Source: Paramecium tetraurelia (taxonomy: Eukaryota). From it: a stretch of DNA of 64,000 nt. Numbering within the stretch: the stretch's first letter is position 1; each line of letters begins with the position of its first letter. The notes under the pieces are model-generated. The model did not search any database. It worked only from the letters and a program-made list of their open reading frames with translations, and was not told the DNA's origin. The position numbers and the translations under genes are program-made. Below, piece after piece: positions 1-64,000 of the stretch. The DNA is taken from NCBI GenBank assembly GCA_000165425.1, contig CT867990.1:1-64000 (forward strand), written 5' to 3'.

Positions 1-77
1 TGAGCGATTCTTTCGGCAGCTGAAATCGTATTAATAGATCTATCATAGCCTAACTTCCAATATGAAAAATGTTTCAT
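1..77 (-). CDS. 5' end of a hypothetical gene running off the window (MKHFSYWKLGYDRSINTISAAERIA...)
   Basis: ATG at 77-75 preceded by AT-rich leader; frame open to the window edge. Confidence 0.4.
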   Translation of the reverse strand, partial: MKHFSYWKLGYDRSINTISAAERIA

Positions 78-859
78 CTTTATTAATTTAAATATCTTAA
101 CAAAAATTTTTGGATTTCTTTTAGCAATTAAAGTTTGGCACCTTTTTATATATAATATGATCATGTATGAGCACAGAGGATCAGAATCATAAATAGTTCA
201 ATTGGTTCAATGCAATTGATTTATCGCTTCAATTAAGACAAAATCATGTATTCCCGAATATGAAAAATTTATCAAACCTTCAAAGGGAATATCAGAATTC
301 TTGGCCACTATTTTAAAGACATTTTGCTAGATGATTAACAAGGCCAGATAATCCAAGATTCATAAAAATTACCTCAGTTTATCACATTCATTGGGGATAA
401 TCAGTGAAGCATTCATTTTCAAAGTTAAATAAACTCTATATGAGATTATAATGATGATGCTTGAAATATATCAAGAGATAAAAAATTAATCTACAGGTAA
501 AATTAAATAAGTCATATTTTCAGGAAACCATCTTTCTAAATTCATCAACATATTTTATAATATAAATGGTGAAATTTTTCAGTATTACATAATATATTTA
601 TTTAGAAGCTTAGTTTTAGTCTTTTTTTCTTTTTTGAATATTTTATTATCTATTTTATAATTTATAAATAATTGCTTGAATATTTCATTTGAAATTTGGT
701 AATTTATTAAATTTAATTTTAAGTCGACGAATAGTTTAATTATTTGACATAGGTTATTATAAGAAGCACAAACATCAATACTAATTGCTTATTTCGATTG
801 AAAATACTTTATCTTTGACTTTACAAAAAATTTTGTTATTATTAAATAAAAAGAAACAG

Positions 860-1650
860 AGAAATGCTAAGAACGAATATTGTGAATTTGATCTAAATTT
901 GAAATTAAAAAAATGGATTACGTTTGCTTATCAAGAAAATTCTAATGATCAGCATAGAATAGAATGTGCTATAAAAATTCAACAGGATGGGTACATTAAA
1001 CTCTGACTCAATGTATCATAGGCAAGCTTGTTATACATTGCTAATCCCAGATATGAACCTTGAGTCATATAATAATGAGGAAGACAAACAGCAAATATAA
1101 TTAATACAACAGAATGGAACAAATATATAAATAATGTAAGGGGAATTAGGAATCTTGAAGGTATAGAGAAGGATATTAGGAGAAAGGCATATGACAAAGG
1201 TTTTGCATAACAGAAGAAAACAAGAGGAAAAAAGAAATATTAAGAATTTAAGAAGAACTTAATAATAATCATGGGATATGTGGAAGGTCCAGGTGATGAC
1301 ATCAATGCAATTGAGGATCAAATGAAAGGCTTGATTTAACTTCATGGATATAGCTTAAGACATTTAACCATTCTATTACAACAAAAGAACCCCTTTTTTC
1401 ATCATTATGAGAGTATTAGATGACAAAAATGCAAAGAGATAGTCAAAAATATAGAAGAGTATGAAACTGAGAAAAAATTGTTCATTAGAAAATTTAATTA
1501 GATTATTTATCACAGATTAATGCCAGGCTAGCACTAGACGATGTCATGTATTGACTCCTGTACTCACTAGCCTTCAATTAAGAAAAATTATTTCTATACT
1601 CCTATCGAGTATGGTTCTAGGGAGTCGATAACGATACAAATTCAACATAA
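860..1650 (+). pseudogene. eroded coding remnant of unknown family
   Basis: Protein-like stretches (…EWNKYINNVRGIRNLEGIEKDIRRKAYDKGF…GYVEGPGDDINAIEDQMKGL…) broken by TGA stops and frameshifts. Confidence 0.3.
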
Positions 1651-3339
1651 AATTTAATATAATTAACATTTTAATTAATATTTTTTGAAAGTCCTTGATT
1701 ATCAAATTCAAGGGATAGCTTTAGATAATCACAAAATTATGAGAATTTGCCAGCAATCCTAAATAATTTTTTCATCATACAAGAAATCAATTCTGGCAAT
1801 GCGGATTAGAATTTTCAAGAATAATGAAGTCTTATTATCAAGAGAGGTATTGTTAATAGTTAGGCACTCATTTATCATTATGAATACTGTTTGGAAGTAA
1901 AAATGTAAATGGTTCAATAAATTGATTAGCTAAATCTTAAGCAGATCTCGAATAATGAGGGTAGGTAAGAAATTGAAAAGCTAGTCAATATAATATAAAA
2001 GTAAATCGAAATTAATTGGTTCGTCAATCTCCATCAAAGAAATCAGTGCTTCAAGGAATTAAAATAAACCTGATTCAAAATGTCTTTAGAGGCATAGAGT
2101 GCGAAACTTTTGATTCTTAGATTTACAAATTGACCGAAAAAAATAATAGATAAAAGCTTAAAAAATTAAAACGACTAGTGAGATATAAATCTTCTTCACT
2201 ATATCTAAAATAAGGGCATTGATGTTCTTTTAGGGGGTATCGGACCCTGAAGGTTGAAAAATATACTTTACTTATTAATTTAGTATTTCCTTTACAACTT
2301 AATCATAGAATAGTTATGGGTTATTTTTTTAAGCCCTTTCTCTGTTTAAACTTGTGAGGGATACATGGAAAAGTTAAGATTTTCTCGGTTGTGGTTAATG
2401 AAAGGCCTCTCCTTCAATATTGGAAGAAAGTTGATATAATCTGTTATTCGAGATTTCTATATGCAGGACGTTATGTGATGCATCTGTAGAGGAAGAAAAT
2501 ACCCTCGGTTAGATATATTAAAGTTCTTTGGATACAAATAGAGCTGGCCACTTTTAATTTATTAAGGATATCACTTAATTGGATGGATTCTTGAGTGTTT
2601 ATGATAAACCAACTAAAGGGATGAGATAAACCAGTTTAAGAAAATCTTAAGAACAACTTTTTCTTTGATAGCAGAAAAAATATCAATAAATGATACAGAG
2701 AGATGGATTAAGTGATGGACACATTTATCATCATATTTATTAGTGAAAAATTGAAAACCATTAATTCCACATAAATAACTCTCATCCCTTCGAAACTTAA
2801 GTAATTGTTTGGTTTTAAGTTAGTTGATCCTAAGTTCAATATAGTATATAACTCAAGCAATTAGATTAAAATAGCAACCTCACTTTATTCTAAAATGAAT
2901 TTTTGGATCCATTTATCTAAAGTTGATTAACTCCTTTTTAAGTATAAATTGTGTTCTGTAAATTATTGCAGGCCAATTTGACAAAACTCTTTGATTCTCA
3001 GCGTATACTTCGATTATTATAATTAAAGTCATTAGTCCCCTCCAAGCCACATCCTATTAAAATCTTTAAATAAAGAGAAACAGATATTATTATTAAAATA
3101 CTATATCCAAACTATGGTTGGAGCATTTTTTTTGATCTAACCTTTTTAAATAATGGTCATATAGATTTTATTTCATCTTTATTATATCAACCTTTCCTGC
3201 AATCAAAATGGATATCAACCTGCTATAGAGAGATAATACTCTATAATGAGATCCCCCTTTAAGCATTATTTTGCTTTTTTTTTTTCATCTAAAACATCTT
3301 TTCAAAATTAATTTTTAGAAGAAGATTGTAATTGAATTC

Positions 3340-3420
3340 TTCCGCCTCATTGCACAATTGAAAATTACATTTAAAACAACCATCACACATGAAGTTATCA
3401 TTTAAATGAGGTAACAGTAT
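3340..3420 (-). pseudogene. fragment of Cys-rich repeat surface-protein family (DGCFxCxFQ-type repeat)
   Basis: Minus-strand translation DNFMCDGCFKCNFQLCNE resembles the Cys-rich repeat common in ciliate surface proteins; no intact ORF around it. Confidence 0.3.
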
Positions 3421-4949
3421 CAATCAATCTAATAGAGATTTCATTAAGAAGATTGCCCAACATGATTACTAGAGACATAATGGTTGTCCTTCAGATTTAT
3501 CTTGAATATTGATTACCCAAGGTACTAAATTTTTAGAGCACAGTATTTAAGTTCTTTTTCATCTTACTCCATGTTGTTTATAAAGCATCTAGAGTTCTCG
3601 CAAATTAAATTATTGATTTGAGATACTATACACAAATTATATCTTAATAGACATGCAAAACATCAGGAAGTTTATTTATATATTTAAATAGGATCCCAGT
3701 TTTCCAGAATTAAAAATAAATCTACATTAGGGAGGGGCTAGCCTTTATAAATTCTATTTGAGAGGCAAACAAAAAAATTATTTATTATATTTCTTCAAAT
3801 CTATGCTCCTTCGAGACTCTTTTTTTTGGAGTGAAGAACTTAATCTAGTTATAAACTAATTTTTAAGTTAGTAATATGAACCAAGTATGTTTTTATTAGG
3901 ATAGTAAAAAAAAATTTTTTTAGTCAAAGCACTATTTTACAGATTTTCCTCATTATTAAAAATTTTGAGTAGGATAATTTAGCGTCTATTTAATTTTACA
4001 AATTAAGATAATTCATTACTCCATAAATTTAAGGTTTAATGACAGAATTTAAATAAGAAATACAATCAATTTTATTATCAAAGCATATCATTATCTCTAA
4101 TAATAGGTTATGCGACTCAATAATTTCTTAAATGATATATTATTGTCATCATAATCTAAAGTTATTTCCAGCTTTTTTTTTGAAATTGATATTAGTGAAA
4201 TACTTTTGATCATGATCTTTTAATGAATGATAAAAGAAAGGATATTTTGAGCGTAGCTATCAAACAATCCTGATAGATTAAACAGAAATAAAAGAATTTT
4301 CTAAAAGTAAACTATATATCATATGGACAAAAATAAAATACTTAAATTGACGTTATTTAATTGAGTAGAAAATAAATAGAATGAGGGTTATAACCATTTT
4401 GATTTAGCCATCTATCAAGAAGAATCTTCAGTATTTATTCTGTTGCCAGTGGTAAATCAACCATTTGCATTTGAATTAAGCTTAATCGTTAGGGAACTTT
4501 TGTCTTATTATAAAGAATCACTCCAATAGCCATCCTAAAAAGGTTTATCCAACAAATTATGTATTTAATTCTTTGAGTTATATTATCCGTTCGTCTAAAT
4601 GGGCTTGATTTATAACTTTGAATGGATAGTAGAAACTAATAGATTGTTTTTGCTGCACTTAACTATAATTAAAAACTAAGCGAGTTTGCTCTTTAAATTA
4701 ATCATAGAATTGGCTTCCCACTAATATATTTTTAATCATAACCATCTTTGGACAAATTTATAGACTTTTCATTTTTAAATTAAGTCATTCTACTAAGTTA
4801 TTCTCTTGTTATGACAGTTCAACAAAAGAGTTTAAATGGTAAACTCATTTAGCTGTTAATTTAACTTAAGGAAACAAAAAATATAATTCTTCTTAATGTA
4901 TGTGTGTAATCTATATTCTGTAGTTCTAGCTTAATCGGAGTTAATCGAA

Positions 4950-7270
4950 TTATTCCATTATCTTAACTATTCCACAGTTGAAGAATGTGAAATTTCAAGT
5001 GTGGTGAAAGTTCTTTAACATTCTAGTATCCATTACCCCCACTTATGGAGCAAGATCATCATTACTACCTACTTCTTTATAAAACCATACTCAAGCGAAT
5101 ATTTTTAACTTTCACTGAGTAGCTTATTATGTATTATGAGGGTTCATATTCTAATTAATTGGCCGAATCTATCTCCTTTATCATCATTTATATTAAATGG
5201 TAATATTTTGATTTCACCCAATGCATTCAGACACCTATTATTCTGCCATCAAATTATATTTGACCAGGCAGCCAGAGTATTATAAAACTAGTAACTAATT
5301 AATTTGGACTAGTTATCGGAATAAAGTGAGTTTTCTTAATTGAAACTATCCATATTAATTTAATTCTTATTAGCTCCCAGGCGATCCTTAAGAGAGGACA
5401 TATAATCAAATAAAGCTTTAAGAATGAGCTCTAAATCAAAGTAATTTTATCAAAGCAAAAAATATTTATAAAGATTTCAATCACCCTAACAACAAGGTTA
5501 GCATCGTTTTAACTCCATTAGAGAGTTAGCTATGGCTGCCTATATTGTTGATGGTTACTCCTGAAAAAATTTAACTTATTCTATTCCATTCATGTCCCAT
5601 TTCATCTACTCAACATTAGTATGCTTTATGTATTAGGATTAGGAACTTTTACCTAAAATTGAAATCTTAAGCGATATTCAATAAAGATTTTGGTGATTCT
5701 ATAAGTGACATTTCCATAAGAAGAGATTAACAAATGACAGCATAGGAAACAATTTTAGTACATTTCTTACCCTCATCCGAATATAAACACTTTCCATTAG
5801 TAAATTAAAATGGATCGAGTAAAATTTGAGCTAAAAGATGTCCTTAATGGACTCTATTTTTTTTAAAATAACTATTTCATCATTTTTACCCTTCCAATAT
5901 GTATATCTAATCAGATATCCATTCCAGAGCTATTAACTCATTTGGCAAAAGGAGACCTAAATAGCTTATCTTCCCTTAAGCATTAGAAGATTCCATCCCC
6001 TTTAACAATTTATATGCATTGCATAAGTCAAGGAAAACATACAATCAATTGCCTTTTTCTTTTATTCCCTCATTAATCTAAATATTAGGCTTAGCATACA
6101 AGGCGAGATATAAATCTTGTCCATCCAGATGATATTAAACCAGAACAAAGTATTTAAATCAATTAATATAATTTGCTTCTACAACCTTGATAAAGAGGAT
6201 CTGGACCATAATTGCAAGGAGCATTTTCTTAAAGGTTAATTTTGGTACATTTTGTTTAATCGTACCAGTCTCAAGGATAATAGCTAATTAAACTGTTGAA
6301 TTTCATTAACTTGAATGTGATATTCTTGTTTTACAAATAGATTTCAATAAACATTGTTGGTGAAATTAAAGAGAGATATTATAAGTCTATATGTATAATG
6401 AAAAGTTGTTTTAATTCAAAACAAATCCCCTTTTGAAGTTGAGAAATTTCATGATAAAATTTCATATTTCTTTAGTTTAGTGTGTTGTAAAGCTTTTTAG
6501 AAAAAGCGCAATCAACTTGCATTTAGTGGCTTCGAAAGGATGCTCATTCTTTTAACAATCTCACAACCTATTAATTTAGAACCATTTAATTACTTACTTT
6601 CATATACTCATACACAATCCCATATTAGGCTTTTATAATTTAAATCATAGTTATTTCGCATGAATTAGAGGAATCAGAAAAAGTTCCATATACCTTTCAA
6701 TAACAACCTTGAGAACGATGATCAGATATATAATTGAAACCTAAATCTTCACCTGGCTGACCCTCATCCTTTTTGCGTGATGACATAATCTAGTCTCCTT
6801 TCTTTCAACCTTCCTTTCATATCCTAGTGAAATCTCAAAGAAATCACATCATAAACATCATCCCTAGCTTGAAGAGCATAGTTAAAATCACCTCATATAG
6901 CATTTGGGCGTATTTAAACGACTAAAACATCAATATACATTCCTTTTCGTTCCTTTGACAGTGTGGAAGCTCACAACTCCTAATTATTTATAAATTAAAA
7001 TATTGTATTAAATTTAATTTGAGTGTTCAGCTATCTAATAGCAGGAATTTTATAATGTACCAATGACATAATTGGCTACCCTTCTCTTTATAAATCGTTT
7101 GGTATTATAATAGTTCAAATTCTTATTCATCATTGGATTTAGCATTCCAAACAAGGTTAACCTCTGAAAGATGAACAATTAATTTTGTTTTTAAATATTT
7201 TATACTCGCTAAGTTATATCCTTAAAATACCAACTGATGATTCTAACCTGCCTAACCTTAGATATCCTTA
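4950..7270 (-). mobile_element. decayed non-LTR retrotransposon (LINE) ORF2: APE endonuclease + reverse transcriptase + possible C-terminal CCHC remnant
   Basis: Ordered motifs on the minus strand. APE: RIISW 7244-7230, LFIFQR 7178-7161, RRVANYV (~GGVAIYV) 7085-7065, GDFN 6892-6881, RLDY 6796-6785, SDH 6726-6718. RT: LLAIM..FIKVVE ~6220-6178, LYVFLDLCNAY 6044-6012, RVHQGHLLAQILL 5855-5817, IVSYA+broken DD ~5753-5731, SGVTIN (~LGVTI) ~5565-5548. CSISG…HI..C ~5052-4972. Multiple TGA stops and frameshifts. Confidence 0.85.
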
Positions 7271-7279
7271 ATGAATCAG

Positions 7280-8300
7280 CTAAATGTGCAGAAACTTCAT
7301 CTCTTTAAGGCCCATACTCTTTAATTCTCATTCTACTAATTGGCCCCAGGTCCTAAAGAATGCCTACAGCTCCTTCCTTACTTGTCGATGGAGACAGACT
7401 TAGTTCAAATCCTATTCAAGGCTTATGATGGGAAAGAGGAGAATGCACAGTTAGTATTAGAGATTCCTAAATTCTATGTCTTAAACTTAAATGAATTATG
7501 GGGTTTTCATATATTTTTTCTTTGTTACTTTTTAATCTAGGTAATTAAAGACATTCCCAAACATGAAATCATTTTTATTACGAAATTTGTATATCGTTCA
7601 AATTGAATTATCCTTTCATTTACCACGGTCGTTACCAAAATTTTATATTTGAAATCCATCATTTATTTCCATTTCAATTTTGCTATGTGATACTAACTAT
7701 TTCTGATCATTTATAAGTTTACTTTCATATTTAAGCAAACAAGAAGAAGTTCATCTAATTCTTTTATTTCGTTAGTTCAGCATTTTAAATCATCATTAAT
7801 TTTCTGTTTGAATTTATAAGATATTATTCTCTCATCTTTAAGAAATTAGGTTCCAATTAAAATACTCCTTCAATATTTTCTCATAGATGCACCTAAAATG
7901 GTTCAATCATATTAAGTATTGCTTTTTCGGACTTTGGTTTCCTTAATATATTTTTCTTCAACTCTAAATCTTTTATCTAATTAACTTATTTCTTCTTAAT
8001 TTCTTTTCGTTTAGCATTGCATCATTTGAATCTGCTTCCACTTAATAATTGAGTTTTCAAAATTTATATAATTTTATTTCAAAATATTGAATGAGAACAA
8101 TTATCTAATTTGGCTTTTTAGCACCCAATTTTAAATCATCTATAAGTTCTAAACTGCATAATATTCTAAATAATTTTTGAAATTTTAATAGTTGAAATCA
8201 AACTATTAATCTTTTTATCATCATCAGAATGAGTATGATGGATTCCCTTTTAAAACAGTCAAAATAATTTAATCGAAATCCGATACAATACTCATGATAA
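7280..8300 (-). mobile_element. possible eroded ORF1 / 5' part of the same LINE
   Basis: Lies immediately upstream of the APE domain on the same strand and is Lys/Glu-rich and coding-like, but has no diagnostic motif; assigned by position only. Confidence 0.25.
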
Positions 8301-8381
8301 CAAATAAAATCAATCTCTTCCTTATGGTTATCTTTTTAACATTTTAACTTCAAACTTCCTTATTAAATCATTTTTTATATT

Positions 8382-8382
<1 letters not shown>

Positions 8383-8421
<39 letters not shown>
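8383..8421. repeat. (TAA)13 microsatellite
   Basis: 13 perfect TAA units read directly. Confidence 0.95.
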
Positions 8422-8422
<1 letters not shown>

Positions 8423-8859
8423 CTTTTTGGTTTCTTTTTTCCATAATTTCCTGACCTTTTCATCGAACTAGCAAAATGTAAATCTTCTAAAAAGAAACTC
8501 TTCTAAGCTTTCTCTATTACTAATTTATTTTAAATTGGCTCATCAATTTACCCTTTTACATAAAATTCCTAATAAACATTCAGACACCAAAGATCCTCCT
8601 AGTTTACTTAATGAGGCGATATTGAACAAGGAAAGCCCAATAAGGGACTGAATTTTGTTAGCTCAAATGTATATTGTTTTTGAAATTCAGATTTAAAAAA
8701 AAATTTAATTTGTAATATAATTCTGTTTTTTTTCAATTTCTATTTCTTAATATATTAATTTTCATTTACAATGATAATTATTTTGAGGGTTGATTATTTA
8801 AGCAGCTTAATAAATTATCTTTTATCTTTTATTTTTTTCAATTAAAGCTAATAAAGGGG

Positions 8860-10400
8860 AATAGCAACAAATAGTCATAGATATAATACAAAGAAAATTA
8901 GGAGAAGAATCTTGGTAAAATATATTTAATGTTTAATTTAGCAAAACATGAAATGAAGTTAAATTAGTATACAGGTTTATAAATCCTATCATAAGAAGGA
9001 TAATTCTAGTTACTATAAACTCAATTAATATTTGCTTTACAATATCTTTGCAGATTATACCAATAGTAGAACAATTGTGTTAACAAAGCTTTAGATAACT
9101 AATAAATGAAAATAAAACTCTCCTTTCTGCTTCAAAGATTTCAAACTCAAATTATACTAATTTCACCTTACAATTGTTTTGAGATTAAATAAAATCATAC
9201 TATCTCTTTACTATTTATATAAAAAGATATTTCAAATATATAATTCAAAAACACTAATAACAAGAAGACAACTAGAAATATTCAGCTCGGCTCAAAGCTA
9301 GAGAATTTAACATTTTTTTATATTTATTGTTTAGATATGATTCTATTATTTAAATAATCAATACTTCTATTTATATTTATAAAGACTCAATTTATACTCA
9401 TTTTTAGTATTAATTTCTTGTGGATACTCAATGAGGAGAAACAAAAATAATAGACAGTAACAATTTAAATTATTGATAATCACGAGAGAAGATGCTTACT
9501 TAAATTATAATAATTAATTTTTATTGAAAAAATTAAATGGAAGGACTGAAATTATTTGTTCAATTAGATGCTTAAATAAGAGGAGAAAAATTAATGAGAA
9601 AAGAAATACAATTAAATAAATTAAAGTGGAGGCTTATTCAACTGAATGGACTAAAAGATTATTTACGAATAATATATAAAAATGATCAATACCACATAAT
9701 AGTTCTATAATAATTATTCAATTATTTTTAAAAACTGCTCTGATGATGGTAATAAAACAATATATTTTAATTAAATGTATAAACCATAAATGATAGAAAA
9801 AGCGCAAGACTTTAGTTGTTCCATTAAACACAAACTACCAATAAGTATGGTGATAGGACTTAAAAAACTCATCCAAACGATAGAAGAAAAACTAAGAAGA
9901 AATAATTAGAACACTTAGAAAATATGATTTCACCAATGATAACAAAAATTTAGTCACTTTTAGGTCAGCTAAATACTTTGAAGTTTTTCCTTGTTTTACA
10001 ATTCGACAATGGATTGGATATCAAATTTATAATCATTAGGTTTAAAGTAATAAAAATATAGTCTCTATAAGGAATTAGAAGTAATGATCAAGTATTAAAA
10101 ATCAAATGAAAATGATTAGATTGATGAAACAAATTAGATTAAATTACTAAATGATTCTTTTTCCACTAAAATTGATAATAAGTTAGATTCATTCAAATAA
10201 TATTAGGAATATTAAAAATGTCAACAAATATTACAAGAATTGTCATCTTAATTCTATTAATAATCAATATATGTTCAAATATAATTGTTAAATTTAGAGA
10301 TCCTAAATTTCAAGGAAGTGGAGTTAAAGTGTATTAAACTTCTTAATCTTGGTTGAATAGCTTTGAAGTAAAATATTAATTGCATATTAGTTTCCAAAAT
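8860..10400 (+). pseudogene. heavily eroded remnant of a large helical protein gene
   Basis: Purine-rich coding-like composition with short peptide islands (e.g. KFQGSGVK ~10306-10330); no continuous frame. Confidence 0.25.
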
Positions 10401-10918
10401 ATCGATAGCCAGCATGAATTGATTTATTTTTATACATTAATATAAGTTCCTCTTTATTAAAACATAAATAATAAATGATATTTTTCAATATAAGGGTACA
10501 GGTTGTGTAGAATTTTTCAAAATATATTAGGAACCCAAGTCTTATAATTAAAATTCATTTTATTGCCTCAAACATTGTTAGCTCGAATAATATAGAGAGA
10601 TAAAAATGAAAATAAAGATTAATAACCACCCATAATTTCATGTTGTTGTGTTTAAAATACAATACATTTTAATCTCAAAGCATATATTTACGTGATTTCA
10701 TGAATTGTATAAAAATATTAAGAAAAAAATTAGTTTAGGTAATTTAATTGATGAAACATTATTTGGTATTTATCAATATATTACTTTGATAATTCTGATG
10801 AAGTTGACACATTTCTTAAATCATACAAAAATATAATGTTTTTATGATTATTTATTTATGGATATTTTGGATTTTATTGTAAATGTTTTAAAATGATTTT
10901 TTATTTGATGAGATAGTA

Positions 10919-11068
10919 NNNNNNNNNNNNNNNNNNNNNNNNNNNNNNNNNNNNNNNNNNNNNNNNNNNNNNNNNNNNNNNNNNNNNNNNNNNNNNNNNN
11001 NNNNNNNNNNNNNNNNNNNNNNNNNNNNNNNNNNNNNNNNNNNNNNNNNNNNNNNNNNNNNNNNNNNN
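10919..11068. other. assembly gap (150 N)
   Basis: run of N. Confidence 1.
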
Positions 11069-11137
11069 ATAAAAATCTCAATTACTTTATAATTAAGCAT
11101 TTCTACATAATTCTTTATTTATCATTTCCCTATTTTA

Positions 11138-12092
11138 TCAGTACTCTTATATATATGATAACCTTTTAAAATTGATACTTAATATAATAATAAATATAAT
11201 TTTACATAGCCCTAGTACTACCTTAATAACTTGATTTGTTAAGGATACATTCAAAAACTGACACGGATTCCATCTTTGATCAACATCATATCCTCGTTTT
11301 GCGATTAATGGAGTAGCTGAGGCTATATCATTAAATTATTCTTATAGGAATAAAATAGTTTAGGTCACTTCAGCATTATAATATGACCTACTGATAAATG
11401 GGTGATTTTCATTCATATCAAGAGTAAAAGATAATTCAGGAGATGTCCATAAAGATTGATCAGTTCCCAAAAGAATATTGAATTTTATATAGTTTAGTTG
11501 GGCTAGGGTATATGTATTTGCAGAGACTATAACTGTTTTTGAGTTTAGTTATTCAATCTACCATTTTTATATACATCAGTTTTACTTTTAATTCCACTAT
11601 AAAGTTATAATATGTATGTCTGATACCTATCAAGGCAATAATGCTCTTAGTTGCATCTTGTAATAGATGTTCAATTATGAATTAGACGCTCCTGCTTCCT
11701 GATCCTGATGTTAAAGCTTAGAAATCAGTTGATTCAAATGTTACTACCTTAAGCCTTGGATCATCAAATGCAACCCAATCTACGGATATTCCGTAAAGAG
11801 GATATGTTGATACTGCATATGCTCTCAATTTGAATCCTTTTAATAGTGATACAATACCTGTTGTTGTTATAATGCTAACTTTCTCCATAAATCCATTAGG
11901 AAGAAGGTATTCCCAATCTGAACGCTGTGAAGTTATAAAAACTTAAGCTTAAACTTCAATAAATCTTGGAAGAGCTGTTGAGGTTTGTAATATATGCTGA
12001 GATTGAGAGAAGTTCATTATTTCAACATTACCTTTTTCAAACTTCGCATCTCTTAAACTATAAACTCGAGACAATAATATTAAAAAAATCAT
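11138..12092 (-). CDS. secreted H-type lectin domain protein (3' end approximate)
   Basis: Signal-peptide-like MIFLILLSRVYS; …ITTTGFKLRAYAVSTYPLYGISVDWVAFDD matches the H-type lectin pattern; 21-nt GT..AG intron. Confidence 0.6.
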
Positions 12093-12399
12093 TTTCTATA
12101 TTAACTTTGAAAATTCTGAATTTTTCAATTTTTTTTAAATATGAAAATCATATTATATTATATTAATTCTTAATAATAATTATTTTTCATAAAGAAGAAC
12201 TTTCTAAATATTCAAACAAGAAATTATCATTCACATATTGCAACGTTGCTAATAAAATTACCAACTAATTACAAACATTGTCGTACTTTTGGAAAGCCTA
12301 TAATTTTGTTCGATTAAAATATCTCTTGATCTTACAAATTAACTATTTACTTTACAACTTGACAGAATTTTCGTGATCATGTAAAGCCATTTGTTCATC

Positions 12400-13200
12400 G
12401 GTTTATTTTGTCCTTAATGTCCTCTCACCTATATATGCCTTTTCAAATCTGTTGATTGAATATGAGCACTCTTTATAAAGTTTTATCTTGTGGTAACTAT
12501 TATAAATACATAAAATATTTAAAAATTAGTTAATTATTTTAACTGTTTATTTTGACTAAAGCACATAGATCTGCCCTTTTTTAGTTAAAAAATTGAACTT
12601 GCTCTCACAGTTTCAGCAAAAACTACTATATAATTTTTTATATCATTATTTATTAAGTAATATTACTAAAATTGTCTTCTAATTTTTATGTTTCTATGAT
12701 ATTTAATCAAAGTTGCCATCTTAGAAGACATACTAGTCGCGCCTCAAAATTTCATTAAACTTTCTTTATAGTATTGCGATTCAAACTTAGAGCAGAATTT
12801 TATTAGGATATATATTAATATTCTAATCCATTTTTGGTCAGTAGTATTTTAAAACAATAATTGTAAGAAATCCTACAATAAACCAAGTTTATTTACAGAT
12901 GAAACTTCAACTTTCTTAAGAGAGCATCCGAATTATTTATCAGGTTTTTATTGCTAATATAATCGTTTAATAAGAATGGGGAATAGTCACACAAATCCAA
13001 TTATAATTCTAAAAACTTTATATGTTAAATCTACACTATATAGAAGATCTTGTCCAATCAAAAGTTGTGAAAATGGTGTCAGTTCTGCAATTGCTTCTCA
13101 TTGTTCAAATCATCTCTACCAATGCACTAAGGCATGCGAGCATTATGTCTTTATAAATTATCAACTGTAGTGTTGAATAACTCAAATAGCTTAATAATCT
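12400..13200 (+). pseudogene. eroded Cys-rich surface-antigen-like remnant
   Basis: KSCENGVSSAIASHCSNHLYQCT (13061-13128) resembles Paramecium surface-antigen repeats; surrounding frames broken. Confidence 0.3.
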
Positions 13201-14628
13201 TTAAAATCTGGGTAAATAGGGGAACATTTGTTTTAACATCAAGTCTAAAGGATTCACAATAATTCATCTGATAATGCTTTGGAGAGAGTTGGTCCTACTG
13301 ATAAAACTATACAAATAAATTATAATGTTTTAACATACCAATTGGAAATCTTCTGAATATTAATGCAATAGATGATGAGTCTTGTGAAAAATTTATGAGA
13401 GAGCAGCTGAAAATTATGGGAGTATCTCTACTTAGCTAGATTTTTGTTTTTATATAAATACATCATAGTCATTACGATGAAAAGAATATAGTGTACAAGA
13501 TTAAGTTTGCTGAAAGTTTGAATGATAAAATTGTTTAAAATGAGAAGAAAAGGATTAGAGCCTAATTCGTCATTCTCATAAATAAACAATTAAATTTACA
13601 TAAGCATAAAGTTGATCCCTTAATAAAAATTTCAAAATTAAGTTTAGTGGAATTTACATATAAGAACAAATATTAGTTAAACTAATGTAGTCTACATGAT
13701 ACTCTTGAATTGAGCTACATTGAAATAAATTCAATAAATACCTGGAAGTTGTTTTGAGTTTAAAGTTTCAAGTTTAACATAATATCACTTAATCTATTTA
13801 AACTGAGAATTTAGTCAAATCTGGATTTTATTTAAATTAAAACGAACCAAGTTGGATGATATTGTTACAATCAATTTTTATAATTATAGAAAAAAAATTG
13901 ATATATATAACTTAGAGTAAGTCTCAGAGATTTATGAAAACACACTTAGGTTGGATGATTAATAAAGTAACTAGAATATCTAAGTGCTAATTCTCTTTTT
14001 ATTCTTAGGATTTTGTTTTAGAAAACATAAAGTTCAACCTGACAGAAATTTCGCCTTATATTGCTAGTTCCAGTTCTTTCTGACTTCTTTTTAAGAATCA
14101 TTTGATTTAATATCGAATAATCAAATTCTATAACTTCCTGTAAAGATATATTACAAAATATTCTCAAACGATAATTTTTTTTTGTTTTAGGATAAAAAGT
14201 TTTACTATTATGTGTATGAGGAATTAGTCTAGTATATTTAAAATTTTAGGATGTAATAATATTAACGGGACAGTAGGATTCAATTGCGAGTAAAAATTTG
14301 AGACTCCTTTAAACAACAACGATAACTTAATTATCCTAAGATATAATTTAGTATTTACAAAAATTTTATTTGAATATTAATTAGAACTTTTAAATTGGTT
14401 AAATATCTATGTCTAGTTAATACAATATCAAAGAATCTGAAAATTTTAATGAATAATGAGTATAATAGTTCCAATCTTTTCAAATAAAACATACTAAGTG
14501 CAAGATCTCTCATATTCATTTAATCAATTAGTTAAATGGCAAGATCTAATGAAATGAGTGTAATAATACATTCCGTAAGACAACCCTAAAATATTTTTAT
14601 TATTATTATAAATATAAAAACGGTAATA

Positions 14629-15886
14629 ATGAAGAGAATTTTATTAACAGTTCTAATTTCCGTGTCATTGGGATTACCTGTTTAGCCAAAATTAGATGAG
14701 TAGAAAGTGGATGAGTTAAAAAATGGAAAGCTGTCGAAATTTATATTAACATTCGCATAATTATCAAGCATGTTGGAACGACCTTTAGGTAATTTATGCA
14801 ATTTAGTTTTTAGTTGATTTGGATTTTGCAGTTCAAGATTTGAGTGAGGATTTAAAAGAAATGTAAGAGGAAGTGTCCTAAGACTTTTTTTAAAGATCAG
14901 CATAACATAAAAAAATAATTGATGATTTAGATGTTTTATTGGGAAATGCTTAAATTGAGATTAGTAACAGCATTAACCTAGTGGAAAATGTACTTAAAAA
15001 CTAACTTGTATGTTTTCATATCTATTAAATAGGTCTAATTGAATAACAAGCAGTCATCTTTACAAGACTTCGTGAGTTAAAATAGAGTAGCCATTCAAAG
15101 GGAAGATTTGATGCATTAAACTAATAGCAAATAATATGAGGAAAAGAGTACGTGAAGTCTCAGTATTTTTTTAGTTACTGATCATTAGACGGCATTGAAG
15201 ATTTTAGACAAAGCATTGGACATTGTATAAAAGTTCATTTCAGGAGAATTGGATATTAATTAAAGAGTATGTGATTATAATATCTAATTAGGACCCAACT
15301 CAAAGAGATGTGTAAGAACTTACCGGATGCCTCAATAAGAGATATGGAAATTATCCTTTAGTAGCTGCATTAATAGAGAGTGTACCAACTTTTGAGAATA
15401 TGAAACAACTTAAGAAGATAAGGCAAAAGCTTGTTAAAGTGAAATAGGCGGTCTAAGATCAGTACAATGAAGACTTGTTTCATGATAAAACTCAAACATC
15501 TTTGTATGAAAAAAGAAAGGCTTAATTAGAAAAAGAACACTCAATCTTCCAATAATAAATTGCCGATAATATGTTCTCAATCAATACAATTTAATGTAGC
15601 TTTATTAGATAACTATTAATTAGAAAAGATAAAAGTGGAGGAGGACTTTTAAGACATGAGAAGAGATGATGTTAAAAGATATGCTCAACAAAGATAAGAT
15701 GAAAATGAAGCATTTGCTTATGAGATTGCAATATTTTAGGATCTAAAAAATATGTATTTAACTGAATAATAACTTGGTGAATAAGCAATTAAGTACTCTT
15801 TCTTATTAATCATTAGCTTCATCAATACAAAATAATTTTCTGATTTAATTAGAAGTAATTTGGACATAGCACTTAGAAATAAATGA
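14629..15886 (+). CDS. trichocyst matrix protein-like (TMP/GRL family) secreted coiled-coil protein
   Basis: Signal peptide MKRILLTVLISVSLG, then DELKNGKLSKFILTFAQLSSM…DLDFAVQDLSEDL typical of TMP precursors; several ~25-nt introns; TGA 15884-15886. Confidence 0.7.
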
Positions 15887-15891
15887 TGAAA

Positions 15892-16326
15892 TCATTCAAT
15901 AATTATATATTAATCATTTTCTTCAAAATAATTTAATAATATTTCGGGATTGTGTTGTATGATCAAAGAATAAGGATGATATGAATCTGATGGTTTTGTG
16001 CTTCCTAGATGTTTCCATGATATCAAAAATTTCGCTTCATTTAGAGTGTGTCCTGTATGTGATAGGATTTTTTCAGGTTAATTCTTTCCAAATTAACCTC
16101 CCTTTTTGAGGTCCTATTATGAACACTTAGAGGTTCTTAATTGGAGGGATTTTTTTTTTTAAGCAGCTAAACTTTAAACTTGTTCACTTTTTATTTCTTC
16201 TTTTTTTAAGTAGCCACTACCTCTTTTTGTTTACCTGGGTTGAGGATAGTTTTTTTAAATGTTATGAGATGATTCTAAAATTGCTGGAAATTATTTTTCA
16301 CATTTTATCATTCTTTCTTCAATCAT
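15892..16326 (-). CDS. chromo-shadow-domain-only protein (144 aa, intronless)
   Basis: C-terminus QPEKILSHTGHTLNEAKFLISWKHLGSTKPSDSYHPYSLIIQHNPEILLNYFEEN fits the chromo shadow consensus (PEkI…FLmkWK…P.lvi.fyE); basic low-complexity N-terminus. Confidence 0.7.
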
Positions 16327-16476
16327 TTTAATTAAATATTGAATTTTATATTAGTTTCACTCTAGGTTAATAAGAATTTATTTATACATCTAAATTTTAA
16401 CTTTTTTAAAATGATTATTCCTGTGGGTTAATCTAAAAGCAATATCATTAATATTAAATTATCATTAAATTATATA

Positions 16477-17425
16477 ATGGCAGAGAGAATTGTATTTAAT
16501 AATTAGGCTGCTCAACACATACAAGCATACATTGATTATTGCAATGTAGTTGGCGATAATGGAGGACCATTACTAAGTGAGAAGGAGTATGAAGCCTTAA
16601 AAAAGAAATAATAAGAAGTTTAGTAATTAAAATAATTAGAATATCAAAAATCGTGTCTATGCGACTTGGAAGAACAGCAAAGGAATGGAATGCAAACAAA
16701 TTGGTCCAGCTAGTATGTGCTTTTGTGGACATAGATTCAAAGAACATGAATACATGATGCCAAAAAATAAAAAAGTACAGTTCTATTAATTATAATAGGT
16801 TGTTTGCAAAAATAAACAATGCAGTTGCCCTTAGTTTAATTACATTCCCATTTTTGGATCCCAAGATCTGAAATGTGTTTGCCATCATTCTTACACAGAA
16901 CATGATCCAATCACAAAAAAATGTACTAAAGGATAATGCGGATGCAACACTAGGTTTTAAAGTAGTTGGCTATGTACTTGTGGTTTAAAATATAACGATC
17001 ATGTGACTATTATTGAAACCAGAGATGAGAGACTTGCTTAAGGAAAACCAGTTGATGATATAAGACCAGATGGCTCAGCAATACCTTATATGCCAGGTGG
17101 AGTTGCGAGTTTTTAAGCCTTGGTTGATGGAGCTGATGGTTATTAAGCATACATTGACGAATTAGGAGGATAAAAGTTGGCACTTGGATATCAGTAATAA
17201 AAGGCAATTGGAGATGATCCAAAGAAGCAAAAACTCTAAAATTTAAATAAAAAGTTTGCGAATTAACAATAATAGTAATAATAATAGCAATAGTAAATGG
17301 ATCAATTAGACTAATTTGTAAATGAGAACAGTGGAAATCAAGTAGTTTCAAAAGACAGCTTATTGCATTTATTCAATACTCCACATATATATGGAAGGGC
17401 TCAGATTGGTTATAAAAAATATTGA
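16477..17425 (+). CDS. FAM221A: FAM221A-like Cys/His-rich protein
   Basis: YIDYCNVVGDNGGPLLSEKEYE…NRVYATWKNSKGMECKQIGPASMCFCGHRFKEH…CTCG..YNDHVTIIETRDERLAQGKPV closely matches FAM221A; 2 tiny introns. Confidence 0.85.
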
Positions 17426-17500
17426 TGATTAGATATTAATATCTGTAATAAAGGATATTAGAAATAGATGTAAATTTATTACATTATAATATAAAAATTT

Positions 17501-18147
17501 TCATTCATCTTGATCGTATTTGTTTTTATTTACAAAACTTTTACTTCGTTTGTGTATTCTATCTGCAATTTTAGTTTTTTGTGAATCAAGATCATTTTGG
17601 ATAATCTATTTATAATAGATTTAAAACTTAATTTATTTTCGTTGTTTCCATCTTCAGATTATCGATCATCTACTTTACTTCATTGTTTTGGATAGGGATT
17701 ATGGCTTTATTCAATTGAGTATCTATTTCTGATTTTTCTGTGGGGTTTTCGAATGAAGTCACATCTTCATAATGCTAAATCTATTCAAAATTAGTATGAA
17801 TCTTGAAATCAATTTTTTTTGTTTACTCTTTATCTAATTGCTCCTCTTATTTTTTTGGAGATATGATAATTGGATGACTCATAATCCAATTCAACTTACT
17901 TTTGAAATACTCACTTTTTTAGTCCTTCTGAGATTCGTAATACTCAACTCCTTTCTGATTGTTTCATATGATTATTGATACCATATACAATTGGATAAGA
18001 TTATTCAATGCCATACTATCTTAATATTTACTCATCATTAATGTTATATCATTCTTCAATATCTATTCTGCAAAATCTTTTGGCAATTCACCTAAATTGT
18101 GATTACTTGTTACTCCTATTTTTTTGACTTTTGCCTAAGAAGGACAT
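17501..18147 (-). CDS. hypothetical ciliate protein (LPKDFAEQ…LIQLY..GVEYYE family, coiled-coil tail)
   Basis: Frame continuous after removing a 22-nt intron and further short introns; TGA 17503-17501. Confidence 0.65.
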
Positions 18148-18205
18148 TACAAATATAATTATTAATAATTTCTGAAATAAATAACGTTTGAATGAAAAAA
18201 AGCAT

Positions 18206-20079
18206 TCAAGGAATCTTCTTGTTTCTATTAGTTGGAGTAGATGCTTATTTACTAGATTAAGACAAGGTTGGCAAGTTTTCAGGGATTCGAATTTATCTTG
18301 TTGAATTGTACAATCTTGCCATTTCGCTGACTTCCGATCCTTCTATTTAAATAGGCTGATCCTCAAATTAATCTTAAAACTATTTTCTGTGTGAATTTTG
18401 TATAGCAATCCTATGTAAATCAATATGTTTCTTTGATTCTGTTTTCTATAATTAGGTTGTTGGGATGTCTATAAATTTATGTTAACTAATTACCAGATAT
18501 ATCTCTAGATCCCAATCTATTTAGTTTAGAGCTATATTAACTAAATTTAGAAGCTCCCACCACAGAAGGAGCTTTCATTTCTATTTTGGCAAATGAATTA
18601 TTAGAAACACAAGATATGGATTCAATCGAATTCAAATTTCCTGTGAATGCTGGCTATCTTTATTCTAGATTCAGATCAATTGAACCCATTTTCACATTAT
18701 TCTTATATTACTAATTGTAGTCATTTAAATTATTTGAAAATTTCTCCTATTTTACTTAATGCTCTTTTGCTAATTCTTTAAAATAAGGATGTCTTAAACA
18801 CTAATTTAATTATGTAAATTTCTACCTCACTCGAACTCAATCTATCCTAAGCTTTCTTTAGCAACATGGATCGTATCAAATCTTACATTTGTATAGGAGC
18901 GGATTTAAATAAGGAATCATCAAAATCAATGATACAATCCTTATTTGCCTTCAAAATGGCTTTTTAATCTTTACCTGTGAATGGCTACCCTCCAGTCTAA
19001 AGTCAATTAAATTGCTTACAATTAATAGATACAAAATAATTCCAGCACTAAAAACATCACATTTTTCATCGTAAAATTATTAGCCATCAATATATTCTAG
19101 AATTTCTGGAGCTACAAATCCAGGAGTACCACATCTTTTAAATAAAATATTGTCATCCTACAACAATGCTGCCAATCCAAAATCTGCTAAGATTATTTCA
19201 TGATTGTTTTCATAAGATTTAAGTAGAAGGTTTTCAGGTTTAAGATCTCTATGCGCAATATTAAATTGATGCATATGATTTAAAGCTGATAATAGGTTGT
19301 AGGCTAATCTTTATAATGTTTCAGCAGGTAAAAAACCTAAAGAATTTAAATTTACAATACCTGTTTCTCTAACTCTTTAGAGGAGCTCTCCTCCTGCCAC
19401 AATATCGACCACAAAATAAACAGAATTAGCTGTTTCGTGTACTTCATGCAATTTGACAATATTAGGGTGGTTTAATTTCCTCATCACTTTCATTTCATTC
19501 AAGAGACTTTCAATTCCTTTGTGTTATTGTTGCATAAAAGATTTGCTAAATGCCTTGATAGCATATTAAGTGTTGTTGTCTTTTCTGGTGGCAAGGTATA
19601 CTTTGGCAAAACTTCCTTTTCCAATCAATTTAGAGACCATGTAAGCATCATGGAAATTCTCAAGCAGACATATTTTTCGAAGATGGATTCTCCATTAATC
19701 ATAAACAGACTTATCAGCTAGAAAGATCTCTAATGTCTTGGTTTAGTTTTGCAATCTAAATCCATACAGTTGCTCATCAGAATTCAATTAAACGAAATGA
19801 TCAGCTCCTGGTTCAATGTATGTCAAATGAGTAGTGAGGAGAGGTGCACATTACAATTTGTCGACAGTTACTTTATAAATGTATTCCAATCCAAGTACTA
19901 TGAAGATGGGTTTGACACTAACTTTGCCTGCAGTCAAAAATTCTTATTCAACTAAAAATGTTTGAGACTTGTTATAAAATGAAATAGGTTACATCCAATA
20001 CAGATTTATCACATGTTTACCAAAATTTATTCCTGGTTTTTCCAAAATCAAAGATAGAAATTACTTTTTATTCAGACAT
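18206..20079 (-). CDS. Ser/Thr protein kinase (CAMK-like) with N-terminal PH-like region
   Basis: [41 protein letters not shown] motifs (18990-19630). Confidence 0.9.
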
Positions 20080-20130
20080 TAATCTATACTACTGACACAA
20101 AAATAATAATTTAATAAATAAGTTTAATTC

Positions 20131-21692
20131 TCAACACCTTTTAACCATTTTATTTATACCAAAATTTATTTCTTCTTCAATCTTAAACTAGAAATCATCC
20201 TCTTCAGCCTACGAATTTCGCAGTTAATCAAATAGAGTACTTGTTTATAATTCATTCCTATATAAATTCTAAGATTACTCATTGATAACTTACATGATAG
20301 AGTGAACAAATCATTGTGCTCAACTACAAAGGGTTCAGAACAGATTTTAGAGAATCCCAAACTTGGTCCAGTTTAGAAGCTTGATCCTAGATCGATTTGA
20401 TTTCATTTTTAATTTTATCTAAAGAACTAAATAATTAATAATTAAAAAACCCTGAAATATTTGATTTTAACTATTACACCTTCATTTGAAACTTCTTCAG
20501 TTTTGTGAGATTCTCAAATTTAACGTTTGTATTTTCAAAACCACCTTTCATCCAGTCAGTGTAATCCCTTAAAAGATAAAAAATGTAATACTAGTCAGAA
20601 TTCGCAAACATGTCCTTTGAATGTGAACATGCATAAAGCAAATACTTAACCTACATTGGCAATAAGATTTCAGCTATGCTATCAAAGTACACTCTTGCCG
20701 TGTCATTTCTTTCCTTTGAATTTGATTGAATTCTATATCTCAATGCATCCATGATGATACCGATTTCGTCATCGCTAACTTTTTTTATTATACATAATTC
20801 CAATTTTTCAAACATTTGCTATTGCTGCTCTAAAAATGTTTAAAACTATCGTAGAGATTAAGATACCTTACTTTCTAAGTTTTTTTATTTACTATCTCCA
20901 TAGAATGAGCTTAATTCTTGCATATATCCTTTAGTTTTTCGTTTTCTTCTTAAAGTTCAGCAACCTACTTTTCAAGCAATTATTGATATATTTTCTTTCT
21001 CTCTCTTGAATTCTTGGCTGATTCTCTATTCTTTGCCAATTTCACTTGTGTAGGGTCACCAATTTCGTTTGATGTTTCATTTTGTAAATTCTACGATCTC
21101 TTTCTCTCTAGTTTTTATTAACTTTTTGATGATCTAGGTGTTATTGATGGAGACACAGAATTGTTGTTTGAAGTTCTTTTCTCTAATAACGATTCTATCT
21201 TTTCTCTATATATGCTCTTGCCTTAGTTTTGAGGTATCTGCAATTTTACTTCAGGTTTAAATATACTATTGATTTAGTCAGCCGATTCTATGTATAAATT
21301 TTGAAGGCTAACCTAATCTATATTCTTGATCTCCTGAATATTGGGATCGACTATTTCTTTCTGATTGTATTGATTACTTCTGTCTCGATTAATTTGATGA
21401 CTCTTCTTAAATCAACTAATTGTCAACATCGTCGATTTTCATTTCGTAAAATTGATCTAGACTATTTTTCATATCTTAATCCAAGGCAGGATATTGCAAA
21501 TAATTATTCTAGAAACTCCCCGCTAATTGATCACCATACCCCAAATAGTTTTTACCAAAACTCAATCTAAAATAGAAATATTATTATTAACTATTATTCC
21601 TAACCAGATCCAGCCTAGAAATCGGCTGTACCCGCAGTGCCCACAAAATTATAAAATTATCCACTTTATCTTGAATTAAAGCTATCTGCCAT
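20131..21692 (-). CDS. bZIP transcription factor
   Basis: KLAKNRESAKNSRERKKIYQQLLEKQVAELQEENEKLK (~21045-20930); frame restored by 25-nt introns. Confidence 0.85.
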
Positions 21693-21922
21693 TAGAATTT
21701 TTTCTTATAAATGTTAAAATTTAATAATTATATACTCCACATAATTCAAAATTGCTCAATATTCCTAATATGCATGTTATTTTTTATTATATCTAGTAAT
21801 TGTCAGATTTTCTTTGGATGGTATCATCAATGCATTTTATATTAGAGTAATGCATACTTTTTTGGTAAATTTGGGATAGTTCATAAATATTTTCAAATTT
21901 TTTATATATCATCGTTTTTATA

Positions 21923-22571
21923 TCATTCATTAACAATCTTAAATTCGCTTGAATTCTTCACAGCACTCAAACCTGTTAACTCATATGGATTGAATTTCTA
22001 ATGATGAGATCGGCATTGGCTTGCAGATCTAGTTTTTAGGAAATCTGACATCTGTTTAAATATTTTATTCATTTTCTTCTAATCTGAATCTGACATAATC
22101 TCTTTGTGACTCTCAATAAACTATATATATAGTCTATGCTCTTTATTAGTCCAATGGCCTTTCTCAGTTAAAACCAATAACATACCTTTTTTAAAGAATT
22201 TGCTTTTAGTGGATTTTTTCTTTTTCTTTTTGTTCAAAATAGGTACGGGCATATTGATGGATTAATTGTGATCAATACTAGTCGGCGTTTCAATGGGTTC
22301 ATTTTAAAAAGATCTCTGAAACGTTTTTGAGGACTTTCCTTAAATTTATGGCGTCGTTATTTGGTTTGGCTGGCTGTGAATCTCAGGCTATTAAAAGCTG
22401 CAGTTTATTCTTGGAAACTATGGCAAATAGTTGGCCGAGAAGTTTCCATACTAAGAATAAGGATACATCCATGGAAATTAATATAAAGGTTAACAAAAGT
22501 TGAAAGAACCTAGAGATGTATGATATTTTCGTACTTTATAAGTCTTGAGGAATAAAAGCAAAAGGAAACAT
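21923..22571 (-). CDS. Myb-like (SHAQKYF-class) DNA-binding protein
   Basis: GHWTNKEHRLYIQF…MSDFLKTRSASQCRSHHQKF; two tiny introns. Confidence 0.85.
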
Positions 22572-22974
22572 TTTGAAGATATAAAGTTGTAAATAAAAAA
22601 TAATTATTGTCTTTAAGGAATCACTATCATCAAGTTTAATTCACGATCTACATAATATTAAATATAAATAGTGTAAAGGTCAATATTTCAAGTATGCATT
22701 TTTAATAAATAGTGAAATATAAACATCTGGCTTCCTCGATATTGTAACTTTCTTTTTGAGATTTGTCACCTATTCTAACGGATAGACAAAGTCTATAAAT
22801 CACATATTTTTTTAATTCATTATTAAATTATGTGTAATATTAATTTATAGAATTGATACTCCAACAAAAACAAAGAGGAATTTTAATTTTGTGTATTTGT
22901 TTCTTGGGATGAGAGAGAGGATGAGAATTGATTATTTAAAAATCTGAGTTTTTAAATTGCATTTTATATTGATT

Positions 22975-23268
22975 TCATTATTTTTTTTTTTATTCATCGA
23001 TTAGTTGATTTAATTCCTTTATTCTATTTATAGATTTATGAATAGCCTTTAGGTCATCGGCCAAACGAGTTATTGTATGTTGAGCCATATCAAAATTCAT
23101 TTCAGCTTATTTCCTCAATTATGGAGATTTTTCATTTATTTTGCTCACTTCCAATTATGCATGCTATAGAGTCTATATTCTAGTTTATTACATAGAGATA
23201 TACATTGAAGTTTAGTTGGCAAAGGTTTCTTTGAGATCTTCATCTTTAAAAAATGCAATTGTTTGCAT
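22975..23268 (-). CDS. small coiled-coil protein, KxDL/KXD1 (BORC subunit)-like
   Basis: MQTIAFF…EVSKINEKS…FDMAQHTITRLADDLKAIHKSINRIKEL; one 25-nt intron. Confidence 0.5.
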
Positions 23269-23379
23269 TATAATTAATATTATTGTAATATTTTAATTGT
23301 TGTCTGCATTGTATTAAATCCAGTTGTTTTATAAAATTGAGATTTATTTTATTTAAATCAAATCAAGCTTGAAAAATAA

Positions 23380-23583
23380 ATGGAGATGCCATTAAAAAGT
23401 TTTGATTTGCAAGATACAGAATTTGGATAAATTAATGCTGAGTTAGAAATTAAGCAAATGCTAAAAAATCTCAAGCTTGAAGTTAAGCCATAAAATGGAA
23501 TGACAAGAAAGACAATAAGAAAAGTGAAATTGTGTTTAGGCGCGAACTAAATACTATAGAGAAGAAGTGCACATCATTATTGA
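23380..23583 (+). CDS. hypothetical 67-aa protein
   Basis: Intronless ATG-TGA frame MEMPLKSFDLQDTEFGQINAELEIKQMLKNLKL…. Confidence 0.5.
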
Positions 23584-24082
23584 GTGTAAAGTTATGATTT
23601 GATTGTTATAATACATTCTTATCCTATTTAATTATTAGATGACACATAGAATTAGTTCATAATTATTTTTTAGGACTTTTTTCTTCATAACTTTGATTTT
23701 TAAAAAGTGAATTTTTAAACAGTCTGACATTCTGAAAATGAATTGAATGATTCATTATATTGCATTAATTCAATTAAGATGACTTAGATAAGGATAATAA
23801 AAACTTTAAAGTTTAATAGATTTAGAATTGCCATAGGAATGAAATTTAATGTTAAGTGCATAAATGATATCACTTATTAATGTAATTAAATTTATTAAGT
23901 ATTGATGTTAATTTATCAATTTGACAGTTAATTAAAGAGATATTTGTTGTAATATTAGACTATAGACAATAAATTTGTTGATTTGAATCACTTTTCAACT
24001 AATATGGGTAGAAATAAATGTACTATAAAATATGAATTGTATTTATAAATACTAATTATATAATCATTCTACATCAAAACAT

Positions 24083-27000
24083 TCAATGATTTTTTCGTTT
24101 TGCTATTTTTATCATCTATTATGTAATACACAATTATATACTTGTCTAGGTTATTCGTATTAGGCTCTGGTTACTGATAACATCTATTACAGCTTTTTTG
24201 AGGTGAAGAAATGTAGACCTTGTTTGAATTATGCAATGATATTAGGATGATGTGCTTTTAATTGATAAATAGCCTATTTAAATGTTTCAAATTCATCAAC
24301 ACTAACATATCCACTCTTAAATTTTGTGATTTATTCTTCAAGAGTTCTCTTCTCCTCTGTAAAGTTTTCATAACAATGATCATCAGCTTCAGAACCTGAG
24401 GAGGAACAGCCATCAAAGTTCTCAAACTTTTCTTCCTTCTGTTATTCCAATTGATACGATAGCATTGATACGATATTACAACCAGTAGTCAATAAGATTT
24501 CAGGATTCTAGAGTATTGCATTAGAATAATAGATGATGAATAACTTAGCATCGTAACCGGCAGAATAATTCATTTCATATAACTCCTATTGAATACCTTG
24601 CATTTAGTTGGTTCCTATTATTTTTTCGGAAAGTGATTTGATTGTCAGTAATGCACTTAGGAATATACACTTAATTCTGGATGCTAATAATTCATCAGTG
24701 TTGGATTGTTTGATAATTTGATATGAATGATCAAAGATTTGTCTGAGAATGTTTTCGTTAAGATCATTCCTGAGACATTGAATTCCTAATTGAATCAGCA
24801 AGGCTCCTTCGCACTTATCTAATGTGGAATTCAAATTAGACACAATATTCGATAAGGCCAAATGGAAGTACTAAATACAACATTATAATTTTACAATTGA
24901 TTAAGTTGTTTCATTAATGAAATATTCCCTGCCATAATACATGTAGTTGTTTAAAAGTTCAAATAAAGATTAAAATGAGTAATTTTACGATTAGAGGATT
25001 CTTTCAAATTTAGGCAACAGGGATATTTGATCCATAGTTACTCTTTTTAATTTCTGTATTATGATTGAGACGAATGGAATCATTTTTTCTGTATATTAGA
25101 CAGATTCTTCTTCTTTAACTTGTTTATAGAGTTGAACTATTTGATTTTCAACACTCAATAAATAGTCAAAATAATTATAATGATTTGCGATTTAATGAAG
25201 GATATTCCATGATAATTCAATAAATATTTCTCTATTTATTTGATTGTTATATATATTAGTCTATTCTTAATAAATTCTCTAAGCGAGGTGCTATGCAATG
25301 AGTTGGATTGTGTTCTGTTAAAATTGATAGGTAGAGACCCATTCTTCAATCATTTGTAGGATTCGAATATCGCAGGTGCAAGATATTTAGGATGAGAATT
25401 TTTAGATAATTTCATCGAACAGTTTGTTTTTCTCTACGAATCCAGGTAGCTCATCTGAAGAGATAATCAAATTGATAGTGCTGATTTATTGGTAGAATAA
25501 GGCCAGTTTATTAAACTGTTCAAGTTAGACTATGTTCTCAAGGAATTGTTTATAAAATAGCTAACTCACTGTAGATTTCAGAATAGAATAGCTTTCGCCG
25601 ATTAATTTAGTGAAAAGTATTTGGATTAACTCATCTTAACATTGGAGAACTACTTGGTAACTGTTTTATATGATAATTGCCAAGTATTCCTGTATATCGT
25701 ATCTGGTGTTTAGATTAGGTTAGATGATGATTAGAATGATGAGAGATATTTGTAATCGTTATTTGCTATCATAATTATAAAAGATTGAGCTTAAGTATTA
25801 TAAACAGTTACTTATTTTGTAATAGTTTAATGTGATTGAATTCTTGTTCTGTTATGATGAATAATTGATTCGATAGTATTTCATTTATTGAATATTTAAA
25901 TAACACAAAAGCACTCGAGGATAAAAATGAATAAGCTCCATCTATGTGAGTAATCAAGGCTCGAATCAAATCCAGGGTTTGATTATGAAGTGATTAAAGT
26001 TTATTTTAACTATCAAAACTAAGTTCTTATTAAATAAAGTCTAAGGGTTCGTTATATAGCAGTGATAACTGTTTGGATGAATACACTAAATAAGAATACA
26101 AATGAGTGACAATCAACTATTGATAATAGTTTTAGTAGATATTATAGAATTCTATTTGATTTATAGTTGTCGACAGAATCTCCAATATGATTACAGTCAC
26201 TTCTTCTGAAATTGTGATTTGCAAGGATTGAATCAGAAATAGAATTAATTGATTTAGTTATTGATAAATTGGGAATATCTGCAATTGTTGTTTATTCCTG
26301 CTGGAGAGCATTCTAATTATGATATGTTTATAACATTTCAGAGTCAATATTTTAACATTCTATATTGTTGAATTGCTTTAACATTAGATGAAATGATTCT
26401 AAGATTGGAATGAGAAGATATTAATGAATAGTTTGCTCAGTTCCTGATTTTGAAGTATGAAATTTTGGAAGAACAAATACTTTTGTTGATCATATTTGAA
26501 AAAGCGAAAGAGCATTCCTTCAAAGCATTCCAAAAAGTTAAAGTAAATTAGATAATCATTTTCTAAGTTAAAGGATTAATTCATGATTTTGCTTACTTTT
26601 TCAATATAGTCAATGTACCAAGAATATTTATTTTGATCCACAACATCAGCATAGATAATTGCATCAGTTAATAATCTGAAAATCTAGATTGATAAGATAA
26701 TTGATCTTTGATCCTTCAGATATAGAAACATGCATTCCTAGAAATGATGACTATATTCTAATTTTAATAATCGCATTTACATGTATCCTCCTCAAATAAG
26801 ACTGCAATTGCTGATTTTATTAGATACTTGCAATTGTAGGGAACATTTAGATTTGTATATATTTCGAATAAGGTTTGCTTATAAAGTTGAGTTATCAATT
26901 CTAAATATTTTGATATTATATTACATTGATTCGATTTCATTAGTTTAATTGTAGCATTCAAAACTGTGGCTATTTAGAGGGAATCTGTGATTAAATGAAA

Positions 27001-27154
27001 TCTCATTACTTTAATCTTGTACTATAATCAACAATCCTAATTATTGAAAATGTTGAGGATTAGTAATTAAATGTTATATTAATTATTATTCTGCTTATTA
27101 TCTATGAGGGGAACACGAAAAGGATGTCAGAAGTAATTATTAAACTTCATTCAT
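24083..27154 (-). CDS. importin-beta family (importin-7/8-like) HEAT/ARM protein
   Basis: N-terminal …HRQQAEQQL, ~1000-aa helical body, acidic loop GCSSSGSEADDHCYE followed by DEFETFK near the C-terminus. Confidence 0.6.
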
Positions 27155-27797
27155 TAATTATATTAAATGTTAAAATAATTAGCTACATAATTCAACAAAA
27201 TACATTTAATCATTATTCAATTAATCAACTCTCAAAAATACTATATGAATGTTAAATTACATGTATTAAATGTGTAATTTAATCTATTGCATCAACGAGA
27301 TGAATCATCATTTTTATTGCATATGTCTTTATTAGTTTTCTCATATTTATCATTAGCATTTTTATTTTCCATATTTTAATAGTATACTCTCCATAATTTG
27401 AACTTCATCAGATAGCTGTCATTGATTAAGAATCTTACAGTTCTTAACATTAAACCTATATTTTGTGAGTAAAATAGAATTCATTCCACAAAGATAAGTA
27501 TGACATAATCAATTACAGGTTTTATCACATTATTTATAATGAATGTAAATGAACTGCTTTATGTTCATAAATGAAATTAATATGATAGGTGATTGAATTA
27601 TAAATAAAATGACAATAATATAAATAGTATTAAATATCAATCAGAATAATATATAATTGTTTGCATTAAAATAATTGTCAATATATTAGTTTAAAAAATA
27701 CACGTCAGATTTAAATCATCTACGTACGAATATTACAACAATATTGTGCCTTTGTATATCTGAGATATTGTATTTAAAAATCCATATATAATAAATA

Positions 27798-29056
27798 ATG
27801 AACTCAAGAAGCACACATCTTACAGAATATGCAATCAAAGAAATCATCTCCGAGAAATTCACTTCATGGAAATCAGTCTCTCCTTCAAACATCTGTATTT
27901 CTAGATTGACAGGGTTGACTAACATAACCTACAAAGCTCAGGCCATGATTGACACTACACCTTAAACAATCTTGTTCAGAGAGTAATGAATTTTATCATT
28001 TAAAACTAGATTTGGGAATGCTGAAGGATTCGTGGATTCATAACAAGAGAGGATCATCTTTAAAACAATTTCTGACATGGACCTTGGACCTTAGTAATTG
28101 GAATGTGGTAACAGTTGGAGGATGGAAGAATTTGTAAAAGATGGAGTACATCCTAACAATTAAAAAATGGCTGAAGCTGATTTCTAATTTAAGTCTATGG
28201 GAGTGTTGTAGAAATTCCATTAGATGGAGATCCCTATACCCAATAATGGCTAATCTTCCATTATTAACAAGACTCTCTCGGGAGAAATGAAGGCAAATGT
28301 AATCAAGAAGATCGAAAAACGAGGATTGTACACAGACGTAGAACTTGAATAGTTGGAATGTATTGAAAACTTCATTAATAACGAAGAAGAATTCAATTAT
28401 TTGAATGAAATGACTCAAAAGGAGAATAATGAAGAGGTATTGTTATTAACAATAATTTTTAGTTAAAATTCTGCCATAATGATTTGAATTAATTAAATAT
28501 ATTTAACACTTCTAAGAAGGACAAGGAAATCATCTTCATAGATTATGAATATTGTTCATATAATTATCCCTCTTATGACATTGCTAATTTCTTAAATGAA
28601 TCTGCAATCAACTATCAACACGAAGAAGAACCTTATTATGTTCTAGTAGATGACAATTTCAATACTGCTCCCATTTAAGCACATTTCCTTGCACTCAGTT
28701 ACATAATCAACAAGGAGTGCACCTAATTAGAAATAGATCAGATCTAAAGATTGATCAATGAAAAAACCAATAAAAACAAAGATGAATTGAAGACTTTCAT
28801 CTAATTAGTTAAACAGATTCTTGAATAGAGATTAAGCGAATAAGAGATTGTGGAGTTGTTCAAGGCGATTTCTTATTTAAAGAGAAGAATCAGAAGATTG
28901 TAAATCTTATCCAATTTGAATTGGGTATGGTGGAGTATTCTTTTGGCTCATGATAAGAATTCTCTCAACTTTGAATATATAGATTATGGTTTTTTGAGAT
29001 TCAAAATGCTAGAAAAGCTTTTGGAATTGGAAAAAGCAAGAAAAAATACTTAATGA
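27798..29056 (+). CDS. choline/ethanolamine kinase
   Basis: LTGLTNITY, GPQQL…RMEEF, Brenner motif FCHNDLNQLNI, IDYEYCSYNYPSYDIAN. Confidence 0.92.
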
Positions 29057-29121
29057 TTTTCACTATTGTAAATATTTGTTTTATAGAGTCTTAATTATAA
29101 TTTTTATTTATCTCATTATTT

Positions 29122-30547
29122 ATGTAATCAATAGAGAAGGAAGAAGTAAAATTATAAATTTCTAAATGAGATTCCATACTTCAAATTTTGTTAGAAATTG
29201 GGTGGAGTGAAAATGAAAGACATCTACATATCACCTACCAAGGCAGCAACATTTCTTCATCTAATCAATAATGTAAGTCTCTTATTTATGTACAATAGAA
29301 ATGCCCAAAATAAACTGCTCTTCAATTTGCCCAGAGAAGGATTTGCAAATGGGACACTACTATTAAAATGGATGGACCTAGCACATGTCGTATTTTGAAA
29401 CCTAAAGATAATAGAGATGTAATATATGTGTATCCAATTGCTTTAGAAAAGAATAAATGGATGGTAAAATATTGGCATGGAGATGTATTATGATAATAAG
29501 GCAACTGTAGCTGACAAAAATTAATTAGAGTTAGATTTTGATAATGATGCCATTTAGAAATAAATAGAAAAGAATGAAATGAAACTGAAGAATGATTTCA
29601 AAAACAAAATAGTCCATCTATAATAATTCTATAGAGATCTTAATCAGAAATACTCTTTTAATTCAAATGATCCCGATTTTAAAAGCAAAATTAAGAAGGC
29701 CAAATTTGATTTACTAAATAGCAGGAATTTGCCTGTCAAATATTTCAAAGCCAAAGGAATGAAATACATTGAAATCTATAATGAATTAAATAAAAAGATG
29801 GCAAATGACTCAAAGGATGGTCTTCTAAAGCGTTTGCGAGTCTTCAATTAACTAAGAACTGATTAGTATCAAGTCAAGGAAAAATCTATGGCTGATCTCT
29901 ATAAGAAGAAAGAAAACTACAGTCCAACTCATAAAGAACTTCAGCATGATGTCAAGATCTATGATAATATGGAGGAATAGAGTGAGTAAATGTTGAAGAT
30001 CATTGATTAAAGCAATGAATTTTCCATGAAACTCAAATAAAAAGATTAGAAGATTGGCGTGTCTTAAAAGGCTATAGTGTTTGCTGAAGATTTTAATCGA
30101 ACAAAATACATTTTCAATTTGACTAAATAGAATCAAATGCAAAAAATGTTTGAAATACCTGAAATGCCACAATTGTTGATACCTCAAAGTAGTTCAAGTA
30201 TCAGACTGAAAAAGAACTTATCATCTCCTATGAGTATGGATGAGCAATTTGATAGTTGTCTCAATTAGTATGCTCATGAAGTGTTAGAATATCAATAGGA
30301 AATGCTGGACAAAGAGATTTCCACTGACAATATTGAAAAACTATTGTAAGAGAAGGAGAGTCTGAGATGTAGTTAGATGAGGAAAGTGTCCAAAACATAT
30401 CATTCTCCTCAACCGAGTTCTCGTTTAGATTCAAGTAAGCAGATGAGAAATTAACAGTTGTCATCAAGAGATAGGGAATCTACGAAGGCTGGGAACTCAT
30501 TTCATTTAAAATCAAGGACCTATGCTGTAAGTCCTTTTAGTAAATGA
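29122..30547 (+). CDS. hypothetical protein
   Basis: Frame continuous with three 25-28-nt introns (MQSIEKEE|IPYFKFCQKLGG…); TGA 30545-30547. Confidence 0.65.
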
Positions 30548-30656
30548 TGAATTTATTTTGATTATTTCTATATATCTACTATAAAGTGAAACAAATTATT
30601 TTAATGATAATTTAGCAATATCTACTTTTGCATATCAGTACTAATGAAATAATATA

Positions 30657-33234
30657 ATGTAATAAAGGGCTCGCTCGCTAATTGCTAGGCAATATTACAA
30701 AAATAAATACGGTCCATAATTGATTGAGGATGACAATGTGTTGGATGTATAAATAGGAGATGATAATACGTATAATGCCATTTTATTATTCATTTAGATT
30801 ACAAGCAAGACAAGGTTTGGTAATCACAATAAACTCAGATGATGAAGGGCCAAAACAGAAACCCTCATTGCCTAACTTTTCAGAGACAGTTGTCAAAAAA
30901 TAAGAATGTACATTGCAAAAATTTGAAGACAGAAACAGTACATCACAATTACAACTCACTTTGCAATAACAACTACAAACACAAACTGATGTCTACAAAC
31001 AATAGCAAAATTAAGTTAGCAATACACTTGATAGTATGTCATAATTGTAAAAGTCACTTTCACAAATTAAAATCTAATAGCCTTAACCAAGTTAGACTGT
31101 GAGCAATCATTAATAATAACCATAACATTAAAAATAGCAATAAGTTAGGTAACCTATTACTAAAGGATTTGGAGAACAGAATCAAAAAAATAATGAGAAG
31201 CCAAAGTAAAAAGTCATCTCAATTCCTGATCAAATTCAAACAAAAATGAATATAGAATCTGATGAAGAGGAAGTACAGATGAATAAAGTACCTAGAAAAC
31301 AGGTAAGACCTAATGAAGATGAAACTCTGCCCTAAATTCATTTCAAAAAGAAAACAGATGTTTTTTCTCAATTGAAACAGAAGGTATTTGTTATTCTCTA
31401 TTAATTGATAGATTACACAACCATTAAATGAAAATACAGCTTTACAAATCTAATATAAATATAAGTAAAGAGATGAACAATCTCCAGATGTGGAACCACC
31501 TCAAAATGTTGCACCTGTCTCTTATTAAGATTTTATTGCCATGAAGAATAGAGAGATCAATGCTGCTAAATAGAGAAAGCAAGATGAGGAATATAGAAAG
31601 TAATTGTTACAATAAAAGAAATAAGAAAAAGTGGGCTTCCGGAGAAAATAAGAGAAGGGGAGACTTTGCACTAATATCAATAGAGAATGATAGATTATTT
31701 GCACAGATAAAATAAATATAAGAACAAGCAGAAGTACAAGAGGGGCACTGATTTGGACAACAAAAAAACAGCTGAAGAAAAACAAAAGATCAGCGAATTA
31801 ATGAAAATGATTGATCCTAATTTCTAATAAGATGATATAGATGACAAACCAATCAAACCAGATCTCTTAAATTATGATGTCTTACTTAAAAATGGTTTAA
31901 TCTTGAAATAAGCCTTTGTTAAACCACCTGAACCTGATATCAATCCCATGCTTAATGTTTACAAAAGAGGCAGATATGCAACTGAATTCATCTTCAGTGG
32001 TGGCATCGATATGGATGATGGACCATATGGATAATAAACAAAAAAGAAACCTAAGAAATTGCCATTCCCTAAACATCGATTAAGTTTATCACCTTGGGAA
32101 TACTATGGAGTAGGGCCAGAGGAATATTTTGCTACCAGAAATCCTAATTTTGAATTCAAATAGAAATATGTCCCTGTTAAGGATTATTATAATGAAATGC
32201 CAAGGCCTAAACAAAATCCAAAATATTTTTGTTATGACGTAGATTAATTGCTGGCTAAACGATACTAATCCATTCATCAAGAGTATCAATACTAAACCTC
32301 ATTTATTGGTTATAAATAAAAACATTGGACTCCTGCATCTCATTTGAAAGCTGTTTGTCCAAGTTTAGTATTAGAATATGAGAAGTATGAAAGGGACAGA
32401 CTGTTTTGTTATGTTGTTTGTGCAAAAGTATCAAAATATTAACTCATTGAAACAGTTGGAATCTTAACTTCGAAATACACCAAAAATAAAATAGAAAATT
32501 TGGTGATGACCTATTGGAAGGGTGATTCAAAAGGAGAAAAAAAGACAATATCAAATTTAGAGAAACAAGTTCCTCAAGAGCAAATGAAATAAACTGATGA
32601 GATGGAGTTGTTTAGAGATGATGAGGAAGAAGAGAATGAAAAGAAGAAAAAGATAAGTAAAGAGCAAAGACATCTAGAAGATGAATGGGATCCTACTAAA
32701 GATGAAGCTACAGAAAGAGGCAGGAGGAATAAGTTGAGAAAAGAGAAGTTTTAAAGAATTGCAGAAGAATTAAAATTAAAGTAATAAATTTAACCTGACA
32801 AAAACAAAAAGAAATCTAAAAAGGAAGGTGAAGGGGAGAATAATAATAATATGGAAGAGGAAAATTAAGCTAAGGATGATAATTAACCAGTTTAATCAAA
32901 GAAGGAATAAAAAAAATAAAAGAGAAACAGAAAAAAGAAATAAGAATAATCTAAATAAGTTGTTGAATAGGAAGCCAATCAATTTGAATAGTACTTCTAA
33001 TAAGAACAACAAAATGACAATGAAGAAGTACAATCGAAGTAAGATAGTGAGGAATAAGTATTTTATGACAATGAAGATCTAGTTTTCAAAGCCAAAATGG
33101 TTGAATTCAATTAAAAGAGATTCAATTTCACAGGCACGGATGTCGATCTGTAAGAAAGCATGAAATTAGTTTTTCCAAACAATCAACAATCAAAATTGGA
33201 TTCAGAGAGATATAAATAATTTATGCAGAAATGA
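30657..33234 (+). CDS. hypothetical Gln/Glu/Lys-rich protein
   Basis: Long ciliate-code frame from MQQRARSLIARQYY…; few tiny introns; TGA 33232-33234. Confidence 0.7.
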
Positions 33235-33263
33235 ATTATATAATTATCAAATTCAATTTAAAA

Positions 33264-34860
33264 TCATATATGAATCAATTTCCTTGTCCTGTCTATTGGT
33301 TATAATGTCAATTTATTCCAAACATCACTTTGATCTGCATTCTCATCTATCAAATTTAGTAACTCCTCCCTTTTTAATAATTTACTCTTAAATCATATTT
33401 CCAATCATATACATCTAAATTAACTATGCAATGCCACATCAACTTAGCATACTTATTTCTCATTAATGGGTCCGCTTCCCTCCCTAAACTCTCAATTTTT
33501 ATTGTAATTTTCTTTGCTTCTTCCTCTTCCATTCCCAACAATTGAACCAATTCTAACATATTCAGACAAACCTTTCTCCTTAAGGCTTAATCAGGGATTT
33601 CATTCTTCTTTTAGACTTTTTTTTAACCTCCAACATCCTATTTACTTATTTTAGTTTATTCAATATTATTCTTCTTCTCCTCAATTTTCTACTCCTCATT
33701 TGATACTTATTCCTTCTTTTATTAATTAGTATTATTGCTATTGTTATTATTGTTATTTTAGACAGTGATGTTATCAGTAATTTAAGCATTACCCTCATTG
33801 ATTTGAATTTTATTTTCAGTTTTGTCTTTCTTTTTTTATTTTTTTGTTTTCTCTCCTGTTTGTTTTTGAGACACTTGAGATGTTTTCTTCTCGATAATTT
33901 TGTCTTAATTCACTATGTTTGTGAAGACTTAACCTATAAAATGGATAAAATTTAGTCAATACTTCTATTTGAATTAATGCATACTTCAGATAAATTCTAA
34001 ATGATGTTAGAGGCATTGAAGAATTAATTTAATAATGAGTTTTTTAATTTGCTAATTAACTCATGTAATCTTGTTATTTATTAATGAATATCCCTTTAAA
34101 AAAAGTGATCTGGATTTTATTCACTTTGGTGTTTCAATATTAAATAGACGGCATTCAGGATGGATCCCTTTCTCTCAGATAAGACTTCTGTGATAGTATT
34201 ATTTTGAGCCACCTAAGCTTCAATGGTATCAAGGATTGGTGTCAATTTCTATTTAATCTAATCATAATTCAATTGGGCAGCTATCAATAATAACAATAAA
34301 TCTTAAAATTCTCTGTCTAGATGTTGTTTCTTCTATTGCATTTGAGGAGTTTCCTACAATGGGGATTTTTATACATTCTTTTTAATAAAATTTTAATACA
34401 TCTTTATTTGGAGTCTCAGGCTTTTTGAATGGTTTTCGCAGATTTCGTTTAATTATGATACCTTTCTTTTTCTCCTCTTATTCACTATCACTGTGCTTTT
34501 TTTTTTGTTTTTCTAATTATGAAAATGGCGGTCTTTAGAGTTTTTGCGCAGTTTGAATTGCTTCTTTCAATTTTTTGTTCTTCTTGACTTTATCATTGAA
34601 TTCCTCGAATTTCTCTTGAAAATCAAAAAGATTATCACTCATCAATATGGAGCTATATATATTGTGAATGTACCCTTACTGTGAATCATCACCAATGAAA
34701 TTAATGGCATACTAATTTCCATCGATTACTTTGGTAATCTAATAAGATAAATAAATAAAATACGATTCCTGGCCACCAGGGATCTAATTAAATTAAATAA
34801 ATATTTACGTCCTTTTGTTCTAGCCCAGACAATTTGTTGCTTCTTGAGACTTGACTTCAT
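33264..34860 (-). CDS. PWWP-domain chromatin protein with C-terminal TFIIS central-domain-like region
   Basis: IVWARTKGHPWWPGI…YAINFIGDDSHS (split by 3 tiny introns); C-terminal RRKVCLNM…AKKITIKIES…KYAKLMWHCIVNL. Confidence 0.75.
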
Positions 34861-34904
34861 ATTATTTATAAAATATAAATATATATATTTATTGCTATAA
34901 TCAA

Positions 34905-35887
34905 TCAATGCAATAATCCATGTTTCAATTCCTTTTGGTTCATTCTAAACTACATGCTCCCCACATTCAAGTTGATTTTGCAAGGTCCATTGACACTAAT
35001 AGCCGGATACAATTCCTGATTCTCCCCCATGCTCAAAATCAAGGCTTTCCTCTTCTCTTCAATCTCCTTGTTCCTATTATTCAAATCTATAAAATCTTAA
35101 TTCTATATATTCACCAATATCGATTTCACTCTCTCCCTCCTCCTTCTTCTTCTCCAATTCCAACTCCTCTTGGTTCTTTCCCTCACTTGCTGGAGGTGGA
35201 TTCAAAAACTTCCCATTGTAACTTAGCCACACTCTCCCATCACTCTATCTTATGCCAATACCAATGGTCTCGCCATAAACAGCTTAAAACTTATGATCTT
35301 GATGTAAAGCATTCCTCCAATACACTTAACCCGTATTCGAATGGAATCCTACACTCGTCTGAGATCGACCCAAAGATAACTCTTTCTGAAATTCTTTTGC
35401 TGAACAAAATCCTAATATAACGTCAGATTTCCTTGGATTATCTTCTATCTCAATCTCAAAATAGGATGTGGAATCTCTTGCTACAGGTTTCTCTGCTCGA
35501 ATAGTGCATTAGTCACCAGGCTTACACAGGAACCTCAACTCAATGTACTAGCCATAATAATCTGAAGTTCGCTGCTTCTTAAATACTTTCTTTCAGCTGT
35601 TACTTCACTTGATCATTTGGTTCTTCCTTATTCTCATACAATTTCCAGAATCGGAATTTGTTTCTTTGAGCAAATCCAATTTTCTCTTTTGGAATTCCAT
35701 CTTCAGGCCTTTACGAATATTCCTAATAAACCTTGTATTATCTATATTTTAAATAACCATAAACTAATCCAATTATCCCTACCAAACTACCCACTATTAT
35801 TCCTGTAATCAATAACCAATGAGATTCTGATGGTTTCGAATTTTCAGCCTATAAGTGTGTTATGTGATGTAAAAACTTATTTTACAT
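34905..35887 (-). CDS. single-TM SPRY-domain protein (Ssh4-like architecture)
   Basis: N-terminal TM LLITGIIVGSLVGIIGLVYGYL; SPRY motifs SYFEIEI, VILGF, SVGFHSNTG, GETIGIG, LYPAISV..CKINLNVG. Confidence 0.75.
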
Positions 35888-37362
35888 GTATTATATATAA
35901 TTTTGTAATTATTAATAATTAAAAGATAATATTTTGATCCTTGTTACCATTTAATTAGTCTGATTATCTGACACTCTAACAAGCAGAGTCAGAAAATGAT
36001 CAAAAAAACTCAACTTTCCCATATAAAATTGAAGATGACATAATTTCCAGTAAATAACAAATCCATTACATGTTCATCTATCTAGAGGTATACTCTCTAT
36101 AAGGATTTAATGAGATTCTTTGTACTAACTTTAGATTAGTCCTCTCAAATTTCTAAAAATAGAAGGATTCCAATCAGGATTTGATGTAAAGGCTAAGGCA
36201 GTCAACTTTGTATACTTAATAATGACTTCTAGAATTAAAAAAACAGCACTTTTATCAAGGAAAGAAAGTTATTTTTATGGTCACAAAGTGATCATTATAA
36301 AATATTAAATCCAGTTTAATTTATGACTATTGAAATATCATGATTCTTAATTAATAAACAATAAATAATTAATATAAAGACATCCATTTTATGCAGCTCA
36401 AATAAGAATCTTTTGACAGTGATTTAACTGAGTATCTTTAAATAGAGCAAGAGTTTGAAATTAAATCCTTGTTCAAACAACTCAAAATCTAAAATTAGTA
36501 ATTGTCAGATAGAAAGTCCAAAAAAATCAAGAAATTGAAACTAAGCATTCAGACCAATTCAATTATACAAAGAAGAACCCTAAATCTTAACTAAATTTGA
36601 TATTTTTGTATAAATAACTTCTCTATCGTTTTATATAAGTTAAATCAGTATAATTGATTTCCCTCCACCTAATTTTTAGTTTTACTCAGATTCACTTACA
36701 ATCTCACTAAATTACTATAATACTCTTGGTATTACACCTAAGGTTTACAATAATTAGTAAAAGACTCATTAAAAATTAAGGTAACTAAATAGTGTGTTTC
36801 ATTTAGACATAAATAAATATTTTACATATATAAATTAGAGATGCACTTATTTTATTATACATCTTTTCTTAAACGTTACATTTTCATTAATAAAAGAATA
36901 AAATTACAGTTTGCCAGGATTACTTAAAATACCAAGAACTCCAATAGGAATATAATAAAATTTTTGAAAGGATTTCTAATATATAAAAAGTATTCCCTTT
37001 GTTCGACAATTGTTAAGTTGTCTTCCCATTTTTTATATATAGTTGTAGGTATAGGGATATAAAGCCTTTCAAACTTGTGTTAATAAATAATAAAGGATCT
37101 TAAAGTCTCTCTGATTTTAAATTTGAAGCATGAACAAAGTTTCAACAAGAATTATCAATTTACTGGACTAGTTATTGTGATATAATTTATTGTTCTCTAA
37201 AGTTGTTTAAGTTAATTTAAATAGGGAATCTAGAGTAAGGCTAGTGATATTTGTATGATGTATTCATGATTACTATTAGTAGTAAGTGTTTAAGGTGTTA
37301 TTTATTATTATTTATAAATCAATTAATTTTTAATTAACAGTTTTCAAGTTGGCTCTAGAATA

Positions 37363-38672
37363 ATGAAATAAGAAGAGGACAAAGATTTTGATACTTTAGC
37401 AAGCATTTGGATGCACATGAAATAAGTAAGAGATTTTGGGATAATAGTAAATTAATAATGGAAATTAGAGAGCAGAGGGAGACCAAAAATTACTTAATAG
37501 TTAGTTAGGATAGCAATAAGTGAAATACAATCCGAAAAGTGTTTCAATTTAAATTTAGAAGCAGCAAGAAGAATTGTTTTAAAAAAACACTAAACTAATT
37601 GATGCATAACAAAAGATAAATGAACTCGAGGAGATTAACTATAAGCAGCAAAAAGAGATTGAGATCTTGAAATAGGAGAAAGAATTGATACTGCAGAAAT
37701 TCGAGATGATAGAAGATGTTATTGATAGTTTATAGATGGATAAATCAAGTAATAGATTGATCAGGCTTGAAAATGATCAATTAAAATAGGACATTACTAG
37801 ATTGCTAGGACTGTTGAAGTAAACTAAAGAGTTTAATGATATATAAATAGAAAACAATTAGCATTACATTTAAGCTGAATTTCAATAGCAGAAATCTAAA
37901 GTACTTGAAAATGGAAATAAGAAACTTGAAGTATAAGTTTAAGTAAAAGAAGAGATGTAAATGAATATTTCTATTAAGATTTTGGATCCCATAAAAAGTA
38001 ATAGACATTATCAATAATATCGATATGAGTTGCTCTTAAAAGAATGAATTGCTGATATGTCTTAATTCTACTTTTTATGAGCATTATACTGCAAAAGTGA
38101 ACAAATTAAAGCAATTGACTGATAGCGAGATTAACAATCTGAAACGATAATTAAATTCAAGAATACCTTATGAAGGAATTATGACACAAAAGAAAACCGA
38201 GAGAAATTTAAAGGTATAGTTCTCTGATCAAAAGTCGGAATCCAAAAAATCTAAGGAAACAATCAATAGAAATCTATTTTAAAAGGTAGATGAGCAATTG
38301 AAAGTTAGTAAAGTTATTGATAAGTCTTAAATCTTCATGGAAGGGGCAACTTGGATAAGTAATATGCCATTTTTATCATAGTGGAAAAGATTAACAATGA
38401 AATCGGATCATACGAAATGGGTGTTTAAGCTCTGAATTAAGAATTGAGTCTAAAGATTGACACTCTTATAGATTAAGAAGATTTAGCTTACAAAGCAATT
38501 ATTAATAAGGTGAACATCACTTTTACATTATTAGATATTCAAATGGATCACAGATGCCTCTGAAGAATAGATATACTCTTTAAAGGAAAAGTTAAACTGC
38601 ATAATGGAATCCACTTAGAGCAGAGCAACCACAAGAAGAACATTTTAAATGACTGAAAATGCGTTCAATTGA
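37363..38672 (+). CDS. hypothetical coiled-coil protein (start approximate)
   Basis: Long heptad-rich frame (…LKQDITRLLGLLKQTKEF…FWIP…LKRQLNSRIPY) with tiny introns; TGA 38670-38672. Confidence 0.65.
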
Positions 38673-38741
38673 TTTAAATTAAGTTCATTATTTTTACTTT
38701 ATGTTACAAACTATCATAAAATTAATATGATTGAGTAATAC

Positions 38742-39535
38742 TCATTTATTATTATAATTTTCCTTTAGAAACAATAATTCTTATAGCATAGAGATATAAA
38801 ATGGTATTGGAGTTCCAAATAAGCTTGCTGTCGGAGTAACAAAAGTTGATGTAAAGAAATCTGGAAAGGCTATTTTAGCAGCTCCAAGTTAGTGCTAGTT
38901 TGAGAATGGTAATTAATTGTACTTATAATAGATCTCCTGATACATTGGGAATGGCTTTACTTAGATTGGATAGCAGCATTGTTGAGAAAGCTTTTGAATA
39001 ATCAATAGTGGATGCAGTAACCTAGTTTGTATGAGATTTTTATACATTAATAAATCGAGTCATACTCTTAAATAAATAACTCATCAATTTTTTGGAGATT
39101 TCCATTTATTATTTCAGGATTGTCTATTGCTTTTGCAACTTAATTAATTCTTATCTCATGTCTACAATTTCGTCTCTGAGGTTCAGAGTGTTTTCTTGTT
39201 TTTTTATCAATTACTATTTCTTTAGTTCTCGTTTGTCTTAATTAATAATGTCATGAATGAACTTGACAGTGTCTTTTTATTTTTCCTTTATTTAAAAGCC
39301 ATATTTATTTAATTGCCTTAAGAAACTTGAGTATTTATTGTGTTTAAAATATTGAGGCAACAAATTAGTTTTAAATGTTTAAACACTGGAAATAAAAAAG
39401 CCTTAATTAGACCATTAAACGATATTCTAGTTTGAATTCTACAATTATCAATATTGGATTTACATCCAAAATTTCATATAACACTTAAAGGAATTTGGAC
39501 TCTCTCTAATTCTTGTCTCTTGTATCTATTTACAT
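38742..39535 (-). CDS. HSF-type DNA-binding protein (copy 1)
   Basis: SKFLQVLYEILD|NSNQNIVQWSNQGFFI…LLPQYFKHNKYSSFLRQLNKYGF, then coiled coil; C-terminal GTPIPFY. Confidence 0.88.
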
Positions 39536-39593
39536 TTATAAGGAAAAAGAAAAATTAAAATTATTGTTATATCTAATATTTTATATATACATT

Positions 39594-40390
39594 TCACTAA
39601 AGAAGTAAGTTTGTGAATTCCTTCATCTAGCCAAAAAATTGATAAAAAGGCAATGGAGTTCCTAAGTTGCTCATTATGGGAGTTTGTAACTTTGTATCCA
39701 GAAGTTCAGGGAACCCTTGGACTATTGAATTTAGTTAGAACTTAAGTTAGATGACAATTCAGTACCTGGAAAAGGTCTCCTCCTATATTTCCCCATATTT
39801 TCTTATGATTTGTGTACATGAGATTCCCAAAAATGTTTGCAAACCCAACTGTATGCAAAGTCATCTAGAGTCAACTATAACAATACCATATTCAATCGAG
39901 CATAATGGGATTGTAATTTCATCATGATTTTAATCGAAAGTTAAAACTACTTATTTAAGATCCTTTGTCCTTCTTTGAGATCGTCTAATTGTGCCTTTAA
40001 AATTTTTAATTCATTTTTGTAATCCAATTTCTAAGAATTCTTCTTGATGGTCAAAACTCTCTTTGTTTCCCTCTTTTACTCCCTAATTGTAGGATGAGTG
40101 AAATAAGCTTTTTAATTTTCTTTAGATTTTATTTTGAATCCATATTTATTGAGTTATCTCATGAAACTCTAGTAATTATTGTGTTTGAAATTGGTAGGGA
40201 GCAATTAGGTTTTAAATTCATCGACATTCTATATTACAAACCCATGTTCACACCATGTTATGATCTATTCATTTTTGGGATTCTATCTAATATTAGATAT
40301 CAGTACATCAAGCATCCCATATAAATGTCTCAAAAATTTTTATCTCTGCTTCTCTCCACGATTTTCAAATTCCTTTTAAAGTTCCTTCAT
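39594..40390 (-). CDS. HSF-type DNA-binding protein (copy 2)
   Basis: KFLRHLYGMLD|NPKNEQIITWCEHGFVI…LLPTNFKHNNYQSFMRQLNKYGF; C-terminal GTPLPFY. Confidence 0.88.
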
Positions 40391-40463
40391 TAGTAAGTAA
40401 TTATATTTAAGAATATTATGATTTTTATATTACTATCATTGGATAAATATATATATTTACAAA

Positions 40464-41009
40464 TCACAATTAAAGTTCCAGCAATTATTGGAATAATTCT
40501 AAGTATTTTTATGATTTCAAGTGCAATTCATAAATAATTTAACTTAGAATTCTTTACTTATAATCAATATGTTGCAGATTCTCCATTAATTAATTTTAAC
40601 TAGATTGCAAAATCTTTAATTGCGAGAGAAAAGAGGAATCTGTATCTAAAACAAATTCAGTTTTTCTCCTCTTGATTTTATCTATTTATTGGTAGTCACT
40701 TGTCCAATTCTCATTGTAAAATTCTGTAGATTTGGCTGATATTCTGAAATTCTTAAATCCATAATTATTCATTTACCTTAAATATATAACTTCAGATTTA
40801 CTTTTAGAAACTTGAATAATTAGGTTACTTGAAATATTAGGGTAATACTATTTCCTTGAATAATTTGATTTGATGAATGATTAGTTTACTTCCTTTTTCA
40901 TCCCAACTAATTATATGACCATTCGCTTCATCCTATAATAATTGAACTAAACTACATTCAGCATTGATTTCAATTTCATCAAGAAGGTGGGCACTTTTGT
41001 TTCAGACAT
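40464..41009 (-). CDS. HSF-type DNA-binding protein (copy 3, short)
   Basis: MSETKVPTFLMKLKSMLN|DEANGHIISWDEKG…VLPQYFKQPNYSSFQKQMNNYGF. Confidence 0.85.
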
Positions 41010-42243
41010 CTGGTATTTGATTATGAATATTTGATAGTCTAACAAACTGAATTTATCAAACAGAATTTTATATTGAACATTCTATGATTTTTAATATGTT
41101 TTACAAATTCTATAATATTTAATTAACTATGTTCATTTTCGGGTGGACATCCAATAAATTCAGTCATATGATAGAATTATTTATAGAATTTTGCACTTTT
41201 CAACTTAGTTTCTGATATCTTTCAAAAATATGTTATCTTACAATGCTCCAAAATGATGTAAACATAAAAGTAGTCTCACTTTTCAAACCTTTTATAATGA
41301 ATAAACAAAGCTTGCAAATAGTTGCACTATTAATTATAATAAAAAATATAATATAGCCTAGAAAAAAAATCAGTATCAATTGAATATTTAATATATTTTT
41401 TGAAGGAAAAAACGAAATAAAGAAAATCATTTGATCACAAATTTTAAATAGAAAGATGAAAATAAATAGGAAACACAAAAAATAAAACTTTTTATTGTAA
41501 AATTTTTCAGGTTGTCCAAAAAAAATAAAATGTATTGTAAAATCATTTACATATAATAGAATAACGAATTGTTTTTGGTCTAAGTTAATTGTTGATTTAC
41601 TTGCCACTAGGATAATAAAGAATGGATTGAATTTGGATAATATAATAATAAGCAAAAACTGTAATATTTATATTGTCTTTTTCCATTTAAATTAATCTGA
41701 TTTAGGACAGAGAAGACGAGATATTTTACTTTAGGTATGTATTTAACAACAATAAAGTAATTAATTTTAGGTTTTCTTTGGAAGAAAGAATTTAAAGATT
41801 TTTTTAATATGTGTCTTAAATTATCATATCTAGTTGGAATAGAGTAGGAATCGATAAATTGTTCATATTATGGTTCAAATAGAAAAGTAAGAACTTTGTA
41901 AGATAGTCAAATGTTTTAATTTAAGAGGTTTAAATTGTCAACATTCAAGTTTCAAACCTTAATATTAATTTTAATCCAAAAAGTTCGTATAAAGTTAAAA
42001 AGTATTATTTGTAAAATAACACGTTCATTAATTAAATTATTAGTAATTAACTAATTATTAATTTATATATTAATATAAACTTGTATTCAAGCACAATCTT
42101 GTTGTTGTAGTAATAATGGCTTAAATAAACGGGATCAAATTGTTTAAATATGTAATGTTTTGAAAATTGATTATCACAAACAGTATTTAGTAACTCATTA
42201 CTTAATTCAATCTTCTCTGTATTATAACTTATTAATAAATTAT

Positions 42244-43871
42244 ATGAATACACAATACCAAGGATTTTTTACTCAAAAGCATTCGTACGATTTCGACGAA
42301 TTTGTTTACAAAAGTACAAGAAACTAGTAAATGTTGGTTTTTCTGTTAATGACATTCTTTGCCTTATTCAGGATTGTCTCAATATTATTAACAGGGAAAT
42401 CTTTTTATATTCTTTACGGAGGTGGGTTTTTAATCTATACAATTATACTACTAGTGATTTCTTACAAAGGAAAAATATGGGTTAAGAAATACGGGAATCT
42501 TTTGACTTGTTGCGTCCTCAGTTTGCTGTAAATATAATAATATCAAATAAACAACTTAGAAGAACTTCAATAAAATTCATCATTAAATATGATCTTTTTA
42601 ATGATTGTATATAGTATTTTGAATCTAAAAGGAGCTTGTTTTTAGATGATTGTTTTCATTGGATTAAAAACCTGGATTCAAATATCTGAAAAGGGAAATT
42701 TCAGCATTCTTAATTTTGTCTTTTATTTGCTGGAGGGAATATCAATTGGATTGTTTGTTTATTTCCAATAGCAAGGTCTTAATATTAGATTTTCTGAAGA
42801 ATGTTTTTAAAAATAACTATGTAATAAAATTAATTTAATTAGTTCGGTTTTTGCCCGATTTGGTACAAAATTAATTTATGATGTTTAACTTAGAGTAAAA
42901 AAGTTCGAGTTTTCACTTACGATTTTAGAGTTAGATCACTTCCATCAAATGGGATGATTCCAATGCACCAACATCCAATCTCCGGGCTTTTCTAAGGAAT
43001 ACTTATTACTAGGATCAATCACTGGAATAATATATCTTATCAAGAAACGACCCAAACTACAATAATTACAATCATTATTATGCTCAAAACTTGATTGTTC
43101 ACAATATAGATAATAATCAATCTTCAATCGAAATTAATTATGTTGAATGTTTTCTTGGTCAAAAATATTATCTAATCACTTTCAATGAAAACAAATACGA
43201 TTGTTTGGAAAGCATTAATAACTCACTAATCACAAGCATCAATAGAAATTAGTAACTTACTATTAGTTTCTTAAAAAAACAACTCAACCAAATTTCCACA
43301 ATATTGACCACAAAAAATTACATTTAACCATTAGCTAAATTGAAGATTCACTGTATGTATTTTCTAGGCAAATTTTAATAAGTTAATAGTTTTTCGTAAA
43401 TAGATCGTAAAATCAAAGACATCAACCTCACAAAACTCTTACAACTAATGGTTAACCTCTATTGCAATGCTTATTATCCCGTTCAAATAGAATTATAGTC
43501 GGAAGAATATTATGATTTCTACATTTACAGTAATGAGGAATTGATTCAAACCTTCTTTCAAATACTATGCCAATTATTGATTCGATTAAAAGCAAATTAA
43601 TTACGAAATTAGTTGATTTTTGGATAAGATTAAAAATCGTCGAAATTGTTTTATATTGTTATAAAAACTGAGTGTTATTAGGAATATAAAATGTAACTTC
43701 AGAATAACCCTTTCTTTTAGAAAATATAGAGAAGGTTGTGTCCAAATCTCGACATTCTCGCATAACATTAGTGTAAAACTTATTAATCATATAATAGCTG
43801 TGAAATTATATCTTTATAAAAATTATTAACCTTTGGAAGAAATGAGGGAGTTTGAAGATGAAATTATTTGA
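42244..43871 (+). CDS. multi-pass (~5-6 TM) membrane protein with soluble C-terminal region, ciliate-expanded orphan family
   Basis: Hydrophobic N-terminal third, then NLRAFLRN…SLEQYI; two short introns. Confidence 0.7.
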
Positions 43872-45023
43872 TGATTTTATAATAACAGTGATATATATTT
43901 CCACATATTTTATGTCAAAAACAACTATGTTATATTTATATTCACATTCTTTTTAATGATATAGTTCTTAAACTTGATTAAATATTAAATTTATCAAACC
44001 TCAATGACAAGCAAGATCAATTTACAGTTTTTGGAATCCTAAAAATGAAAATAAGTTTTTAATATTTTTTTAAGAAGAAAATATTTGATTCTATATGACT
44101 TCTACTCTATTTACTTCCTTTTTTTAATGAAAAATGAACTCATAGATCGGGCAATTAGTATTAGAAGCTACAGCATACTTTTTGTTTTTATCTGACTTAA
44201 GGGATTTCTAGAAATAGTGAAAATTAATTTCAACACACAAATATAAATTGTGGGTTCTGTCAACTAGTAAAAATTATTATTCAAGTCCTTAATGTGTCTG
44301 TTTACTCGAATGATAAAAAATCATGATTTTACCTCTATTAAGCTCTATTTTTCATGGATCCAAAAAGCACCTCTGAAAGCGACATTTTTACTTATTTCGA
44401 GATAGCTACATTGATAAATGATGTGTTTTTGGGATTGATTAAATTAAAATAAAGCATTTCTTAATGAAATTCTCTGTTGATCAATGGGAATAATAATTCA
44501 TAAACAAATATTGTAAAATACTGTAAATTCCTTTCGATATGTTGACTAATTGACGTAGAGAGAATATAGTAATTTAATAATGTCGGTGATACTTGATAAT
44601 CATGAATAAAAACTTTAAAATATTAAATAAAAAGAAACTGTCATAATTTATAGTATTAACTAACATTAAATTTTACCGTAAATCTCAAATAAAATTACTC
44701 GATAATCTGATAATATCAATACACTTTATGAGTGCCCTTTATATATGAATTTCATTGTAAAAAAACACTTTAATAGTTTTTAGAAATTGAATATAAAAAT
44801 AATATCAATAATTTCACTGATATGGATGATTAAATTTATATTTAATGGCAATAATATTTGTTTAAATTAATGAAAATAATACATAATAAGAATTTATTTA
44901 GTGATTTGGAAGAGTGTGTGTAATATTAAATTGAAATTCAAAGAACTCAATTTTTTGAATGAAATCAAGATGTTAGAGATACTATGATACAGGACTATAA
45001 ACAAATATAAATATAGTTGCAAC

Positions 45024-46316
45024 TCATTTGATTTTATTGAAAAACAATACCTTATCTTGTCTGGTAACAGATCTTCGATGATACATATTCTTTCTTTGAC
45101 TAACTAGTATAATTTAATCCTCATCTTATTGTTATCTGTAGGAATTTAATTTAGTCACGCTTGAAGATCTACCATTACGAAAGGATAATTTGAATAATAT
45201 GGGTTATTCTTTAAACCAAGAATGATTTTGAATGTCAAAGATGTTTGCCCTCTCTTTTGGAGGATTAACAAATATCTAACTTAAGAGATGTATTAAATCT
45301 TTGGAGACACTTTTCTTCGGTATGCTATAATTACATTAAATGATATTTCTATAGGTTTCAGAAGGATTGGCTCCATCAAAAGGCAGTCTTCCAAAAACCA
45401 ATCCATAGATAATGCATCCAACAGCCAAAACATCTTAGGATGGTTGGATGCATTTATATGAAGGGGATAGAACTTCTGGAGCCAGATAAGATAATGTACC
45501 TACAACACTATCAGGTAATTTTAATTGTCCAGCATAACTCGAAACTCCAAAATCAATAATTTTTATCTATTTTTTGAATTAAAAAATCTACTTCTTTGGA
45601 ATTCGGAGAAGTTAACATAATATTTTCCAATTTCAAGTCACAGTGAACAATGCTGTTCTGGTGACAATAGGCAATTGCATCGACTATTTGTTTCGAATAT
45701 AGCTTAGCATCTGCTTCACTTAATTTGGCTAAAATAAATTATAATAATTAGAATATACAATTGGCTTAGTTTAGGAGTGATCCACCATTCAGGTATTCTA
45801 AAACCATTGTAATTTCTCTCTGATTTTGTGTTACATAGCTTTAATGCAATTTAACAATATTTTTATGATCCAATGCATTTAAAATTGATTATTCTTATGA
45901 AATTCCATCTATTTCTTATCCCAACCAAGTTTTCAAACTAATTATTTTCAAAGCAACAGATTCTTTAGTGATTTTATGTTTTCCAAGTAATACAATTCCT
46001 TAACCTCCCTCCCCTATCTTCTTGATGATATCATATTATTGTTGGATAATATTTGGCTTAAGGTCTTCGTTACTCAGTTCAGCGTATAGTGTTGTGCCTC
46101 TTTTGATGTTAATCAAGTCCTTTTCTTCAACTTCGGTTCCATCAGGCTTGAATAGTCTTAGAAATTTCAAATTTCTTCTCCAGCTAATTTTAATCAATTT
46201 CATAATATCTGAGAATTTGGTGTTTTGGTTGAGTAACAAACACAAGGGATTGCAATTCAATGAAATCAATGTACAGAAACGTACTTATTTGGATAAAGTA
46301 AATTTAGGTATGCTCA
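45024..46316 (-). CDS. Ser/Thr protein kinase (CAMK group) with N-terminal DCX/ubiquitin-like region
   Basis: [44 protein letters not shown]-terminal [21 protein letters not shown]. Confidence 0.9.
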
Positions 46317-46618
46317 TCTATTTATTTATTATAATCAATATTCAATATTCTGCATTTTTATTTGAAATGCAATTATGGAATTGAAATTAATCTTTCAGTT
46401 ACATCACCAAATTAAAATGTCTCAAAAATGTAGTTTACCTTGGTTTTTAGGATTTTTGTTTGGAGGTCCTCCACATGTATTATGTTTGGTATGGAACATT
46501 CTGAAATTAATTTGATATTCGATGATAATATGTAATTATATTTAAAATTATAATTCAAATATTATATATTATGAAATCATCTAAAAGTTCTTAATTTCTG
46601 AAAATTTATAATTTATAT

Positions 46619-48227
46619 TCAATTTTCATCTTGAAACTTATTCATGGACTTTAACTACGATACATCCCTATATAACTAAATATTGATTGCATTGTCACCG
46701 ATCCTAATCTCAGAGTCAGGAGAATGCAATTTAAGATACAACTTAATGACTGAATTCTTGTTCAGATTTTCAAATAGAATAAAAGAATTGAGACAAATTA
46801 TCTAAACAAACAAAATCTCGAATTTGGAGTGCAAAATGATTCTGATCTTGGATCTTTGATCCAGAGTTGTTTTCCTCAGTGTAATCTACAATAATTGAAT
46901 GATGAAATCTTAAGGTATATCTTTGTAATGAACCACATCAAACTTAGTATCTGTGCAATCAAATTGAAGATTAACATCGGGATATGCCTTTTTAAAGAGT
47001 GAAATTATAGCCAGAAAAAGTTGCTTATAATCAATAGAGACAGTTTCAAATTATGTTTTGGCTTATGAAAACGAATTTGATATCTTGTATTTGCCTTGGA
47101 AATACAAGTGATGAAGTTTTAATTGATAAAGTATTTGGACTCTAGATGTTTCATTCTGTAGACTCAAATTGATTAATGTCGCCTGTTTCTTTAGAAAGTT
47201 GTACACTATGGATTGATGCTAACCAATCAAATTAATTAGTTTATCCTTCGTCGATTGTAAATACTATGTTCTTTAATTAGATTACTCTAAGACAATTAAG
47301 AAGTTGTCATCCAAGTTATATAACTCTGCAAGTAGAATATTTGTCTCTTCAAAATCAACAGAGTCATATTAATTTGGTCTTAGTGTAAACTAATTTAGAT
47401 CGAAAAACTTGGATTTTTTATCGATTCTGTTCAGTATGAATTATTCAATTGTTACACCAGAAATGTGTTATAGTCTGAAAAATTATCTAAAATTATCCTC
47501 CTAATTGAATTCCTAAGTGCAATATGGAAATCTATCGATTTTATTAGAGTTCTTGTACTTAAAGCACATTCTATGGTGATCAAATGAGAATAGCACAAAT
47601 GGGTCGCTTATTACTGAAGGCAATAATTAATCTATAAGAAATTGAAATATATAATATACGCCAATCATTCCCTTGATTGTTACTCAAAAACAAGAGTCTT
47701 CTTTCCTTTTCAATTGTGTACACTACAGAAACAAAACAAATGGGACACAAAATGGATAATATGACTGAACAACTATCAGTTTTGCCATCAAAAAGTCCTG
47801 CTATTAACAATTTGAATACGGTTTAACAAAAAATATTGATTGCTGCCAATTTATAATCAATAATTAATAGTATTGAAGTATGTGCAATAGCTAAGTTTGT
47901 GCCAAGAATGAATTGATTCGTGCCTTATTAATCATGAATTTGGTGTAAAATAAGCAAATTGTTAATAAAGACCATACAAAATATTGTGCCAGATGGACAG
48001 AATTTTAAAATTAAAATAGACATCAGTAATATAATGGATAGGATAATCGATGTGATTAATATGCCAGCAATATTCTCTTCATTAGCAAAACTTATTAATC
48101 GTATTAGTGCTATTATAAAAGAAAGCAAGGCTGTTTTCTTGAAGTTATCATAACAATATTGTTCCTTTTCTTTCTGATACAGAGTTTCTAAGTGTTACTA
48201 TTGAAAGGTCTGAGTAAATTTATTCAT
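46619..48227 (-). CDS. multi-pass membrane protein, same orphan family
   Basis: MNKFTQTFQQQHLETLYQKEK, then ~6 hydrophobic helices and a soluble tail (NFRQFFRL…TIEQFI). Confidence 0.7.
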
Positions 48228-48542
48228 TGTTTTAATAATAACATAAATATATATATATTAACTAAAATCTTTTTATGTCCTTTAATTATAGTCATCCTGA
48301 TCTTAGCATTTAATGAAAATTACTATTTTGGATAATCCTCATTGTATTTTAATTTAAATTCCATTTATTTTGGAGATTATCAATCCAGGTATTCTAATAA
48401 GAAATGACAAGGTAAAAAAATTAAAAAGGTTTACTAGATAATTATGGAAAGTAATTTAATAATTAAGTTTAACAAAATCAGCAATATAAATTATAAATAA
48501 AATTAATTATATTTATATTAAAATAAATTACATAATATCCAA

Positions 48543-49390
48543 ATGTCTAGAGTCAAACAATCTTTATGTAATGATAATATTTGAGTCATAGATGCCTAGC
48601 CATCACCAAGTACAGGTAGAATATAGAAGATCTCAGAGAAGCTGTCAACCATTTAGATTGGAGTTGAGAATGAAAGGTTTTAGAAATTGGAATAAGCTGA
48701 ACAACGTATTCAATAAGCAGAGGATGCTTTCAACGAGTTTCAAGAGTAAATCTTCACTAGGTTGAATGGATTGAGAGATTAAGTAAACAATATATTGATT
48801 TGGTTTTACAGTTAGGCAAATTATAGAAGCAAGTGGAAGATGACAGATAAGCAAAAGAATAAGCCATCGAAGCTAAGAATAGAGATGTTTAAGCTTTGAC
48901 AAAGAAGTTTGAAAATGCAATTGAGAATGAGCAGCAGACCAAGAAGGAAGGAGAAGCCAAGGTTCTTAGATTGACAGAAGATAAATCAGCATTACTCAGA
49001 ACAGAGGTCTAGAAGGAAACTGCCTAAAGAATAGATGCTATTGAAGGAATTCATTAGGGATTACAAAATGATTTGCCAAAGATTCAAGAGGCAATTCGAG
49101 AAGAGGCCAATGAAAGAGATGAGTCTGATTAAAATGTAAGGATATTAATTTTATTTTAGGTAATGAAATCAATCACTGATGAGTTAGTGAAGTTGAGCAG
49201 CTTGATCAATGTGGAGAAAAGAAACAGAGATGAAAGTGAATAGTCCATATTTGAAATGCTTAAAGATATAGTGAATAGAGTGAAGGTAGAATTGGATCAA
49301 GAGAAGAGAACCAGAGAATAATCAGAAGAACATTTGCTTAGTTTATTGGAAGACACCTGTAATAAATTAAGTATTGCAGCAAATTTATGA
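48543..49390 (+). CDS. SF-assemblin / beta-giardin family striated-rootlet protein
   Basis: SPSTGRIQKISEKLSTIQIGVENER…EANERDESDQ…EKRNRDESE…EKRTREQSEEHLLSLLEDTCNKL periodic coiled coil; 3 tiny introns. Confidence 0.8.
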
Positions 49391-49449
49391 AGAATTTATA
49401 TATTCATCTAGCATCAATATTTATAAATATATACACATTTCTATGTTTT

Positions 49450-50100
49450 TGATTCACTATAAGAAAACAGAGTTAAATAATTCCAATACGAATTGTAGTG
49501 CCTATCTCCCACCTATTAATTCATAAAAGACTATCTGAATAATCTTTAATTGATGCTGCAAACTAAACCATGGCACCTGATAAAAATTGTCTTACTACAA
49601 AAATTGTTCAAGAATAATTAGATTCGCTAAGAGGTTGCATGATGATCTGCTATTCTGGATACCATGGATTACAACCTTGAGAACCAGCCAGAGAAATCTT
49701 AAAATGCTAATATGATACTCAAGCTTAATTTACAGAATAGTGTGATTTCTTAGATGAAAAAATACATCCTTATGGTAGGCTCCCAAAGAACTATTGAGAG
49801 CAAGTTGTTGTCTGATTTTATTGGAAAGAATGAAATAAATAATATTGTAACTCTAAATAAACATTATTATTTTAAATTGTAAGGTTACAAAAGACTGGGG
49901 CTGGGTTCCAGTTAGAGAGAACTTGCAGTAGATTGCAGAGATTCAAAAGATGATGATGGCATTCTTTTATAAAAATAATAAGAACAAAAAGTATCTCACT
50001 TAATTCAATAATGGTAGGAATTAGAAGCTGATAATGAAGAAGTCTATTTAAATTTCTTCATGGAATAATCCTAAATAATTGAAATATTAACTTATGGAAT
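49450..50100 (+). pseudogene. CFAP298: CFAP298 (C21orf59/kurly) pseudogene, 5'-truncated
   Basis: LDSLRGCMMICYSGYHGLQP*EPAREIL (in-frame TGA 49678-49680), APKELL..KLLSDFIGKNE, PVRE, MMAFFYKKQQEQK, ELEADNEEVYLN, SWNNPKQLK; frameshifts. Confidence 0.8.
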
Positions 50101-51849
50101 CTAGTTATTCAATTTCATAGGAATCTAAGTGATTTCGTATTGTGTAATAAGAATTTAATGTATTTTATTAAGTAATTCATTTTATTAATGAAATACAAGT
50201 TTTTGTTATTGGAAGCTCACATGTTATTTAATTATTTAAAGCACTATCAAAATTATCTCCAACTACATGCTAGATTTTAATAACGATGTGGTATTAATAT
50301 AACTCAAAAATTACCAACAATATTGAATAATTAAGAACTATTAAATATTGCTAGGTATATGATTTCAAACTGTTGATGAATTTAGAGTTTTGTGACATAA
50401 TCCAGACAGACTGTTTTGTAAAAAAAAGATTATTTTCTATCTACCTACAGAGAGGATTTGAATTTAAAACTGATTTGGAGTTATTATTTCTTATAGAATT
50501 TCAAAATTATTAATTAAACAAAAGATTTCTTAATTATTAGAAAATGGCTGTGAAGTTAAAAATCATTAATTACAGTCAGATGAAAAACTTTGAAAAATGG
50601 AAAAAATTAATTCATTTTCTATTTATTTCAACATTAAATTTTTGAGCTTAATTAGATTAAGTTGATCATTCTCAAACATTTATATATTTAATGTTCTTTT
50701 TTCAGCAAATCAAGGTTGTTGTTCTAGATAATTCGATCTTTCCCAATAAAAAAAATGTGAATCCAGCATTTTACTTCAATCTTTTTGATTTTAGCACCCA
50801 GCAAATGGGTTCAAAATAAATACTCCATTAAAATTGCGGTCGATATGTAAAATTAATTGTTAATTCCTTATATTTTCTTATCATTCTAAATTAATGTATT
50901 AATTTAGAATTTTTAATGTAATCTATAAAAAGAAGGAATTCAGAGATGAAAGATCCATTATAGCCGCATATCGAATGGTTGGAGGAATATTTGGATTTGG
51001 ACACAATTGAAATAACAGTATTATAAAGCATTCATAAATTAAACGATTAAGCCTCTTTAGATTGTGTTATATACATTAGTAATATTATCAACTCTAAAAC
51101 AGAATTTAATATAGTGTACTTCTAATATTTAGAATCATAAGTAGCATATTTTTGATCAATTTTAGGATTTAAAATAAAATGACAAGAATTGCTTCCACAT
51201 AACACATTTTAAATAAACGGTGATAAAAAATCCAAGATAATATATTAATTAATGGCTAAAGGATAGAGGATCAAGTCCCTTTTTAATAAAATTTTAAACC
51301 AATTAAAATTTACATCATCAAATCTAACCAACATTAGCTTAAGCTATTTAGATTGCTGATTTTATTAAATCAAAATCGGTACAAAAGAATATTGACTTAC
51401 TATATGATGAAACAATCAGCTTTATTAACACAATGCATTAAGTGAATGTTAAATGATTTTTTTTCTACATAATTAATTGATTATACATGCAAATATCAAA
51501 TATCTTAATATATAATTAAAGTTATTACCTTATATCTACAAAATAATTTAACAAGCCTATAAATCAATTAAATTAATCGAAAAATATTAAAATTTTTTCA
51601 ATAGAATTACAAGAATTCTGTTTTATTCTCCTTCAAAATAAATAACTTCGATAAAATCTGATGAATCATCATGCATACAATAAGGTTGGGCATATTCAAA
51701 ACGAAATCCTTGTTTTAAATTTTCTGATAATTTGAAATTTTTTTATTTAAAAGAACTCATATGCAAAATACTTATTGATTATTCGTCAGTCTAATTGAAC
51801 TATGCTACTACCTTCAAACATCAAATTTGTTTTCCCAGATAAATTAAAA

Positions 51850-52440
51850 AAATAAAGTAATTATAAATTTCATTGATAAAAATACAAGCCTACTATGGAA
51901 CAAGAATAAATGAATTTTTTGAAGAAGGACTTATTTAAAAAACTAAAAGATTTAAACTATGGAAAAGGATCTTGTTTAGAATAAAAGAGAAGTTTAAATA
52001 AGTAATCAATTAACATCATAAATTAGGTATTAAAAAAAATAGCTATTTAATTTATAATTCTCTTAAAGAAATAAGTTCAAAAAGTACAAAATGCTACCTA
52101 ATAATTGAACAATGAATTTAGAAAACTAGAGGGAGAATTTTAAAGATACGAAAAAACCAATAAAAAAACAGATTAGAATTTCTTTCTTTTGATCATTGGA
52201 AAATAAAAACAGAGGAGATTGATAATAATTGAAATTAGAAATTAAATTCAGAATGGGAAACCAAAAGAATTGAAAATTCAATAAAAATACTGACCTAGAA
52301 GATCAAAAGATGGTAGTTACTTTACATTAATAATTAATTTTTGTTTGGCAATCATTCTTAACAACAGCTTAAATCCTTGAGGAGAATGCGAAATTTGTAA
52401 ACGACCCGATAATGAGCTATAGAGGTTGAAAGAGTAACGA
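51850..52440 (+). pseudogene. eroded MORN-like beta-hairpin repeat gene remnant
   Basis: Fragments FFEEGLIQKTKRFKLWK, EGEFQRYEK, HWKIK resemble E-G-x-Y-x-x-G-x-K-x-G-x-W repeats; no intact frame. Confidence 0.3.
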
Positions 52441-52498
52441 AAGTTCGTGTTGCAGATCTATTTAATGATTTAAAAATATTTAATATAAAATAAGTTAA

Positions 52499-53953
52499 AT
52501 GAATTTGTAATAATGGTCAAGTGGATTTTAATGCATGTTAGGACATCAGTAAAATGAGTACATGCTGTGTATTTCACCTTAATGTCCTTAGGTTCGCAAA
52601 TTGATTTGTCGAGATTATTGCATTCCTTATTACCATAGAAATCATAAAGTTATGCAATTGTCTTAAATCGAAGATTTCTTGAATTAATATTTAAACATGA
52701 AATAGCCTCATTTGCATGATTCAATAATTGAGACACTGGAGGAAATAGAAATATTGAGATCGGAGTTGAATCGCATCATCGATGGCACAATAGACAAGAT
52801 TAAGCGTCACTTTGGGAGATTCTCTTATTAAGCGTAAAAGTATGCGCAGGAATTTCAATTTGTTCAACAGCCGGAGAGAATTGAGTAGTTATCAAAATAA
52901 ATAATAGAGATAGCTACTCTTAAATAGGATTAGTTAAAGATTAAGATAGTGAAACCTTTGCAGTCATTAAATATAGGTAATTTATTGAAGGAGTGCATAT
53001 AAAAGTTGAGCAGTTTTGTAATCGGAAACAGTGATGTAAATTCTGTGAAACCTGAGAATTTGGTGGGAGCCTTTAGTAACCATATCCGTACAATATAAAG
53101 TGATGGAGAGGTGTGGTGTTTGTAACCAATAAAGGGTGGTGATCTTATCAGTGGAGGAGATGACAACAAGATCATAATATGGAATATGAACACTTTGGAA
53201 AAGTTGTGGGTATCTAAGAAGCATAGGGCGATAATAACATCGTTGGCCATCACTTCTGATTCTAAGGTGGTAGTGATGGGGAGTTCGAAGGGATACATAA
53301 AATTTCTGGATATGGAGACGAAGAAATTTATAAAGAAATTAAAGGGACATGATGACCATGTGAGTTCGTTGCACTTTAATAATTAGAATAATAGTTTGTT
53401 ATCTTCTGGTTGGGATGCAAATTTAGTGATGTGGAATATTGATTAGAAAGATATAGTGATGAAACAATTTAAGAAGGAACACTAGGCTAAGATTTATTGT
53501 GTTTAATACAGCAATGACAATTAAATCATAGCATCTTGTTCTTTGGATAAAACTATTCGGTTGTGGGATATCCATGGATTAGCATAGATTGGATAGCCAT
53601 TGTAGGGTCACAGTGAAAAGGTGGATTGGATTCAATTTACTCCTCAATATTTGATCTCTTGCAGTTAATCGGAGAAAAACATCATTGTTTGGGATTATAT
53701 GCATAGACAACAGATTTGGAATTTCATTCCAGGGAATGATCCGCATAGATTTGTTGTATCTCCAGATGGCAAATTACTTGCATGTATTCGAAAGGAAATC
53801 CGAGTATTTGAGATCTCAACCAGACAGTAAATTGGAGAGTCGATTCCTGGCCATCAGTATTTTGCATTGAGTTTCAATTATTCTTTGGATGGAAGATTCC
53901 TCGTTTCTGGTTGCTAAGATAAAACTATTAGAATATATGGGATTCCTAAATGA
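52499..53953 (+). CDS. WD40-repeat protein with N-terminal Cys/His Zn-finger-like region
   Basis: CMLGH…CISPQC…LICRDYC..YHRNH; WD repeats LISGGDDNKIIIWN, GHDDHVSSL, LLSSGWDANLVMWN, IASCSLDKTIRLWD, LVSGCQDKTIRIY. Confidence 0.9.
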
Positions 53954-53960
53954 TTATATT

Positions 53961-54200
53961 ATGAATTAAAATAAATTTTAATCTGATTCTGGAGGCACTA
54001 AAACTAAGGTGTCTGAGGAAGATAACTTTTTGGTGGTCATGAATTAGGTGTTGGATAGACATAAGGGAATTGCTGCAAGGAACAATGAGAGTTAGCTCCT
54101 TCAAAATGCTCTCAAGTCTCTATAATAAGAATTAAATGAAGCGGAATGCAAGAATCCTGGATCTGCTAAGTAAATACTAGAATCCATTTTCAATAATTGA
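53961..54200 (+). CDS. hypothetical 79-aa protein
   Basis: Intronless ATG-TGA frame MNQNKFQSDSGGTKTKVSEEDNFLVVMNQVLDRH…. Confidence 0.5.
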
Positions 54201-54247
54201 TTATAAGATTATGAAATTATGAAATTCATGAATCTATAAAACAATAA

Positions 54248-56000
<1,753 letters not shown>

Positions 56001-56046
56001 TTTTTTAATAAATTATTTAATAAGATAGACACGCACCCAAAAAAAA

Positions 56047-56119
56047 AGCCAATTGGGGGAATTGAACCCCCGACCCTTTGCTTACGAGGCAAATGCTCTA
56101 ACCACTGAGCTAAACCGGC
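56047..56119 (-). tRNA. trnT-CGT: tRNA-Thr (anticodon CGT)
   Basis: GCCGGTT TA GCTC AGTGGTTA GAGC A TTTGC CT-CGT-AA GCAAA GGGTC GGGGG TTCAATT CCCCC AATTGGC T folds to a cloverleaf and is followed by an oligo-T Pol III terminator. Confidence 0.95.
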
Positions 56120-56152
56120 ATCGTTAAATACTACATTTATTTATTATATAAA

Positions 56153-56738
56153 TCACAATTCATCGTGCATCTTCTTCACATATTAAATAAACTTATGTTC
56201 AAATTACATTGCTGCGAAGTCCAATTGAGTCTCGCTGATTGGTGTATAAGCACTCAATCCGTTCTCCATCAGATCGATAAATCTCTCTTGTTCCCCCTCG
56301 TAATCGGCATGAACAAATGCTACTTTCAAGGTTGTTCCTAATCGATCATCCAAATACTCTCTTACCCTTCTTCACTTCAGGTTTCACTGTAAACACCACG
56401 CTCTTGTATTAATCTTCGTTAATTATCAATTGAGGAACAAAATTCTAGAGACTCAATCCCACTGCATTCCCATTCATTCCAAACTACAAAAAGAAATCTG
56501 CTTCAGGAAACAACTCCTTTAAATCTATCAATCACAACTCACTATTACTTTTTGCCTTCGATCTCTCATGATAAATCACAAATTGATTATATTTCTCCGA
56601 ATAACACAATACTCCATCAAATTCTTTATAGTATCCATCCAATACAGTAGCTACTTGAACCTTCACTTTCTGTAATCCTGCTTCCTTTTAATCGCAATAA
56701 CCAAAAACGAATAATGTTAACAACACTATTAAACTCAT
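56153..56738 (-). CDS. small ER-luminal protein of unknown function (signal peptide + C-terminal HDEL)
   Basis: MSLIVLLTLFVFGYC signal peptide; two short introns; ends …KKMHDEL*. Confidence 0.7.
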
Positions 56739-57459
56739 TATTATTAATCAAATTTTTTCATTAATTTTATTCTTAAATATTTATATCTCTACACGTAAGC
56801 ATGTTTCAATTGTTTATTTATTACATTTTTATTATCATTCTATCCATAAAACTACCTTAACATCACTTTAATTTTTCATGAGCATTCATTTTAGGACTCT
56901 ATTAAAAATTAGTTATATTTATATCAAAAAGAAGGAGAGAGAGATTCCAAATTTATAATTTCATATTTCTGAATTTTTTTATGAATATTTCCACAAAAAA
57001 AAGATAATTGAGTATCCCATTACATTTTTGATCACACTAATTTATAAAATTTTATTTTTAGAATTATTTTGGTATTTTTAATAAATTTATTACCCCCACT
57101 CTAAATTCAATCTGGTCAACTTTTTAATGAGATATCAAATGAAATTGCCTTATTGGCAACTAAAGCCAAAAAGAATCAATAATATCAGAAAGCATTTATG
57201 AATTTCCTTAAAAATAGGTAGTAATTAATATAATACTAAAAATAAACTAGTTGTACTTTTTTTAGAGATTAAAAACAAATATGTTGCTAATTAAGATAAT
57301 GATTTTTTAATTAATTCTGCAGTACACTTTCTTACACAAATTTGACCAGATGAATTGTCAAATGTTTAATCATGAATATACTGTAAAAACTGAATCGAAT
57401 AATTTATTCTTCCTATAAAAACTACATTTTAGCATAGTTATATATTTATTAAAATATTT

Positions 57460-58920
57460 ATGAACAAATACACATTAATCTTTAAAGATAAAAATATCGA
57501 AAAAAACTATCAAGATTAGAAGACATATGGATAAAATATTATTATTGGAGGATTGACTATAAGTTTTCTTTTAAGGTGTATATTGAAAATAATTAATTTT
57601 GATTGGGTTAATACAGGAGTAAATTTAGGAGTTGTAATTGTGCTTCTTGTTCTGAGATGTTATTCAAAATATTATTTTTGTAAACGATTAAGTCTAATTA
57701 TTGCAAATTGTGGATTATCGATTTTAACATTTATGTACGAGGAGCCTCTTAATAATTATTATTCTCATTTAAGAGGAGGAAATAGTGCTTTTACTTCACT
57801 CATAATAGTATTTTCTGGTGATTTTCCTGAAGCGGTATTTTAAATCATCTTTATATAACTGGCTAAAGGGACCTTTACTATTTTATATAGCACTTAGAAT
57901 GAATATGAAGTATTATCCGGTAGCGTATTAGTAATGATAATAATGATCTATTATTTATATTTTCACCACAAAGCAATAAGGTCATAATATCTATTAACCT
58001 TGGTTGAATAAAAATGGGAGAACGTGTTGGAAAGTATTATTGAGAATCAATCATATTTCATTCTAACCTTTATCTCAGAAACCTATTAATTTAAGTTGGC
58101 ATCCTAACGCAATTGTGAATAATATTTTTACAATCAAGATTATAAGTAATTTCTAAGGGAATCTCAAATTGAAAAATCTACTTTAGAGCATTATTTTTTT
58201 GAATAAATCCAACTTCATCAAAGCAATGGCAATCCCACTAATTCATCAATCATATTTATTAAGAATTAACTCTCCCTGTTTAAACTTAAATACTCCATTT
58301 ATTTTGCGAATCAACCAACAATTTTAATTATATTTGAACCTGTTTAATAATCAAAAAACATAAATCTACATTTACTTTATAATAAAATCATTTTGTACTC
58401 TAGGATTTTATAGAGAGTAATAACCAATAACAATAATAATGTCAATTTCAGTAAACTACAAAAGCTTTAGAGGTTTTTAAGGTTAGAATCTCTATTGTAT
58501 AGGATAGAGAAAGGAAAGTATGCGGTGAATTCTATTAATTTAAAGAAATTTCTAGAAAAATTTGATCTCATCTAGGATTCTAACTTTGATGTTCTATATC
58601 ACGAAATCGAATTAAAAACAATACCATGTATATTAGGTGCTCTTATTTTAATTATTTAAAACTATTCGAAGGCAGCCATTAAAGTTGCTAATCAAAACAA
58701 AACTATCTCATTTCGCTTTTATTAGGAATCTGAATAAACTATTAAGTTAATTCTTCGTGGGAATTTCAACACATAGAAAATTTGTAAACTAATCGAAGAG
58801 TATAACGTTTAGTTTTTGACTATCATTAATCGCTTTCAGATTAAAAATAATCATAGTATCTAGATTACTTTGAATAGATAAGCCTACATCCCTTTTAGGC
58901 TAACTTAAATTGAAGAATGA
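57460..58920 (+). CDS. multi-pass membrane protein, same orphan family (apparently intronless, 486 aa)
   Basis: MNKYTLIFKDKNIEKNYQDQK, ~6 TM helices, …QFLRES…TLEHYF…QPTILIIF…AYIPF. Confidence 0.75.
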
Positions 58921-59002
58921 CCTATTTCTTAATAAATACATATATCCTTTATTATATTTGTTAATAATTTAGTATGCCATAAATATTTATTTTTAATCAA
59001 AT

Positions 59003-60507
59003 TCAATTATCAAGTATTTATTATTATTTTTCTTTGCCAGTGAATGGTATGTATGGATTCTTTTCAAAATAAAGATCAATACCTAGAATATATTAAAACA
59101 ATTACTGTTATTTGTAAGATTTGTAAACATGGCAAATCTACTGATATGTTCTTTATGGAAGGTAAAAAATGAGAGTAAAACTTTACAATTAAAGTTACCA
59201 TGAAAACGGAGTTGAATGTTCTCTTCTTCCTCTGGAGAAGTGTATCTCAATTTGATTAGGGAAGTATTTGTATTTGAAAATATCTTAAACAAAATTAAAC
59301 TAATTATATCTTTATTTGTCTTAAAGGTAATTTATGTCTTTGCGTTAATCTTAAGGATGATGTTAGGAAAATATTTTATCTACTCTGAAACTACTGTTTA
59401 AAGGTTAATTTCTTAAACTTATAATTCCCAACTATTTTGTAAATTCTGATAAATCTCAATCAAGCGAATTTTTTTCATAAAGTGAATATAAGATGGGTTA
59501 GTTTTATATTTTTTATTAAAACAATTTAATAATTTTATTAAGTATTAAAATAGGACTTTATTATTGATATTCCCTACAATATTTGATAACTACAATTTAG
59601 GTTTATGGAAAATCAATAAAATGGTTGGTTGATTTCCAAAAAAAATGGAAAATTCTAATTTTACCAACTCTCGATGTTTCTTGACAAAAATTTCTTTTCT
59701 AAAAATATCTATTCTTTTTGTTTGATATTCTTTCATCTAATCATATAAATAATCATTTAAGGATTTTTTATTATATTGTGCCTCTTTAAAGAAATTTAAA
59801 ATCTCTTCTTTATTTTTCATACATCTATTTTGAAAATTTTTTGCCATTAGAAATTCGAACTAAAATGAATTTTCATTGAAATTTAAAATGACATAAGATT
59901 GCTTATCGATTAGCTATCTTAAGATTGTCTCCCATTATCGATCTTTTTAAATTAGCATAAATTAGGCTCTCATTGCATCATTGTATTTATAATGAAAAAA
60001 TAAGTAGAACACAGAAACTAAGATCAGGCTTGAGATTGGATATAAACTAAGTGTTTTTGATTATTAAAAGACAAAATATATTCTGATTGCTGTAATTGAT
60101 ATCACCTATATTAATGCTTCAGGAAATTCACTTCCCATCGTTATTAAAAAGTTAGATCCCATCTAGTTCACTCCTTTTAAATGTGCAATAGCAACATCAG
60201 TTTCTTCATCAAATAAATAAAAAAATATTGTCAAAAGATGATTTGCTATTATTGAAAGGATTCTCAAGCTTAAATTATGTTTGGACAAAAAAATCTCTGC
60301 TGCGATGAAGAATAACAGCATAGATAAGTTTGGATAAAACCTATTGAAATCGCTACTTAATAAAAAGGTTAGGCATCTGAAAATAAAAGTGATCAAATAA
60401 CCTTTAGAAAGTAAATTAAAATGTGTCATCCTAATGCTCTAGAGAGACTGGGCCTAATAGCGAGCTTCAGTACTTTTATCTAAGAAAAACAATGTAAATT
60501 TATTCAT
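59003..60507 (-). CDS. multi-pass membrane protein, convergent paralog of 57460-58920
   Basis: MNKFTLFFLDKSTEARYQ, ~6 TM helices, …QPTILLIF…PYIPF; one 23-nt intron restores the frame. Confidence 0.75.
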
Positions 60508-60991
60508 TTTAAAATAATAATGGAATATTTCAATGTCTAATATATGGATACAATTCAAAAATCATCTATTTCAAATTTATCTTTTCAGTATTGAGCAAGG
60601 ACATAAATACATATTGAAATGAAATTTAATGACTTTTGCCTTTGAATATAATTAATTTAGTAATTATATGTATTTTTTTGTAAAAAAAATAATAATAATT
60701 TCCTAAAATGCCATCCCAAAAACTTAAAAAAGGCGATAATAATTAAAATTAATTTCAAAGCAGCATTGTTCTAAAGAAATTTTAATCTTTTAGCTCATAA
60801 AAAAAAATACCATTTCTAAAAACGTTGCTTTTTTGTCGGAATGTTAAATTTCCAAATCAATTTTATTAATAAATATAAAATTACAATTTACAAAAAATTT
60901 AAAACTCATTTCAAATAATTATGGAAAAAATCATTGAATGATATTAAGATGATATTTAGTTATGAAAATGATGAATGAATTAATATTAATT

Positions 60992-62175
60992 TCAAATAAT
61001 AAATACATCAGGTCTTTCATTAATGCTAGTTTTCTAATTATTAATAATTTAATACTTTTTATTTTTATTTGAATTTAAGGGTTGATTTGGCATCTAAAAA
61101 TGGTTTGGATTCATGATTAGGCCTATTCATCAGGTCATGATCTTATTCTTTGCTATTGGGACTGATCATTCTTTAACTTCTAGTTCTATTGAGGAGATGC
61201 TTTTCTTAAATGATGGTCTTAAGTTCTCTTTAGGCAACTTATTTCTCTTTTTCTGCCAGTTATCTAAACCTAACATCCCAATCTCTATATGATCTATCGA
61301 GTGTTAGGTTGATATCAGAACTAGATTGATCTGTGCCAAAGTATTCTTCTTCATCGATTCTTTGACTCTCGAATCTTGAAGTTTAAATAGCATCTTCTTG
61401 AGATTTTTAGAGTGTGAAATTGAATTATTCATCGAAATTGCTAATGGCATTATACTTTGAGAGAGGCAAATCTCTGACAAAGGTAGAGTCAAATGAAAAG
61501 AGTTGTGGGTTTTATTTATTTTTAGCTTTGGGTGAATCCTACTTGTGTTCTATTTGGTTGTATACAAATTATTATAGCAACGCGAAATCTAATTCAATGT
61601 TATTTTATTAGAGCAATTTTTATGAAGTTGAATGACTGGCAGACATTGATCTTCTTTTGACAATATCATTTTGGTAGTAGAGTTCAGAAAATAGTTTTGA
61701 GGGCATTTCTTATTTTAATTTTTTGGGAGTGATTGGTTCTAATTGTCCATTCAATTGTTTTTCAGAGGCAGTGAGAATATCATAAAGATCGTTGAATTGC
61801 TACGTAACTAGAAAGTCAAAGAATGACATATTTGGGTTCTATGCTGCAAGATCAAATAATTCAATTTTAAATTCCTTGATGGCTTTGATAATTTCGACAA
61901 TTATATTTTATTGCTAAGGAGGATTGGAGGCTATTTGAGGGTCAATACTCTGACCTTGGAGAGCTTGGATAATGAATTAAAAAGTGAATGTATAAAGTTG
62001 TTACCTAAAATTGTTATCAGATTTTCTATTTTTTTGTATTAATATAAATGTACATCTAAATTTGTAAAAATGTCGACACACTTTTAGCTAATTCCTCTAT
62101 CAGATGAGTGATGAGACCCAAATCGCCATTTTTAACTGAGGAAAGCAAACTGCATTCACTAAAACTCAATTTCAT
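60992..62175 (-). CDS. hypothetical protein
   Basis: Frame continuous from MKLSFSECSLLSSVKNGDLGL… with two short introns. Confidence 0.65.
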
Positions 62176-62311
62176 TTAAATTTAAATTATGAAATAATAA
62201 AAGGGTCTGTTAATGGAAGACAGATTGTAATCACAGTATTTTTGTATATGAATTTGTGTTATAATTCTAGTTAATTAATATTAAAATCTGTTAAAATTAT
62301 AGTTGTTAATA

Positions 62312-64000
62312 ATGAAATCAGACTCTTTGGCAGTAAGTGTATTATTTTTTGATTAGGAAGAATTATCAAATCAAGAACCCAATAGGTCGTGGAGCAGGTA
62401 GTTTTGTGTGTAAAATTGTCAACCGTTTAACTAAAGTAGAAATGGCTGCCAAGATCATACAAAAAACTGTATAGAATGCGCAAAAAATATAAAATGAAGT
62501 TACTATTCATTAAGAATTACATCATAAGAATATAGTGCATCTAATAGACATATTTGAAGATGCTGATAACAGTTATCTCATAATGGAATTATGTGATTCA
62601 GATATCTATTAGTTGGTAAAAAAGGAACCATTCACCGAATAATAAATACGATATTATGGCAGAGAATTGGCAGAAGGCTTAAAGTATTTACATACTCACA
62701 ATATAATCCACAGAGATATCAAATTAGGTAACTTATTGATCTAAAATGATACCCTTAAAATTGCAGATTTTGGATTGGCTGTAAAATTAAACAACGATGA
62801 AGAAGAGAGAAACACTCTATGTGGAACTCCTAATTATATAAGTCCTGAAATCATAAACCAATAACCTTATGGAAAGAAAGTGGATTTGTGGAGTATGGGA
62901 TGTTGCTTATATGCTATGGCTAAAGGACATGGACCCTTTGAAGAAAAGAATGCTCCTTTGGGTGAAGTTTTGAGAAGAGTCAAAATTGGCGATTTCGACT
63001 TACCCAAAGATTTCAGTGAGGTCTTTAAAGATCTAATAATCAATTTATTAAATTTGGATGCCGATTAAAGATACTCTATTGAAAAGATAATGAAACATCC
63101 TTTTTTTATTGAATCTATCCCACCTAAGGTTTAGAGTAGGAATCAATCTAGTTCATAAATTAAGTAACTTCTAGATTTGAGTCCTTTTGTAAAACAACAA
63201 TAACATAGATCTACTTGTTCGATGATTGGATTGGAGAAATAATAAATTGTAGCTTCTTTTATATAGAAATAATAACAATTAGGAGGAAAGAAGCTCTTAT
63301 TTGGTTAAACTACCAATAGCAAAGGAGGGTTAAAATAAAATTATCACCTGGAGAATGTTCCTCGATTTTTCTTGCCTTAAGAATCTCATTCTAATAACAC
63401 AAGCTGTAATCATTACAATAAAGAAAACATTTACAAAGAAAACTGCAATAAGGAAAACATAAGAGACAACAGTGTCAAACTAATAAAACATAATTCTTCA
63501 ACCATTAATGTTTATAATGAATCTCCGATAAAATTAGGGGATTTAAAACAATGTAAGTTATAGACAAAGAATGGATTATTGTAAATACATGAAGATGGCA
63601 GATTTTAAATGGATGTATGCAATAAAGATTTAAACTTTATTATTTAACCAAATGGATAAGAAGTAATTCTTATATTAATATGATAGGTTTTGGTTCAAAA
63701 AAAGGGGTAAAAACCAAAACAATATAGATTAAATGAACTACCTTAAAAACTGTAGAAGTTTTATACTTATTCAAAACAAGTTTGTAATGCAATCAGGGAA
63801 AGGAATTAAAAACAAAGGATTAATAATGAACATGGAAATTTTGCTTTGAAAAACACAAAATTAGGATAATGTTTTGAAGGATACATAGCATAGTCTAAAA
63901 TAAAAGTACATTCTTTATTAATAATATGATTAGATTTAACACATATTGAATTCAGATACAATAAAATTGTAAATGTAAAATGGATCTATCAAATCTATAA
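62312..64000 (+). CDS. PLK4: Polo-like kinase 4 (SAK)-like kinase, runs off the window end
   Basis: [47 protein letters not shown]; downstream [26 protein letters not shown]…[26 protein letters not shown] resembles the PLK4 cryptic polo box. Confidence 0.75.

What the first reader, a model, noticed from the sequence alone, without database searches (positions are those of the whole stretch)
4950..7270. Hidden decayed APE+RT LINE retrotransposon, invisible to the ORF track
Seen: translated with TAA/TAG=Gln, the minus strand shows APE endonuclease motifs in canonical order (RIISW, LFIFQR, RRVANYV ~GGVAIYV, GDFN 6892-6881, RLDY 6796-6785, SDH 6726-6718). RT motifs follow (VFLDLCNAY ~FLDxxKAFD, RVHQGHLLA ~GVxQGxxLS, IVSYA with DD broken by a 1-nt loss, SGVTIN ~YLGVxI), then a degenerate CxxC…H…C. 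Known: this is the ORF2 layout of APE-type non-LTR retrotransposons, which in Paramecium are mostly germline-limited. Inference: an old, inactive and compact (~770 codons) LINE copy, possibly a divergent or uncatalogued family.
Basis: partly seen in the sequence, partly recalled or inferred. Interest (0 to 1): 0.8.

Follow-up and report, generated by a model that had tools for sequence, protein, structure and literature searches.

The report
Dead LINE retrotransposon relic in Paramecium
This is the broken remains of an old copy-and-paste mobile element (a LINE retrotransposon) left near a chromosome end in a ciliate's working nucleus; it belongs to a known class and is probably a previously unlisted relative of one known subgroup.

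Summary
The minus strand at about 4850-7520 holds a decayed APE+RT non-LTR retrotransposon. All nine quoted motifs sit in canonical order. Pfam and two whole-database searches missed it. A frameshift-aware profile of 17 ciliate-type LINEs, built without the window, scored it above 300 of 300 shuffles and gave one collinear APE-to-RT path with 12 frameshifts and 6 stops. RT support is solid, APE support is moderate, and the zinc knuckle was not detected. The breaks are real: contigs from three other runs match with one substitution and no gap. The genome is a Paramecium tetraurelia somatic assembly holding other LINE relics. By hand comparison the closest published group is Group 5 of PMC5405496 (RT blocks 67/142 identical, Group 4 36/142; APE about 24%). 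The tree could not settle the group. The short length is mostly internal deletion, including a conserved linker motif, so it is not good evidence of a compact family. Best reading: a dead copy of an uncatalogued Group 5-related family. Known class, modest interest.

The parts
4850..7520 (-). Decayed single-ORF APE+RT non-LTR retrotransposon (LINE) copy; both ends approximate
   Evidence: Collinear profile path 7122-5390 and 7231-6713. 5' end inferred from the Group 5 layout and the G+C step near 7500. 3' end inferred; no TSD or clear tail found.
7245..7520 (-). Probable N-terminal extension before the endonuclease (about 80 codons); no ORF1 seen
   Evidence: G+C 31-44% in 7201-7500 against 23-26% in 7501-8000; Groups 4 and 5 have such an extension and no ORF1. 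Inference; no sequence match shown.
6713..7244 (-). APE (apurinic-type) endonuclease domain relic: SW, E at 7164, GDxN, DY, SDH
   Evidence: Motif positions; APE profile path 7231-6713, 35.5 bits, 0 of 500 shuffles with loose penalties, 19 of 500 with strict. W-to-GD spacing 113 codons, equal to Group 5 by hand count.
6275..6712 (-). APE-RT linker, shortened by about 56 codons; the conserved RDGxIxN-type motif is missing
   Evidence: 152 codons against 196-246 in eight others and 208 in Group 5 (hand count); motif columns empty in the window row.
5547..6274 (-). Reverse transcriptase domain relic; the catalytic YADD motif is broken right after YA at 5744-5739
   Evidence: Profile score 43.4, 0 of 300 shuffles; single queries L025, L030, L035, L004 each beat 300 of 300 shuffles; 21 of 34 near-invariant RT columns kept, shuffles mean 5.8, max 16.
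5390..5546 (-). Post-RT region up to the FDY motif
   Evidence: On the loose profile path; G-to-FDY spacing 50 codons against 51 in Group 5 (hand count).
4850..5389 (-). Presumed C-terminal region; at most a degenerate zinc-knuckle trace (C at 5020, HxxxH at 5001-4987, across a frame change)
   Evidence: No signal above null; translations. Position only; not confirmed.

Best explanation
A near-full-length copy of a single-ORF APE+RT LINE inserted long ago near a chromosome end of Paramecium tetraurelia. When active, the element's RNA would have been translated into one protein whose APE domain nicks target DNA and whose RT copies the RNA from that nick (target-primed reverse transcription; established knowledge of APE-type LINEs, inferred here, not shown). 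This copy then decayed neutrally by frameshifts, stops and several deletions of tens of bases, and can no longer make that protein (shown). It lies in gene-poor terminal DNA that this somatic assembly retains (shown for the assembly; the retained share of chromosomes is unknown). Its source was most likely a family related to Group 5 but separate from the five catalogued Group 5 families (inferred). That it is a dead LINE: about 0.95. The confidence below is for the whole statement, including the separate family.
For: Profile and single-sequence frameshift-aware tests against shuffles; positive controls scored 91-253 and the telomerase-like locus 23 with the first profile. Breaks are in the DNA: one 8377-nt contig in each of runs X1, X8, X9 covers 3500-8319 with 1 other letter and 0 gaps. 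Group 5 affinity: hand count 67 of 142 identical RT positions against RT48784 and 36 of 142 against Group 4 RT4152; spacings W-GD 113/113, GD-DY 34/35, D-HQG 60/60, G-FDY 50/51 codons, where seven other sequences have W-GD 128-134; best tree joins it to the Group 5-like relic C111 (92/84). Separate family: APE only about 43 of 178 identical by hand while its catalytic residues are intact, though Group 5 families are about as alike in APE as in RT; identity to C111 is 51 of 198, 0.58 of the product of their motif retention, against 0.76-0.87 for five same-family pairs; HQG-to-YA spacing is 35 codons, the state of Groups 1-3 and outgroups (31-35), not 51-55.
Against: No Pfam hit, no hit among 1.84 billion representatives, no hit with the first, generic profile under four penalty sets; 11 of 19 single queries did not beat the shuffles. 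The tree does not reject placement with Group 4 (p-AU 0.41) or Group 2 (0.18), and the branch is long. The Group 5 counts are by hand, with frames chosen to fit, so they are upper estimates. The window is among the most decayed relics (0.62 retention; range of 12 others 0.59-0.97), so 47% in the best blocks is close to what a worn Group 5 copy could give. The short spacer could be one more deletion. One pair (C270/C189) broke the calibration (ratio 1.2).
Confidence: 0.58

Rival explanations
1. A very old, heavily decayed copy of Group 5 itself (one of the five families or their common ancestor); all differences, the short RT spacer included, arose after insertion.
For: 47% hand identity in RT blocks and near-exact Group 5 spacings; low motif retention of 0.62; other deletions are present, and both ends of the Group 5 spacer are recognisable by eye with the middle 20 codons missing.
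Against: APE about 24% against RT about 47%, with APE catalytic residues intact; spacer length lands on the ancestral 35; low identity to the Group 5-like relic C111.
Confidence: 0.3
2. A relic of a lineage that branched before Groups 4 and 5 split, like the P. sexaurelia copies noted in the Fig. 1G legend of PMC13085455.
For: Short APE as in Groups 4 and 5 combined with the ancestral RT spacer; one RT stretch carries the Group 4 state (IMVQ); tree unresolved; such a lineage is reported.
Against: Most diagnostic RT residues match Group 5 and not Group 4 (67 against 36 of 142 by hand).
Confidence: 0.07
3. A LINE-derived sequence kept in the somatic genome for a role as non-coding RNA.
For: Seven contigs of RNA-seq run X17 lie within 4854-7651; three runs guessed to be RNA, from two more studies, hold 55-58% of its words.
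Against: Contigs cannot show strand, level or that the source is RNA; the run was found with this stretch; the condition is unknown, and TE copies become expressed on EZL1 knock-down (PMC6586856 passages). No second copy or conserved relative was seen.
Confidence: 0.03
4. Chance motifs in AT-rich intergenic DNA, or a pseudogene of a cellular RT (telomerase) or endonuclease.
For: Standard HMM and database searches are blank.
Against: Scores beat all shuffles for RT; ten anchors keep LINE order and spacing; the telomerase-like locus L005 scores at background with the LINE profile.
Confidence: 0.02

Closest known systems
Paramecium Group 5 non-LTR retrotransposons (RT48784, RT3903, RT283, RT50144, RT41453; PMC5405496)
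   Same: Single ORF with APE then RT and no ORF1; short APE (W-to-GD 113 codons); RT signatures LNKM, DLxNAY, NExxALxW, VHQGxLLA, FDY; similar overall length (consensus 3078 bp).
   Different: Only about 47% (RT blocks) and about 24% (APE) identical by hand; RT spacer 35 against 55 codons; linker 152 against 208; CX2CX7HX3H knuckle and (TTTAA)n tail not confirmed; dead copy.
Paramecium Group 4 non-LTR retrotransposons (RT4152 and relatives; PMC5405496)
   Same: Single ORF, short APE (about 115 codons W-to-GD by hand), DL in place of DF in the RT motif, IISW.
   Different: 36 of 142 RT positions identical by hand; spacer 51 codons; VQQG in place of VHQG; (TTA)n tail.
Paramecium Groups 1-3 and other ciliate-clade LINEs (P0006-P0017, L025; relics C15, C147, C680, C674, C696, C74, C684, C591, C50)
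   Same: APE+RT, RLxPLNK-type motif, 31-35-codon RT spacer; together they give the profile that detects the window.
   Different: Groups 1-3 carry an ORF1; longer APE (128-134); 21-30% identity to the window's RT path.
Group 5-like relic in the same genome, G000:C111 near 16.2 kb (L035/L041)
   Same: Decayed, near a contig end, Group 5-type RT residues; joins the window in the best tree; scores 46 bits against it, 0 of 300 shuffles.
   Different: Keeps the long spacer (51 codons); 26% identical to the window; no DNA-level match.

Membership tests
APE-type non-LTR retrotransposon (LINE) | RT domain of the non-LTR type | tested here: met
   above 300 of 300 shuffles; 21 of 34 near-invariant columns kept. 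Pfam RVT_1 on single frames was blank.
APE-type non-LTR retrotransposon (LINE) | APE endonuclease upstream of and collinear with RT | tested here: met
   (0 of 500 shuffles with loose penalties, 19 of 500 with strict; 1 of 120 other stretches scored higher) and the single path. Moderate support.
APE-type non-LTR retrotransposon (LINE) | 3' simple-repeat tail and target-site duplication | tested here: inconclusive
   Direct repeats between the end zones were at chance level (9 of 8 nt against a random mean of 6.85; none of 11 nt or more). No tandem repeat at the 3' end; three TTAAN units at about 4870-4856 could be chance.
APE-type non-LTR retrotransposon (LINE) | Interspersed multiple copies | tested here: inconclusive
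   Only itself in the somatic assembly by DNA, protein and motif search; no variant contigs listed over it, whose tables were cut. Germline assemblies could not be searched directly.
Active (autonomous) LINE | Intact ORF with YADD | tested here: not met
   12 frameshifts and 6 stops on the path, YADD broken; breaks confirmed in three other runs.
Ciliate LINE clade (PMC5405496) | RT groups with Paramecium and Tetrahymena elements and carries clade motifs | tested here: met
   Detected by ciliate-clade queries and not by the more distant RT L026; RLxxLNK and HQG motifs present. No formal test against the 11 other clades.
Paramecium Group 5 | Single ORF, no ORF1 | tested here: inconclusive
   No ORF1 or its zinc finger seen by eye in 7300-8200; decay could hide one.
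Paramecium Group 5 | RT branches with Group 5 | tested here: inconclusive
   Joins C111 at 92/84; Group 4 and Group 2 placements not rejected. The published consensus proteins were not in the tree; hand comparison favours Group 5.
Paramecium Group 5 | Long RT spacer (55 codons HQG to YADD; RT domain 816 bp) | tested here: not met
   35.0 codons; may be ancestral or a deletion.
Paramecium Group 5 | C-terminal CX2CX7HX3H and (TTTAA)n tail | tested here: inconclusive
   No profile signal, but that profile held no Group 5 C-terminus; an HxxxH lies at 5001-4987.
Paramecium Group 5 | Nucleotide identity to a Group 5 consensus (RepeatMasker-type call) | not testable with these tools
   The consensus library could be read but not loaded for alignment.

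The most novel reading that the evidence does not exclude
The relic is the only visible trace in P. tetraurelia of an extinct, uncatalogued LINE lineage (a sixth group, or an early sister of Group 5 from before the RT spacer grew), fixed in somatic DNA with no excised segments and still transcribed as a unit. It would date the Group 4/5 radiation and give a single-copy test locus for how old transposon relics escape programmed DNA elimination.
Probability: 0.25. Interest if true: 0.45.

Novelty: new member of a known kind. Interest (0 to 1): 0.27.

Why it matters
It is a small addition to Paramecium transposon history. If the source family is separate, LINE diversity is wider than the 38 catalogued families, and part of the unannotated germline and chromosome-end DNA (50-70% of MIC-limited DNA has no annotation, PMC13085455 section 7) is old LINE sequence that six-frame HMM searches miss but frameshift-aware ones recover. 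It is no new mechanism and the copy is dead.

Tried and rejected
Pfam on three read-through frames (0 of 3) and seven pieces (no RT or APE family). RVT_1 and Exo_endo_phos_2 searches of the own genome did not list the window (5 and 1 matches elsewhere). phmmer of a 633-residue frame against 1.84 billion representatives: 0. Word-based protein searches: 0 of 241 and 0 of 62 candidates. PDB sequence search: 2 chance matches. The protein-atlas look-up gave no result, so no language-model or fold comparison exists. tblastn, tblastx and blastn with other relics gave no convincing match to the element. The first two profiles (15 and 13 database proteins) did not detect it: 20-45 bits, below other parts of the window under all four penalty sets; the profile that did was the third, and both penalty sets tried on it passed. 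Assembly error or segments excised during development as the cause of the breaks: rejected for the runs laid (no gap or joint inside 4900-7500 apart from one 21-letter side match at 7014); whether those runs hold germline DNA is inferred from their size only. In RNA run X17 no contig lay on 3500-4853 or 7652-9080; lack of cover proves nothing, and the run was chosen with the element. A Group 5 motif scan of metagenomes found 0; in the own genome it found one other LINE relic. Target-site duplication: chance level. The (TAA)13 at 8383-8422 was considered as the element's tail and rejected: it is upstream, 860 nt from the 5' end. Earlier scan notes: none.

Full report
Setting. The window is the first 64 kb of contig C7 of a 72,094,543-base, 697-contig genome. 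Of 25 long frames scanned with Pfam, the first clear genes were a chromo-shadow protein at 15.9-16.4 kb, FAM221 at 16.4 kb and a kinase at 19-20 kb; below 11 kb nothing reached E 0.01. The element thus lies in gene-poor terminal DNA.

Observation. They fall in all three frames. Standard tools miss the element: Pfam gave no RT or APE family for 3 whole frames or 7 pieces; the RVT_1 search of the genome returned 5 matches elsewhere; phmmer against 1.84 billion representatives returned 0; word searches returned 0 of 241 candidates.

Formal test. I wrote a frameshift-aware local aligner. Profiles of 15 and 13 database RT proteins, found with a better-preserved relic, did not detect the window under four penalty sets, while four other relics scored 91-253 and a telomerase-like locus 23. 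A search of the genome with P0006 gave 14 matches at 12 loci, the window not among them; 11 of these loci aligned as LINE relics at 91-460 bits and one short piece at 44.5. As single queries against 4800-7700, 4 of 19 sequences beat all 300 shuffles (L025 53 bits, L030 47.5, L035 46, L004 37.5), 4 more were reached by 1-4 shuffles, and 11 were reached by 21 or more. A profile of 17 sequences (5 intact, 12 relics, window excluded) scored 43.4 against 19.4 +/- 2.4 (0 of 300; 0 of 40 other stretches) and, with looser penalties, 64.9 against 29.0 +/- 4.7, with one collinear path from APE through RT to the post-RT region, 7122-5390, holding 12 frameshifts and 6 stops. In a tiling of the whole window it was the best of 82 tiles; the runner-up, 38.1, lay at 48-49 kb, where an ordinary gene matches a paralogue. 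An 8-sequence APE profile aligned over the whole domain, 7231-6713, at 35.5 bits (0 of 500 shuffles; 1 of 120 other stretches higher) but only with loose penalties; with strict ones 19 of 500 shuffles reached it. A C-terminal profile gave nothing. The RT is therefore well supported, the APE moderately, and the zinc knuckle not at all.

The breaks are real. Twenty of 24 listed runs hold half or more of the element's words. In X1, X8 and X9 one 8377-nt contig covers 3500-8319 with one other letter (5258) and no gap. So the frameshifts are not assembly errors, and no inserted segment was seen. These contig sets are 96-214 Mb, larger than the somatic assembly, so they may include germline DNA; that is inference. 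No variant contigs were listed over the element, whereas up to 13 contigs differ at 8335 in a neighbouring repeat; the tables were cut, so single-copy status is only suggested. Seven contigs of RNA-seq run X17 lie within 4854-7651. Contigs show neither strand nor level, DNA can be present, and the condition is unknown; TE copies are expressed almost only after EZL1 knock-down (PMC6586856, passages).

Which family. PMC5405496 (passages; sections 7 and 8; Table S3/S4 file whole; parts 28 and 29 of 29 of the sequence file and four searches in it; the PDF with the RT alignment was too large to read) describes five groups of APE+RT LINEs; Groups 4 and 5 have a single ORF. By hand, six RT blocks of the window match Group 5 RT48784 at 67 of 142 positions and Group 4 RT4152 at 36 of 142; the APE matches Group 5 at about 43 of 178. 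Frames were chosen to fit, so these are upper estimates, and no alignment program saw the published sequences. Anchor spacings in codons (window, Group 5 counted by hand) are W-GD 113/113, GD-DY 34/35, DY-SDH 21/23, SDH-RL 152/208, RL-D 81/87, D-HQG 60/60, HQG-Y 35/55, Y-G 61/64, G-FDY 50/51. Seven other sequences have W-GD 128-134. The tree of 23 RT rows joins the window to the Group 5-like relic C111 (92/84), but the branch is long and placement with Group 4 (p-AU 0.41) or Group 2 (0.18) is not rejected. Group labels of the relics were assigned by eye from the supplement.

Separate family or worn Group 5 copy. The window keeps 21 of 34 near-invariant RT columns (0.62; the 12 other relics 0.59-0.97; shuffles mean 5.8), so it is among the most decayed. 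That alone could bring a Group 5 copy to roughly 50%. Against this, the APE is half as similar as the RT although its catalytic residues survive, which suggests divergence under selection before the copy died; identity to C111 (51 of 198) is 0.58 of the product of their retentions, against 0.76-0.87 in five same-family pairs, 1.2 in one Group 4 pair and 0.48-0.52 in two different-family pairs; and the HQG-to-YA spacer has the ancestral length. I put a separate Group 5-related family at about 0.6 and a plain Group 5 copy at 0.3. [quoted passage not shown] I did not find this locus or such a family described in three literature searches, which cover only the open library; the REPET annotation of PMC13085455 and ParameciumDB may already mark it.

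Compactness. The shortfall against Group 5 is about 56 codons in the linker, 20 in the RT spacer and smaller amounts elsewhere. The linker lacks the RDGxIxN-type motif seen in all 11 intact sequences that cover it, and by eye it aligns to Group 5 in blocks separated by three gaps of about 16-22 codons. Deletion after insertion is the simpler reading.

How it works. Shown: APE-then-RT order, loss of coding capacity, presence in the somatic assembly and in many sequencing runs. Inferred from general knowledge of APE-type LINEs (recalled): the parent element moved by target-primed reverse transcription. Inferred from PMC5405496 and PMC13085455: most such copies are removed during macronuclear development, 0.62 Mb of LINE sequence stays in MAC-destined DNA, and partly retained DNA peaks towards chromosome ends. 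This copy fits that pattern; its retained share was not measured.

Verdict. A real and well-spotted fossil of a known class, probably from an unlisted family. New member of a known kind; interest 0.27.

Noticed in passing
window 8171-8427: Fragment of a multi-copy family: 72-89% matches on C616, C138, C83, C252, three of them within 3.2 kb of a contig start. Those relatives extend over 0.8-1.4 kb among themselves and contain tandem units of about 130 nt. Many variant contigs. None of the words tried was found in the published TE library.
   Followed up: partly
window 8383-8422: Perfect (TAA)13 microsatellite at the junction of two different repeat fragments; upstream of the LINE relic and not its tail.
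   Followed up: partly
window 8421-9243: Pieces of a second repeat shared with C263 (86%) and C228 (81-93%); those two loci are 79% alike over 938 nt.
   Followed up: partly
L041 4300-5700 (G000:C111, about 15.3-16.7 kb, minus strand): A Group 5-like LINE relic with the long RT spacer, about half identical to the Group 5 consensus by eye; may be another unlisted family.
   Followed up: partly
L002-L004, L027-L040 (C74, C15, C270, C147, C680, C696, C674, C684, C189, C591, C491, C50): At least 12 further LINE relics in this somatic assembly, resembling Groups 1-4 by eye, with 3.5-8.9 frameshifts per kb. The C147 relic is annotated in databases as a protein (P0005).
   Followed up: partly
window 5258: All four laid runs read T where the window has A: a strain difference or a one-base assembly error.
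   Followed up: no
window 903-1700 (+): Looks by eye like a decayed coding sequence; no Pfam family and no other match in the genome.
   Followed up: partly
window 11485-12230: Weak H-type lectin match (E 0.007) on the minus strand; a 150-N gap lies at 10919-11068.
   Followed up: no
L005 (G000:C546 near 328.9 kb): The weak RVT_1 match there reads like telomerase reverse transcriptase (motifs recalled); used as a negative control.
   Followed up: no
L025 (Ga0116231_10079382): An intact 707-codon open frame of a ciliate-clade APE+RT LINE in a metagenome contig; the best single query against the window.
   Followed up: partly
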